Below the pieces are notes generated by a model. That model worked only from the letters and a program-made list of their open reading frames with translations, had not been told where the DNA came from and ran no database searches. Positions 1-63,493 of a DNA stretch of 63,493 bases are shown one piece after another (the first letter of the stretch is position 1; every line of letters begins with the position of its first letter). Position numbers and translations under genes: made by a program. The DNA is from an uncultured Actinomycetota bacterium (GTDB taxonomy: Bacteria; Actinomycetota; Humimicrobiia; Humimicrobiales; Humimicrobiaceae), in NCBI GenBank assembly GCA_964561115.1, contig CAZLOE010000005.1, positions 1 through 63,493 on the forward strand, in the 5' to 3' direction.

Positions 1-166
1 AGGTTTGTAGCAGACAAAATTAAAAAGTTGTATATTTTGTCTGCATATCTTTAAAGCTTAAAAAGATCAGTAAATACATACTGATGAAACTCTGAAAACC
101 TTAGCCCGTCTATTACGAAAATGATATTTGTTGGAAAATAGTATTAATAAGAGAAAGGAAATCATA

Positions 167-337
167 ATGGGAAGTAAAGTAACATTAATAATTATAGGTC
201 TGCTAGTACTGGCAATGGGTGTTCTGGGAGCTATCCCTGCTGTGGCTATGATTAGTATTGAACCACTCTGGATTGCTTTTGCCAGTATAGCCATAGGAGT
301 TATATCGATACTTGTTGGTATAGTAGCTAAGAAATAA
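167..337 (+). CDS. Small two-helix membrane protein (56 aa), unknown function
   Basis: ATG at 167 follows a GAAAGGA SD (preferred over the TTG at 128); product is two hydrophobic helices ending in KK. Confidence 0.6.
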   Translation: MGSKVTLIIIGLLVLAMGVLGAIPAVAMISIEPLWIAFASIAIGVISILVGIVAKK

Positions 338-387
338 AATATAGAAGATTATTTTTTAATTTATAAAAGTTTTTTGCTTATAGAGAC

Positions 388-414
388 AAAGCCCCAAGGC
401 TATTTTGGGGCTTT
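388..414. terminator. Bidirectional hairpin terminator between convergent genes
   Basis: AAAGCCCCAA-ggctatt-TTGGGGCTTT, a perfect 10-bp stem overlapping the GH1 stop codon. Confidence 0.6.
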
Positions 415-1647
415 ATATTTGATCAGCTTGTGCAGGTTTGAGATCCTGTGGTAATATTCACCCGACTTCTTTATCTCTCTTTTTAAATCAGGGGAATCAA
501 AATCTACCGAGACAAGTCCAAATCTTCTCGACGGGCCGTATGATAGCTCATAATTATCAAAAGTAGACCAGTGAAAGTATCCTGCGACATCAATACCCTC
601 GTCAAGAGCTTTCTTTATATAATATAAGTGGTTATAAATATTTTCTATTCTTATTCTATCATCATTGGTACAGGTCCCATTTTCTGTGATGATTATAGGT
701 TTTTTATATTTTTTATAAAATCTTTTGATCAGATAATAGATACCTGCAGGATAATTTTCCCACATATCGTCATGTTCTAAACCTAACTTATCCAGGACTT
801 TCCTGCCCTTTTCTTCATATGCAGTAACCGGAAATCCTGAAATCAGTATCCTTCCGTAATAACTAAAACCTATATAATCCACTTTTCCATCCTGGGTAAA
901 CATCTCATGTACATGCTCAAACATATAATAGTCCAGGAACCATTTTAAAAATTTTTGCCATATGTTCTTTTCCCTTAGGGGTTGAGTGTACATACAGGCA
1001 TGAGAAATACCAACTTTTATATGCGGGTAATGTTCTTTTATATAATCATATGCCATGCTGTGTGCCCTTTTCATATTGGATAAGACTCTTCTTCTTAAGA
1101 ACGGGTTGAATCTTCTGGGGGGAAATTCTTTCATTATATACGCCATGATGGCGTATCCATTCGGCTCGTTAAAGGTGTTGATGTAATCGATGTAGTACGA
1201 GTACGCTTTTAAGATTTTTCTTAGGTAATCAAAATAAATTTCGACGGACTTTCTATTGGTCCAGCCGCCTTTTTCTGCCAGCCATAATGGATTTGAAAAA
1301 TGATTTATAACCAGCATGATCTTTTTATCATTTTGCCTCAAGGTTTTAAATATCTCCATATAATGTGAGACAGCTTTATGGTCCAGAGGGCTATAGGCAC
1401 TCTTTTGCAATTTTGACCAGTCCATGCTGAACCTGTAAGCATTACCCAGATATAATATATACTTAAGATCCTGCTTAAACTTGCGGTAATGGTCAATGGC
1501 TTTGTCCAGCCTGGTCCCGTCTGCACCGATGAAACCTTTCCATTCAGTATTGCCGGCTCCTTCTATCTGGAAGGCCGATGTTGACGAACCAAACATAAAA
1601 GTTTTTGGAAAATCTAATGAACCTTTTGGTGAATCCTTGTTGCTCAA
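400..1647 (-). CDS. Glycoside hydrolase family 1 beta-glycosidase
   Basis: FMFGSSTSAFQIEG N-terminal signature, TFNEP acid/base, ITENG nucleophile, WSTFDNYE; TTG start overlaps the nadC stop (TTGA). Confidence 0.9.
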   Translation of the reverse strand: MSNKDSPKGSLDFPKTFMFGSSTSAFQIEGAGNTEWKGFIGADGTRLDKAIDHYRKFKQDLKYILYLGNAYRFSMDWSKLQKSAYSPLDHKAVSHYMEIFKTLRQNDKKIMLVINHFSNPLWLAEKGGWTNRKSVEIYFDYLRKILKAYSYYIDYINTFNEPNGYAIMAYIMKEFPPRRFNPFLRRRVLSNMKRAHSMAYDYIKEHYPHIKVGISHACMYTQPLREKNIWQKFLKWFLDYYMFEHVHEMFTQDGKVDYIGFSYYGRILISGFPVTAYEEKGRKVLDKLGLEHDDMWENYPAGIYYLIKRFYKKYKKPIIITENGTCTNDDRIRIENIYNHLYYIKKALDEGIDVAGYFHWSTFDNYELSYGPSRRFGLVSVDFDSPDLKREIKKSGEYYHRISNLHKLIKYKAPK

Positions 1648-2516
1648 ATTTTCCTCTCAAATTCCAGTGAGAAATCAATGGCCGGTGCCGAATGAGTTAT
1701 AAGCCCTACAGATATCATATCAACACCTGTTTTACATATCTCTTCAAGATTTTCCAGATTGACCTTTCCTGAAGCTTCAATAAGGCAGGATCTGCCTTTG
1801 TTTTCTCTTATTTTACTGACTGACTTGCTCATCTGGCTGGTATCCATATTATCAAGCATTATAATATCCGCCGCGCCGGTTATTGCTTCATCAAGCTGAT
1901 AGAGATCTTTGACTTCCACTTCAATTTTTAAACCGCGGGGGATTTTTGTTCTGATTTTTTTTAGGGCATTCAATACCCCGCCGGCTGCAGCTATATGATT
2001 GTCTTTTATGATTATTCCGTCAAAAAGGCCGTATCTGTGATTACAGCCGCCGCCGCAGGTCACTGCATACTTTTCAATTTTTCTCAAGGTTGGTTTTGTT
2101 TTTCTGGTATCAAAAATTCTGACTTTATAGGGTTTGGCGATTTTAACAAATCTGCTGGTAAGAGTAGCAATGCCCGACATATGCTGTACAAAATTAAGGC
2201 AGGTTCTTTCAGCTTTTAAAATCGATAGGGTGGGACCTGAAATATTACAGATCTTATCCATATATTTAAGACTGTCCCCGTCACTTCTTAATTTTTCAAT
2301 ATTTATACTGCTGTCTATTTCCTCCAGCACAAAACCTGCTACATCCAGGCCGCTCAACACCGCACCGTCTGTTTCCTTACATATTATATAGGAAGATATT
2401 CTTTCGTCCGGCGGGATAAGGTTATCGGAGGTCAGATCTCCAGAACTGCCCAGATCTTCTAAAACGGCTTTTCTTATAATATCTTTTACTTCGTTTTTTG
2501 AGAGTTTATTTGCCAT
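1644..2516 (-). CDS. nadC: Nicotinate-nucleotide diphosphorylase (quinolinate phosphoribosyltransferase)
   Basis: DTRKT, HRYGLFDGIIIKDNH, EVE, IMLDN, EASG motifs; operon with nadA and nadB. Confidence 0.97.
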   Translation of the reverse strand: MANKLSKNEVKDIIRKAVLEDLGSSGDLTSDNLIPPDERISSYIICKETDGAVLSGLDVAGFVLEEIDSSINIEKLRSDGDSLKYMDKICNISGPTLSILKAERTCLNFVQHMSGIATLTSRFVKIAKPYKVRIFDTRKTKPTLRKIEKYAVTCGGGCNHRYGLFDGIIIKDNHIAAAGGVLNALKKIRTKIPRGLKIEVEVKDLYQLDEAITGAADIIMLDNMDTSQMSKSVSKIRENKGRSCLIEASGKVNLENLEEICKTGVDMISVGLITHSAPAIDFSLEFERKI

Positions 2517-2527
2517 GTTTGATTATG

Positions 2528-4192
2528 CTAAGACTTCACATTTTTAAAATATACTTTATCCTGTTTCAGTATTATATGTTTTTTCCAGTTTTTATCATCT
2601 TTCTCCGGAAAGTCGTTTCTCTGATGTGTTCCCCTGCTTTCTTCTCTAAGGCTTGCAGCCTTTATTATAAGGCCGGCCACGACAAGCATATTGGCAAACT
2701 CCAGCACGTCCTTATCCGTTGTGTTATAAATATCATCACTACTCGCGTGCAGATCGACAAATTCTTTTGCTTTCTTTAAGCTATCTGCGTCTCTCAAAAT
2801 ACCTACTTTTCTGGTCATAATATCTCTAAAATCAGAGATCTGGTTTAAGATATCTTGCTTTTTACAGCTTGACTTGCTTACTTTACTTTTTTTTGTATCA
2901 GCCTCTCTTAAGAGGTTGTTTATCAACTGGATGGTCTTGATTTCTACACTTTTATTTTTTTGTATCAGTTTTTTTTCTATGTCCCTGTAGATTTTCCATC
3001 CATACACCAGACCCTCAATAAGAGAGTTGCTTGCCAGCCTGTTTGCTCCGTGTGCACCGGTTGAAGCCGCCTCACCACAGCAGTACAGGCCCTCTATGTT
3101 TGTCTTTCCATTATAGTCTGTTTTGATACCACCATTTAGATAATGCTGGGCCGGGGAGACCTTGATCAAATCTTTTTTAAGATCGAGGCCGTTTTCCTTT
3201 AGTTTTGAGATTATATTAGGAAAACGTATTTTAAGGTGACTTTCGGGAATGTGCCTGGCATCCAGATAAACATAATCACAATTACTTTTATCCATCACCC
3301 TTATCATTTCCTTGACCACTATATCTCTAGGGGCCAGTTCTGCCTTGGGATATTTTCCGACCATAAACCTATTTCCACGGCAGTCCTTAAGATAAGCGCC
3401 TTCACCTCTTAAGGCTTCACTTATCAGAAATAATTTTGATTCTTTTGTCTTAAATACCGTAGGATGAAACTGGATAAATTCTATGTCACTGACAGCAGCT
3501 CCCGCTCTGTATGCCATGGCAATACCGTCTCCAGTTGATATGGGAGGATTAGTGGAAATATAATATATCTGTCCGATACCGCCGCTGGCGATTACAATAT
3601 TCGCAGCAGGGCGTATTTCAAGGTCTCCGGTATTTATATCCATCCCTAAGATCCCTATACATCTATTGTCGCTCACCAGTATATCCAGTACAAAATACTC
3701 CGGAAGGAAATTTATATATTTCTGGCTTTTGGAGTAAGAGACCAGTTTTTTTTCCAGTTCCTCTCCGGTAGCGTCCCCTCCGGCATGAAGGATTCTCGGA
3801 TAACTGTGCCCACCTTCTGTAGTAAGACTTATCTCACCTTCGGAGATATCAAAATTAGTGCCTATTTCTATCAAGTCTTCTATCATCTTCGGGGCATTCT
3901 TTACTAATATTTCCACTGCTTTCTTATCACAGAGACCCTGCCCTGCCGCAATGGTGTCTTCATAATGGTTTTTCCAGAAATCAGGCTTCTTTATAGCTGC
4001 AGCAATACCGCCCTGAGCATACCAGGTCGTTGAATCGGCAAGAGAACTTTTAGTAAGCACTTTAATATTGTTATTTTGAGCCAGCCTCATGGCAGTAGAA
4101 AGACCTGCTATTCCGCTGCCGATAATTATACAATCGCAGTATTTATGGATTTTTTTAAAAAATGGTAGACTTATTAAATATCTTGGTAACAT
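2528..4192 (-). CDS. nadB: L-aspartate oxidase
   Basis: GSGIAG FAD motif, AQGGIAA, EGGHS, QFHPT, SEALRGEG, HGANRLASNSL, ESRG. Confidence 0.96.
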   Translation of the reverse strand: MLPRYLISLPFFKKIHKYCDCIIIGSGIAGLSTAMRLAQNNNIKVLTKSSLADSTTWYAQGGIAAAIKKPDFWKNHYEDTIAAGQGLCDKKAVEILVKNAPKMIEDLIEIGTNFDISEGEISLTTEGGHSYPRILHAGGDATGEELEKKLVSYSKSQKYINFLPEYFVLDILVSDNRCIGILGMDINTGDLEIRPAANIVIASGGIGQIYYISTNPPISTGDGIAMAYRAGAAVSDIEFIQFHPTVFKTKESKLFLISEALRGEGAYLKDCRGNRFMVGKYPKAELAPRDIVVKEMIRVMDKSNCDYVYLDARHIPESHLKIRFPNIISKLKENGLDLKKDLIKVSPAQHYLNGGIKTDYNGKTNIEGLYCCGEAASTGAHGANRLASNSLIEGLVYGWKIYRDIEKKLIQKNKSVEIKTIQLINNLLREADTKKSKVSKSSCKKQDILNQISDFRDIMTRKVGILRDADSLKKAKEFVDLHASSDDIYNTTDKDVLEFANMLVVAGLIIKAASLREESRGTHQRNDFPEKDDKNWKKHIILKQDKVYFKNVKS

Positions 4193-4195
4193 AAT

Positions 4196-5110
4196 TTATT
4201 TAATAGCTATCATCCTGTCGATAGCTGATTTGGCTTTCCGTATGATTTCTTCCGGAATGTCTATTTCATATCTCTCCTCTTCCAGTGACCAGAGGATTTT
4301 TTCCAGGTTTATAAGTTTCATATCCGGGCATATTGCTTTGCCGGTTGCAGCGTAAAAGGTTTTATCGGGATTTTCTTTTTTTAATCTGTGTATTATTCCT
4401 ATCTCTGTCCCGATGATAAATTTATTTTTCCTGCTGTTTTTTACATATTTTATCATTCCTTCGGTAGAAGCTACCTTGTCTGCAATGTTTATTACTTCCG
4501 GAGTGCATTCCGGGTGTACTATGACAGCAGCATCCAGATTATCCTTTTTAAGCTTTATAATATCCTTGACGTTGATCATAATATGCGTGGGACAATAACC
4601 ATTCCATAATATTAGTTTTTTGTTGGTCTGCTTTTGAACGTAGCCCCCCAGGTATTTATCCGGTATGAATATTATTTTTTTATTTTTAGGGATAGATTTT
4701 ACTACATTTACTGCGTTTGAGGATGTGCAGCATATGTCGCTCTCTGCTTTTACTTCAGCGGAGGAGTTTACATAGCATACTACCAATGCACCGGGATTTT
4801 CATTTTTTAACTTTTTAAGCTGTGATGCGTTTATCATATCAGCCATCGGACAGCCGCTGTTCTTATCTGGTAGCAGGACTTTCCTGTCGGGAGATATTAT
4901 TTTGGCAGTCTCGGCCATGAAATGTACCCCGCAAAATATTATTATCTTATGTTTTGTCTTTGATGCTTCTATGCTTAACTGTAAAGAATCACCTACAGAG
5001 TCTGCAATATCCTGCACTTCTCCTATCTGGTAATTGTGGGCTAATATAACAGCATCTTTTTCTTTTTTTAATTTTATTATCCTGTCTATAAGATCTAAAT
5101 TTGAATTCAT
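4196..5110 (-). CDS. nadA: Quinolinate synthase
   Basis: ILAHNYQ, FCGVHFMAE, GCPMA, YVNSSAEVKA, HPEC, C-terminal Cys (ICPDM). Confidence 0.97.
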   Translation of the reverse strand: MNSNLDLIDRIIKLKKEKDAVILAHNYQIGEVQDIADSVGDSLQLSIEASKTKHKIIIFCGVHFMAETAKIISPDRKVLLPDKNSGCPMADMINASQLKKLKNENPGALVVCYVNSSAEVKAESDICCTSSNAVNVVKSIPKNKKIIFIPDKYLGGYVQKQTNKKLILWNGYCPTHIMINVKDIIKLKKDNLDAAVIVHPECTPEVINIADKVASTEGMIKYVKNSRKNKFIIGTEIGIIHRLKKENPDKTFYAATGKAICPDMKLINLEKILWSLEEERYEIDIPEEIIRKAKSAIDRMIAIK

Positions 5111-5331
5111 TTCTTCTCTTTTTGTAGCTGAGATGTTTTTGTTATTTTAAAACAACATCAATAAAATTGAAATAAGTACTTTAATATCCCGGAATGTGTG
5201 AGAATATAAAACTGCGGTCATTTTTTAGATTTAAAAGATTTATTTATTTCTGTTTTAATGTTATTATTTCAAATTCTGATAAAATAAATTAAAATTTACA
5301 AAACTTTTATCACCCCGGCGGGAGTATTTTT

Positions 5332-7404
5332 TTGAGACTTATAATAAGCGAAAAGGAAATAGCAGCCAGAAGGATCGCCGAGATCTTATCCGGTAATGGT
5401 GTAGTGCAGGAGAAGGTATATGGAATACCGGTATATCAATTCAAGTTTAATAGTGAGGACTGCAAAGCCATAGGACTTAAAGGCCATATATTAAAAGTGG
5501 ACTACCCAAAAGAGTATGCAAACTGGTTTAAAGTAGATCCGGTAGAACTTATCGATGCAAAAATAGAGAAGATCCCTATTCAGAAGAAGATAATACAGGC
5601 ACTTATCAAGGTATCCAGTGAAGCAGATGAGATCATAATAGCCACGGATTATGATAGAGAAGGCGAACTTATTGGTTACGATGCCATGCAGGTGATCAAA
5701 GAAAAAAATTCTTTTATTGATGCAAAAAGAGTGAAGTTTTCTGCAATAACTCCTAAAGATATAAACCAGGCATTTTTAAAATTGGGGAAAATCGATTCTG
5801 AACTTGCTTTTGCAGGAAGGGCAAGACAGGATATCGATCTGATCTGGGGCGCAACGCTTACCCGTTTTATATCACTTGCTACTTTTCAGATAAAGGACAA
5901 ATTTCTATCGGTAGGCAGGGTACAGACACCTACTCTTGCTCTTATAGTTGAAAGAGAGTCAGAAATAAGATCATTTGTGCCCGTTCCTTACTGGGTGGTA
6001 GGTGTAAAGCTTAAAACAGAATCAGGGGAAGAATTTGAGGCTGTTCATAAAAAGAAAAGATTTTTAAAAAAGGAAGATGCCCAGACTGTTTATGGTAGAA
6101 TCGGTGACAGGGGGACGGTGATGGAGGTAAAGGAGAATATCAGCGATATAAAGCCTCCGACACCATTCAACACCACTGCTCTTATAATAAGTGGAAGTTC
6201 CATGGGGTTCACCGCGCCAAAGACCATAAGCATTGCCGAGAATCTGTATATGAATGGTTATATAAGCTATCCCAGAACCGATAATACGGTTTATCCTTCT
6301 TCAATAGATATAAAGGAAATTGTCAGGATGCTTGGCAGCTGTAGTGAATACAGTCAGATGTCTGAAGCAGTTCTTGCCCAGAAAAATATAGTGGCCAGCA
6401 GGGGCAGTAAGAGGTCAACAGATCATCCGCCGATATATCCTACTTCAGTGGCGGGAAAGACCAGTCTGAGCGGTGATGAATGGAAGCTGTATGATCTGAT
6501 TGTAAGAAGGTTTATATGCACCCTTTTGCCGCCGGCAAGAAATAAAAATGTCACTGCATCTATTGATATAAATGGCGAGATATTTAACGCCAGCGGCTCT
6601 AAGATCATAGAAGAAAGCTGGACAAGATTTTACCCCTACTACAAACGTAAAGATGTTTTTATTCCCGAGCTTAGAAAAATGCAGGTGCTTGCTGTAGTGG
6701 ACAGGGAACTATTGGAAAAAGAAACCAAACCGCCGGCAAGATATACTCAGGGAAAGCTGGTTGAAAAAATGGAGGAGCTGGGCCTGGGTACCAAGGCTAC
6801 CCGCCACACGATCATTCAAAGCCTGATTCAAAGGGGATATGTGGGGGGAAATCCTCTTCAGCCTTCCGAGAAAGCTGTTGCTGTAGTGAAAATGTTAAAA
6901 AAGCATGCTGAGAAAATATCATCCCCTGAGATGACCTCGGAATTAGAGATGTATATGGATGGGATTGTAAGTGGAGACGAGACCAAAGAGGATGTTGTGG
7001 ACAGATCGAGAAATATGCTGAGGGATATTATGGTTGTTCTCAAAAAAGAAAAGGATGAAATATCACAGGAGATCAAAAAGGGGATCAAAGAAGATCTTAT
7101 AGTAGGTAAATGCCCGGCTGAAAATTGCGATGGGGAACTGATAGTCAGGATTGCCAGAAAAACTAAAAAGAGATTTATAGGCTGTAATGCTTATCCTGAA
7201 TGCAAGACCACATTTTCACTTCCCCAGAAGGGCTTACTTGTAACAACCAGAGAAAAGTGCAAGCACTGTGGATACCCTATAGTAAAGATTATAAAAAAAG
7301 GCAGAAAGCCCTGGAATCTATGTATAAATCAGGATTGTCCCGGAAAAGATGAAAAGTATAGAAATTACAACTATAACAAAGGAAGTAAGGAAGCTTCTGA
7401 TTGA
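5332..7404 (+). CDS. topA: DNA topoisomerase I (type IA) with C-terminal Zn ribbons, archaeal-like
   Basis: TOPRIM ISEK...ATDYDREGE, SVGRVQTPTL, catalytic GYISYPRTD, GLGTKATR, Cys-rich C-terminus. Confidence 0.93.
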   Translation: MRLIISEKEIAARRIAEILSGNGVVQEKVYGIPVYQFKFNSEDCKAIGLKGHILKVDYPKEYANWFKVDPVELIDAKIEKIPIQKKIIQALIKVSSEADEIIIATDYDREGELIGYDAMQVIKEKNSFIDAKRVKFSAITPKDINQAFLKLGKIDSELAFAGRARQDIDLIWGATLTRFISLATFQIKDKFLSVGRVQTPTLALIVERESEIRSFVPVPYWVVGVKLKTESGEEFEAVHKKKRFLKKEDAQTVYGRIGDRGTVMEVKENISDIKPPTPFNTTALIISGSSMGFTAPKTISIAENLYMNGYISYPRTDNTVYPSSIDIKEIVRMLGSCSEYSQMSEAVLAQKNIVASRGSKRSTDHPPIYPTSVAGKTSLSGDEWKLYDLIVRRFICTLLPPARNKNVTASIDINGEIFNASGSKIIEESWTRFYPYYKRKDVFIPELRKMQVLAVVDRELLEKETKPPARYTQGKLVEKMEELGLGTKATRHTIIQSLIQRGYVGGNPLQPSEKAVAVVKMLKKHAEKISSPEMTSELEMYMDGIVSGDETKEDVVDRSRNMLRDIMVVLKKEKDEISQEIKKGIKEDLIVGKCPAENCDGELIVRIARKTKKRFIGCNAYPECKTTFSLPQKGLLVTTREKCKHCGYPIVKIIKKGRKPWNLCINQDCPGKDEKYRNYNYNKGSKEASD

Positions 7405-8206
7405 AGCAAGTTTTAATCTTCCTGATGATATAAAAAGTGCATTAAAAGCAGCTGCCTCAAGAGAGACGAGCCCCAGAGCTAAAAAAATTCTCGACCTTAT
7501 CCTGGAGAATGCAGAAATTGCTGCAAAGCAAAAACTACCCTTATGCCAGGATTGCGGATCAGTCTATGTTGATATTGATATCGGTCCCGGTATCTGTATT
7601 GAGGATAGTGGTGATTTAAATACCCGGTTGAATCAGGCAGTGGCAGATACCTACAGCAAAAATTATCTTAGAAAATCAATAGTAAGTGACCCGCTGTATG
7701 AAAGAAAAAATACTTCCGATAACACTCCTGCAATAGTAAGTACCGGTTTTACCTCTGTTCCCGGTCTTCACATAAAAATCTATCTGAAGGGGGGAGGCAG
7801 CGAGAATTGTTCTTATCTCTATATGTTGAATCCATCGGCAGAAGAAGCTGAAATAATCGATCTTATTTTAAAAGTAGTCAAGAATAACGTCACCAAATGC
7901 TGTCCTCCAGTAATAATCGGCATAGGTCTCGGCGGAGGAGCCTCGGAAGTGACCGGTCTGGCAAGAAAAGCCAGTTTTAGAAATCTAAATATAAGAAATC
8001 AAGATAAGGCATACAGAACGCTGGAGAATAAGATACTAAAGGCAGTAAACAAGACGGGAATAGGACCGCAGGGCTTAGGCGGTAAGACCACTGCTTTAGC
8101 CTGTAATATAATTTATGCTCCCTGCCATATAGCTACACTGCCCATGGCTGTTTTTATGGGCTGTCACTCCTTGAGAAGAGCCGAATCAAAAATATCACCG
8201 CCGTAA
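7349..8206 (+). CDS. Fe-S fumarate hydratase/tartrate dehydratase alpha subunit
   Basis: PLCQDCG, KGGGSEN, CCPP, GIGLGG, GIGPQGLGG, CHIATLP, CHSLR motifs. Confidence 0.92.
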   Translation: MKSIEITTITKEVRKLLIEASFNLPDDIKSALKAAASRETSPRAKKILDLILENAEIAAKQKLPLCQDCGSVYVDIDIGPGICIEDSGDLNTRLNQAVADTYSKNYLRKSIVSDPLYERKNTSDNTPAIVSTGFTSVPGLHIKIYLKGGGSENCSYLYMLNPSAEEAEIIDLILKVVKNNVTKCCPPVIIGIGLGGGASEVTGLARKASFRNLNIRNQDKAYRTLENKILKAVNKTGIGPQGLGGKTTALACNIIYAPCHIATLPMAVFMGCHSLRRAESKISPP

Positions 8207-8715
8207 ATATCATAAGCCACAAACAGGGGAAAATCCTTTACCTTTATTTCATAGATAGCTTCGGCACCTAAGTCACTGTAAGCAGCGGTTTTGATCTCTT
8301 TTACTTTTGTGGAAAGATATGCGGAAATACCTCCTATGGATATCAGATAGACCGATCTGTATTTTTTCAGAAGTTCTTTTATCCTTTCACTTCTTCTGCC
8401 TTTTCCTATCATGGCTCTAAGACCTTTTTTGAGCAGCGGCTTGGTCAGATCATCCATCCTGGCGCTTGTGGTGGGGCCGATACTGCCGCTTTTTTTACCG
8501 GGAGGGGTAGGTGACGGGCCGACATAAAATATGGTATTGTCTTTCAGCTCTATAGGTATGCTCCTTCCGTTTCTGATAGCATCGGTGATCCTCCTGTGGG
8601 CTGCATCTCTGGCTCCATAGATAGTGCCGCTTAAATAAACCATATCTCCTGCTTTAAGTTTCTTAATTTTTTCCTCTGTAAGGGGTGTAGATAACCTGTG
8701 GGTATTGGTGTCCAT
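8164..8715 (-). CDS. Fe-S fumarate hydratase/tartrate dehydratase beta subunit
   Basis: LSGTIYGARDAAH, GPTTSARMD, MIGKG, DLGAEA, DIYGGDIF motifs. Confidence 0.92.
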   Translation of the reverse strand: MDTNTHRLSTPLTEEKIKKLKAGDMVYLSGTIYGARDAAHRRITDAIRNGRSIPIELKDNTIFYVGPSPTPPGKKSGSIGPTTSARMDDLTKPLLKKGLRAMIGKGRRSERIKELLKKYRSVYLISIGGISAYLSTKVKEIKTAAYSDLGAEAIYEIKVKDFPLFVAYDIYGGDIFDSALLKE

Positions 8716-8726
8716 AATAAATGTTT

Positions 8727-9572
8727 TTAATCTTCCCAGTCTTCCGGGTCTTCAGTATTAAAATATCTGTCTTTCTTAAAATAATTGTCATAGGAGTACA
8801 GTGGTTTTCTGGGAGTCTCATCTCTTTTGCTCCTCCTGGAGCCAAAGATTATAATCAGGATTATAAAAATTATAAACAGGCCGATGATACCGAGGATAAC
8901 GATCAAAAAGTAGGTCAAAAGCTTTGTCTTTTTACCTTCTATATACATCATCTTTTCATCGCCATATTTTATATTCCAGATGATGATATTGTTATCACCT
9001 GTTATATCGCCATTGTGGTTTATTATTTTTACCGGAAATTTTACCTGGTAAGTTATATTTAATATATCACTGTCTGCTTTTACCAGGTCATTGATCCTAT
9101 TGTAGTCAGAATTTAAATCTGTGGAATCAAGAAGTATATCATCTATTTTCATATCTATATAATCTTCGAAGTAATAATCGTTATAGAAAAAATGTTTCCC
9201 TACTTCCATTTTTGCATTCAGGGGATATTCAGACAGGTTGTCTATTGAGATATGGGGTAAAAACCTGATGTCTTCAAATTCTATTGTAGAATTGAAATGG
9301 GTGTACTCTCCTTCCTTAAAGGTATTGTACTCACCTTCAGGGAGGTTTTCAAAGATTTTATCAAAAAGGGACTGGTCCTGACCAAGTACTACCTCACTTT
9401 TCTGTATATATTCCGTTTTTATTGCTACATCAATAGTCCTGGTTCCGGAATAATCGGAATTTATCTCGGTAAAGATGTCGATAAGTGTCTGGTCACAGGA
9501 AGAAACAAAAGGGATTAAAAATAAAAATATAACAAGAATTATTATAATTTTCAGGCAGTTTGAGTTTAACAT
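8727..9572 (-). CDS. Lipoprotein with C-terminal TM anchor (LppM/DUF3153-like)
   Basis: ATG at 9572 after AAAGGGA; signal peptide ending VSSC; NSDYSGT beta-domain start; C-terminal hydrophobic helix and acidic tail. Confidence 0.6.
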   Translation of the reverse strand: MLNSNCLKIIIILVIFLFLIPFVSSCDQTLIDIFTEINSDYSGTRTIDVAIKTEYIQKSEVVLGQDQSLFDKIFENLPEGEYNTFKEGEYTHFNSTIEFEDIRFLPHISIDNLSEYPLNAKMEVGKHFFYNDYYFEDYIDMKIDDILLDSTDLNSDYNRINDLVKADSDILNITYQVKFPVKIINHNGDITGDNNIIIWNIKYGDEKMMYIEGKKTKLLTYFLIVILGIIGLFIIFIILIIIFGSRRSKRDETPRKPLYSYDNYFKKDRYFNTEDPEDWED

Positions 9573-9810
9573 TTCCCTTTCATCATATTTGTAAATAATT
9601 CTAACATATTGAATATTAATATTGTAGAAGAAGTTGACGATCAATGGAATGCAGTCTGCCAAAAGCTTCCGGGTTTCTTTTGTTATAAATAAAAAATGAA
9701 ACTAAAATATGGTTGTTGACGTATATTATATAATGGACGTGTTAGCATATTGGGATCAGATGATTAAAAAGTGTTATTTAATGAGATATTGCTTTTTTAA
9801 GACTTCCTAT

Positions 9811-9819
9811 TGCTATAAT
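9811..9819 (+). promoter_or_regulatory. Extended -10 promoter for the activase-fusion gene
   Basis: TGcTATAAT 37 nt upstream of the GTG start at 9856. Confidence 0.5.
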
Positions 9820-9855
9820 ACCATAATTAATTTGGAAAGGATCAGTGGATAAGTA

Positions 9856-12800
9856 GTGGGTTTGTATATAGGTTATGATATAGGATCGATAAGTGTCAAT
9901 AGGGCGATCATAGATGAAAAAGGAAAAATCGTAGAAGTCCTTCCTTACGCAAGACATCTTGGTGAACCAACAAAATTAGTAAAGAAAGATATTAAATCAA
10001 TATTCGAAAATGATAATAAGAATGATATAGCAGGTTTTGGTTTTACCGGCTCGGGAGGAAAGGAGTTTGCATCTCTTCTTGATGCTGGTTTTACCAATGA
10101 AATAGAAGCTATAGTGACTGCTGTGAAATTTTTAGACCCTGATGTAAAGACTGTGGTGGAGATCGGGGGACAGGATTCAAAATTCATAGACCTTGCATTT
10201 GGTGATTATGCCATGAACGAGTTATGCGCAGCAGGCACGGGTGCTTTTCTCGACCAACAGGCTTCCAGATTTGGCTTGACTATAGAAGAATTTGTTCGGC
10301 TGGCGCTGAAGTCAAAAACACCTTCTACTATTGCCGGCAGGTGCAGTGTCTTTGCCAAATCTGATATGATCCATCTGCAGCAGGAGGCGGCAAGTGATGA
10401 AGATATAATACTTGGCTTATGTTACGCTATGGCTAGGAGTTTTAAATCTGGGATTGCCAAGGGCAAGAAATTTATGCCGCCTATAATATTCTGCGGAGGA
10501 GTTTCTTTTAACAAAGCTATGATCAAGGCTTTTGAGGATGTACTGGGAGAGAAAATAAGGGTACCTAAACATAGAGCGTCTATAGGAGCCATAGGCACTG
10601 CGTTGAGTTTAAACTCAAAGAAGATGTCAAAGGATTTAAATGTTGACACTATAGTAGATAGGCTTGATGAACATATTAAAAATTTTAAATATAAAAGAGA
10701 GACATTTGCTCCTCTGGCTCTGGACAAATCCGATCTCCGGCCCCCAAAAACTTATCAATATATTTTCGGCGGCAAAAAAGTTGATGCCTACATCGGTATA
10801 GATGTAGGGTCAATAAGCACCAATGTTGTGGCTATAGATAAGGATAAAAAGCTGATCGAAAAATGTTATCTCCGGACATCAGGGAGGCCCATAGAAGCAG
10901 TAAGGAAAGGTATAGATATAATCAACAAAAAAGTTGGAGATAAGATCAATGTCAGAGGAGCATGTACCACAGGTTCCGGGAGATACCTCACAGGGGATTT
11001 TGTCGGTGCTGATATGGTAATAAATGAGATAACTGCTCAGGCAACGGCAGCAGCTGATATTGACAGCTCGGTTGATACTATTTTTGAGATCGGCGGTCAG
11101 GATTCAAAATTTATATCCCTGGAAGGCGGCGTGGTAGTTGATTTTGAGATGAACAAAGTCTGTGCCGCAGGGACCGGTTCTTTCCTGGAGGAACAGGCTG
11201 AGAGATTTAATATAAAAATAGAAGAATTCGGCGATATAGCACTGAGAGCGAAGAACCCTTTAAATCTTGGAGAGCGCTGCACGGTTTTTATGGAGACCAA
11301 TGTTTATTCCCATTATCAAAAAGGCGCAAGCATCGAGGATGTTCTGGCCGGCCTTGCTTATTCTATTGCCATGAATTATATCAACCGGGTGGTGGGAAGA
11401 AAAAAGATTGGCAGTAAGATTTTTTTCCAGGGTGCGGTGGCTTTTAATAGATCAGTAATAGCTGCCTTTAAAAATTATCTGGGCAAGGAAGTAATCGTAC
11501 CTGAAAATAATGAAGTGACCGGAGCGATAGGGGCAGCGATAAGAGTACTTAAAAGTACTCCTAAAAAAACAAAGTTCAGGGGATTTAAAAATATATCAGA
11601 GGTAAGTTACTCTCAAAGCTCTTTTGAGTGCAAGGGTTGTTCAAATAGATGCGATATTAAGAAAATTTCTATTAAGGGCAGGTCTCCGTTATTTTATGGC
11701 GGAAGATGCGAAAGATATGAGAAAAGGGATTCTGTGACCAGCGAGATCCCTGACTATTTTGCCGAGCGGGAAAATCTTCTTTTAAATTGTTATAAGGGTA
11801 AGAAAAACAAGGGAGCAAAAAAGGTCGGTATACCTTATTCTATGCTTACTCATGAATTTTATCCCTTCTGGAACGCATTCTTTACCGAGCTGGGTTTTGA
11901 TTTTATCCTATCGGATAAGACTAATAAGAAGATAATCAATGATGGAGTCCAGAGCGCGGTAGCGGAAACATGTTTTCCTATGAAGACCACGCTGGGACAT
12001 GTTAAAAACCTTTTGGAAAAAGGAGTAGATTACCTGTTTTTGCCCACGACCAGGGATATGCCTACCAAGGAAAAAAATATTAAAGGTGACAGGACCGGAA
12101 GTTATCCCTGTCCTTTTATCCAGGGCACCTGGTCGATTGTAAAGTCTGCCGTAGATACAGGAGATGTAAAGGTGCTCACACCTATTGTTAATTTCAGCTT
12201 TAAGGAATATGCAAAGGAGAAGCAGTTGACCAGGCTGGGAAAAGACCTGGGGAAGGATAGGAGATCGATAAAAAGGGCAATAAACGAGGCTTATTCTGCC
12301 CAGAATAAATTTTATTCATCGGTTAAGAAAAGAGGGAAAGAAATACTTAAAAACCTGAAAGATGATGAAATGGCAATGGTCATAGTCAGTAGATCATATA
12401 ATAGCTGTGACAGGGCTATAAGCATGGATGTTCCAAAGAAATTAAGAGAACTTGGTTTTAAAGTGATCCCACTCGATTATCTGCCTGTCGACTCAGTGGA
12501 CCTTTCAGAAGAATGGCCAAATCTGTACTGGGAATTTGGGGATAGGATCATGAGCGCAGCGCAGTTGATCAATAAGGACAGCAGGCTGTACCCGGTTTAT
12601 ATTACTAATTTTGGCTGTGGTCCTGACTCTTTTATTCTTCAATATTTTGAGAGGGAAATGAACAAGCCGTTTTTAAAACTGGAAGTAGATGAACACTCCG
12701 CTGGTGCAGGAGTAATAACCAGATGTGAAGCGTTTATAGATTCATTGAACAATATAAGGCATAAAAAAGATATTAGATCAGATCATATAAAGCCCAGCAA

Positions 12801-14139
12801 AAAGGATGTCGTTTTTAAGAAAAACCAGGGAAGGGTCATATATATACCCTATATGGGTGATGGTGCCGTGGTCCTTAAGTCGGCATTCAAGTCTGTTGGA
12901 ATTGAAGCAGAGATGCTTTATTCAGATGATGAGACACTTGAACTGGGAAGAAAATATACCATGGGAAAGGAATGTTATCCTTTTATCATAACCACCGGCG
13001 ATATTATTAAAACACTAAGACATAACGACCCCAAAAAGGTAGCCTTCCTGATGCCCCAGACCTACGGGCCCTGCCGCTTTGGTCAGTATAATAAAATGCA
13101 GAAAATAATAATAAAAGAATTGGGGTATGATGATGTGCCTATTATTGCTCCCGGTGCTCCGGAAGTCGGTCAATTCTACCGTGAATATGATATGCAGGGG
13201 CTAAAAGGGGTTTCAATGCTGGTGAAAGCCATGTTTGGTATTTTTACTGTAGATTATCTTAATAAAATGCTGAGGCAGACAAGACCTTATGAATTAGAAA
13301 AAGGGAAGGCAGATAAGATTTACAATCAATATATAGAAGACGTGTGTCAGTGTGTAGAAAATGATCTACTTATAGTGACGCTTAACAGAATGGTCAAAAT
13401 TTTAAAAAATGCCAGGGAAGGTTTTGAGAATATACCAGTAAGTAAGACAGACAAGCCACTGGTTGGTATAGTGGGTGAGATATTTGTCAGGAATCACCCT
13501 TACAGCAACAATGAGATCATAAAAAAAGTTGAAGAACAGGGAGGAGAAGTAGAGTTTCCTTCATTTGGAGAATGGCCCTATCATACTACTGCTACCAGGA
13601 GGTTGGATATTTTAACCAAGCAGACCGACCTGTATTATAAGATCATAAGATCATTTAGTATCAATGGTAATAAGGCAGGAAACGGCAATATTCATGGAAG
13701 GTTAGCTGAACTTACAGGCGATTTTACAAGGGGAATAGGATTCTATATAGCAAATAGGATTCTAAATAGATATTTGGAACACTGTCATCATAGATTGGAA
13801 AAACCCTTGAAAGGTTTCTTGCGGGAAGATAAGGAAACTGACATTTATAAGATCTGGGACAATGCCGAACCTTATATAATCAAATGGTTTGGGGAGTCGG
13901 CCTTAAGCATCGGCAAATCAGTTCACTGGATTGAAAAAGGCGCCCATGGGATTATAAATGTGCTGCCCTTTACCTGTATCCCCGGGAATCTTGTTAGTGC
14001 CGTTTCAAAGAGGATCAGAGAAAAGTATAAAATACCCTGGCTGAATATCGCATTTGATGGCCTGGAACAGGGTACTACTGAGACCCGTCTGGAGGCATTT
14101 ATGTATCAGGCCAGGGAATATATGAAAAACAAAAAATAA
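9856..14139 (+). CDS. Fused CoA-activase/reductase (2x BadF/BcrAD ATPase + DUF2229-type domains); PlsA/PlsR-Ger-like ether-lipid reductase candidate
   Basis: Two D(I/V)GS..EIGGQDSK..CAAGTG ATPase modules, CxGCxNxC, CFPMK, FGCGPD, DEHS, KECYP, GPCRFGQY, PFTCIPG. Confidence 0.85.
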   Translation: MGLYIGYDIGSISVNRAIIDEKGKIVEVLPYARHLGEPTKLVKKDIKSIFENDNKNDIAGFGFTGSGGKEFASLLDAGFTNEIEAIVTAVKFLDPDVKTVVEIGGQDSKFIDLAFGDYAMNELCAAGTGAFLDQQASRFGLTIEEFVRLALKSKTPSTIAGRCSVFAKSDMIHLQQEAASDEDIILGLCYAMARSFKSGIAKGKKFMPPIIFCGGVSFNKAMIKAFEDVLGEKIRVPKHRASIGAIGTALSLNSKKMSKDLNVDTIVDRLDEHIKNFKYKRETFAPLALDKSDLRPPKTYQYIFGGKKVDAYIGIDVGSISTNVVAIDKDKKLIEKCYLRTSGRPIEAVRKGIDIINKKVGDKINVRGACTTGSGRYLTGDFVGADMVINEITAQATAAADIDSSVDTIFEIGGQDSKFISLEGGVVVDFEMNKVCAAGTGSFLEEQAERFNIKIEEFGDIALRAKNPLNLGERCTVFMETNVYSHYQKGASIEDVLAGLAYSIAMNYINRVVGRKKIGSKIFFQGAVAFNRSVIAAFKNYLGKEVIVPENNEVTGAIGAAIRVLKSTPKKTKFRGFKNISEVSYSQSSFECKGCSNRCDIKKISIKGRSPLFYGGRCERYEKRDSVTSEIPDYFAERENLLLNCYKGKKNKGAKKVGIPYSMLTHEFYPFWNAFFTELGFDFILSDKTNKKIINDGVQSAVAETCFPMKTTLGHVKNLLEKGVDYLFLPTTRDMPTKEKNIKGDRTGSYPCPFIQGTWSIVKSAVDTGDVKVLTPIVNFSFKEYAKEKQLTRLGKDLGKDRRSIKRAINEAYSAQNKFYSSVKKRGKEILKNLKDDEMAMVIVSRSYNSCDRAISMDVPKKLRELGFKVIPLDYLPVDSVDLSEEWPNLYWEFGDRIMSAAQLINKDSRLYPVYITNFGCGPDSFILQYFEREMNKPFLKLEVDEHSAGAGVITRCEAFIDSLNNIRHKKDIRSDHIKPSKKDVVFKKNQGRVIYIPYMGDGAVVLKSAFKSVGIEAEMLYSDDETLELGRKYTMGKECYPFIITTGDIIKTLRHNDPKKVAFLMPQTYGPCRFGQYNKMQKIIIKELGYDDVPIIAPGAPEVGQFYREYDMQGLKGVSMLVKAMFGIFTVDYLNKMLRQTRPYELEKGKADKIYNQYIEDVCQCVENDLLIVTLNRMVKILKNAREGFENIPVSKTDKPLVGIVGEIFVRNHPYSNNEIIKKVEEQGGEVEFPSFGEWPYHTTATRRLDILTKQTDLYYKIIRSFSINGNKAGNGNIHGRLAELTGDFTRGIGFYIANRILNRYLEHCHHRLEKPLKGFLREDKETDIYKIWDNAEPYIIKWFGESALSIGKSVHWIEKGAHGIINVLPFTCIPGNLVSAVSKRIREKYKIPWLNIAFDGLEQGTTETRLEAFMYQAREYMKNKK

Positions 14140-14271
14140 GAAGTCCGGATCTTCGAGTCCTATTTAATCCCATACCGCTTATCAGGTCAAAATATTTTAC
14201 ATTCAGTTTTAAAATTTCTTTTATTAAGATATTATTAAATATATTTTATTAAAAGAAAGATAAATTGAGCT

Positions 14272-14895
14272 ATGAAAAAAAGTCTTTTTATAACATTTGA
14301 AGGTCTTGACGGCTCGGGAAAGACCACCCAGATAAAGCTTCTTTATGATTACTTAAAGGAAAAAGGTCTTGATGTCGTTACCGCTGTTGAACCAGGCGGT
14401 ACAGCGATAGGCAGAAAGATCAGAAAGATCCTTCTGGACAAATATAATCATGAGATGTCTTATAAAGCTGAGACCTTTCTTTTCCTTGCTTCCAGGGCGG
14501 AACTTGTATCAAAGGTAATATCACCGGCTTTAAGTAAAGGCAGGACCGTGATATGCGACAGATTTTTTGATTCAACAATAGTATATCAGGGCATAGCCAG
14601 GGGCCTGGGCATAGATAAGATTTTAGATATGAGTCTCTGGGCTACCGGCGGGATAGTGCCGGATATAACTTTTTTACTGTCGATCAAGGCAGATAAAGGC
14701 AAAAAAAGGATGGACAGCGCAAGTAAAAAAAGAGACCGGATGGAACTTGAAAAAGATAACTTCAGGAAAAAAGTTTACCAGGGTTATCTAAACATTGCCG
14801 GAAAATACAAAGACAGGTTCGTGGTAATTGACGGTGAAAAGAAAATAGAAGATATATTTGAAGAAGTAAAAAGAAGAGTGGAACAGTATTTATGA
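14272..14895 (+). CDS. tmk: Thymidylate kinase
   Basis: FEGLDGSGKTTQ P-loop, EPGGT, CDRFFDS..YQG. Confidence 0.97.
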   Translation: MKKSLFITFEGLDGSGKTTQIKLLYDYLKEKGLDVVTAVEPGGTAIGRKIRKILLDKYNHEMSYKAETFLFLASRAELVSKVISPALSKGRTVICDRFFDSTIVYQGIARGLGIDKILDMSLWATGGIVPDITFLLSIKADKGKKRMDSASKKRDRMELEKDNFRKKVYQGYLNIAGKYKDRFVVIDGEKKIEDIFEEVKRRVEQYL

Positions 14896-14903
14896 GATAA
14901 AAA

Positions 14904-15971
14904 ATGAAATTGTTTGAAAATATAGATTTTTTGACCAAGGACAGTATCAACCAGTCAAATATAAAATTGCTTTCGGGAATGATAGAAAAGGGCAACGTTT
15001 CGCATGCATATCTTTTCAGCGGAAATAATATGAAGCTCCTGGCCAGGCTGGCACTGATATTTGCCGCTTCCATCAATTGTCCTGACAGAGGATGCGGGGA
15101 TTGTATCATATGCAGGAATACCCTCAGCGGTGTTTACCCCAATGTTTTGATTGTAGAGCCGGAGGGGAGGATTTTAATAATAGAAGAAATAGCTAAACTT
15201 CAGAGATTTATGAACCTGACCTCATACAACCCCGGTAAAAAGATATGTATTATCAAGGAATCTGAGTTCATGAATTCGGCTGCGGCCAACAGGCTTCTCA
15301 AGACCCTGGAAGACCCTCCTGATGAAGACAGTATTTTTATACTGCTTACGGAAGACATCTCAATGCTGCTGCCCACGGTAGTCTCAAGATGCCTGGTCTA
15401 CAGCTGGAATTTCAAATTTATTGAGGAGTCGCCGGAAAGGGCCGATTTTGAGATCATTGAGAAGTATCTGGATGAAGGAATAAAAAATATAATAATGCAG
15501 AAAGAAGATGCAGGCCAGCCTTATACGGCTTCTCTTGATCTGACTTTAAAATTGGTTGAAATACTTAAAAAAGTAGAAGCTGCCGTTAAAGCGGACCAGG
15601 AAAAGGAAATCAGTGAAATAAAGAGAAGCGATTTTGACAGGGGTGACATCAACAGATATATTGAGATTTTGAAATTAAGGAACAGGAGAAAGATCAGTAA
15701 ATTTCATAATTTGGGTATGAGTAGAGTTTTTGATATAATATCTGCCTGGCTTGAAGACATTCTGGCAGTAAAGCTGGGAGCGATAGAGAAGACAATGAAT
15801 TTCTCAAAGAATTATTCTTTTATAAGCGGTAAGAATAAAAATGTAAAAACAGATAGAATTTTTAAATTGATAAAGGTCATTGAAGGAAATAAAAATTATC
15901 TTAGCTATTCTGTCAACTCTGAGCTGGCTCTGGATAATATTTTCCTTCAACTTCAGAATATATACGGATAA
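14904..15971 (+). CDS. holB: DNA polymerase III delta' subunit
   Basis: SHAYLF, CxxxxCGxCxxC Zn module, AANRLLKTLEDPP, LPTVVSRC; follows tmk. Confidence 0.9.
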   Translation: MKLFENIDFLTKDSINQSNIKLLSGMIEKGNVSHAYLFSGNNMKLLARLALIFAASINCPDRGCGDCIICRNTLSGVYPNVLIVEPEGRILIIEEIAKLQRFMNLTSYNPGKKICIIKESEFMNSAAANRLLKTLEDPPDEDSIFILLTEDISMLLPTVVSRCLVYSWNFKFIEESPERADFEIIEKYLDEGIKNIIMQKEDAGQPYTASLDLTLKLVEILKKVEAAVKADQEKEISEIKRSDFDRGDINRYIEILKLRNRRKISKFHNLGMSRVFDIISAWLEDILAVKLGAIEKTMNFSKNYSFISGKNKNVKTDRIFKLIKVIEGNKNYLSYSVNSELALDNIFLQLQNIYG

Positions 15972-15983
15972 GAGGTGTATCCA

Positions 15984-16883
15984 ATGTCTACAATTGTTGG
16001 AATATTGTTTAGGGGAAATAATATGGTGCATTATTATGATCCTGCCGGGATCACTATGGCTGTGGGAGATAAAGTCATATGCCATATAGATGAAGGCAAG
16101 GAGATGGGAGAAGTAGTAGTGCATCCTATTGATATAAGCGAAAGTGATATCACCACTCCCTTGAACAGGGTTATAAGGAAAGCTACATATTATGATCTTT
16201 CGGTCGATGAAATAAATAAGAAAAAGGAAGATAAGGGATTCAAGAAATTTAATCAGCTTGCCAGGAAGTATAAACTTAAAATGAAGCTGGTAAATGTTCA
16301 TGTGATGTTTGATAAGAGTAAGATGATATTTTACTTTACCTCGGAAAAAAGGGTGGACTTCAGGGAAATGGTAAAGGAACTTGCCACATATTTTAAAATC
16401 AGGATAGAACTCAGGCAGATCGGGGTCAGAGATGAGGCAAAAATGGTTGGAGGATTGGGCCCTTGCGGGATGAATCTATGCTGTAAAAGTTTTTTGACTG
16501 ATTTTGAATCAATCTCAATAAAAATGGCCAAGGATCAGAATCTTCCATTGAATCCTTTTAAGATATCAGGAATATGCGGGAGACTTATGTGCTGTCTAAA
16601 GTATGAGTATGATTCATATAAAAAATTTATTGATAAGGCACCAGATTTAGGTATAAAGGTCAAATGCAGTCACGGCTCCGGCGGGGTCTGCGGTTATGAA
16701 CCCTTAAAGGAGTCTATAATTGTAGAATTTGACAATGATAGCAGGAAATCTGTCCCGCTTTCAGAAGTCGAAGTCACAAAGGAAAGGTTTGAGATAAAGC
16801 AGGACGCCGGCAGTATTACTAAAACAGCAGACAGCAGCAAAGAAAAGAAGCAGCAGAAGCAGAAGAAAAAGAAGAAAGCTTAA
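15984..16883 (+). CDS. ricT: PSP1-domain protein RicT/YaaT
   Basis: RVDFRE, RIELRQIGVRDEAK, GPCG..LCC, KISGICGRLMCCLKYE; ATG at 15984 after GAGGTG. Confidence 0.9.
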   Translation: MSTIVGILFRGNNMVHYYDPAGITMAVGDKVICHIDEGKEMGEVVVHPIDISESDITTPLNRVIRKATYYDLSVDEINKKKEDKGFKKFNQLARKYKLKMKLVNVHVMFDKSKMIFYFTSEKRVDFREMVKELATYFKIRIELRQIGVRDEAKMVGGLGPCGMNLCCKSFLTDFESISIKMAKDQNLPLNPFKISGICGRLMCCLKYEYDSYKKFIDKAPDLGIKVKCSHGSGGVCGYEPLKESIIVEFDNDSRKSVPLSEVEVTKERFEIKQDAGSITKTADSSKEKKQQKQKKKKKA

Positions 16884-16906
16884 GCTGCCCTATTTTAAAT
16901 CGACCA

Positions 16907-16982
16907 GCCGATGTAGCTCAACTGGTAGAGCAGCTCATTCGTAATGAGCAGGTTACCGGTTCAAGTCCGGTCGTCGGCTCCA
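16907..16982 (+). tRNA. tRNA-Thr (anticodon CGT), CCA encoded
   Basis: GCCGATG/CGTCGGC acceptor, GCTC/GAGC D-stem, GCTCA-TTCGTAA-TGAGC anticodon arm, ACCGG-TTCAAGT-CCGGT T-arm; 76 nt. Confidence 0.97.
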
Positions 16983-16997
16983 GCGAAAGGAAAACTA

Positions 16998-18695
16998 TTG
17001 GTAATAAATGAACTTAAAGAAAAGGTATACGGCTATGTCAACAGCTTAAAGGGAGTCAAGGCGGAGGATCTTGACAATCTGACCATTGAAGAGCCCAAAA
17101 ATAAAAAATTTGGGGATCTTTCGACTAATGCTGCCATGGTACTGGCGCCGGTACTGAAAAAAAATCCGATGGATATTGCCGAAAAGTTTAAAGCTGAAGT
17201 CATTTCCGGCTGGGACCAGGTAGAGGACATAAATATAGTAAAGCCGGGATTTATTAATTTTAATTTAAAGGAAAAGTTCATAAAAAAAGCCCTTGCAGAA
17301 ATTATAAAAAAAGGTGAAAAATACGGATTCAATAACAGCGGCAGGGGGAAAAGTATCCATTTTGACTATGTAAGCTCCAATCCGACAGGCGATCTTCATA
17401 TAGGGCACGGAAGATGGGGGGCGCTGGGTGACAGTCTGGCAAATGTTTATTCTGCAAACGGTTATAAGGTATTCAGGGAATATTACGTTAATGACTACGG
17501 GAGCCAGGCCGAAAAATTTGCCAGTTGTGCCAGGTGTATTTATTTGAGGCATTTTGGCAGGAATGTAGGGTACCCTGAAGACGGATATCCCGAGGAAGTA
17601 GTGTCCATAGCTGCTGAGAGGTTGATAAATAGGTTTGGTGATAGATTTATAGTAGTAAAAGACGGTAAAAAAGATATAAAGGCAGGTCCTTTTAAAAAAG
17701 AAGTCATAAGAATAATGGTGTCTTATATCGGCGAAACTTTGTCTTTGATGGGTGTAGAGTATGACCGCTGGTTTTATGAAAGCTGCCTGTATAAAGATTC
17801 AAACTTTGAAAGGCTGATCTCCGACCTAAAAGAAAAAGATACGGTTTATAAAAAGGACGGAGCATTATGGTTTAAGGCTTCCAAGTATGTAGATGACAAA
17901 GACAGGGTAGTGGTGAGAAAAGACGGGAATCCCACTTACTTTGCTTCCGATATACTATATATGATAGATAAAATAAAGAGGGGTTTTGACCGGCTTTTCT
18001 ATATCCTGGGTGCAGACCATCACGGTTATGTCGACCGGTTAATGGCAATTGGAAAATTATTCGGCTTAAAAGATGACAGGATAGTGGTGATAATCGGGCA
18101 GATGGTAAAATTAACTGATAAGGGAAGGTCATTAAAGATGTCCAGGAGGAAAGGCATGCTTTACCCTTTAAGGGACTTGATTAAAGAAGTAGGGAAAGAT
18201 GCAGTAAGGTACTTTTTCAGTATGAATTCTTTTGATACGCCCATGGAATTTGACGTGGATCTTGCCAGGCAGAAAACAAACCAGAACCCGGTCTATTACG
18301 TCCAGTATGCCCATGCCAGGATTGAAAGTATTATTAAAAACATAAGGGAGAAAAGCCCGGGTAATCTGGATGTAGATAAGTATGATCTCAATGCTGCCGA
18401 TGCGTCAAAGATAAAGTTTAAAAATAAAGATGAAAAGCAGCTGGCAAAGACCATGATATTGTATCCTGATTTGATTTACAACAGCTGCAGGAACAATGCT
18501 CCGCATCTTATGACACAATATTTATACCGTCTGGCGTCAGAATTTCATTATTTTTATAATAATCACAGGGTAATAAATGAGGAAAAAGATGGAGCAGCAG
18601 TAGACCTCGACAGGTTCATCTTGATCCTGCTGGTAAGAAGTGTGCTTAAGAATGCCTTGAAGATTCTTAATATTGATGCTCCGGAAAAGATGTAA
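16998..18695 (+). CDS. argS: Arginine--tRNA ligase
   Basis: NPTGDLHIGH, GADHHGY, KMSRRKG, YVQYAHAR; TTG start after AAGGA (the ORF-track ATG at 16944 lies inside the tRNA). Confidence 0.96.
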   Translation: MVINELKEKVYGYVNSLKGVKAEDLDNLTIEEPKNKKFGDLSTNAAMVLAPVLKKNPMDIAEKFKAEVISGWDQVEDINIVKPGFINFNLKEKFIKKALAEIIKKGEKYGFNNSGRGKSIHFDYVSSNPTGDLHIGHGRWGALGDSLANVYSANGYKVFREYYVNDYGSQAEKFASCARCIYLRHFGRNVGYPEDGYPEEVVSIAAERLINRFGDRFIVVKDGKKDIKAGPFKKEVIRIMVSYIGETLSLMGVEYDRWFYESCLYKDSNFERLISDLKEKDTVYKKDGALWFKASKYVDDKDRVVVRKDGNPTYFASDILYMIDKIKRGFDRLFYILGADHHGYVDRLMAIGKLFGLKDDRIVVIIGQMVKLTDKGRSLKMSRRKGMLYPLRDLIKEVGKDAVRYFFSMNSFDTPMEFDVDLARQKTNQNPVYYVQYAHARIESIIKNIREKSPGNLDVDKYDLNAADASKIKFKNKDEKQLAKTMILYPDLIYNSCRNNAPHLMTQYLYRLASEFHYFYNNHRVINEEKDGAAVDLDRFILILLVRSVLKNALKILNIDAPEKM

Positions 18696-18775
18696 AAAAG
18701 TCTGGATTTATATTTGATTAATCATATAATCTTGTTACAGTAATCAAACTTTAAATACTGGGGAAGGATAAAAAA

Positions 18776-20110
18776 ATGTTACTGCCGGTCACTTCAGAGG
18801 TAAATGAAAAGGGACACCTGGTCATAGGCGGAGTCGATGTCCTTGAGCTAAAAGAAAAATACGGTACGCCGTTGTATATTTTGGATATTGCCACCATTAA
18901 AAACCAGTGCCGGAGCTACAGGGAAAGTTTTAATTTACCTGATCTGGAAACTGAGATAATTTACGCTGCCAAGGCATTTACATGCACAGCTATGTGCCAG
19001 CTTATGGATAGATTAGGTCTGGGTCTGGACGTATGGACCGGTGGAGAGCTTTTTATTGTACTAAACAGCGGTTTTCCTGCTGGTGAGATATATTTTCATG
19101 GTGCCAACAAGTCCCGCAGTGAGATCGAATACGGGCTTGATAGCAAGGTGGGCTACTTTATGGTGGACAATACTAGTGAACTTGAGTCACTGGAAGAGTC
19201 ATGCAGAAAGAAAAATATAAAGCAGAAAATGATGTTGAGGATAAATCCCGGGGTCGATGCCCATACCCATAAATATATACAGACCGGGTCGATAGGCTCA
19301 AAATTCGGACTTGGCCTGGACAATGGCGCAGCCTTTGAAGCGGTAGAAAAAGCAGGCAGGAGCGCACATCTGGAACTTATGGGGATACATGCCCATATAG
19401 GTTCACAGATATTTAATCTGTCCTGTTATGACAAGTTAATAGAAATAATGCTTAAGTTTTTAAAAGAAGTCAAAGAAAAGCTGAGAGTGTCAATAACCAG
19501 GGTAAATATAGGCGGAGGACTGGGAGTAAATTATTTACCTGAAGACAAGGCCCCAGGCATAGTGGATCTGGCTAAGATAGTCTATGATGCAGCCAGAAAA
19601 TACCAAAAGAAATTTGGAGTAAAACTGGATGGGCTGTATCTGGAGCCGGGAAGGTCCGTTATTGGAAATGCAGTAGTTACACTGTACGAAGTCGGAGTAG
19701 TCAAGGAAATAAAGGGAGTAAAAAATTATATTTTAATAGACGGAGGCATGTCTGATAATATTAGACCTATGCTGTATCAGGCAAAATATAATGCCCATCT
19801 GGCAAACAGGATGAATGACAGCCAGAACACTGATCAAAGTAAGATGAAATATTATTCCATAGTGGGAAAGCACTGTGAGAGCGGGGATGTGATAATAGAC
19901 CGTATAAAATTGCCGCCTGTATCAAGCGGGGATTTTATAGCGGTATCGACCACCGGCGCTTACGGATATTCTATGGCAAATAATTACAACAGTCAGCCAA
20001 AAAATGCAGTTGTCGCAGTTGAAGACGGAAAGAGCTGGATTTGGATAAAGAGGCAGACTTATAAAGACTTAGTGATTGGAGATGTAAAATTATATGAAAG
20101 TGGAAAATAA
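18776..20110 (+). CDS. lysA: Diaminopimelate decarboxylase
   Basis: YAAKAF PLP lysine, HIGSQ, EPGRS, CESGD, GAYG..M..NYN. Confidence 0.96.
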   Translation: MLLPVTSEVNEKGHLVIGGVDVLELKEKYGTPLYILDIATIKNQCRSYRESFNLPDLETEIIYAAKAFTCTAMCQLMDRLGLGLDVWTGGELFIVLNSGFPAGEIYFHGANKSRSEIEYGLDSKVGYFMVDNTSELESLEESCRKKNIKQKMMLRINPGVDAHTHKYIQTGSIGSKFGLGLDNGAAFEAVEKAGRSAHLELMGIHAHIGSQIFNLSCYDKLIEIMLKFLKEVKEKLRVSITRVNIGGGLGVNYLPEDKAPGIVDLAKIVYDAARKYQKKFGVKLDGLYLEPGRSVIGNAVVTLYEVGVVKEIKGVKNYILIDGGMSDNIRPMLYQAKYNAHLANRMNDSQNTDQSKMKYYSIVGKHCESGDVIIDRIKLPPVSSGDFIAVSTTGAYGYSMANNYNSQPKNAVVAVEDGKSWIWIKRQTYKDLVIGDVKLYESGK

Positions 20111-21422
20111 AAATATTAGCGATATAAATATAGGAATAATCGGCTTCGGTTATATTGCAAGCGGTGTTTTTTCCCTTATAAAAGAACAGAAAGATTATCT
20201 TGCCAAGAAGATAAAGAAGAACCTTAATATCAAAAGGATTGCAGAAAAGGATCTAAAGAAGATAAAGGCTTCTTCCTTAAAAGGGATAAAAGGTATAGAA
20301 GTAAGCGGTAATGCCGACGATATCATAAAAGATGATGACATCGATATAGTAGTAGAGCTTATCGGAGGAATAGACCCTGCCTATGATTATATTTACAGGG
20401 CACTAAGTTCCGGAAAGTATGTAGTGACTGCCAATAAGGACCTTATTGCCAATAAGGGAGGGGACTTACTGGCGGAAGCGGAAAAAAATAATGTAGATAT
20501 ACTTTTTGAGGCAAGTGTAGGCGGCGGCATACCCATCATAGGACCGCTGAAATCCTCTCTGGCTTCAAACAATATAAGTAAGATCGTGGGGATAGTAAAC
20601 GGAACCACCAATTATATCCTTACTCAAATGGAAAAGGCTGGTCTATCATTTGAGGATGCGCTGGCTGAAGCCCAGGAATTAGGCTATGCAGAAAAGGTCA
20701 ATCCCTCGGCAGATATCGAGGGCTATGATGCAGCATGCAAACTGGCCATATTAAGCTCTATAGCTTTTAACTCGCGGGTCAAACAGAGCGATGTATATAA
20801 AGAAGGAATAGCAGATATCTCATCTGATGATATAGCAAATGCGCTGGATATGGGCTACAGGATAAAACTTCTGGCGGTAGGAATAGAAGAAGATGGGAAA
20901 ATAAGCGCGAGAGTCCATCCTGCCCTGATACCAATAAACCACATACTTGCGTCAATTGAAGATACATTCAATGCAGTTTATGTATACGGTAATTATATAG
21001 ATGAGATAATGAGTTACGGCAGGGGCGCCGGGGACAGACCCACGGCGAGCTCGGTTGTAGGAGATATAATAAAGATTGCCAGGAATTTTGACCGTAAAAA
21101 GAAGGGTGTCATCTACGGGTGTACCTGTTTTGAAAATAAGAAGTTTATATCCATTGATGATACCATAAGCAAGTTCTATATACTTATGGATGTAATAGAC
21201 AAGCCTGGTGTCCTGGCCTCTATAGCAGAGGTGTTCGGCAAAAACATGGTAAGCATCAATTCAATGGTCCAGAAACAGGCGGACATGGAAAAGAGAGCCA
21301 GAATTATATTCATCACCCATAAAGTAGTCAACAGGAATTTATATAAATCAATAAGCCAGATATCAAAGCTTGAAGTGGTAAATAAGGTCTTAAGTGTTAT
21401 CAGGGTGGAAGATTTAGATTAA
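20094..21422 (+). CDS. hom: Homoserine dehydrogenase with ACT domain
   Basis: VTANK, EASVGGGIP, NGTTNYIL, GRGAG, C-terminal DKPGVLA ACT domain. Confidence 0.96.
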   Translation: MKVENKNISDINIGIIGFGYIASGVFSLIKEQKDYLAKKIKKNLNIKRIAEKDLKKIKASSLKGIKGIEVSGNADDIIKDDDIDIVVELIGGIDPAYDYIYRALSSGKYVVTANKDLIANKGGDLLAEAEKNNVDILFEASVGGGIPIIGPLKSSLASNNISKIVGIVNGTTNYILTQMEKAGLSFEDALAEAQELGYAEKVNPSADIEGYDAACKLAILSSIAFNSRVKQSDVYKEGIADISSDDIANALDMGYRIKLLAVGIEEDGKISARVHPALIPINHILASIEDTFNAVYVYGNYIDEIMSYGRGAGDRPTASSVVGDIIKIARNFDRKKKGVIYGCTCFENKKFISIDDTISKFYILMDVIDKPGVLASIAEVFGKNMVSINSMVQKQADMEKRARIIFITHKVVNRNLYKSISQISKLEVVNKVLSVIRVEDLD

Positions 21423-21427
21423 CTGCG

Positions 21428-22918
21428 ATGTCAAAACTATTCTATAAAAGTACCAGAGGAGCCGAAAGCCGGCTGACATCCTCTAAAGCAATAATAAAGG
21501 GTATTGCTCCGGACGGGGGCCTTTATATTCCTGAGGCCATCCCGCAGATCGAGCGCCCCCTGAGCAGCCTTTCTGATATGGATTACCGCCAGCTTGCGCT
21601 GTACATAATAGGCAAGTTTTTTAATGATTTTTCCTCCGGCGAGCTTAAAGACTGCATCAGCAAAGCTTATGATGAAAAGTTTGACAGTCCCCTGATCGCA
21701 CCGCTGGTGGAGAAGAACGGTGTCTTTTTCCTGGAGCTTTTTCACGGACCGACGCTGGCATTCAAGGATCTTGCCTTATCCATACTGCCGCATCTTTTAA
21801 GGACGGCAGTTAAGAAAAACGGACTAAGCAAGGAAGTAGTCATTCTGGTAGCTACATCTGGCGATACAGGCAAGGCAGCACTGGAAGGATTTGCAGGTGT
21901 TGAAGGTACCAAAATAATTGTCTTCTATCCCAGGGATGGAGTAAGCATAATACAAAAAAGGCATATGACCACCCAGGCAGGAGACAATACCTATGCTGTT
22001 GCTGTTGAAGGTAATTTTGATGATGCCCAGAGGGGAGTAAAGCAGATCTTTTCCGACAGTAAGGTCAATGAGGCTTTAAACAGCAGGGGATATATATTTT
22101 CTTCGGCAAACTCTATTAATATAGGAAGGCTGATACCCCAGATAGTATATTATGTCTACGCCTATCTTGGTCTACTAAAATCAGAAAAAATCGGCAAAAA
22201 GGAAAAGATAAATGTAGTAGTTCCCACCGGCAATTTTGGAAATATTCTGGCGGCCTACTATGCTAAAAAGATGGGACTGCCGATAGATAAGCTGATATGC
22301 GCTTCCAATGAGAATAATGTGCTTTACCACTTTATAAAAACAGGGGTATACAACAGGAAGAGAAAACTTGTTGTCACCAGTTCGCCTTCTATGGATATTC
22401 TTGTTTCAAGCAACCTGGAGCGCCTGCTCTATGATATCTCAGGCAGTGACCCGGAAAAGGTAAATACTCTTATAAGCGACCTTAATAAAAAAGGAGAATT
22501 TAAGATAGACAGTGATATGAAAGACAGGATGTCTGACTTCTACGGAGAGTTTGCCACGGATAAGGAAACCTTTGAGACTATAAAATATGTCTTTAAAGAC
22601 CTAAACTACCTTATAGATCCCCATACTGCGGTGGGATATAATGTATACCGCAAGTATGTCAGGGAAAGTGGAGACAGGTCAAAGACGGTAATAGTCTCTA
22701 CTGCAAGCCCTTTTAAGTTTCCAGGCAGTGTATCAAGAGCCATAGATAAAAAGTATGCCGGAGTAGACGAGTTTTCTCTTCTTGAGACGCTGGCAGACAT
22801 TTCAGGTCAGAAGATACCTGAAGCAATAAAGGATATAGCAAAGAGGAAGATCCTTCACATTAAAGTATGCAAGCCCGGCCAGATGAAAGATGTAATATGG
22901 GATATTCTTGGAATATAG
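21428..22918 (+). CDS. thrC: Threonine synthase
   Basis: ELFHGPTLAFKD, ATSGDTG, NSINIGR, PTGNFGN, STASPFKF. Confidence 0.96.
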   Translation: MSKLFYKSTRGAESRLTSSKAIIKGIAPDGGLYIPEAIPQIERPLSSLSDMDYRQLALYIIGKFFNDFSSGELKDCISKAYDEKFDSPLIAPLVEKNGVFFLELFHGPTLAFKDLALSILPHLLRTAVKKNGLSKEVVILVATSGDTGKAALEGFAGVEGTKIIVFYPRDGVSIIQKRHMTTQAGDNTYAVAVEGNFDDAQRGVKQIFSDSKVNEALNSRGYIFSSANSINIGRLIPQIVYYVYAYLGLLKSEKIGKKEKINVVVPTGNFGNILAAYYAKKMGLPIDKLICASNENNVLYHFIKTGVYNRKRKLVVTSSPSMDILVSSNLERLLYDISGSDPEKVNTLISDLNKKGEFKIDSDMKDRMSDFYGEFATDKETFETIKYVFKDLNYLIDPHTAVGYNVYRKYVRESGDRSKTVIVSTASPFKFPGSVSRAIDKKYAGVDEFSLLETLADISGQKIPEAIKDIAKRKILHIKVCKPGQMKDVIWDILGI

Positions 22919-22939
22919 AAAGAATTTAAGGTGAATATC

Positions 22940-24157
22940 ATGAAATATATAATAATAGTCATAGACGGTATGGCAGATTACAGGATAAGCAAACTGGGCA
23001 GAAAAACCCCACTGCAGTTTGCTAAAACACCGACTTTAGATAGTATTGCCAGGGACAGCGAAATGGGAACAGCCAGAACTGTTCCCGAAGGAATGGCGCC
23101 CGGAAGCGATGTTGCAAATCTTTCGGTTTTAGGATATGACCCCCAAAAATACCATACAGGCCGCGCTCCGCTTGAGGCTGCGAGCATGGGAATCAATCTG
23201 CTGGATGAAGATGTAGCATTCAGATGCAATCTGGTCACATTATCCAAAGAATATAATTATACCGATAGGATTATGATAGACTACAGTGCAGGAGAAATCC
23301 CTACTGACAAGGCCAGAATACTTATCAGAGATATCAAAAACAAACTTCAAACTGAATATATCAGGTTTTACCCGGGAGTAAGCTATAGGCACATAATTGT
23401 ATGGAAGAATGGACCTGACAGAAATATTCTGACCCCGCCTCATGATATAACAGGTAAGAAAATTGCCGAATTTCTGCCCAAAGGCCCGGGTGAGAATGTA
23501 ATTTTAGGGATGATAGTAAAGAGTATGGCTCTGCTGGAAGACCATATTGTAAATATAAAAAGAGTAAAAGAGGGCAAAAGACCTGCAAATGCCATATGGA
23601 TATGGGGTGAAGGAAAAAGGCCCGATCTGGACAGCTTCTACGGAAAATATAAGTTAAGGGGTTCAATAATATCGGCTGTCGATCTGATAAAGGGGATCGG
23701 TGTTTTGGCCGGACTTGAACCGGTCACAGTCGAGGGTGCCACCGGGACTATTGACACTAATTTCAGCGGAAAAGCCGATGCTGCAATAAATCAGCTTATA
23801 GCAGGAAAGGATTTTGTATTTATCCACCTGGAAGCTGCCGATGAATGCAGCCATCAGGGAGATGTGGAAAACAAGGTAAAGGCAATAGAAATAATAGACA
23901 GGGAAGTCATAAAAGCAATAAAGAAAGATATGGAGAAAGAAGAGCTTGACTATAAGATGATGATACTCCCCGATCATTATACTCCTATAAGGAAGAAGAC
24001 CCACAGTTCAGAGCCTGTGCCGTTTCTTATCTATGACAGTACAAAGTCAGCCGGCGGCAAGTCTAAAAGATTCGATGAGTTCAAGGCGAAAAAGACAGGC
24101 CTGCATTTTGAGGAAGGATATAAGCTGATAGACTATTTCTTTGGGAAAGAGGGATAG
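22940..24157 (+). CDS. Cofactor-independent phosphoglycerate mutase family (ApgM), proposed homoserine-kinase subfamily
   Basis: DGMAD, PGSDVANLS, GRAPLEA, HLEAADECSHQG, PDHYTP; directly after hom-thrC. Confidence 0.85.
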   Translation: MKYIIIVIDGMADYRISKLGRKTPLQFAKTPTLDSIARDSEMGTARTVPEGMAPGSDVANLSVLGYDPQKYHTGRAPLEAASMGINLLDEDVAFRCNLVTLSKEYNYTDRIMIDYSAGEIPTDKARILIRDIKNKLQTEYIRFYPGVSYRHIIVWKNGPDRNILTPPHDITGKKIAEFLPKGPGENVILGMIVKSMALLEDHIVNIKRVKEGKRPANAIWIWGEGKRPDLDSFYGKYKLRGSIISAVDLIKGIGVLAGLEPVTVEGATGTIDTNFSGKADAAINQLIAGKDFVFIHLEAADECSHQGDVENKVKAIEIIDREVIKAIKKDMEKEELDYKMMILPDHYTPIRKKTHSSEPVPFLIYDSTKSAGGKSKRFDEFKAKKTGLHFEEGYKLIDYFFGKEG

Positions 24158-24186
24158 GCAATATAGTGTATTAATATTAAAGTTTA

Positions 24187-24212
24187 TGGTTCGAGTCACT
24201 TTGGGGCTACCA
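24187..24212 (+). repeat. Site 1: orphan tRNA 3'-end-like fragment (attL/attB-like)
   Basis: TGGTTCGAGTCACTTTGGGGCTACCA: T-loop TTCGAGT, 5 nt, 7-nt acceptor strand, A, CCA, at exact tRNA spacing; no 5' half upstream. Confidence 0.75.
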
Positions 24213-24365
24213 GCTCAATACATTACCTAATATATATCTTAACTACCATATAAACATCAACTATAGGTCAAATCATTTCTCTCTTAAGAAATTACCTTAA
24301 AAAAAAGAAAAATAGAACGAATATATATAATAATATATAATATATTTAACTAAATAGGAGTATCT

Positions 24366-25709
24366 ATGAAAAAGTTAATATATATAATTACAGTTTTAGT
24401 TCTTATCCTAAGCTTTACTCCTGCTTGTGGCAAAACTGTATCAACTGATGAAGCTTTAGTTGAATCAGAACAGGCATACCCTGTAATTCAATTAATTGAA
24501 GCATGCAGACTAGGGAATCTTGAAGATGTAAAAAGACTAATAGAACAAAGTGCAGATATTAATAAAAAAGATTGGGGTGGCTTTACACCTTTAATGATTG
24601 CATCAGCTTTTGGCTATACTGAGATTGTAGAGATGCTTATAGATAATGGCGCAGATGTTAATGCACAAAATCATTATAGCAGTACAGCTTTGAAGTACGC
24701 AGTAGGCGGCGGCTACATCGAGATTGTAGAGATGCTGATAGCTAATGGTGGGGATGTCAATGTAAAAGCAAATGTAAACTTGATAGATTTGAGGGGGGCT
24801 GCAAACGGTAGCTACGACATCTCAGATTATAGTGCAGAAATTGATACAAAAGGAAAAGCTTTATTACGTGCAGTATCTGAAGGCAACACTGAAACTTTAG
24901 AGATGCTGATAGATAATGGTGCGGATGTTAATGTAAAAGATAATGGAAGATGGACAGCTTTGATGTACGCAGCAGCTTATGGCTACACTGAGATTGCAGA
25001 GATGCTGATAGATAATGGTGCGGATGTTAATAAAAAAACAAATTTAATTGGTACTACAGCTTTGATGATCGCATCAGGCGGTGGCTATACCGAGATTGTA
25101 GAGATGCTTATAGATAATGGTGCGGATGTCAATGCAGAACAATATGGAAAATGGACAGCTTTGATGATTGCATCAGGCGGTGGCTATACCGAGATTGTAG
25201 AGATGCTGATAGATAATGGTGCGGATGTCAATGCAATAAGCCGTGACTGCGGTACAGCTTTGAAGTATGCATCAGCTGGTGGCTACACTGAGATTGCAGA
25301 GATGCTTATAGATAATGGTGCGGATGTTAATGCAAAAGAAGTCTGGGCAGCTTTGACAATTGCATCAGGCCTTGGCTATACCGAGATTGCAGAGATGCTT
25401 ATAGATAATGGTGCGGATGTTAATAAAAAAACAAATTTTATTGACGGTATATCTTTGAATTATTCTGTATTTGATGGCTACATTGAAACTGAAGGGATTC
25501 AGATAGTATATGGTTATACAAATGAAGACTGGACAGCTTTGATGTACGCGGCAGCTGGTGGCTACACTGAGATTGTAGAGATGCTGATAGATAATGGTAC
25601 AGTTGTTAATTTGAAAGCAGATAATGGCAGTACAGCTTCGATGATTGCGATAGAGAAAGGCTACACCGAGATTGTAAATATACTTAAGGAAGCAGGTGCC
25701 CAAGAATAG
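24366..25709 (+). CDS. Ankyrin-repeat lipoprotein (about 11 repeats)
   Basis: Signal peptide ending TPAC; nine EMLI(D/A)NG..VN units plus two cap repeats; near-identical DNA repeats. Confidence 0.9.
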   Translation: MKKLIYIITVLVLILSFTPACGKTVSTDEALVESEQAYPVIQLIEACRLGNLEDVKRLIEQSADINKKDWGGFTPLMIASAFGYTEIVEMLIDNGADVNAQNHYSSTALKYAVGGGYIEIVEMLIANGGDVNVKANVNLIDLRGAANGSYDISDYSAEIDTKGKALLRAVSEGNTETLEMLIDNGADVNVKDNGRWTALMYAAAYGYTEIAEMLIDNGADVNKKTNLIGTTALMIASGGGYTEIVEMLIDNGADVNAEQYGKWTALMIASGGGYTEIVEMLIDNGADVNAISRDCGTALKYASAGGYTEIAEMLIDNGADVNAKEVWAALTIASGLGYTEIAEMLIDNGADVNKKTNFIDGISLNYSVFDGYIETEGIQIVYGYTNEDWTALMYAAAGGYTEIVEMLIDNGTVVNLKADNGSTASMIAIEKGYTEIVNILKEAGAQE

Positions 25710-25722
25710 CGGGACACCAAAG

Positions 25723-25797
25723 TTAATAATTTAATTTTTTAAATTCTCTCAGTTCCTTTAAAATCTGGTTCGAAATTGTAATACTTGGGGCTACCAT
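25723..25797 (-). other. Cryptic peptide across site 2 (putative displaced recombinase C-terminus)
   Basis: Hand translation MVAPSITISNQILKELREFKKLNY*. Confidence 0.55.
25766..25796 (+). repeat. Site 2: 31-bp att-like direct repeat
   Basis: TGGTTCGAAATT-GTAAT-ACTTGGGGCTACCA. Confidence 0.85.
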
Positions 25798-25865
25798 ATA
25801 AGAAGTTTTGAAGTATAAAAAGAACATATATCTTTAACCTTGATTATTCTGGCTCCTGATTCTTT

Positions 25866-26558
25866 CTAAGGCCTCTTTCTAGTTAGAAAATCAAAAAGTA
25901 GTCTGGAATTATCTTTTGAATTCCTTAAAATTATTTTCTGCCATTTCTTGGGTAATGAATCAAATATATCAGTAATCTTTTTTTGTTGCGTTTTACTTTG
26001 TAATAAGAATTCTCCGATTTCTTTTGCAGATGACAAATCTCTTTTTTGCTTTTCTTTGTTTAGTCTTCTTTCTTGAATTATAAATTTATGAAACACATAA
26101 GCTGCCGGTTCGGGAAGAACAACTATCATATCTTCATATTTTACTTTTATCGTATGCTGTTGAAGAAGATTAAGGAACCTCAGCCCTTGAGCATTGATGT
26201 GTAATTTGGGTATTTGATATGGCTTATTTCCTTTACCTCTTCCAAGATCTGCAATTAAAAACTCTAATTCAAGTTCTGGATGAACATATTTTGTATGCCC
26301 AGTTAAATAGTTATTAGAAGGAATAAAATCTAAACTATTTAGGATTTCAGGTACATTCACATCTTTTCTTATTTTCGGTGGATTTGGAATAAGAAAGTCA
26401 ATATCCAATGTTCTTAATAGTGGTATTTCTGGAGCATTTGAAAAATAAAATCTGTAAAAATAATGGCACCAACTTCCAATAAGAATAATATCTTCCAGAA
26501 CACCTTCACCATAAAGCAAATTGAGAGTTTTGAAAAATAAGTTACCTTTTCTTTTCAT
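25866..26558 (-). CDS. Nucleotidyltransferase-fold protein (GSU2403/NTP_transf_8-like), putative toxin
   Basis: IILIGSW, RTLDIDFLIP (G-S and DxD NTase motifs), LEFL, PEPAAYVFHK, KQKRD. Confidence 0.75.
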   Translation of the reverse strand: MKRKGNLFFKTLNLLYGEGVLEDIILIGSWCHYFYRFYFSNAPEIPLLRTLDIDFLIPNPPKIRKDVNVPEILNSLDFIPSNNYLTGHTKYVHPELELEFLIADLGRGKGNKPYQIPKLHINAQGLRFLNLLQQHTIKVKYEDMIVVLPEPAAYVFHKFIIQERRLNKEKQKRDLSSAKEIGEFLLQSKTQQKKITDIFDSLPKKWQKIILRNSKDNSRLLFDFLTRKRP

Positions 26559-26856
26559 GAGACATCTTTTCCAACTTTATAATATTGTTTTTAGCCTGAA
26601 TGTATAGTTTTCTAAGCCTTCTTCTTTCCTCTATTTTAAGCTTAATCTGAGAAATTTCTTCTTTATCTAATTTACCTAAATATTTAAAAATACTTTTTTT
26701 CCTCTCTCTATAATTAAGATAATAGTATATATGCCCCTTTATCTCCTTTTTTATCAGACTTCCTTTTGGAAATTTAATTAATTTACTCTCATAACTTTTT
26801 TTAAGGTTCTCTAACCTGCTTAATTCTTCTTTTAATATTCCATTTAGAATTTCCAT
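26542..26856 (-). CDS. Small basic protein, putative DNA-binding antitoxin/regulator (DUF6788-like)
   Basis: Coiled-coil, then KGSLIKKEIKGHIYYYLNYRE..YLGK, then coiled-coil; AGGAG SD; overlaps the NTase start by 17 nt. Confidence 0.7.
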   Translation of the reverse strand: MEILNGILKEELSRLENLKKSYESKLIKFPKGSLIKKEIKGHIYYYLNYRERKKSIFKYLGKLDKEEISQIKLKIEERRRLRKLYIQAKNNIIKLEKMSHEKKR

Positions 26857-26869
26857 ATTTTACTCCTGA

Positions 26870-26967
26870 GTTACCAGATAAACTAGTAAACCTAAATTAT
26901 TGTCTGGTAACATCCTATTGATTAGGTTACCAGACAAATACTTAATTATTATGATATGTCTGGTAAC
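26870..26967. promoter_or_regulatory. Tandem pair of inverted-repeat operators
   Basis: GTTACCAGATA-N20-TGTCTGGTAAC (26870-26911) and GTTACCAGACA-N20-TGTCTGGTAAC (26926-26967). Confidence 0.8.
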
Positions 26968-26976
26968 TTTTGTCAA
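26948..26976 (-). promoter_or_regulatory. Sigma70-type promoter of the NTase operon
   Basis: TTGACA-N17-CATAAT on the minus strand, overlapped by the second operator. Confidence 0.7.
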
Positions 26977-27092
26977 GGACTGGGCTAATTTTATTTGATC
27001 AATATACCACAAAAGGATTTAGTCTATCTGGTATCGGAAATCATAGATCGACATTATTTGTAATATAAGACTCGCCTGAGCAAATGGGTCAT

Positions 27093-27170
27093 TTAGTTAA
27101 AAAATATATCTTCTATTTCATTCAACTTCTTCAAAATTTGGTTCGAAATTTCAATACTTGGGGCTCCTAT
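27093..27170 (-). other. Cryptic peptide across site 3
   Basis: Hand translation IGAPSIEISNQILKKLNEIEDIFFN*. Confidence 0.55.
27139..27169 (+). repeat. Site 3: 31-bp att-like direct repeat
   Basis: TGGTTCGAAATT-TCAAT-ACTTGGGGCTCCTA. Confidence 0.85.
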
Positions 27171-27260
27171 AAGTAGCTAAATTATATAAAATAGATTAAA
27201 TATATATAGTACTTTCCAAAAAACTTCTCTATAACCGGAATAATTATCTTTATTAAAATA

Positions 27261-27299
27261 GATAAATGTGATATATATATCTATATATCTACATTTATC
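27261..27299. promoter_or_regulatory. Imperfect palindrome, probable ArsR operator
   Basis: GATAAATGT-(AT-rich, near-symmetric 21 nt)-ACATTTATC upstream of the thioredoxin-permease-arsR operon. Confidence 0.6.
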
Positions 27300-27345
27300 A
27301 ATATATATATATTTAAAGTAAATAAAAGATAGGGAGATGGTAAAA

Positions 27346-27585
27346 ATGGAAATTAAAGTAGTAGGCCCTGGCTGTACAAACTGTAAAAATCTATTAGAGG
27401 TAGTCAAGCGAGCTGTTAAAGAACTAGATCTTGTAATAGAGGTTGAGCATGTAACTGATGTTCAAAAAATGGTTGAGATGGATATTATGCAGACTCCTGC
27501 ACTTGCAATCAACGACAAGGTTGTACTTTCAGGTTTTGTGCCTGATATAAAAACTGTAAAAAATAAAATAAAAGAAAACGAGTAG
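27346..27585 (+). CDS. Small thioredoxin-like redox protein (MTH895/Thioredoxin_3 type)
   Basis: VVGPGCTNC CxxC, IMQTPALAIN..V..G; ATG at 27346 has better SD spacing than 27337. Confidence 0.85.
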   Translation: MEIKVVGPGCTNCKNLLEVVKRAVKELDLVIEVEHVTDVQKMVEMDIMQTPALAINDKVVLSGFVPDIKTVKNKIKENE

Positions 27586-27592
27586 ACAAGTT

Positions 27593-28558
27593 ATGAGCAT
27601 ATTTTATCCTGTTGAGCTGCTTGCTGACTGGCTTACTTTCGATGTTTTTCACCTTGCGGGTAAAAAGCTACTGGCATCAGCGGTAAACTTTTTTATATAC
27701 GACACCATAAAGATATTTATCCTGCTTGCAGTAATTATTTTTATAGTATCTATAATCAGGACATTTCTATCACCTGAAAGGATAAGAGGGATACTTTCCC
27801 GCAGAAATAAGTATGTTGGTAATTTTCTTGCTGCGGTTCTGGGAATAATTACTCCATTTTGCTCATGCAGTGCTATTCCCCTATTTTTGGGATTTATGGA
27901 AGCAGGTATACCTTTGGGAACGACATTTTCCTTTCTTGTTTCTTCTCCCATGATAAATGAGGTCGCCCTTGTTTTGCTTTTGGGTTCTTTCGGTTGGAAG
28001 GTAGCTTTAATCTATATAGGCAGCGGACTTGTTATTGCAATACTTTCAGGTATTTTAATTGGTAGACTTAAGGTCGAGAACCTGGTCGAAGATTTTGTTT
28101 TTAAAAACAAATTAAATCCATCTAGAAACGGCTTAAAGATGCATTGGAAAGATAGGCTAAATTATGCAAAAAGCTACACGGGTCAGATTATCAAAAAAGT
28201 ATGGTATTTTATTTTAATAGGTATAGGTATCGGTGCTTTCATACATGGTTATATACCGGTAGATTTTTTAGCCCAGTATGCCGGTGCTGATAAATGGTAT
28301 GGTGTTATTGTCGCAACAATAATTGGAATCCCTCTTTATTCAAATGCAGCAGGGGTAATCCCTCTGGTAAGTGCACTTGCAGAAAAAGGTGTTGCTATTG
28401 GTACAACTCTGTCTTTTATGATGGCAGTTACTGCACTATCACTGCCTGAATTTTTAATCTTAAAAAGAGTGATGAAAACAAAACTAATTTTGATATTTGC
28501 CGGGATAGTCGGTGCTGGTATTATAATTACAGGTTATATATTTAATTTAATTTTATAA
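27593..28558 (+). CDS. ArsP/DUF318-family permease
   Basis: TPFCSCSAIP, FLVSSPMINEV, GIPLYSNAAG, ALSLPE; multiple TM segments. Confidence 0.88.
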   Translation: MSIFYPVELLADWLTFDVFHLAGKKLLASAVNFFIYDTIKIFILLAVIIFIVSIIRTFLSPERIRGILSRRNKYVGNFLAAVLGIITPFCSCSAIPLFLGFMEAGIPLGTTFSFLVSSPMINEVALVLLLGSFGWKVALIYIGSGLVIAILSGILIGRLKVENLVEDFVFKNKLNPSRNGLKMHWKDRLNYAKSYTGQIIKKVWYFILIGIGIGAFIHGYIPVDFLAQYAGADKWYGVIVATIIGIPLYSNAAGVIPLVSALAEKGVAIGTTLSFMMAVTALSLPEFLILKRVMKTKLILIFAGIVGAGIIITGYIFNLIL

Positions 28559-28587
28559 GATGCTTGATTTAAAGTAATGGGGCACAA

Positions 28588-28944
28588 ATGGAAAGAATTA
28601 TTAAAATTTTAAAAGCTGTTTCTGATGAGAATAGGCTAAGGATAATTTGCCTTATTTTTCATAAAAGTGGGTTATGTGTATGTGAAATAACTGAAGTCAT
28701 AGGTCTTTCCCAGTCCACCGTATCAACACATTTAAAAAAGTTACAGGAAGCAGGACTGATAACTTATTCCAAAGATGGACTCTGGATTAATTATTACTTC
28801 AATAAAAATTTGGAAAAAAATTTATTGAATCCTATAAGTTTACTAATGATTCAGTTAAAAGACGATAAAAAGATAAAAGAAGATTTTAAAAAAGCTGAAA
28901 AAGTTTCAAGACTTGAGATCTGTAAAAGCATTAAAGCTAGTTAA
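28588..28944 (+). CDS. ArsR/SmtB-family regulator
   Basis: KAVSDENRLRII, LCVCEI metal site, SQSTVSTHLKKL HTH. Confidence 0.92.
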   Translation: MERIIKILKAVSDENRLRIICLIFHKSGLCVCEITEVIGLSQSTVSTHLKKLQEAGLITYSKDGLWINYYFNKNLEKNLLNPISLLMIQLKDDKKIKEDFKKAEKVSRLEICKSIKAS

Positions 28945-29021
28945 TGATTTAAGAGCACCCATTTAAAGAAATTAAAATCAAATCAATAATAAAAATTAAT
29001 AAATACTGAGGCCTAATAAAA

Positions 29022-29037
29022 TCAACTGTACAGTTGA
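29022..29037. other. Perfect 16-bp palindrome
   Basis: TCAACTGTACAGTTGA in an AT-rich intergenic stretch. Confidence 0.6.
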
Positions 29038-29078
29038 ATCAATATAATCCTGATTATTTAAAGAGAATAGTAATTAGA

Positions 29079-29153
29079 TTAATATAATAATTTTTTTATT
29101 TTATTTATTTCCTCCATAATTTGGTTCGAAATTCTGTAACTTGGGTCTACCAG
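29079..29153 (-). other. Cryptic peptide across site 4
   Basis: Hand translation LVDPSYRISNQIMEEINKIKKLLY*; open upstream to an ATG at 29180. Confidence 0.55.
29122..29152 (+). repeat. Site 4: 31-bp att-like direct repeat
   Basis: TGGTTCGAAATT-CTGTA-ACTTGGGTCTACCA. Confidence 0.85.
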
Positions 29154-29166
29154 TTTTAGTATTTCT

Positions 29167-29442
29167 TTATTTAAACTCATAGGTTGACTCATTTCTTTTT
29201 AGGACTCTAAGAATAATTACTCTATTGTCTTTGTCAAAAACATCATAGATTATTCTATAAGAGAAAAATCTTATTCTGTAAGTATTTTGAAATCTCTTTA
29301 TTTTCCTTACTCCAGGTGGTCTTGGTTCTATTGATAAATTATCAATTATACTTACAAGTTCATTGAAGTTTGGTAATTTACTCTTAAGTTTCTTAAAATC
29401 TCTTTCAGCAGCTGGTGATATTTCTACTAAATAGTTTTCCAT
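29167..29442 (-). CDS. RelE/ParE-family toxin
   Basis: YLVEISPAAERDFKKL, PRPPGVRKI, YRIRFFSYRIIYDV. Confidence 0.88.
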   Translation of the reverse strand: MENYLVEISPAAERDFKKLKSKLPNFNELVSIIDNLSIEPRPPGVRKIKRFQNTYRIRFFSYRIIYDVFDKDNRVIILRVLKRNESTYEFK

Positions 29443-29448
29443 AATAGG

Positions 29449-29679
29449 TTATTTAAGACTTTTCTTTACTTCATTCCAGGATTTTGTACCACTTTTTTTT
29501 ATTTCCTCCTGGCTCTCTTTTATTAATGGAGTAAGTTCTATGTCTTCGTGGCTTTCTATCCATTCCACTATTGCCTCAGAAACAATATCACTGGCATTAA
29601 TATTCCTCTTTGCTGCTTCTACTTTTAGATGCGTATATATATTCTCATCTCTAAATACAACTGTCATTCTTTTACTCAT
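29449..29679 (-). CDS. Ribbon-helix-helix antitoxin
   Basis: ATG at 29679 after GGAGG; MSKRMTVVF beta-strand plus two helices; directly upstream of the toxin. Confidence 0.75.
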   Translation of the reverse strand: MSKRMTVVFRDENIYTHLKVEAAKRNINASDIVSEAIVEWIESHEDIELTPLIKESQEEIKKSGTKSWNEVKKSLK

Positions 29680-29692
29680 TTTTTGCCTCCAT

Positions 29693-29708
29693 AAACGTAT
29701 ACACGTTT
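29693..29708. promoter_or_regulatory. Probable TA operator
   Basis: AAACGT-atac-ACGTTT inverted repeat just upstream of the antitoxin SD. Confidence 0.55.
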
Positions 29709-29912
29709 GCACGCTTAAACATATAATACCAGATTTTAAACTTTTCACCAAATATGAGGATTATAAATGGTTTACGGAGGTGAAGTATTAAATTTATGAA
29801 TTATTCTGTAATTACCTTGGTTTAAAATTATCTCCTTTACTTGTTGAGAAGCCCCGCAATATAGACTATAATTACCCCTATTTACAATAAAGGAGATTTC
29901 TATAGTATAAAT

Positions 29913-31175
29913 ATGCCCGGATTTCATATCAGGGAGCTTGGTGAATACAGACCTGGTTCCTTTAACAGTTTAAACTTAAACAAGTTAAAAGAGTTTGTGA
30001 TCGTCCCCTATTTTATAGAATGGTACGCAAGCAGGGAGTCAAAGAAAGTATACCCCCTGTTTATCCAGGAAATTGAATCTTTAAATCCCACATCTTTTAG
30101 GCTGCCCGGAATAATCGGCAGGAATCCCTTTTTTGACCATGCCCAGATCAAATTCTTCATTGCTTATGACGACGGCAGGCCTGTGGGAAGAGTGATGTCA
30201 TTTATAGACTATAACTATAACGAAAAATACAATGAGAATTTTGGATGGATCGGCCTGTTTGAGTCTATTGAGAACAGAGACGCGGCAGGGGTGCTTATTG
30301 ACAGCGCAGTTGATTATTTAAAGGGATATGGATGTAGCAAGATAATGGGTCCAGCCAAGTTCAATGCTGGAGGAGAGGTAGGTCTCCTTATAGACGGGTT
30401 TGAAAACAAACCTTATTTTATGGAGCCCTATAATGCCCCATATTATAAAGACTTCTTTGAGGGGTACGGTTTTAGAAAGGAAAACGACTGGTACAGCATA
30501 ATAACCGACAGTGTTGTCAGTAAAAATTATATGGACAGGATCGAAAGGGTCATGCTTAAGATCTCCAATAAAAAAGGAAGAAATTTTGACGGGGTAAATA
30601 TAAGGTGTGCTGATTTTAAAGATTACAGAAGTGAGATCATAAGAATAAGAGAGCTATATAATGACATCTGGGATACCGATAAGCACCCCCAGCAGGTGAG
30701 ACTGACCGATGCGGAATTCAATTATCTGGCAATGGGCATAAAGGCAATATCTATGGAAGAGCTGATATTTATAGTAGAAAAACATGGGGAGCCCATAGGA
30801 GTATCGGTAAATTTCCCGGATATAAATGAGATTATCTATGATTTTGACAATGGGCAGCAGCACCAGCCTTCAAGACGGTTCCTGAGCAGGCGGGACATGA
30901 CCAGGGATATCAGGATCTTTAATCTGGTGCGCAGGAAACTCAAGACAAAGGGATACACAAGGTTCCGGTCACTGATCCTGGGTATCAAAAAGGAATACAG
31001 GAGAAATGCAATAGAAGCCAAGATATATTCAAAGATAAGCACGGATGCGGTAGACCTCGGATTTAAGCATGCTTCGGGCTCACAGCTTGCAGATATAAAT
31101 CTGGATATTGTAAATCCTATTTCCAGGCTCGGTAAGGTCGCTTTTACCTGGCGGGTCTACAGTCTGGATGTTTAA
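29913..31175 (+). CDS. YghO-like GNAT acyltransferase (family includes bacterial ceramide synthase)
   Basis: FFDHA..KFFIA..GRPVGR, G.FESIEN, GLLIDGFE, MEPYNAPYY, GY..END motifs. Confidence 0.75.
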   Translation: MPGFHIRELGEYRPGSFNSLNLNKLKEFVIVPYFIEWYASRESKKVYPLFIQEIESLNPTSFRLPGIIGRNPFFDHAQIKFFIAYDDGRPVGRVMSFIDYNYNEKYNENFGWIGLFESIENRDAAGVLIDSAVDYLKGYGCSKIMGPAKFNAGGEVGLLIDGFENKPYFMEPYNAPYYKDFFEGYGFRKENDWYSIITDSVVSKNYMDRIERVMLKISNKKGRNFDGVNIRCADFKDYRSEIIRIRELYNDIWDTDKHPQQVRLTDAEFNYLAMGIKAISMEELIFIVEKHGEPIGVSVNFPDINEIIYDFDNGQQHQPSRRFLSRRDMTRDIRIFNLVRRKLKTKGYTRFRSLILGIKKEYRRNAIEAKIYSKISTDAVDLGFKHASGSQLADINLDIVNPISRLGKVAFTWRVYSLDV

Positions 31176-31248
31176 AAGATATTCTATAATTACCCCATTG
31201 CTGATAAAATAATGCATAAAATATAAGTGATTTATCGGAGGTATTATT

Positions 31249-32139
31249 TTGGCCAGATGGAGTGCGGGAAAGATAGTAGGGATCACATTCTTATGCATTT
31301 TTGTACTGCTTTTGTTTTCCGGAGGCTGCTATTTGGCAGGACTTCTTAGCAGCACCTTTGGCAGGACTTCTTACAGCTTAGGGGATTCTATTTATGAGAT
31401 CCGCCTGGAAGGAGTGATCTCCGCGGAGAAATATTCAGGCCTTTTGATGGAGGAGACAGTTACTCCTGAGGAAATAATAAGCCAGCTGGATGAAGCCGAA
31501 AGCAATCCCGACGTAAAGGCGATTTTGATCAGGGTCAACAGCCCAGGAGGCAGTGCCGCTGCTTCCCAGGAGATATATGAAGAGCTTAAAAAAGTGGAAA
31601 AGCCGGTGGTCGTATCGGTCAGTGAGACCTGTGCTTCCGGAGCCTATTATATATCGGCAGCTGCCGACAGTATAATCGCCAACCGCTCCTCTTCAGTAGG
31701 AAGTATCGGGGTAATAATGCAGATCCCTAATTTTGAAGGTTTGTTTGAACAACTGGGGATAGAATATGTAACCATAAAGCAGGGTGAGTTTAAGGATGTT
31801 GGAAGCCCTGACAGGCCTATTACCGAAGAAGAAGCAAGTATGCTTGAAGCGCAGCTTAAAGAGATCTACGAGCAGTTTATTTCCGATGTAGCCGATTCCA
31901 GAGGTATGGAAATAAGCGAGGTAAGGGAGCTGGCCACGGGATGGGTCTATTTGGGGACAGAAGCCCTGGATCTGGGCCTTATTGACCAGATCGGCAACTA
32001 CAAGGATGCAATAGAAGCAGCAGCAGAGCTGGGAGGGATCAAGGGCGAACCGGTTGTAATAAAACAGGAATACAGCTATTCGCTTATGGATCTGATCTTT
32101 GATTATTACTTGAATTTGTTAGTAAATAGAATATTTTAA
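31249..32139 (+). CDS. sppA: Signal peptide peptidase SppA (short, S49 family)
   Basis: RVNSPGGS, ASGAYYI, GSIGV, GEFKD; N-terminal TM segment. Confidence 0.92.
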   Translation: MARWSAGKIVGITFLCIFVLLLFSGGCYLAGLLSSTFGRTSYSLGDSIYEIRLEGVISAEKYSGLLMEETVTPEEIISQLDEAESNPDVKAILIRVNSPGGSAAASQEIYEELKKVEKPVVVSVSETCASGAYYISAAADSIIANRSSSVGSIGVIMQIPNFEGLFEQLGIEYVTIKQGEFKDVGSPDRPITEEEASMLEAQLKEIYEQFISDVADSRGMEISEVRELATGWVYLGTEALDLGLIDQIGNYKDAIEAAAELGGIKGEPVVIKQEYSYSLMDLIFDYYLNLLVNRIF

Positions 32140-32176
32140 AGTGATTTTAACCGGTATAGCTGAATAGCTGATTTTG

Positions 32177-32204
32177 TTGACACTCCTGTTCCTGCTGTTA
32201 TAAT
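32177..32204 (+). promoter_or_regulatory. Consensus promoter of the A/V-ATPase operon
   Basis: TTGACA-N16-TATAAT with extended TG. Confidence 0.8.
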
Positions 32205-32229
32205 ACTACAAGTTTTTTATTTTTTAAAA

Positions 32230-32540
32230 ATGATTAATAATATAATTGGTAAAATAAAAAAAGCTGAAAAGAAGGCAGAAAAAGTCATTGCCTCATCAAA
32301 AAAGAAATCCAAAGAGACCATAGAAGAATCATACCGCAGTGCAACAGAAATTCTAAAGGAAGCTGAAAAGGAAGTTAAAACTATGTCGGCAGAAGCCGAA
32401 GACAGGGCAAAAAGTGATGCGGCAGGAGAAGCTGAAAAACTGGAGAAAGAATATAAAAACAGGTTGGCACAAATAAAGAGTATTTCTGAGACCAACCGGG
32501 AAAAAGCAATAAAAAAAATAGTTCAGAGGATTATTATTTA

Positions 32541-32541
<1 letters not shown>
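32230..32541 (+). CDS. A/V-type ATPase subunit H/G (peripheral stalk)
   Basis: Charged coiled-coil (IKKAEKKAEKVI), first gene of the operon. Confidence 0.8.
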
Positions 32542-35016
<2,475 letters not shown>

Positions 35017-35030
35017 CAGGTGAGCAGAAT

Positions 35031-35603
35031 ATGGCAGAGTTAGACAATGTTTCCAAAAAGATCCTGGAAGATGCAGCAGCGGAAAAAGAAAAGATACTGG
35101 CTGAAGCCAGGGGTAAGGCGTCAGCAATAGTAGAGGAAGCTGAAAAGAAGGCAGAGGAGATCAAACAGGAAGGGAAACTTAAGGCGAAGGAAAAATATCA
35201 GGAAGTTTTTGATGTGGAAGTGACCAGGGCAAAAACCGAATTAAATCAGAAAGTGATTAACTATAAGATAGATCTGATCGATGATGTCATCGCTGAAGCT
35301 AAAAAGAGGCTCTCGGATCTGGATAAGAAAGAATATGAGAGGTTTTTAAGAAAGACTCTTAAAGAATTGAAAGTGAAAAACGGCAGTTACCAGATAGGGA
35401 GCCAGGAAAAAAGTATTAACGGCAAAATGATAGAATCAATGGCAAAATTAAAAAAAGCGGGCGGGAAGCCGGATTTCAAAAAGGGGATCAAGATAATCAA
35501 AGGAAAAGCCCAGTATAATATAACAGCAGACAGCCTTATCGATCCCAATATCGAAGATATCAGAATGGAAACGGCTTTTAATCTATTTGGTGAGGAGAAG
35601 TAA
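35031..35603 (+). CDS. ntpE: A/V-type ATPase subunit E
   Basis: N-terminal coiled-coil; position in operon. Confidence 0.85.
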   Translation: MAELDNVSKKILEDAAAEKEKILAEARGKASAIVEEAEKKAEEIKQEGKLKAKEKYQEVFDVEVTRAKTELNQKVINYKIDLIDDVIAEAKKRLSDLDKKEYERFLRKTLKELKVKNGSYQIGSQEKSINGKMIESMAKLKKAGGKPDFKKGIKIIKGKAQYNITADSLIDPNIEDIRMETAFNLFGEEK

Positions 35604-35609
35604 GAGTAA

Positions 35610-36623
35610 ATGTATCTTGATTATGATATTGGAGATGACAGCTATTATCTTTTTACCTGTGCAGAGCTGCAGTCCAGGCAGATAGAGTTTCTGGGAAAAG
35701 ATAAATTAGAAAGAATGCTGAAATCCAAAAACCGGGAAGACTTTTTCGGAGTTTTAAGAGATACGGTTTATTCTAAATATATAAGTGATATTGAGAGTTC
35801 CGGAAGCTTTGAAAATGCTGTATTAGAGGAATATAAAATAATGGTGAATTATCTGAGCGAAAGACTGAGGCCGGAGCACCAGCCGGTAAAGGATTTGCTT
35901 TTTTTAGAACTGAATATACATAACCTGAAAGTGATTGTTAAATCTGTAACTGGCGATATGGATCTGGAAGAACTTTTCATTCCCCTGTTTTATTCTTATG
36001 CAGAAATGAAAGATGCGGCTGCAACTGAAAATTATGAAGTGGTCGGCCAGTCTGTGTTCAGAATACTTAAGTACGTGATAGAACTTGCCAAAAACCAGAA
36101 AGATCACAGGCTTATGGAGTTGGAGCTTGAGAAATTTTATTTAGAGCAGGTTTCAGAATCGGTAAAAGGCCTGAGGAGCAGGATGATCGCAGATTATTTA
36201 AGACATGTTATAGATATAATGAATATCAAAAATATCTGCAGGAGCAAGTACCTCAAAGAGGATTTAAAATTTGACAGTTTCCTGTATGGAAACGGATTTT
36301 TATCTAAGGAATCAATGACTGGCTTCAAGGATGAGGGACTGGAAGTCTTTATAAAGGAGATGGGACGTACGGATTATGCAGATATAGCGGCCAGAGGAGC
36401 TCATGCCCTGCAGCAGGAGGGAACCTTTTCCTCTTTTGAAAAAAATGAAGATTTGTTTTATATCGATTTTTTTGAACCCGTAAATTACTCGGTTTCAAAT
36501 CTGGAAAAGATATTTCAATTCTTTTTGACAAAGAAGATGGAACTAAGTTATTTGAATGTCATATTTACCGGTGTCTTATATGGTATTGATGAAAGCAGGA
36601 TAAGAAGTAAGGTAGGAGTCTAA
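35610..36623 (+). CDS. ntpC: A/V-type ATPase subunit C
   Basis: Length, position, D..NIKNICR and K.ELSYLNVI motifs. Confidence 0.85.
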   Translation: MYLDYDIGDDSYYLFTCAELQSRQIEFLGKDKLERMLKSKNREDFFGVLRDTVYSKYISDIESSGSFENAVLEEYKIMVNYLSERLRPEHQPVKDLLFLELNIHNLKVIVKSVTGDMDLEELFIPLFYSYAEMKDAAATENYEVVGQSVFRILKYVIELAKNQKDHRLMELELEKFYLEQVSESVKGLRSRMIADYLRHVIDIMNIKNICRSKYLKEDLKFDSFLYGNGFLSKESMTGFKDEGLEVFIKEMGRTDYADIAARGAHALQQEGTFSSFEKNEDLFYIDFFEPVNYSVSNLEKIFQFFLTKKMELSYLNVIFTGVLYGIDESRIRSKVGV

Positions 36624-36977
36624 ATGGATACAAAAATTGCTGCATTTGGTGAAAGTGACATTATGTTAATATTTAAGGCGGCAGGTATTGAGGTTTTTCC
36701 GGTTGCTGCCGGTGCCAGCGATACAGCTGAAATAGAAAAAAAGCTAAGGGAACTGGTAAAAGAGGGTTACGGGATCATCTTTATGACTGAGACTATTGCA
36801 TTAAAATTGGACAGTCTGATCAGAGGATATGCAGATAAGATGACGCCGTCAATAGTAGTGATCCCGGGGCTGGGGAAAAGAAATGATTATGCAGTCAGAA
36901 GATTAAGAAGAGCAATAATAAAAGCAGTCGGTGTGGATATAATGTCAGAAAAGAAGGAGAGCATAAGTGAAAGGTAA
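36624..36977 (+). CDS. ntpG: A/V-type ATPase subunit F
   Basis: [30 protein letters not shown]. Confidence 0.88.
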
Positions 36978-38727
36978 AGGTAAGATAGTAAAGGTAGCAG
37001 GTCCGCTTGTAGTTGCTGAAAATATGGCAGGTTCAAAGATGTTCGATGTTGTTTATGTTTCCGATAAGAAGTTGATGGGCGAGATAATAGAGCTTAAGAA
37101 AGATCTTGCTTCTATCCAGGTCTATGAAGAAACGGGGGGCATCGGTGTCGGAGAGCCGGTATATACTTCAGGTGAACCACTGACTGTTGAGCTGGGGCCC
37201 GGCGTCATAGAGTCTATTTATGATGGGATCCAGAGGCCCCTTGATGAGATATATAGAAAGACCGGTAACTTTATTACCAGGGGTGTTTCCCAGTCAGCGT
37301 TAAACAGAGACAGGAAGTGGAAATTTAAGCCAATGGTAAAAAAGGGTGATAAGGTGACAAGCGGAGATTTTCTGGGCTTTGTCAATGAGACGGAGATAAT
37401 AAAACATTATATCATGGTCCCTAACGGGATAAGCGGAGAGGTAAAATCAATTGAAAAAGGCGAGTTTAAGGTCACCGATACCGTAGCAGTAATCAAAAGC
37501 AGGGACGGCGACAGGAAGGTGACTATGATACAGAAGTGGCCGGTAAGAAAGCCCAGGCCGTATCTGATCAAGATGAGTCCGGATATGCCCTTATTTACCG
37601 GTCAGAGGGTGATAGATATGTTCTTCCCCATTGCAAAGGGCGGTACTGCGTGTGTTCCAGGCCCTTTTGGCTCGGGCAAGACCGTTATTCAGCATCAGCT
37701 GGCAAAATGGGTCGATGCCGAGATCATTGTTTACGTGGGATGCGGGGAAAGAGGAAACGAGATGACGGATGTTCTTATGGAATTCCCTGAATTGATCGAT
37801 CCCAAGTCCGGAGTCCCTTTGATGAAAAGAACTGTGCTTATTGCTAATACCTCAAATATGCCTGTTGCGGCCAGGGAAACATCCGTTTATACGGGCATAA
37901 CAATTGCCGAATATTTCAGGGATATGGGTTATTCGGTGGCGCTGATGGCAGATTCAACTTCAAGATGGGCGGAAGCTATGAGAGAGATTTCCGGTAGGCT
38001 GGAAGAGATGCCAGGAGAGGAAGGATATCCGGCGTATCTGGGATCAAGGATTGCTACATTTTATGAAAGGGCAGGAATGGTAAAATGTCTGTCAAGTGAT
38101 AAAAACAGATTGGGAGCTCTTTCAGTGATCGGTGCGGTGTCACCTCCCGGAGGTGACCTTTCCGACCCGGTGGTTCAGGCTACATTAAGGGTGGTAAAAG
38201 TCTTCTGGTCTCTTGAAGCTCACCTTGCCTACAGCAGGCATTTCCCGGCAATATCATGGCTGAACTCCTACTCTCTTTATATTGATAATATAAGGGACTA
38301 CGTTACTAAAAATATAAAGGAAGATTATTTTGACCTGCAGGCGGAAGCAATGAGGATCCTTGAAAAGGAATCGGAGCTTGAGGAGATTGTACGCCTGGTA
38401 GGAGTCGATTCGCTGTCGGGTTCAGACAGGGTGATACTGCTCACGGCCAGAATGTTAAGGGAAGACTTCCTGCATCAGATCGCCTATCATGAAGCAGACA
38501 CTTATTCATCAATAGAAAAGCAGTATAAGATGATGGATACCATTATTTATTTCTACGAGCAGGCATCTAGTTGTTTGAAGTTAAATGCTGATATTAAGGA
38601 TATAGAAAATATGAAGGTCAGGGAAAAGATAGCCAGGATGAAATATATAAAAAAAGAGAATATAGAAGATATTGATAAGATAAAAGAAGATATAGATAAA
38701 GAATTTTCTTCAATAACAGAGGGGTAG
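36967..38727 (+). CDS. ntpA: A/V-type ATPase catalytic subunit A
   Basis: [36 protein letters not shown]. Confidence 0.97.
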
Positions 38728-38729
38728 GA

Positions 38730-40121
38730 ATGTTAAAAGAATATAAAAGCATTTCCAATATATCAGGACCTCTACTTAATGTAGAGGGTGTCGAGGGAGT
38801 CAAGTATGAAGAGCTGGTTGATATAAAACTTGATGACGGGTCAGTTAGAAGCGGCAGGGTGCTTGAGGTAGATAGGGATAATGCGCTGGTACAGGTATTT
38901 GAAGGTACGACTGGAATAGATTCAGAGAATACCAGGGTCAGTTTTTTGGGTAGGGGCGCTCATATGTACCTTTCTCCTGATATACTTGGTAAAGTCTTCA
39001 CCGGCCTCGGAAAGCCCAAGACTGAGAAAGATAAAATCATTCCCGAAAAGAGCCTGGATATAAATGGCGCTCCTATAAATCCGTATGCCAGGGATTATCC
39101 CAATGAGTTTATTCAGACCGGAATATCATCCATAGACGGCCTGAACACCCTGGTAAGGGGGCAAAAGCTGCCTATATTTTCAGGAGCAGGGCTTCCTCAC
39201 AACAGAATAGCGGCCCAGATAGCAAGACAGGCCACAGTTCTGGGGAAGAAAGAGGAATTTGCGGTAGTCTTTATTGCCATAGGGATCACTTTTGAAGAAT
39301 CCGAGTATTTTATCAGCGATTTTAAGAAAACCGGCGCCATAAGCAAGGCAGTCATGATATTAAACCTTGCCGATGATCCTTCAATTGAAAGGATCGCGAC
39401 TCCCAGGGTAGGACTCACCTGTGCCGAATATCTTGCTTTTGAAAAGGACATGCATGTGCTGGTGATTTTAACTGATATGACTAATTACTGTGAAGCTCTA
39501 AAAGAAGTCTCCGCCGCCAGAAAAGAAATCCCTGGAAGAAGGGGTTATCCCGGATATTTATATACCGATCTGGCCACTATTTATGAGAGAGCCGGCAGGA
39601 TCAAGGGAAAGAAGGGATCGATAACCCAGATACCAATACTTACCATGCCGGAAGATGATAAGACCCACCCCATTCCTGACCTTACGGGTTATATAACCGA
39701 GGGGCAGATAATACTGTCAAGATCACTTCACAAGAAAAAACTATCTCCTCCTGTTGACGTACTGCCTTCTCTTTCAAGGCTTAAAGATAAGGGGATCGGC
39801 AAGGGAAAGACAAGAGAAGACCATGCGGATATGTTTAACCAGCTGTATGCGGCATATGCAAGAGGGAAGGATGTAGAGGAGCTGGCAACCATACTTGGAG
39901 AAGCAGCGCTTACTGATATGGACAGGCTGTATCTTAAATTTGCAGAAGATTTTGAAAATGAATATATTTCCCAGGGGGAATACGAAAATAGGAGCATAAC
40001 CCATACGCTTGACCTGGGATGGAAACTGCTTACCATATTTCCAAGAGAAGAGCTAAAAAGGATCAGGACAGAATACCTGGATAAATACCTGGTAAAATTT
40101 AAAAAGGAAAAAGAAAAATAA
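38730..40121 (+). CDS. ntpB: A/V-type ATPase subunit B
   Basis: [37 protein letters not shown]. Confidence 0.97.
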
Positions 40122-40133
40122 AAGGGTAATAAA

Positions 40134-40754
40134 ATGCTGATGGGTGTCAATGCGACCAGAATGGAACTTCTTCGCTTAAAAAAGAGGTTAAATCTGGCTC
40201 GTAGGGGGCATAAGCTCCTTAAAGATAAGAGAGATGAACTTATGAGGCAGCTGCTTGCCATAATAGATGAGGTCAAAGAGCTCCGGCTGTCAATAGAAAA
40301 GGAATTTCAATCCGTACTGGAAAGATTTGTGGCTGCAAAAGCAGCACTGGGTTCATCACAGACAAAGCAGGAGCTGTTGCTTCCGGTAAAAAAGATTTCA
40401 GTTTCCATGAGCCGGAAAAATATTATGAGCGTCCGTGTGCCCTCTTATTCCCAGGAAGTCAGCGGCGGTATCATCCCATATGGTTATATTAATACATCCG
40501 GAGAAATGGATATTGCTCTGACAGATTTTGATAAGTCCATAGAGAACCTGCTTAATCTGGCTGAAAAGGAAAAGACAGTACAACTCATGGCCATAGAGAT
40601 CGAAGAGACCAGGAGAAGGGTAAATGCCCTTGAGCACAAGTTGATCCCCGGATTGGATGAGACTATAAAATTCATAACCATGAAACTTGAAGAAAATGAG
40701 CGGTCCAATACAGTAAGACTTATGAGGGTAAAGGATATTGTAAGAAGCCACTGA
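40134..40754 (+). CDS. ntpD: A/V-type ATPase subunit D
   Basis: ATRMELL, RGHKLLKDKRD, TRRRVNALE. Confidence 0.96.
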   Translation: MLMGVNATRMELLRLKKRLNLARRGHKLLKDKRDELMRQLLAIIDEVKELRLSIEKEFQSVLERFVAAKAALGSSQTKQELLLPVKKISVSMSRKNIMSVRVPSYSQEVSGGIIPYGYINTSGEMDIALTDFDKSIENLLNLAEKEKTVQLMAIEIEETRRRVNALEHKLIPGLDETIKFITMKLEENERSNTVRLMRVKDIVRSH

Positions 40755-40761
40755 AAAAGAC

Positions 40762-42030
40762 CTATTCTGTGGTATAAACCGGAAAGTCTCCCGCAAGTTT
40801 TTTAACTTTTTTACTGATTTCTTTAAGTTTGGTATTATTTTCCCTGTTTTTAAGAGCTGACGTGATGAGCTCCCCGATTTTATGCATCTCGACTGTACCC
40901 ATTCCCTGAGTAGTGACGGCTGCTGTTCCTAATCTTATTCCACTGGTTATTATAGGTTTTAATTTATCAAAGGGGATCACGTTTTTATTGGTTATTATCC
41001 CGACAGAGCTTAATGTTTGCGAAGCATCCAAACCAGTCAGGTCCTTGTTTGTCAGATCTATAAGGAATAGATGATTGTCGGTCCCGCCTGATACGATCCT
41101 AAAGCCTTCGTTCTTCATATGATCACAGAGAGCTTTGCAGTTTTCAATAATACGCTTTCCATAATCTTTGAACGAATCCTGCAGGGCTTCCCTGAAAGCC
41201 ACTGCTTTCGCAGCTATTATGTGCATCAGAGGGCCTCCCTGTACCCCGGGAAAAACTGATTTGTTTATAAGTCTTGCATATTTCTTATCCGCAATGATAA
41301 GTCCGCCCCTTGGTCCTCTTAAAGTCTTATGGGTGGTGGCAGTGGTAAAGTCTGCTACATTAACAGAGCTGGGATGATGACCGCCTACAATAAGCCCCGC
41401 AATGTGTGCCGTGTCGGCCATCAGGTATGCACTTACTTCATCAGCTATTTCCCTGAATTTTTTAAATTCAATTATTCTTGAATAGGAGCTTGCTCCTGCA
41501 ATTATAAGTTTGGGTCTGACAGTTTTTGCTATTTCCCTTATGCTTTCATAATCCAGCATTTCTGTTTCTGGATCAATGTTATAAGTATGTATTTCATAGT
41601 ATCTTCCGCTTAAGTTCTGTTTATGTCCATGAGAAAGGTGGCCGCCGTCTTTTAGACTCATGCTTAGTATCCTGTCCCCGCAGTTTAAGATTCCCAGAAA
41701 AATTGCCATGTTGGCATTAACGCCGCTGTGGGGCTGAACATTACTGTAATTGGAGCCGAAGAGCTTGTTGGCCCTGTCTATAGCTAATTGTTCTATCTCA
41801 TCAATGTGCTTGCAGCCTTCATAATACCTGAATCCCGGATAACCTTCTGCGTACTTATTGGTGAACACAGACCCCATGGTCCTTAGGACTTCCTGCGAGG
41901 CAAAATTCTCAGAAGCTATCAGGATCAGCTGGTTCTTCTGACGTTCGAGTTCTTTTTTTATTATCTCTTTTACCTCTAAGTCTATATCTCTGCTCAGGGT
42001 GTGGTTTTCATGTTTTTTTGGTTCAGCCAT
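40762..42030 (-). CDS. glyA: Serine hydroxymethyltransferase
   Basis: LIASEN, NKYAEGYPG, GGHLSHG, TTHKTLRGPRGG; ATG at 42030 after GAAAGGAG. Confidence 0.97.
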   Translation of the reverse strand: MAEPKKHENHTLSRDIDLEVKEIIKKELERQKNQLILIASENFASQEVLRTMGSVFTNKYAEGYPGFRYYEGCKHIDEIEQLAIDRANKLFGSNYSNVQPHSGVNANMAIFLGILNCGDRILSMSLKDGGHLSHGHKQNLSGRYYEIHTYNIDPETEMLDYESIREIAKTVRPKLIIAGASSYSRIIEFKKFREIADEVSAYLMADTAHIAGLIVGGHHPSSVNVADFTTATTHKTLRGPRGGLIIADKKYARLINKSVFPGVQGGPLMHIIAAKAVAFREALQDSFKDYGKRIIENCKALCDHMKNEGFRIVSGGTDNHLFLIDLTNKDLTGLDASQTLSSVGIITNKNVIPFDKLKPIITSGIRLGTAAVTTQGMGTVEMHKIGELITSALKNRENNTKLKEISKKVKKLAGDFPVYTTE

Positions 42031-42484
42031 CACAGTTCTGGCTCCTTTCTTCAATATCCTTTATTTTTTTGATCCTTTTTAGATGGCGTTCCTCCATGCT
42101 TTCGGGAGTGTTCAAAAAGACCTTTACTATTTCAAGACATTCATCCAGTGTCAGGAGTCGTTTCCCCAGGGATAATACATTTGCATGATTGTGGCTGCGG
42201 GCAAGCATTGCAGTTTCCTTATTCCAGCAGACGGCAGATCTGATGCCTTTTATTTTATTGGCCACTATATCCATTCCGATTCCGCTTCCGCATAGAAATA
42301 TGGCCATATCGGCTTCCCCGCAGGCTACGATTTTTGAACCCTTTTCTGCAAAATCGGGGTAATCAGTGCTTTCACCACTGTCAGCCCCGATATCCTCGAC
42401 TGAGTGGCCCATAGATTTTACAAATCCTATTATTTTAGATTTATATTGGAATCCTGCATGATCCGAACCTACAACTATTTTCAT
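42023..42484 (-). CDS. rpiB: Ribose-5-phosphate isomerase B
   Basis: GSDHAG, DYPD, CGSGIG, ANKIKGIR, HNHANVL. Confidence 0.95.
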   Translation of the reverse strand: MKIVVGSDHAGFQYKSKIIGFVKSMGHSVEDIGADSGESTDYPDFAEKGSKIVACGEADMAIFLCGSGIGMDIVANKIKGIRSAVCWNKETAMLARSHNHANVLSLGKRLLTLDECLEIVKVFLNTPESMEERHLKRIKKIKDIEERSQNCDG

Positions 42485-42583
42485 AAGTCACCCTATCTTT
42501 ATAGAAACTGCCAGCGTCTACCCGGCATAATAAAACATGAAACTCTGTAATATTATATTCCAATTAACAGGATAATCAAAAGT

Positions 42584-43231
42584 TTATTGGAAATTATTAT
42601 TTAAAATTTCTTTAAATTTTACTGCACCCTCTCTTACCAGAAAAGGAACCCTGCCGGTTACGTCAATTATAGTTGATTCTTCTCCGGCAAGTGGAGAGGA
42701 ACATTCCACTATCAGGTCCACCTTTTTTATAATGGCATCAGGAATATCCTTTACTTTTTTAGGATAGCTTTTTACTCCTGAAATAGTGGCACTGGTAGAC
42801 ACGATGGGGCCGCAGATGCTTATTATATCTCTCAGGAATCCGGAACCCGCAAGCCTTAGGGCGATATTGGAGCTGCCGCAAGTTACAAAATTTTCGAGAG
42901 AACTGTTCCTTTTAAATATCAGGGTAAGAGGTCTTGGTTTTTTAATATCCCAGAATTTTTCTATTATCTTTTCTGCTGTCCGGTTTATACCGGAAGCAAG
43001 TTTTTTAAGGTCGTCTTTACCTGAGATCAATATTATAAGAGGTATATTTTTGTCTCTTTTTTTTATTTTGTATATTTTTTCAATAGAATTTTTGCTGTCA
43101 TATCTACAGCTTAAGCCGTAGATAGTGCTGGCAGGCAGAATTGCTATCTTGCCTTCTGATATTATTTTAGCAATTTTTTTTAAATCAGACTTGCCAGCTT
43201 TATCAGGATTATTAATCTTTATTGTGATCAT
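42584..43231 (-). CDS. tsaC: L-threonylcarbamoyladenylate synthase (YrdC domain)
   Basis: STIYGL, KIKKR, STSATISG, STIID. Confidence 0.85.
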   Translation of the reverse strand: MITIKINNPDKAGKSDLKKIAKIISEGKIAILPASTIYGLSCRYDSKNSIEKIYKIKKRDKNIPLIILISGKDDLKKLASGINRTAEKIIEKFWDIKKPRPLTLIFKRNSSLENFVTCGSSNIALRLAGSGFLRDIISICGPIVSTSATISGVKSYPKKVKDIPDAIIKKVDLIVECSSPLAGEESTIIDVTGRVPFLVREGAVKFKEILNNNFQ

Positions 43232-43427
43232 AGAAAAATAAAAAAGTTACTTGTTTTCAGTATATAATATTTTTTTTATTAAAGAAATCAAAGCAGGTCT
43301 GATTTTCTCTTTCTATATAAAATACTTGGCATTTTAATAAATAAGACTTACTATATTTTTTGTAGAGTATAATGTTCAAAAAAAGAATTGGATACTTAAT
43401 TTTGTAAATTAAAAATATACTAAAAAA

Positions 43428-43883
43428 ATGGTAATAACACGCCCGACCTGGGATGAATATTTTGCAGCAATTACCAGGCAGGTTGCAACAAGATCCACAT
43501 GTCTTAGAAGAAAAGTAGGAGCTATAATCGTAAAGGATAAAAGGATCCTTACGACCGGCTATAATGGAGCCCCTATGGGGGTAAGAAATTGCCTGGATAT
43601 TGGGACATGCCTTAGAGAAGAACTGGGAGTGCCTTCAGGTGAAAGGCAGGAGATCTGCCGGGGCCTGCATGCCGAGCAGAATGCTATTATTCAGGCTTCC
43701 TATCACGGAGTCCAGATAAAGGGTGCAGTGATTTACTGTACTAACCAGCCTTGCGTCTTATGTGCAAAAATGATAATAAACTGCGGGATCAGAAAGATAT
43801 ACTATTTTGAAGATTATCCTGATGAGCTTGCAATGGAGCTTCTTGTTGAAGCAGGAGTTGAATCAATAAGGCTTGATTTTTAG
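43428..43883 (+). CDS. dCMP deaminase (ComEB family)
   Basis: [19 protein letters not shown] Zn motifs. Confidence 0.93.
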
Positions 43884-43993
43884 TTGGGAACTAACCCGGC
43901 AGGTGTCTGTTAACAAGACAGCTTTTGTTTTGTAATTCACCTTTATTTGTTATAATATCCTGTACTTTTTTAATAGAAGATTTTTTTTGTTTT

Positions 43994-45274
43994 ATGGATA
44001 AATTCATTATAAACGGCGGGAAGACCCTGTCCGGAAAAGTTAAAATAAGCGGGGCCAAGAATTCTGCATTGAAATTAATAGCTGCATCAATACTGGCTGA
44101 CGATAAGACCATACTTAGAAATATACCCAAGATTGAAGATGTCAATATTATGATAGAGGTGCTCAGAACACTCGGTGCCGGTGTAGATGTAGATCTGGAA
44201 AATAAGGCTATTGAGATAGACCCAGGGACTATTAACAGCTATGAAGCACCTTATGAGATAGTAAGAAAGATGAGGGCATCAATACTGGTTGCGGGACCGC
44301 TCTTGAGCAAATTCGGCAGGGTAAAGGTTGCTATCCCGGGCGGGTGTAATATTGGTTCAAGACAGATAGACCTCCATCTTAAGGGTTTTGAGGATATGGG
44401 GGCAAAGTATTCGGTAGAGCACGGTTATATTAACTGCATAGTTGACAGCGGTGATGACGGAATAAAACTTTCAGGTGCCGTAGTAACTCTGGATTTTCCT
44501 TCAAGAGGAGCCACAGAGAACATAATAATGGCGGGAAGTCTGGCCAGCGGAAAGACAGTAATAAACAACGCAGCCAGGGAACCTGAAATAGCGGACCTGG
44601 TAAATTTTTTAAATGCCATGGGAGCGGATATACAGGGTTCCGGAACGGGATGTATTGTAATTAAGGGAGTTAAAAAACTGAAAGGAACAGATTACGAGGT
44701 AATGCCCGACAGTATTGAAGCCGGCACTTTTATAACCGCAGCAGGCCTATGCGGTGATGGGGTTGAGATTGAAAATGCAAGACTGGAGAATCTTGAGACA
44801 TTTTATTCCAAGTTAAAAGAAATCGGGGTAAATATTTCAATTATTGATAAAAATAATATTAAGGTAGAGTCACCTAAAAAAATGTACCGGCCTATAAATG
44901 TAAGCACTCTTCCCTATCCTGGTTTTCCCACTGATCTGCAGCCTATAATCACTGTTCTTTTGTCAATTGTCCCCGGCGTTTCAATAGTTACTGAAAATGT
45001 ATTTGAAAACAGGTTTATGTATGTCGATGAATTAAACAGAATGGGAGCCAATATAAAAATTGACGGGCACCATGCCGTGATAAACGGAGTTGAAAAACTT
45101 TCCGGAGCACCGGTCACCTCATTTGATCTTCGTGCCGGAGCGGCTGTGGTACTTGCGGCACTTGCAGCAGAGGGGACTACTGAGGTGAGCAATATATATC
45201 ATATCCGGAGAGGCTATGAAGATTTTGAAGAAAAATTAAGCAGTCTTGGTGCAGATATTAAGAAAGTGAATTGA
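43994..45274 (+). CDS. murA: UDP-N-acetylglucosamine 1-carboxyvinyltransferase
   Basis: GAKNS, MRAS, PGGCNIG (active-site Cys retained), YPGFPTDLQ, DLRAG; ATG at 43994. Confidence 0.97.
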   Translation: MDKFIINGGKTLSGKVKISGAKNSALKLIAASILADDKTILRNIPKIEDVNIMIEVLRTLGAGVDVDLENKAIEIDPGTINSYEAPYEIVRKMRASILVAGPLLSKFGRVKVAIPGGCNIGSRQIDLHLKGFEDMGAKYSVEHGYINCIVDSGDDGIKLSGAVVTLDFPSRGATENIIMAGSLASGKTVINNAAREPEIADLVNFLNAMGADIQGSGTGCIVIKGVKKLKGTDYEVMPDSIEAGTFITAAGLCGDGVEIENARLENLETFYSKLKEIGVNISIIDKNNIKVESPKKMYRPINVSTLPYPGFPTDLQPIITVLLSIVPGVSIVTENVFENRFMYVDELNRMGANIKIDGHHAVINGVEKLSGAPVTSFDLRAGAAVVLAALAAEGTTEVSNIYHIRRGYEDFEEKLSSLGADIKKVN

Positions 45275-45316
45275 CATAAGGGTCAATCCAGCTTAAATGA
45301 GATTTTATGGTAAGGT

Positions 45317-47383
45317 TTGATATCTAAATCAGTAAGGATGAGAAAGAATATAAAAAAGCCAAAAAACAAGGTCAAAAAAAGCAGCAGTAGAAGAGGATTT
45401 AACAGATTACCTTTATACTTGAGAGTAATAATAATAGTCTTATCTTCTATAGTTGTTATCGGCGGTCTGGGCGCAGGCAGTATATTTCTTTATATTAATT
45501 CAATAAATAAGACTATAAATTCAATTAACACATCAGAAGTGGAAAACATACTTGCCCCCATTGAGTCTCCCCAGGAACCGGTTACAATCCTAATATTAGG
45601 ACTGGATACCAGAGATACCTTAAATGACAGGGGCAGGGCAGATATAATAATGATGCTTTACCTGGATCCCGAAGAAATAACCGGCAGCCTCCTTTCCATA
45701 CCCAGGGATACACTGGTAGATATACCTGGTCACGGGGAGGATAAAATCAATGCTGCATATGCATATGGCGGAGAAGAACTGATGATAAAGACCATAAATT
45801 CTTTTTTGGGAGCAGAAATAAACCATTACGTGACTATGGATTTTGAAGGATTTATACAACTGATAGATGCTCTCGGAGGTGTTGATATTAACATTGAAAG
45901 ACCTCTGGTCGATCCAAAAAGCGGCGCCAACTTTTCAGCCGGCAACCATCATCTGACCGGAGAGCAGGCTCTGTCATATACCAGAAGCAGGTCTACTGAA
46001 CTCGGTGACATTGGAAGAATACAGCGCCAGCAGCAGTTGTTCAAAGAGCTGTTAAAACAAAAATTGGATGTAAGATATTTATCCAGTGTTCCATATTATT
46101 TTAATATTTTGATGGATAATACCAGAACGGACCTGGATGTTTTGACTATCTTAAGCTATTCGAAAGCAATCCTTTCCTTCAGTTCGGAAAATTTTGAGAC
46201 TTCTATTATACCTTCCCGCTCGGATTGGATAAAAGAAGGTACCATAAGCGTTCAGATCCCGGATATTGAAGAAGCAAGAGCGATGTGGCAGAGAATTATA
46301 AATGGGGAACCTGCAAGCAGATATAATGCAGAATATGCAGAGGTTGATGAAATACCAGATTCTATGACTGTGGGAACTGAGTATAAGTTCAAGGTCAGGG
46401 TCAAAAATACTGGAAATTTGACCTGGAACATGAATGGAGTCAGCCCGGTCTATCTGGGTTATCACTGGATAGATTTTAACAGCAGGGAAGTAGCAGTCTT
46501 TGATGGTAAAAGAAGTATTATAAGCCAAGACGGCATAAATGTGGGAGAAGAAACAGTGTTCGATCTTGATGTCATATCTCCATCAGAACCGGGCGAATAT
46601 ATACTGCAGATCGATCTGGTCCATGAGGGCGTTACCTGGTTTTCTTTCCAGGGAGTACCGTCTCTGGAAAAATTTATAACTGTGGATATATCTTATTCTG
46701 CTCAATATGATGATGAAGGTTCTACACCGAATTCTTTAGAACCCGGCCAGGAATTTGAGGCACAGGTCACCGTAGGAAACAGCGGTTTTTTAAAGTGGAG
46801 CATTGAAGGCAAAAATAAGGTGCGCCTTGGGACTCACTGGATAAACAGAGATACGGGAGAGGTGGTCATCTGGGACGGTGACAGGGGGTTGCTTTCAGAA
46901 GATGTCACTCATGATGAAGAGACAGCTGTAGAAATAAATATGAAAGCACCTGACGCGCCCGGTAGATATATATTGCAATATGATATGGTATATGAAGGAG
47001 TTGCCTGGTTTTCCGAGAAGGGAGTGATCCCGCTGGAAGTAAATGTAGATGTCGGTAATGTCGTCGATAAGAGCGTAGCTGCACAGACACATGTTATGCT
47101 TTTGAACGGCAACGGCATAAGCGGGTCTGCATCTAAAGTAAGTGATTATTTGAAAGACCAGGGATTTAAAGTGCTGGGGCTTTATAATGCAGACAGTTAT
47201 AATTATAAAAAAACTGTAATATACTATAGCGAGGAAAATAAAAACAAGGCAGAGCAACTGACAATACTGTTTTCGAGTTATAAGATGGAAGAAATTCCGT
47301 CAGGTGTCTTTAAACAAGAATATAATAAAGATGCCGAGGTAGCCGTAATAGTAGGTAAGGATTATTTGAAGAACATTGAGTAA
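45317..47383 (+). CDS. LCP-family glycopolymer transferase with two Ig-like modules and a LytR_C-like domain
   Basis: TM; GRADII, SIPRDT, RSR, DIGRIQRQQ; two internal W-rich repeats; LLNGNGISGSA C-terminal domain. Confidence 0.88.
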   Translation: MISKSVRMRKNIKKPKNKVKKSSSRRGFNRLPLYLRVIIIVLSSIVVIGGLGAGSIFLYINSINKTINSINTSEVENILAPIESPQEPVTILILGLDTRDTLNDRGRADIIMMLYLDPEEITGSLLSIPRDTLVDIPGHGEDKINAAYAYGGEELMIKTINSFLGAEINHYVTMDFEGFIQLIDALGGVDINIERPLVDPKSGANFSAGNHHLTGEQALSYTRSRSTELGDIGRIQRQQQLFKELLKQKLDVRYLSSVPYYFNILMDNTRTDLDVLTILSYSKAILSFSSENFETSIIPSRSDWIKEGTISVQIPDIEEARAMWQRIINGEPASRYNAEYAEVDEIPDSMTVGTEYKFKVRVKNTGNLTWNMNGVSPVYLGYHWIDFNSREVAVFDGKRSIISQDGINVGEETVFDLDVISPSEPGEYILQIDLVHEGVTWFSFQGVPSLEKFITVDISYSAQYDDEGSTPNSLEPGQEFEAQVTVGNSGFLKWSIEGKNKVRLGTHWINRDTGEVVIWDGDRGLLSEDVTHDEETAVEINMKAPDAPGRYILQYDMVYEGVAWFSEKGVIPLEVNVDVGNVVDKSVAAQTHVMLLNGNGISGSASKVSDYLKDQGFKVLGLYNADSYNYKKTVIYYSEENKNKAEQLTILFSSYKMEEIPSGVFKQEYNKDAEVAVIVGKDYLKNIE

Positions 47384-47405
47384 GTAATAAAGTACCAGGA
47401 TAGCA

Positions 47406-49262
47406 ATGGATATAATAAAAATAAAGAATAACACAATACAGATACTATTTGATATAGTTATATTCTTTTCATCATTTACTATATCTTTTTTTTTAAGAGG
47501 GCAGCTGCAGCAGGGCCTCCTGCCGGAATATACCGATTATTTTATTGAATATATTCTGATAATAATTGCAGTAAAGCTTTTAAGCTTCATTTTGTTTGGC
47601 ATATACAGAAAAATCTGGAAATATGCCAGTCTTAGAGATTTTCTTACTATCGTGCTTTCACTGGCTTCAAGTTCTGCGGTTATGGTAGTGATTTTTTATA
47701 TAATAGAAGCACCGTATTTCCCAAGGAGTATACTTGTCATAGATTTCCTCCTTTCCATCATCCTGATCGTGGGCTCGAGATTTTCGGTAAGGATGTTTAA
47801 CGAGATAGAGTTCGGGAGGATCAATGTCCGTAAAAAAAGAACACTGATCGTAGGCGCCGGCGATGCCGGTGAGTTAATAGTAAGAGAAATAACGAGGCAG
47901 AGGGACAGCGAATATATTCCGGTGGGATTTTTAGATGATGATAAGGCAAAGATCGGGCGCCAGATTCATGGTATAAAAGTTTTCGGCAGAACTGATGAGA
48001 TCAAAAAGTATATTAATAAGCTGGCTGTTGATGAAATAATAATAGCAATCCCTTCGGCCAGCGGTTCAGTAAGGAAAAATATCACTTTTAAGGCAAAGGA
48101 AGCAGGTGTAATATGTAAGACCCTCCCGACTCTTTATGAGATAATAGATGGAAAAGCACATCTCTATCAATTAAGAGATATCCGCATAGAAGATATATTG
48201 GGAAGGAAGCCGGTAGAGATCAATTACAGCCAGCTTTTAGGGCAGCTTGAAGGAAAGCCCATTCTTATAACCGGTGCCGGAGGATCCATTGGATCTGAAC
48301 TCTGCAGACAGGTAATAAAATTTAAACCGTCAAGTCTGATCCTTGTAGATCATTCCGAAAATAACATTTTTCTTATAGAGCAGGAACTCTCTACAAAGCT
48401 TGATTACTATCATTCTGTCCCGATTGTTACAGATATAAGGGATATTACCAGTATCAAGGGTATATTTAAAAAATATAAACCTGAGATTGTATTTCATGCC
48501 GCTGCATATAAACATGTACCGCTTATGCAGTTAAACCCTGAAGCTGCACTCCGGAATAACTTTCTGGGTACCAAAGCTCTGGTAAAATTATCTGTTTCCA
48601 GCGGAGTTAAAAAGTTCGTGATGCTTTCTACGGACAAGGCGGTCAAACCAAGCAATATAATGGGAATATCAAAATTGCTTTCTGAAAAATACCTGCAGTT
48701 GCTGTCAAAGGTAAAGAGTACAAGTTTTATAATAGTAAGATTTGGAAATGTGCTCGGGAGCGAGGGTAGTGTGGTACCCATATTCCGCAAACAGATAGAG
48801 AACGGTGGCCCTGTGATCGTCACACATCCAAATATGACCAGATTTTTTATGACTATAACTGAAGCATCACAGCTGGTTATACAGGCGTGTGTGATGGGCA
48901 GTGGCGGAGAGATATATGTTCTTGATATGGGGAAACCCATAAGTATTTTGGAACTGGCTAAAAATATGATAAAACTTTATGGACTGGAGCCGGGAAAAGA
49001 TATAAAGATTAATTTTTCGGGGGTAAGAAGGGGAGAGAAGTTTGCAGAAGAATTAGCTGATAGTAATGAGAAACTCAAGCCTACAAAATTCTCTCCAATA
49101 TTCATGGCTGAAAATAAAAAAGAGCAGGATAAGGAAAAGATGTTAAATCTGTTGTTTAACATTGAAAAGGAGATCCAGCTCTTGGATTATAAAAATTTAT
49201 TTAAAGATCTTAAAAAGGTCGTCCCCAATTTTAATGAAAAGAAGATGTGGTCCAAGTTATAG
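47406..49262 (+). CDS. Membrane-bound nucleotide-sugar 4,6-dehydratase (PglF/CapD type)
   Basis: TM N-terminus, GAGDAG, TGAGGSIG, HAAAYKHVP, STDKAV, RFGNVLGS. Confidence 0.92.
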   Translation: MDIIKIKNNTIQILFDIVIFFSSFTISFFLRGQLQQGLLPEYTDYFIEYILIIIAVKLLSFILFGIYRKIWKYASLRDFLTIVLSLASSSAVMVVIFYIIEAPYFPRSILVIDFLLSIILIVGSRFSVRMFNEIEFGRINVRKKRTLIVGAGDAGELIVREITRQRDSEYIPVGFLDDDKAKIGRQIHGIKVFGRTDEIKKYINKLAVDEIIIAIPSASGSVRKNITFKAKEAGVICKTLPTLYEIIDGKAHLYQLRDIRIEDILGRKPVEINYSQLLGQLEGKPILITGAGGSIGSELCRQVIKFKPSSLILVDHSENNIFLIEQELSTKLDYYHSVPIVTDIRDITSIKGIFKKYKPEIVFHAAAYKHVPLMQLNPEAALRNNFLGTKALVKLSVSSGVKKFVMLSTDKAVKPSNIMGISKLLSEKYLQLLSKVKSTSFIIVRFGNVLGSEGSVVPIFRKQIENGGPVIVTHPNMTRFFMTITEASQLVIQACVMGSGGEIYVLDMGKPISILELAKNMIKLYGLEPGKDIKINFSGVRRGEKFAEELADSNEKLKPTKFSPIFMAENKKEQDKEKMLNLLFNIEKEIQLLDYKNLFKDLKKVVPNFNEKKMWSKL

Positions 49263-49289
49263 AAAAATGGCTGGCAGGTCTTTTAGTTT

Positions 49290-49862
49290 ATGATTTACAG
49301 GATTACAAAAAGATTTCTGGATATAATATTTTCAATTGTTTTAATAATACTTTTCATCCCTCTATGGGTGATCATTCCGGTTATGATAAAAATAGATTCT
49401 CCGGGTAGAGTAATATTTAAACAGAAGAGGGTGGGGCTGGGCAGCAGTTATTTTACCATTTACAAATTCAGAACTATGAAGGAGGGCACTCCTGATATAC
49501 CTACCGACAGGTTAAAAAACCAGAGTACGCTGAACACCAGAGTCGGGACATTCTTGAGAAGGTCAAGTATAGATGAGATCCCCCAGCTTATAAATATACT
49601 GAAGGGGGAATTGAGCTTTGTAGGTCCCAGGCCTGCATTGTATAATCAGGTCCTGCTTATAAAACTAAGGAAGGAAAAAGGCGTAGACAGCGCCAGGCCG
49701 GGAGTGACCGGACTTGCCCAGATAAGCGGGAGAGATGCGCTTTCGATACCTGAAAAGGTAAAATATGACCAGTTGTATATCAAGGATGCTTCACTTCTGT
49801 TTGATATAAAGATATTTATGGCTACGGTTAAAGCAGTGATCACCGGAAGGGGTGCCAATTAG
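49290..49862 (+). CDS. Monotopic phosphoglycosyl transferase (PglC/WcaJ C-terminal type)
   Basis: KRFLDI, YKFRTM, SIDEIPQLIN, GPRP, PGVTGLAQ. Confidence 0.92.
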   Translation: MIYRITKRFLDIIFSIVLIILFIPLWVIIPVMIKIDSPGRVIFKQKRVGLGSSYFTIYKFRTMKEGTPDIPTDRLKNQSTLNTRVGTFLRRSSIDEIPQLINILKGELSFVGPRPALYNQVLLIKLRKEKGVDSARPGVTGLAQISGRDALSIPEKVKYDQLYIKDASLLFDIKIFMATVKAVITGRGAN

Positions 49863-50749
49863 TTTTGGGCCTCCAGTTTTTTTATCAGTTTTTCTATGCC
49901 TTTTTCAAAACTCACTGGTGAGAAACCAAAATCTTCTCTGGCTTTCTGGTAGGAATATGCCTTATTCACCCCCATTCTTGCTATCTGATCGGCAGTCAAC
50001 AGTGGATTTCTTGAGACCCCGGCATATAAAGAAATCAATAATTTGGAAAGTCTTAGGGGGAGTTTTATTACTCTGAATCTCTTTTTTAATTTTTCTTTTA
50101 CGATTTCTAGCATGCAATTATATTTTAAGGGTTCTTTTCCTGCTATGTTATAGGTTTTTTTATAGGTCTTTTTATTATTGATGATGCTTGAAACAGAGCC
50201 GGCTACGTCTTCTATATATATAGGCTGGATAAGGTTATTCCCGCTTCCGAAAGTCATAAAAAAACCTTTATCTTTTATAAATTTTATCATTTTTGAGAAG
50301 TTAGGGTCATCTTCTGACCCATATATCATAGATGGCCTGAGGATTGTATAATCAAGTCCGGATTTTTTTATCAGGTTTTCAGATTTTATTTTTTGGCTTT
50401 TGATCCTGCTTTCAAGTGGGATCAAAACAGTAGTGGAGCTGATAAAAATGACCCTTTTGAGCCCTGCACGGGCTGCTGTTTTTAGAAATGTCTCAAGGAG
50501 ATATGTATGCTCCAGATCCATTATATATATCACGCTTTTAGCTTTTTTTATGGCGGTTATTATTGAATCACTGCTTTCAAGAGTCCCGGTGCTGAAATCA
50601 ATATTTTTACCTGTCGACTTTGCAATGCCCAAAAGAGCAGCCCTGCTGCTGGACGGCCGTACCAGGCAGTTTACCTTATAATTTTTTACCAGCAGTGCTT
50701 TTAAGACTTCCGGTCCTAAAAAACCTGTTGCTCCGATCAGTAAAACCAT
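49859..50749 (-). CDS. Atypical SDR, NAD(P)-binding (NDUFA9-like)
   Basis: GATGFLG, TILRPSMIYG, QPIYIEDVA; no canonical YxxxK. Confidence 0.8.
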   Translation of the reverse strand: MVLLIGATGFLGPEVLKALLVKNYKVNCLVRPSSSRAALLGIAKSTGKNIDFSTGTLESSDSIITAIKKAKSVIYIMDLEHTYLLETFLKTAARAGLKRVIFISSTTVLIPLESRIKSQKIKSENLIKKSGLDYTILRPSMIYGSEDDPNFSKMIKFIKDKGFFMTFGSGNNLIQPIYIEDVAGSVSSIINNKKTYKKTYNIAGKEPLKYNCMLEIVKEKLKKRFRVIKLPLRLSKLLISLYAGVSRNPLLTADQIARMGVNKAYSYQKAREDFGFSPVSFEKGIEKLIKKLEAQN

Positions 50750-50842
50750 CTTTACTCCTTAGACTGCACCATTTTTTTATGATTATCATATCGAGTAATA
50801 GTAAGTACTATAAAAGTTCGGTTATTATATATTTTAAAATTT

Positions 50843-51292
50843 TTATATCAGTATATCAAAACAGTCAAATCCTCTGGGAACTACAACCTCAAAATGCTTT
50901 CTATCCAAAGTAAGAATTTTATTTACCTTAAGCCGTTCAGCTATAGATATGATAGAAGCGTCTACATAACCGATGTTTAAAGTGTCATATTTTTTCAGTA
51001 TCTCTACGATCCTTATGATGTCTTCATCTTTTAGGATTTCCAGATGAAAACTTTTATTGACTTCTTGAAGTAGTTTTATTTCAAAGTAAGGTCCTAATCT
51101 TGTATTAATGAGATAACATAATTCTGGTATAACAGTTGAAGGCAGAAAATAATAAATTCTATCATTTTTTAGAAAAAAGTCTTTGACTAAGTTATGATTT
51201 ATATCGCCTTTATCAATCAATGAATATATCGCACTTGCATCTAAGATAATCTGCAATTTCTCATCCTCCTGTTTTTTATCAGCCTTTGCCAA
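50843..51292 (-). CDS. vapC: VapC PIN-domain toxin
   Basis: ILDAS, VIPEL, GYVDAS, TLDRKHF acidic tetrad. Confidence 0.9.
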   Translation of the reverse strand: MAKADKKQEDEKLQIILDASAIYSLIDKGDINHNLVKDFFLKNDRIYYFLPSTVIPELCYLINTRLGPYFEIKLLQEVNKSFHLEILKDEDIIRIVEILKKYDTLNIGYVDASIISIAERLKVNKILTLDRKHFEVVVPRGFDCFDILI

Positions 51293-51512
51293 ATCCCTTT
51301 AAGTATTCATCTTTTTTATTTGCAATATCCGAGCCGCCACTATCACCAATACCAATTATGCCTATTTCACTCTTGGGGACCTTTTTAGCCACATAGTCGC
51401 TGACTGCTTCCCTTATAAGAAGAGAAGTGGATTTATGGGAAAGTTTTGAAAGGCTTTTAAGTTTTAACATAGTAGCCTTATCTAGAAGTATCGATGTTCT
51501 TTCTTTTTCCAT
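51279..51512 (-). CDS. CopG/RHH antitoxin
   Basis: RTSILL beta-strand, STSLLIREAV; overlaps the vapC start. Confidence 0.82.
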   Translation of the reverse strand: MEKERTSILLDKATMLKLKSLSKLSHKSTSLLIREAVSDYVAKKVPKSEIGIIGIGDSGGSDIANKKDEYLKGFGKG

Positions 51513-51572
51513 TAAAATCGCCTCATTATTTTAGTAATTTTATCAGGATTCTTAAAGCTGCATAAGTGCCTG

Positions 51573-51628
51573 ATATTAATAATATTATGCATATTAATAA
51601 TATTAATATTTTAATTCTGATGTGTCAA
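51573..51628 (-). promoter_or_regulatory. vapBC promoter overlapped by a 15-bp direct repeat
   Basis: TTGACA-N17-TAATAT on the minus strand; ATATTAATAATATTA at 51573 and 51591. Confidence 0.5.
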
Positions 51629-51790
51629 TCCTTCTTTATAATCTCTTAGTAAAAAATATTTTTGTCTGTACACAGTTGTATACTTATATGAAAATCATAC
51701 TCTTCTGCAGGTGCATGAGGGTTAAATTATATAAAATTTATGATATTATCTTATAAATTTTTAAATGACGAGACTGTAAGAAGAGGAGAA

Positions 51791-52822
51791 ATGGAAGTAA
51801 TATGGATTATTTATATCTGCGTGATGGCTTCAGCGGTAATTGCAGTTTTATACTTGTACGCATTCAGGTATGAACCGTTTAATTTCAAGCTGTCGGATGT
51901 AGATATATTTGTAAAAGATAAACTGATGGACAAGACTGGCGTGAATAGACCAGCTAAACCTATCCTGACCATTCTGCATCTCTCTGATTTTCACCTGCGG
52001 GAGAATTCAAAAGGAAAAAGATTATTTAAATTTGTAAGGAGCCTAAGCAGGCTGAATGTGGATTTTATTTTAATTACCGGCGATCTCCTGGAGAGTGATA
52101 AAAATATCGGCTATCTTGTTGAGATGCTTTCTCCTTTAAGAGCAAAATATGGGAAATATGCTGTTTTTGGCGTACACGACCACTACTATAAAACGGTAGC
52201 GGAGTTTTTAAAAAATATTTTTAAGAAAAAAAGGAAATATAAAAAGGAAAATGACGTTTCCTACATAATAAAAAAGCTAAACGATATCGGTATAGAAGTT
52301 TTGGTAAACCAGGTAAGAAAAATCAGCATAAAAGGCAGTGATGTAAGTAATGTAGAGATCATAGGTCTTGATGATCCTATAATCAAAAAAACTGACATAG
52401 CAAAGGCTTTTTCATATATCGGACCAATAAAGAAGTCAAAACCTCTGAAAAGATCTGATTACCTGAAGAAGTACAGAGACACATTTAAATTGAGAGAATC
52501 CAAAATACATGAGTTAAATAATAACAGTTTACTGCGGATAATACTGCTGCATACCCCTGATTCCGCATCAATAATAGATCTGGCCGCTAAGGGCTCGGAT
52601 ATCATATTAAGCGGTCATACCCATGGAGGTCAGGTCAGATTACCGCTGATAGGAGCGATAATCTCGGGCTGCAATATAAAGACAAAATTTGCTTCAGGCC
52701 TTTTTTATTTTAAAAAATTTGTTCTTTACGTATCAAGAGGGCTGGGAGAGGGAAGATATTCACAATTTAGATTTTACTGTCAGCCGGAGGCAAGTCTGAT
52801 CAGGATTTATAACATCCGGTAA
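51791..52822 (+). CDS. Membrane-anchored metallophosphoesterase (YkuE/YaeI-like)
   Basis: ATG after GAGGAG; LSDFH, ITGD, G(V)HD, LHTP, SGHTHGGQ. Confidence 0.85.
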   Translation: MEVIWIIYICVMASAVIAVLYLYAFRYEPFNFKLSDVDIFVKDKLMDKTGVNRPAKPILTILHLSDFHLRENSKGKRLFKFVRSLSRLNVDFILITGDLLESDKNIGYLVEMLSPLRAKYGKYAVFGVHDHYYKTVAEFLKNIFKKKRKYKKENDVSYIIKKLNDIGIEVLVNQVRKISIKGSDVSNVEIIGLDDPIIKKTDIAKAFSYIGPIKKSKPLKRSDYLKKYRDTFKLRESKIHELNNNSLLRIILLHTPDSASIIDLAAKGSDIILSGHTHGGQVRLPLIGAIISGCNIKTKFASGLFYFKKFVLYVSRGLGEGRYSQFRFYCQPEASLIRIYNIR

Positions 52823-52928
52823 TATGTTAAAATGGAGCCGATGTGCTTTAAACTGTCCTCTGGTTTAAAAGCTTGCCGCAGTTTTATATAATATTTAGTC
52901 AAGATATTGTTTAAAGGGAATAATAGTT

Positions 52929-53429
52929 ATGGCTAAAATAAAGGGGGGCTGTCCCGGACAGGATACAGCCTTTCTGAAAGATTTTAAAACTAATATAGTG
53001 CCTTGTCCCAAGTGCGGGCATGAGATCGAGTTTTTTGCTGACGAAATAAAGGTAAAATGTCCCAGATGCAGCGCAAATGTATTTAAGGTAGATCCTCAGG
53101 TGATAGAATACCGGGACGGCAGATTGGTCTTCAGCGGAATAGATAAAAGCTGTCTTGATTGGTGCGGAGGGTGTCTTAACAAAAAGGATTACAGGGATAT
53201 AGAAGAAAATAGGAAAAGGATTGAAAAAAAGAAAGAAGACCTGAAAGAATTAATTGATTCGGTCAGTAAAAAAGAAAGAGATGTAGTCGATTTCTTTATA
53301 GAAGCTTTTAATAAAAGTATAAATAATCCCAGGTTAATCGATGAAAAGATATTTCAATTACTTCAGAAGGAAAATCCCGGTTTTTTTGTAAGAGCAAGAA
53401 ATTATTACTTAAATTTTATTAATCAGTAA
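52929..53429 (+). CDS. Cys-rich Zn-ribbon protein, unknown function
   Basis: CPGQD, CPKC, CPRC, CLDWCGGC. Confidence 0.7.
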   Translation: MAKIKGGCPGQDTAFLKDFKTNIVPCPKCGHEIEFFADEIKVKCPRCSANVFKVDPQVIEYRDGRLVFSGIDKSCLDWCGGCLNKKDYRDIEENRKRIEKKKEDLKELIDSVSKKERDVVDFFIEAFNKSINNPRLIDEKIFQLLQKENPGFFVRARNYYLNFINQ

Positions 53430-53432
53430 ATT

Positions 53433-54236
53433 ATGAAAAAAAAGGGATCAAATCCCATTTTAAAGTTTACAATCATTATAATCCTTATAGCAGTGGCTGG
53501 TTTTCTGATCTTTTACAGTATTGACAATCCTGGTTTCTGGAAAAATAAATTTTCTTCTATTTTCAGCGGTGGAGAAAGCGGGGAGACAATAACCAGCCCG
53601 GAGGACACTGGTGAGGGACAGTCAGGGAATACTACCGGGGAATCTGTAACCCTGGAGGAATTCGGTGAAAATGGTACCGGGGATTCAGCGGTAGCCGGGA
53701 CAGGAGATGAAGGAGGTTCGGAGGATAACAGCAGTAGCCTCTCTATATGGCAGAAAATAATTGATTTTTTCAGGAGGGATGAAAATAATGAAGCAGGGGA
53801 AGAAAGTTACCCGGGAAAGCTGGAATTGAATTTTTATTTTTCCAGCTTGGAAGAGGAGAAGAAATTAGTTTCTGAAAAAAGGACTATAATTGCTGGTGAT
53901 TCGAAAACGGCAGTCAGAAATGCTGTTACCGAGCTGCTGAAAGGGCCGGAAAAGTCATATCATTTTCCAGTGATACCGGCAGGAACGAAACTCATCGATG
54001 TAGAGACCAATAAAAACATAGCAGAGATCGATCTATCTCAGGAATTTTTAAATGAAAGTCTGGACAGCAGGATTTTAGATGAATATATAATTTACTCTAT
54101 CGTAAATACACTTACTGAGATTCCCGAAATAGAGGGAGTTATTTTTTATATAGAAGGAATAAGGATCAAAGTATATGGAAATATAGACCTGTCTATCCCT
54201 GCTATCAGAAATAAAGAGTATTTAGAAGAGCAGTAG
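53433..54236 (+). CDS. Membrane-anchored GerMN-domain protein
   Basis: TM, acidic linker, ELLKGP, IPAGTKL, IDLSQEF, SIVNTLTE. Confidence 0.85.
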   Translation: MKKKGSNPILKFTIIIILIAVAGFLIFYSIDNPGFWKNKFSSIFSGGESGETITSPEDTGEGQSGNTTGESVTLEEFGENGTGDSAVAGTGDEGGSEDNSSSLSIWQKIIDFFRRDENNEAGEESYPGKLELNFYFSSLEEEKKLVSEKRTIIAGDSKTAVRNAVTELLKGPEKSYHFPVIPAGTKLIDVETNKNIAEIDLSQEFLNESLDSRILDEYIIYSIVNTLTEIPEIEGVIFYIEGIRIKVYGNIDLSIPAIRNKEYLEEQ

Positions 54237-54332
54237 CCTGACAGCGAGATGGAAGAAGTTCTATATTTGATTTTCAATAAGAAGGGAAAAAATATATAAT
54301 ACAAATCTAAAAATGTTATAAAGGAGATTGGC

Positions 54333-55253
54333 TTGAAAGTACTGATTACCGGAGGAGCAGGTTTTATAGGTTCAAATGTGGCTGACGGGCTATTGGAAAA
54401 GAATTACCAGGTGGTCATAGTCGATGACCTTTCCAATGGAAAAGAAGAAAACATACCCAAAAAAGCAAAATTCTATAAGATTGATATCAGAGATAAGGAA
54501 ATACAGAAAATATTTAAGGAAGAAAAACCTGATATTGTAATACATAATGCTGCCCAGTTGAGTGTAAGAGTGTCAGTAGAAGATCCGATGATGGACGCAG
54601 ATATAAATATAATGGGTGGTCTTAACGTTATTAACAACTGCCATATTTACAATGTAAGTAAGATAATATTTGCATCCAGCGGGGGTACAGTATACGGGGA
54701 ACAGGAATATTTCCCTGCAGACGAAAAACATCCAACCAGTCCCATATCGCCTTACGGAGTGGCCAAGCTTGCTACGGAAAAATATTTATATTGTTATTAT
54801 AATAATTACGGCTTGAATTATGTATCATTAAGATATGGCAATATATATGGACCCAGGCAGGACCCTTACGGAGAGGCGGGAGTAGTAGCGATATTTTCAA
54901 AAAAGATACTGGAAGATAAAAACCCTACTATTAATGGAGACGGACTACAGACCCGAGATTATGTCTATGTAAGGGATGCGGTTGATATAAATTTAAAGGC
55001 TATAGAAAGTGATTTTACAGGAGTGGTAAATGTAGGAACAGGAAAGGAAACTAATGTGGTCAGGCTGTTAAATATCTTAAAGGAAGCATCGGGTAAAAAG
55101 GACATTGAAGAGATCCACGGTCCTCCAAAAGAAGGGGAGCAGCGGAGAAGCAAGCTTTCTTACAGGATGGCAGAAGAAATGCTTGGCTGGAAGCCGGCGG
55201 TGTCCATAGAAGAAGGGCTGAAGCTGACCTATGATTGGTTTAAAAATAATTAG
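54333..55253 (+). CDS. NAD-dependent nucleotide-sugar 4-epimerase (GalE-like)
   Basis: TGGAGFIG, ASSGG, YGVAK, RDYVYV. Confidence 0.9.
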   Translation: MKVLITGGAGFIGSNVADGLLEKNYQVVIVDDLSNGKEENIPKKAKFYKIDIRDKEIQKIFKEEKPDIVIHNAAQLSVRVSVEDPMMDADINIMGGLNVINNCHIYNVSKIIFASSGGTVYGEQEYFPADEKHPTSPISPYGVAKLATEKYLYCYYNNYGLNYVSLRYGNIYGPRQDPYGEAGVVAIFSKKILEDKNPTINGDGLQTRDYVYVRDAVDINLKAIESDFTGVVNVGTGKETNVVRLLNILKEASGKKDIEEIHGPPKEGEQRRSKLSYRMAEEMLGWKPAVSIEEGLKLTYDWFKNN

Positions 55254-55322
55254 AACGCAACTTCTAATAATATATTGCCATTTATTAAGAAATTTTTTAT
55301 TAAAAAGGTTCCTTTTGAAATT

Positions 55323-56492
55323 TTAAATGGAAAAACCGTATTGAATATTTTCCAGCTCGCTGAACTTTTTAGAGACTATAAATGATTCTTTTATGCCAAG
55401 TTCAGCAGTAATTCTTAACAGCTTATTTAGATCTTGCCTGGAAGGATTTATTTTTACTTCAATAGCGGTATTCCTATTAAGAATAAAATCAATTCCAACT
55501 CCGCTTTTCCTCTGATAATAATTGATTTCTCCTTTTATTCTTAAGTTCTGAAAAATATTATTTTCGAACAGTGCCCCTTCATCTAACTTAGTAAAATTAT
55601 TTACCAGCCCACAATCACAGATGTAAACTTTTGGCATTTTTCTTATTTCTATATCTTTCCCTTTGCTAAAAGGCTTTATGGTTTTTATTAAGTATGTGTC
55701 TTCTAAGAAAGAAATATACTGGTAAAGTGTCGGGCGGGAGATTGAAAGCTCCCTGGATAATTTTTGAATATCTAGTTTTGAACCGACTCTCTGCATCAAC
55801 AGTAATATCAAGTCTCTAATTTTATTATTTCTCTTGAAATCTCCTATTCTTAATACTTCTAATTGGAAATAAGAAGTAAAAATATCTTCTAATGATCTTC
55901 TCTTTCCATCAGTATTTTTTTTTAGGACAACTTCCGGAAAACCGCCAAACAGCAGGTACTCTTCATAAAGATTAGAAATAGTATCAAAGACGGATTTTTT
56001 CAAAGTCTTTAAATTATCGGGTAGTTTTATGCTGCTTCCCTTAAATAAAAGGAATTCTTTGAAATTTAAAGGGAAAAGTTCAAAAATATATTTTCTGCCA
56101 GCCAGAGATTCAGTAAAAAAATTTTTTAAATAATAAACTGCAGAGCCGGTAAGAAAACATTTAATCTGGTAGTGGTCAATTAGATATTTGACAACTGATG
56201 GTATTTTTTTTAACAGTTGGATTTCATCTAGAAACAGATAGGACTTTTTAGTAAAGTCTAAGCCCAAAAATTCAAGTGTGGACTTTATTGTTTCATAATT
56301 TTCCTCTTCAAAATATTTTTGATTTAAAGGATTCTCTAAATCCAAGAAGATCTTATTATCAGAATCAATTTTATCATATATAAATCTGATTAAACTTGTC
56401 TTGCCTACTCTCCTCATCCCGGTTATAACAATTGCTTCAGGAGAGTCTATATATTTTATTATTTGATTAAATAATAATCTTTCCTTTAACAT
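55323..56492 (-). CDS. AAA+ ATPase with DUF4143-type C-terminus
   Basis: GMRRVGKT Walker A, FLDEIQ Walker B, GGFPE, K.Y..DCGL, FEN, IDF..AIEVK nuclease-like tail. Confidence 0.85.
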   Translation of the reverse strand: MLKERLLFNQIIKYIDSPEAIVITGMRRVGKTSLIRFIYDKIDSDNKIFLDLENPLNQKYFEEENYETIKSTLEFLGLDFTKKSYLFLDEIQLLKKIPSVVKYLIDHYQIKCFLTGSAVYYLKNFFTESLAGRKYIFELFPLNFKEFLLFKGSSIKLPDNLKTLKKSVFDTISNLYEEYLLFGGFPEVVLKKNTDGKRRSLEDIFTSYFQLEVLRIGDFKRNNKIRDLILLLMQRVGSKLDIQKLSRELSISRPTLYQYISFLEDTYLIKTIKPFSKGKDIEIRKMPKVYICDCGLVNNFTKLDEGALFENNIFQNLRIKGEINYYQRKSGVGIDFILNRNTAIEVKINPSRQDLNKLLRITAELGIKESFIVSKKFSELENIQYGFSI

Positions 56493-56860
56493 ATACTCTG
56501 GATAAATATAGTACTATTTGTTAAATACTAATTTACATATAGTGATATTATTTGTCAAGTATAATTTAAATATACTGTTTTTATACTAATTATTTTTATT
56601 GAAATAGGCAATTGAAATTATCAATTTTCACATTATCCATTAAAAATAAAAATCCTTTATTATTTGGGTCCTAATAGACAAAACCTTCAATAGTTTGTAA
56701 AGTATAATCTAATTAATAATGATAATAATATGAAAGATTATAAAAATTCTCTAAAATTAAATCTGAAAAGCAAGAGAATAGAGGAAAATAATTGTCATTT
56801 ATGCCTAATAATAATAAAAATAGTTATATTATCTTTCTAAAGCAGGTAAACGGGTAGGAA

Positions 56861-58054
56861 ATGGATAAAAGTAAAAAAAGAAAAGTGCTTAATATAGTCC
56901 CTACTCCTTTTTTTGCCGACAGAGGGTGCCATATGAGAATACTGGGTGAGATGAAGGCGCTGGCAAAATACGGGTATCAAAATATTATAGTCACCTATCA
57001 CAACGGCAGGGATCTTGAGGGCCTTGATATCAGGAGGATAATAAATATTCCCTGGTACAAAAAGCTTGAAGCGGGACCATCCATCCATAAATTCTATATA
57101 GACCTTATACTGTTCTTTAAGGCTGCGGCTGTATATATCAGGGAAAAACCGGACATAATATACGGGCATCTTCATGAAGGTGCATTTGTGGGAGGCCTTA
57201 TAAAATATCTTTTGACCTGGGGAAAGATCCCTCTGGCTTTCGATGTCCAGGGAAGCCTTACTTCAGAGCTTGATACTTTTAACTGGATCAAGGGAAGGAA
57301 GCCCATCAGGTGGTTTTTTCATACACTGGAGAGGTTTATCTGCAGGATGCCGGATTTTTTTATATGCAGCTCGGTGTCCAATGGAGATATCATAAAGAAT
57401 AGATTTAAAATAGACCCGGACAGGGTAAGGGTAGTAATAGACGGGGTACATACTGATTTTTTCAGTAAAAATCCCCAGGAAGGATTCAAGCAGAAACTTG
57501 GAATACCTGAAGATGCACCTGTTATAATATTTACCGGAGCGCTTCTGGCAGCTAAAGGCGTCTGGAATTTGATCTCGTCAATCCCCCTGGTATTAAAGAA
57601 GGTAGGGGGTGTCCATTTCCTGATTGTTGGTTATCCTGTAGAGGAAGCATCCAAAAAGGCCAAGGAGCTGGGAGTAGAAAAAAACGTTCATTTTACCGGA
57701 ATGGTAGATTATTTCAAGCTCCCTGATTACTTACTGGTAAGCGATGTAGCAGTAGAGCCTAAAGTCGATAAGGCAGGTGAAGCCAGCGGAAAGGTTATAA
57801 ACTACATGGGTGCGGGACTTCCAGTAGTTTGTTTTGAGGGTAAAAATAACCGCAGGTTCTTAGGCGAAGGCGGAATATATGCTGCTGATGACAGGGTTGA
57901 AAATCTTGCGGAGAAGATGATATGGGCCGTTAAAAATTCTAAAGAAGCTGAGAAGCTGGGGGAGTTAAATAAAAAAAGAGTTGAAAAAGTATTTTCCTGG
58001 AACAACAGCATAAAGGACACGGTCGAGGCTTTTGAAAAATTGATATCCAAGTGA
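56861..58054 (+). CDS. GT4-family glycosyltransferase
   Basis: FFADRGC, IDGVHT, C-terminal ExSGKVINYMGAGLPVV GT-B motif. Confidence 0.88.
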   Translation: MDKSKKRKVLNIVPTPFFADRGCHMRILGEMKALAKYGYQNIIVTYHNGRDLEGLDIRRIINIPWYKKLEAGPSIHKFYIDLILFFKAAAVYIREKPDIIYGHLHEGAFVGGLIKYLLTWGKIPLAFDVQGSLTSELDTFNWIKGRKPIRWFFHTLERFICRMPDFFICSSVSNGDIIKNRFKIDPDRVRVVIDGVHTDFFSKNPQEGFKQKLGIPEDAPVIIFTGALLAAKGVWNLISSIPLVLKKVGGVHFLIVGYPVEEASKKAKELGVEKNVHFTGMVDYFKLPDYLLVSDVAVEPKVDKAGEASGKVINYMGAGLPVVCFEGKNNRRFLGEGGIYAADDRVENLAEKMIWAVKNSKEAEKLGELNKKRVEKVFSWNNSIKDTVEAFEKLISK

Positions 58055-58167
58055 TTTTATTAGATTTTTAAGTATTTAGTTATATTGTAAGAAAATATCT
58101 TTATTGATATTATACTTCAATATTATGATATAAATTTACTGCATTAGTTTAAGCGTAAGGAAAAAAT

Positions 58168-59511
58168 ATGAAGGTTTGTGTCATAGGGGTTGGATATGTG
58201 GGCCTGGTCACCGGTGTCTGCCTGGCTGAAATCGGTAATACAGTTTTTTGTGTGGATAAGGATGAAAAAAAGATAGAGATACTTAAAAAAGGCCGGGTGC
58301 CCATATATGAAGAAGGCCTTGAGGAACTGATAAAGAAAAACAGTAAAAACGGTAATCTGATATTTAATAGTGATATAAGTAACGCTATCAGGAAGAGCGA
58401 TATTATATTTATATGTGTAGGTACTCCGCCTCTGCCGTCAGGGAAGTCTGATCTTTCAGCTATTGATGAGGTGGCAAGATTGATCGGCAAATCGATTAAC
58501 GGGTATAAGATCATTTCAAATAAAAGCACTGTCCCGATCGGTACGGCAAAAAGGATCAAGAAGATAATCAGTGAAAACCAGGGCAGCGGTAATAATTATG
58601 ATTTTGATATAGTATCCAATCCCGAATTCTTGAAGGAAGGTGAAGCTGTAAAGGATGCCTTCTTTCCGGAAAGGCTGGTAATAGGATCTAAAAGTAAAAA
58701 GGCAATAGAAATCATAAAAGAGCTTTATAAGCCCATAATAAATCAGGACTTTGATTACGCTGTAAATAATACTCACAGGAAAGAAAAAGTACCGGTTCTG
58801 ATCACCGATTCAACCAGTTCGGAACTAATAAAATATTCTTCTAATGCATTTCTTGCTACCAAGATCTCATTTGTCAATGAGATCGCCAACATATGTGAGA
58901 GGGTAGGCGCAAATATTCTGGATGTAACATACGGCATGGGTCTGGACAGCAGAATCGGGGCCGGTTTCATGAAAGCTGGGATCGGCTGGGGAGGCTCATG
59001 CTTTCCAAAGGATGTCAGGGCATTAAGCCATACTGCAGAGGAATACGGCTCAACTGCGAATATTCTAAATTCAGTAATACAGGTCAACAACCACCAGAGA
59101 TTTAAAGTAATACAAAAAGCTATGGATATACTCGGTATTATTGATGATAAGATAATCGGTGTTTTGGGGCTTTCTTTCAAACCCAATACAAATGATACAA
59201 GAGAAGCACCTTCTATTACTATAATCAACAAGTTTCTGGAACTCGGCGCAGAAGTAAGAGTTTATGACCCTGTGGTAAAAGAATATCCTAAAGATATGGA
59301 TGAGGGGGCTGTTATGGCGAAAAGTGCCTATGAGGCGTTGGAAGGGGCTGATCTTATGGTTCTGGTGACGGATTGGGATGAATTTAGCGGTTTAGATTTT
59401 AAAAAGGTAAAAAAATCAATGGCCAGCTGTAATATCATTGACGGCAGAAATGTATTGGACAGGCAAAAACTCCAGGAGATGGGTTTTAATTATACCGGTA
59501 TTGGATATTAA
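58168..59511 (+). CDS. ugd: UDP-glucose 6-dehydrogenase
   Basis: GVGYVG, KSTVP, SNPEFLKEG, GGSCFPKD, FKPNTND.RE. Confidence 0.94.
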   Translation: MKVCVIGVGYVGLVTGVCLAEIGNTVFCVDKDEKKIEILKKGRVPIYEEGLEELIKKNSKNGNLIFNSDISNAIRKSDIIFICVGTPPLPSGKSDLSAIDEVARLIGKSINGYKIISNKSTVPIGTAKRIKKIISENQGSGNNYDFDIVSNPEFLKEGEAVKDAFFPERLVIGSKSKKAIEIIKELYKPIINQDFDYAVNNTHRKEKVPVLITDSTSSELIKYSSNAFLATKISFVNEIANICERVGANILDVTYGMGLDSRIGAGFMKAGIGWGGSCFPKDVRALSHTAEEYGSTANILNSVIQVNNHQRFKVIQKAMDILGIIDDKIIGVLGLSFKPNTNDTREAPSITIINKFLELGAEVRVYDPVVKEYPKDMDEGAVMAKSAYEALEGADLMVLVTDWDEFSGLDFKKVKKSMASCNIIDGRNVLDRQKLQEMGFNYTGIGY

Positions 59512-59539
59512 TCAACAAAAACGGGTTAGGAGGCTTGTT

Positions 59540-59995
59540 TTGATTGACGGGGTTAAAATAAAAAAATTAAAGGTTATACCTGATGAAAGAGGCAGGTTGA
59601 TGGAGATGCTGCGTTCCGATGATGATCTTTTTGTAAAATTTGGTCAGGCTTATATGACTACCGCATATCCGGGCGCAGTCAAAGGGTGGCATTATCACAA
59701 AAAACAGATAGACAGTTTTGTGGTGGTCAAGGGGATGATGAAAGTTGTCTTATATGACAGCCGCAAGGGCTCACCGACCTACAAGGAGGTCAATGAATTT
59801 TTCATGGGAGAGCATAATCCGATGCTTCTTCAAATACCTCAATATGTCTTTCACGGTTTTAAATGTATAAGCGATAATGAAGCTGTATGTATTAACTTGC
59901 CCACTGAAGTTTATAACTATGATGAACCTGATGAGTTCAGAGAAGACCCACATAGCCCAAATATACCTTACAGCTGGGAAAGAAAAGACGGATAG
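59540..59995 (+). CDS. rmlC: dTDP-4-dehydrorhamnose 3,5-epimerase family cupin
   Basis: TTG at 59540 after AGGAGG; DERG, KGWHYH, HGF. Confidence 0.8.
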   Translation: MIDGVKIKKLKVIPDERGRLMEMLRSDDDLFVKFGQAYMTTAYPGAVKGWHYHKKQIDSFVVVKGMMKVVLYDSRKGSPTYKEVNEFFMGEHNPMLLQIPQYVFHGFKCISDNEAVCINLPTEVYNYDEPDEFREDPHSPNIPYSWERKDG

Positions 59996-60004
59996 GAGAA
60001 TAAA

Positions 60005-60997
60005 TTGGCAGACAGGAAGTTTAAAACCCTGCTTGTAACCGGGGGTGCGGGGTTCATCGGAAGCAACTTTATACATCATATTGCAGAAAACTATACGGGA
60101 TACAGGATAATAAATCTTGATAAGCTGACTTATGCCGGAAACCTGGAAAATTTAAGGGATATGGAAGGTAATCCCAATTATGAATTTATAAAGGGCGATA
60201 TAGCGGACAGGCAACTTGTAGATAATATTTTCAAATCTAATATTATAGATGCGGTGGTAAATTTTGCTGCTGAGTCTCATGTCGATAGATCAATAGAGGA
60301 TCCCGGCATATTTATTCAGACTGATATTTATGGTACCTATGTTTTGCTTGAAGCCATAAGGGAATATGACGGCGGGATCTTTCTCCAGATAAGCACAGAT
60401 GAAGTCTATGGCTCCATAGAATTCGGCTCTTCAAAAGAAAGCGATATACTGAAGCCCAACAGCCCTTATTCTGCTTCCAAAGCCGGAGCAGAGATGATTG
60501 TGAGATCTTTTTATAAGACATACGGTGTTCCAATAATCATCACCAGGACCTCGAATAACTTCGGGCCATATCAGCACCCCGAAAAATTAATCCCGTTATT
60601 CATAACTGATTTAATAGACGATAAAAAAGTGCCTCTTTACGGGGATGGTATGAATATAAGGGATTGGATCTATGTGAATGATAACTGTGCTGCGCTGGAC
60701 CTGATCCTTCACAATGGGGAAATCGGTGAGATATATAATATCGGTGCGGGAAATGAGAAGCCGAATATATGGATTACCTGGAAGATCCTGGAGCTGCTTG
60801 GTAAAACTGAAGATATGATAAAACCGGTGCAGGACAGGCTTGGCCATGACAGGAGATATTCCCTGGACTGTTCAAAATTAAAAAAAGAGCTGGGGTGGGT
60901 AACGCAGTATAATCTTGAACAGGCGCTTAAAATGACGGTCAAATGGTATATGGATAATGAAAACTGGTGGAGGCCTATTAAAGGAAAAAATATATAG
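60005..60997 (+). CDS. rmlB: dTDP-glucose 4,6-dehydratase
   Basis: TGGAGFIG, LDKLTYAGN, AAESHVDRS, STDEVYG, YSASK. Confidence 0.96.
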   Translation: MADRKFKTLLVTGGAGFIGSNFIHHIAENYTGYRIINLDKLTYAGNLENLRDMEGNPNYEFIKGDIADRQLVDNIFKSNIIDAVVNFAAESHVDRSIEDPGIFIQTDIYGTYVLLEAIREYDGGIFLQISTDEVYGSIEFGSSKESDILKPNSPYSASKAGAEMIVRSFYKTYGVPIIITRTSNNFGPYQHPEKLIPLFITDLIDDKKVPLYGDGMNIRDWIYVNDNCAALDLILHNGEIGEIYNIGAGNEKPNIWITWKILELLGKTEDMIKPVQDRLGHDRRYSLDCSKLKKELGWVTQYNLEQALKMTVKWYMDNENWWRPIKGKNI

Positions 60998-61056
60998 GCT
61001 GTTGATACTTACCTGTTTTAACTATTAAATTTAATAAAATTAACAAATTTCTCCTG

Positions 61057-61082
61057 CTATAATCCCGGGTTATAGATTTTTT
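61057..61082 (+). terminator. Probable intrinsic terminator after rmlB
   Basis: CTATAA-TCCCGGG-TTATAG followed by ATTTTTT. Confidence 0.45.
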
Positions 61083-61111
61083 AAAAATTAATCACACATC
61101 TAAGTTTCTTA

Positions 61112-61139
61112 TTGATATTTTATAACAAAAAGTTATACT
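61112..61139 (+). promoter_or_regulatory. mazEF-like promoter with palindromic operator
   Basis: TTGATA-N16-TATACT overlapped by TATAAC-N5-GTTATA (61121-61137). Confidence 0.6.
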
Positions 61140-61166
61140 ATTGGTAGTAATGGAGGTATAAATATT

Positions 61167-61424
61167 ATGTCTAATATAAAAACTGCAGTATCAATCAGAG
61201 AATCTCTATTTAAAGAAGCTGAAGCTCTAGCAAAGAAGTTAGAGATTTCACGGAGTAAGTTATTTGCAGCGGCACTTGAATATTTTATAAGACAGCAAGA
61301 AAATAGAGAACTTTTAAAGAAAATAAATGAAGTCTATAGCCGCCGGACACTTAGTTCTGATGAAAAGAGTTACAAAAAGAAAATGAGAGATTACCAAAGG
61401 CAGTTATTGGAGGATAAATGGTAA
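61167..61424 (+). CDS. RHH antitoxin (ChpI-like)
   Basis: KTAVSI, SRSKLF, LLKKINEVY; overlaps the toxin start. Confidence 0.82.
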   Translation: MSNIKTAVSIRESLFKEAEALAKKLEISRSKLFAAALEYFIRQQENRELLKKINEVYSRRTLSSDEKSYKKKMRDYQRQLLEDKW

Positions 61425-61777
61425 TTAAACAGGGGAATATTTTTTGGGTAGATTTAGGAAGAACTTCTGGATCCGAACCTGGTTATAGACATCCGCATGT
61501 TGTTATTCAAAATAATTTGTTTAATAAAAGCTTAATTAACACGGTTGTTGTTTGTGTACTGACTTCAAATTTAAAAAGGGCGGAAGAACCGGGAAATGTT
61601 CTTCTTTATCCAGGTGAAGCTAATCTTCCCATGCAAAGTGTTGTGAATGTATCTCAGATTTATACAGTAGATAAGAAAGATTTAGTAGAGAAGATTGGCT
61701 CATTATCTACCAAAAGAATAAATGAAATATTAGACGGCGTTCATCTTTTGTTAGATAAACGTGACGTTGAGGAGTAA
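61418..61777 (+). CDS. mazF: MazF/PemK endoribonuclease toxin
   Basis: GNIFWVDL, SEPG.RHP.VVIQN, TSN, SVVNVSQI.TVDK. Confidence 0.92.
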   Translation: MVIKQGNIFWVDLGRTSGSEPGYRHPHVVIQNNLFNKSLINTVVVCVLTSNLKRAEEPGNVLLYPGEANLPMQSVVNVSQIYTVDKKDLVEKIGSLSTKRINEILDGVHLLLDKRDVEE

Positions 61778-61815
61778 AAATCAACATTTGATAAGAATAC
61801 GATAGGTTTGTTGTT

Positions 61816-63201
61816 ATGAAATACGAGATGAGACATGCTAAAAAGCCGGACAATAAAAGTAAGGTAAAATTCAGCAAAAAAAAGATCATAGCAATTACAT
61901 TAGGTTCTATAGCGGGAATAGCAGTTATTGTACTATGTGTTTTATACTTTCAGGTGATCTTTAGCTTTATAAATTCAAAGATAGATGCTCTTTCTAACTG
62001 GTTTTCAGGGATTAGTGCCGTTGAAGACTCGGAGATTTCCGATGAATCCGTAGAGACAGCAGTTGGAGATGACAGTACACAGGATAATATGGAAGAATTA
62101 CCGGAGGAGTCAGAAGAAGAGCCCGAAGAAGAGGAGGAAGAGGAAGAAAAAACAGCGCCGACCATTAAGCTTGAGATATATCAAAATGCTACTCTTGAAG
62201 GCGGTGTATGTTACTGGAGAATAAGAGCCGTTGTCACCGGAGATCCTGCCCCTGAAATAGAGTGGAATAAAGATGACAGCCTGGGTTTTTTTGGAGACGC
62301 AATTGCCCAGGTCAATCTAAATGACAGCGGCGAGACATTCACTCTTGTTGCAACTGCGTCTAATTCTGAAGGCACTGCAACAGATTCAATAGATCTAAGC
62401 TGGGAGTGTAACAGCAAGCCACAAATAAAAGGCATTTCACTTTCAGAAGATGTTTTATATGTAGGAGAGCAATACCAGGTTTTTGTCGATGTCTCAGATG
62501 CGGATAATGATGTCCTTTCTTTTAGCTGGAGTGTAACCGGAGGATCCATTGTCGACAGTACTGCAAATCCGATTGAATGGAACACGCCCGATGCTCCCGA
62601 TGATTACCAGGTTTCAGTCGTTGTAAATGATGGACATGGAAATACTGCAGAGAGTTCGGTAGCAGTATATGTGGGAGAGGTGACTGTGGAACATAATCCT
62701 GAAAATATAACCATTCCAAAGAAAGCAGGAGAGGGCGGCTATATTGAATTTGGAGGAGGTACTCATATAGGCGGCGATATCTATGCCGGTGATTCGGATG
62801 ATGACAGACCATGCGGCGGATTTATCAGTTTTGACATATCAGACCTGGGGGGAAGTATAGTCGAGTCGGCTTCCCTTACATTAAGCGGTGCTTCCATATC
62901 CGGAGATCCCTTGGAATTTCTTAAAAAGTTAAATATAAATGTATTGGATTGGGGGGCGGAACCCATCACTCAAAGTGATTTTGAATCGGTCGGTATCTTT
63001 GTGGAAAGTTATGATTATCCAGGTATTACCTGCAATGTCTCCAAACTAAAAGAGGAGTTGCAGAGGGCTATAAATGAAGGAAAATCAAGATTTCAGATCA
63101 GAGTCCGTTTCAGCGGACCTTATACTGATGGTGATGGTCAGGCTGACAGCTGGAGGTACTCACAGACCAATGTGGTCTTAAATGCAACTATAGTCCGGTA
63201 A
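61816..63201 (+). CDS. Membrane-anchored surface protein with acidic linker and Ig/PKD-like domains
   Basis: Basic N-terminus, TM, poly-E linker, D.D.D.L.FSW..TGG..W..P..P.DY.V.V.V.DG PKD-like pattern. Confidence 0.7.
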   Translation: MKYEMRHAKKPDNKSKVKFSKKKIIAITLGSIAGIAVIVLCVLYFQVIFSFINSKIDALSNWFSGISAVEDSEISDESVETAVGDDSTQDNMEELPEESEEEPEEEEEEEEKTAPTIKLEIYQNATLEGGVCYWRIRAVVTGDPAPEIEWNKDDSLGFFGDAIAQVNLNDSGETFTLVATASNSEGTATDSIDLSWECNSKPQIKGISLSEDVLYVGEQYQVFVDVSDADNDVLSFSWSVTGGSIVDSTANPIEWNTPDAPDDYQVSVVVNDGHGNTAESSVAVYVGEVTVEHNPENITIPKKAGEGGYIEFGGGTHIGGDIYAGDSDDDRPCGGFISFDISDLGGSIVESASLTLSGASISGDPLEFLKKLNINVLDWGAEPITQSDFESVGIFVESYDYPGITCNVSKLKEELQRAINEGKSRFQIRVRFSGPYTDGDGQADSWRYSQTNVVLNATIVR

Positions 63202-63320
63202 GGGATAATTGTCTTGACATTATTTATTATTTATGCAATTATTCTCTACACAATATTCTTAATAAAAATGTAGAAATAAATATAGTAATTTAACTGTAAA
63301 AAAATGATTTATACGCAGCA

Positions 63321-63493
63321 ATGATGAAGAAAGACTTTCATAGAAAGTATGATATTTTTTTTGTAAGAAAAGCAGTATTGGCACCTGTCTTATTCTTCCT
63401 TATAATAATCTTTTTATTTACCTTTTCCTGTGGTGTCGACAGTAATCCAGCGACAGCATCAGTTGACAGTGCATCTAATAATCAAACAGAAGG
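63321..63493 (+). CDS. Lipoprotein, N-terminal fragment running off the window
   Basis: Hand translation MMKKDFHRKY...FLFTFSCGVDSNPATAS: signal peptide ending in Cys, no stop before the window end. Confidence 0.55.
   Translation, partial: MMKKDFHRKYDIFFVRKAVLAPVLFFLIIIFLFTFSCGVDSNPATASVDSASNNQTE

Follow-up and report, generated by a model that had tools for sequence, protein, structure and literature searches.

Polymerase-beta type nucleotidyltransferases (NTases) act as toxins in the AbiE and MenAT toxin-antitoxin (TA) systems. In brief, these systems are bicistronic, the small DNA-binding gene comes first, and the operon is autorepressed via inverted repeats in its promoter. The MenT toxins add nucleotides to tRNA 3' ends (PMC7450476, PMC10435456), and in MenT3 the active-site serine is a phospho-acceptor (PMC11375011). 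Toxin and antitoxin may also be fused in a single immunity protein, for which CapRel is the precedent (PMC9712102). A further family of NTase-fold proteins is catalogued as PF12281. Its canonical members are single proteins of approximately 350 aa, the best-scoring ones in our Desulfobacterota set, where PF12281 is present in 30 of 301 genomes. Members are found in Caulobacter vibrioides and Geobacter sulfurreducens (GSU2403), annotated fused genes in Ruegeria and Rhizobium lusitanum, and a Sinorhizobium member is known to us as an unannotated tblastn match only.

The window analysed here, a stretch of 63,493 nucleotides, carries an NTase gene and a small partner gene between two copies of a 31-nt repeat. 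The features of the module are:

25766 to 25796, plus strand: 31-nt repeat, site 2, TGGTTCGAAATTGTAATACTTGGGGCTACCA; bounds the module downstream and has an identical copy beside a second pair in the same genome
25866 to 26558, minus strand: NTase gene, 230 aa, PF12281, polymerase-beta fold (from open reading frame, Pfam, alignment, model and Foldseek)
26542 to 26558, minus strand: 17-nt overlap of partner stop and NTase start (from the coordinates); recurs in most related loci
26542 to 26856, minus strand: partner gene, 104 aa, modelled as helix, three-stranded sheet, helix (from open reading frame, model, hhalign and gene order)
26863 to 26867, minus strand: Shine-Dalgarno sequence AGGAG, 6 nt before the partner ATG (from the sequence)
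26870 to 26911, minus strand: predicted operator O2, GTTACCAGACA-N20-TATCTGGTAAC, between promoter and Shine-Dalgarno sequence
26926 to 26967, minus strand: predicted operator O1, GTTACCAGACA-N20-TGTCTGGTAAC, with the -10 box in its spacer
26948 to 26976, minus strand: sigma-70-type promoter TTGACA-17-CATAAT, 11 of 12 consensus positions
27139 to 27169, plus strand: 31-nt repeat, site 3; bounds the module upstream of the promoter

Both open reading frames are present and overlap as the preliminary description had it. We take them to be real genes and not chance, because at least 417 NTase homologues were found and 1047 cluster representatives match the partner profile. The overlap suggests that translation of the NTase is coupled to that of its partner; one of the related loci with the same 17-nt overlap has its NTase start at 4001 and its partner end at 4017. 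Sites 2 and 3 are direct repeat copies flanking the operon and its control region. The two genes had been said to fill the interval between them exactly, which is roughly correct, but 69 nt of 3' flank and 282 nt of promoter and operator region also lie between the repeats.

The NTase matches PF12281 (NTP_transf_8) with an E-value of 1.5e-17 and 64.8 bits (cut-off 26.3), over profile positions 9-206 of 218, and its relatives carry the NCBI name "GSU2403 family nucleotidyltransferase fold protein". It was first described as uncharacterised. The protein in fact belongs to this catalogued family, and it is for the family that no functional study came to light: a literature search for PF12281, GSU2403 and DUF6788 found none, GSU2403 being listed in one paper among hypothetical proteins, with raised expression in IHF mutants. 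The motifs read from the protein at the outset are all present and conserved in an alignment of 43 sequences, namely G28-S29-W30, D52-x-D54, H157-K158 and K170-x3-D174. In this alignment G28, S29, W30, D52, E150, P151, K158, K170 and D174 are invariant, and D54, E99 and H157 nearly so, with E99 as the third conserved acidic residue.

An AlphaFold model of the NTase (pLDDT 93, pTM 0.90) consists of a mixed sheet and then a five-helix C-terminal part. The catalytic set falls on the model strands 25-27, 52-57 and 97-103, which carry hG[GS], DxD and the third acidic residue, respectively. A Foldseek search against the PDB supported the NTase fold without a close relative; the best match was 5uvd (E 3e-4, TM 0.50), followed by a class-II tRNA nucleotidyltransferase, TM1012 and ANT(2'')-Ia. 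The better-scoring full-length matches are small NTases, i.e. 5uvd, TM1012 and the aminoglycoside enzyme ANT(2'')-Ia (TM 0.48/0.60). With an intact catalytic set, and with Pfam, model and Foldseek in agreement, the description as an NTase-fold enzyme holds.

The likeness to AbiEii and MenT that had been proposed for the NTase does not extend to a demonstrable kinship beyond the generic NTase core. The protein does not match PF08843 (DUF1814) at E<=1, an hhalign comparison with 18 AbiEii (PF08843) proteins gave 1.9%, and a profile search of PDB sequences returned 0 matches. None of the 50 PDB matches that Foldseek listed is a MenT or AbiEii structure. On these grounds we rejected membership of the AbiEii/MenT group. 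The NTase motifs overlay those of AbiEii only in a forced, non-significant hhalign alignment. In its predicted fold the protein resembles NTases that act on small molecules no less closely than the known NTase toxins. A weak Foldseek match of the NTase was to the AbiEi antitoxin 6y8q (prob 0.80, TM 0.38/0.43). A HEPN-MNT (type VII) system was rejected as well; there is no HEPN match, the sole partner is the 104-aa protein, and the NTase stop lies only 69 nt from site 2. It had been asked whether the pair belongs to a system that already has a name. PADLOC-DB v2 holds 0 families that match either protein at E<=1, and NCBIfam and PHROGs gave no matches.

The partner protein, which lacks cysteine, was modelled with a pLDDT of 93 as a helix (2-26), three strands across residues 33-61 and a second helix (65-101). 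In Pfam it has no HTH, RHH or AbiEi match, as expected from the first reading of its sequence, and its model has no significant match in the PDB or BFVD and shows no ligand-binding domain. The weak look-alikes, none of them significant, are Pfam Arm-DNA-bind_3 (E 0.06-0.3), the structures 3jtz and 3rmp, prefoldin beta, a 384-aa viral protein and a homing endonuclease.

Relatives of the partner carry the precomputed label DUF6788 (PF20586), and the two do share a layout of helix, beta-hairpin and helix together with a GSL motif. Weak DUF6788 matches were obtained for 4 of 35 partner homologues (best E 4e-4), all below the cut-off of 27.2 bits. The partner protein of the window has no match, and those within its own genome are below the cut-off. 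In contrast to the partner, true DUF6788 proteins have a Cys-rich insert (CG..C.C...HGP) in the hairpin and are usually encoded upstream of genes for approximately 440-495 aa; they never adjoined PF12281 in the same 301 genomes. We therefore rejected the partner as a true DUF6788 member on account of its sub-cut-off scores, its lack of Cys and its different sequence and genomic context. The true DUF6788 loci (L136-L155) occur in several copies per genome, near contig ends, and look like part of an insertion sequence.

The origin of the partner is apparent from the single-chain members of PF12281. The N-terminal approximately 105 aa of these fused proteins are homologous to the partner (hhalign 96%, E 4.6e-9), and both contain the motif G-S-x-x-x-K-x-x-K-G-x-x-Y-x-Y...Y-L-G. 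By this homology the window pair is a split member of a fused family. What had been called a non-canonical antitoxin is thus better described as the detached, putatively DNA-binding N-terminal domain of what is usually one polypeptide. It is very probable that partner and NTase touch physically, because most members of the family have the two joined in a single polypeptide. The homology weakens the classical model of a labile antitoxin and points to a regulatory domain that would act in cis or in trans; the fused forms themselves do not fit the scheme of stable toxin and labile antitoxin.

A tree of the NTases (89 rows) places the split forms in one clade of 69 rows (support 95) and a second, small one. 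The fused forms dominate the deep branches, where they are divided among at least three deep clades. The tree is rooted at its midpoint only, which does not settle the direction of fission versus fusion. Secondary re-fusions are found inside the split clade (P0057, L038).

The catalytic residues are kept in most fused forms. In a fused subclade from Desulfobacterota (L102, L103, L106) the DxD motif is gone, and what is retained is the N-terminal domain, the HK...K..D tail and an inverted repeat upstream of the gene; these proteins may be catalytically dead regulators. On a plasmid of Ruegeria sp. AD91A (L156, NZ_CP031947.1, 1-3498) a fused GSU2403-family gene of 338 aa lies 88 nt downstream of, and on the same strand as, a very large gene annotated as AAA family ATPase. 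This arrangement is absent from the other loci that we examined.

The predicted operators O1 and O2 are both 42 bp long and have the same geometry, O2 ending 2 nt before AGGAG. An O2-type architecture is found in relatives too. We scanned the 170 nt upstream of the partner gene for inverted repeats with arms of >=9 nt and a spacer of 12-26 nt, and used windows from the same loci as controls. Such a repeat was present in 74 of 75 loci versus 40 of 375 control windows, and 57 of the 75 upstream regions contain two. The spacers are approximately 20 nt long and the repeats lie around the promoter, usually with a TTGACA box just before the proximal one. The half-sites keep the shape TTRCC-NN-ACA and vary by lineage (TTACCAGACA, TTGCCTAACA, TTGCCCAACA, TTAACCTACA, TTACCATACA, TTACTATACA, TTACCTTACA). 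The fused proteins have one such inverted repeat before the start codon. This is strong comparative evidence for the partner domain as a sequence-specific autorepressor, with the binding itself inferred, and the module is very probably self-repressed. No operators were seen other than those of the module itself, so that a regulon is not evident.

Scanning one genome per species gave 80 related loci, down to 34% NTase identity. The partner gene is immediately upstream and on the same strand in 78 of these, usually with the 17-nt overlap. The loci come from more than 12 phyla and include Atribacterota-type MAGs (several labelled Actinomycetota), a Woesearchaeota MAG, Spirochaetota, Elusimicrobiota, Omnitrophota, Desulfobacterota, Fibrobacterota, Planctomycetota, Nitrospirota, Acidobacteriota, Verrucomicrobiota, Chloroflexota and Bipolaricaulota. 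Among 1.84 billion clustered proteins, the partner profile matched the 1047 representatives mentioned above (clusters at 50% identity), and the best 150 of these are all stand-alone proteins of approximately 100 aa.

Taxonomy is scrambled on the NTase tree. Near-alike NTases are found in MAGs assigned to different phyla, i.e. in Omnitrophota and Planctomycetia (L054/L055), in Bipolaricaulota and Pirellulales (L066/L078), and in Woesearchaeota (L012) and the Atribacterota-type clade. The cause is either horizontal transfer in recent times or errors in binning. The genome of the window, of 1.29 Mb, has a second and strongly diverged pair (L001, contig 23, 1185-2076), encoding 100 aa and 203 aa with a 23-nt overlap and adjoining a transposase fragment at the contig start. 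The NTase of this second pair lacks the last C-terminal helices.

The 131 open reading frames that flank the related loci fall into 105 Pfam families, and no third gene recurs among them. The neighbours are mostly housekeeping genes, with a few TA genes (HigB, Xre-type HTH and SocA_Panacea), and give no clear signal of a defence island in a flank survey that had no control set.

In the window, sites of the form TGGTTCGAAATT-N5-ACTTGGGGCTACCA separate unrelated gene units over positions 24180-29152. Other units in this array are an ankyrin lipoprotein, a thioredoxin/permease/ArsR unit and a ParE/RHH pair. The last of these, at 29167-29751 and two places along the array, consists of a ParE-family toxin (91 aa, PF05016) and a ribbon-helix-helix-like partner (100 aa). 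With the NTase pair there are therefore two TA-type units in one array. Further copies of the 31-nt site were found at the second pair of the genome (L001, 2258-2288, identical) and, in similar form, at two Atribacterota-type loci (L005, 2587-2617 and 3408-3438; L007, 1020-1050), where the site lies about 200-280 nt upstream of the partner gene. This suggests that the NTase pair travels as a cassette with its 31-nt site. No tRNA or Rfam element is located at the 31-nt sites; the sole tRNA of the window is a tRNA-Thr at 16907. Directly after the threonine synthase gene, the window encodes a cofactor-independent phosphoglycerate-mutase-like protein (22931-24157; PF10143, PF01676), and a first, degenerate site of the 31-nt type follows just after that gene.

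Both genes are intact in 58 of the 80 loci. A broken NTase accompanies an intact partner in 16 loci and the reverse is seen in 1, which given the gene lengths corresponds to a one-sided binomial p of approximately 0.015 by our own estimate. An intact NTase without a partner was not found among the 80 loci. Assembly errors in MAGs may contribute to gene breakage. The asymmetry, with the partner outlasting the NTase, has the direction expected of a TA pair and is circumstantial evidence for one. Equally circumstantial are the other TA-like signs, namely the scrambled tree, the unrelated neighbours, the two copies in a genome of approximately 1.3 Mb and the position bounded by cassette-like repeats and next to a ParE module. 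The earlier proposal of a TA or Abi type gains from this an autonomous, mobile-looking and autoregulated module with asymmetric decay, and loses the kinship to AbiEii and MenT.

Based on these observations, we give about even chances to the reading that the pair is an autonomous, horizontally mobile and self-repressed two-gene module of the TA type. In the mechanism that we envisage, the single sigma-70-type promoter would transcribe both genes. The partner, probably as a dimer, would bind the two 42-bp operators over the -10 box and the leader and so repress the operon, and the NTase would be translated in coupling with the partner through the 17-nt overlap. By analogy to the known systems, free NTase might transfer nucleotides onto a cellular target, most likely an RNA 3' end such as that of tRNA, and thereby arrest growth. 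The partner might keep the NTase inactive through direct binding, and the enzyme might be freed when the module is lost or when the cell suffers an insult, for example infection by a phage.

Cassette arrays often carry resistance genes. We consider it possible, if unlikely, that the NTase is non-toxic and served by a dedicated repressor, and that it modifies an antibiotic or metabolite, as ANT and Lnu do, or another harmless substrate, so that the pair is useful cargo. The presence of ANT(2'')-Ia and TM1012 among the better full-length Foldseek matches is in line with this, as are the lack of a detected relation to MenT or AbiEii, the lack of a PADLOC match and the common occurrence of single-gene fused forms. 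However, the coupling of the enzyme to its partner or domain is strict, with translational overlap, and two strong operators with a predicted tight autorepression would be unusual for a resistance enzyme. An NTase that decays far more often than its partner, the spread among uncultivated anaerobes beside unrelated neighbours, and a partner without a visible ligand-binding domain also argue against this reading.

A sensor-effector against phages, comparable to CapRel, strikes us as rather improbable. Here a phage product, or DNA damage induced by the phage, would displace the DNA-binding partner and unleash the NTase, which would lead to abortive infection, and the split form would be a switch made of two chains. 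The occurrence of fused and split architectures in one family, the precedent of fused TA immunity proteins (PMC9712102) and the few TA genes among the neighbours fit such a role. The failure of PADLOC and PHROGs to match the pair does not, nor do the mostly housekeeping neighbours, although the missing defence-island signal comes from a survey with no control set. Very improbable is a two-part transcription factor, whose NTase-like domain would be a sensor or co-repressor that, for instance, binds NTP or modifies itself or its partner and that has no external target: the fused subclade without DxD, with its architecture and upstream inverted repeat retained, and the weak match to the AbiEi antitoxin 6y8q agree with it, but the catalytic residues show little or no variation within the clade of the window and are kept in most fused forms, no operators beyond the module's own were seen, and frequent breakage of the NTase while the partner persists would be odd for an obligatory co-repressor.

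If we return to the TA reading and extend it to the family, the split and fused GSU2403-type proteins would together form a very large TA or immunity family of bacteria and some archaea. In it, a new sheet-based DNA-binding domain would repress the operon and restrain an NTase toxin in cis or in trans, and this NTase would be unrelated to AbiEii and MenT and have a new target. We advance this wider proposal tentatively and hold it to be somewhat doubtful. The family is in any case widespread: 1047 cluster representatives match the partner profile, and the module is spread over more than a dozen phyla, with an archaeal MAG and genome-reduced uncultivated lineages among its carriers. If the NTase is a toxin, the family would be a second lineage of NTase toxins alongside DUF1814, and would offer a new fold of DNA-binding antitoxin. 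Its forms, some fused and some split, would be a natural series for the study of how an enzyme is restrained. The co-varying operators would be ready-made pairs for the study of protein-DNA specificity, given the predicted binding. If the NTase is non-toxic, the PF12281 family is still in need of a function.

Among the known systems, the PF12281/GSU2403 family shares with the window pair the NTase match and the homology of the N-terminal domain, and both forms have an inverted-repeat operator upstream. In contrast to the members of approximately 350 aa, the protein of the window is split over two overlapping genes and the N-terminal domain is a separate upstream gene. The partner resembles the arm-type or AP2-like DNA-binding domains (integrase N-terminal domains, PDB 3jtz and 3rmp) in having a three-stranded antiparallel sheet and then a helix. 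It differs from these in its two long helices, which give it a prefoldin-beta-like outline, and in half-sites that are approximately 31 bp apart from centre to centre.

Many PF12281 members resemble CapRel in that a single chain carries both the regulatory part and the enzyme; in other members each part has a chain of its own. However, the enzyme folds are unrelated, and in the PF12281 family the regulatory part is N-terminal and predicted to bind DNA. With AbiE and MenAT the module has in common the bicistronic order with the small gene first, DNA binding being predicted for the partner; the predicted autorepression via promoter inverted repeats; and a polymerase-beta NTase that contains G[ST] and DxD and ends in helices with a conserved K and D. 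In contrast to their antitoxins (COG5340 AbiEi or MenA), the partner has no winged helix-turn-helix and no significant PDB match, and, unlike in AbiE and MenAT, fused forms are common in the PF12281 family. Compared with MenT3, the family's active-site residue Ser29 is Gly in the Smithella clade, and a MenT-like switch by auto-phosphorylation of this Ser is therefore not general in the family. The window pair is not a member of the AbiE/MenAT systems, and it is plausibly a TA or immunity module of the PF12281 family.
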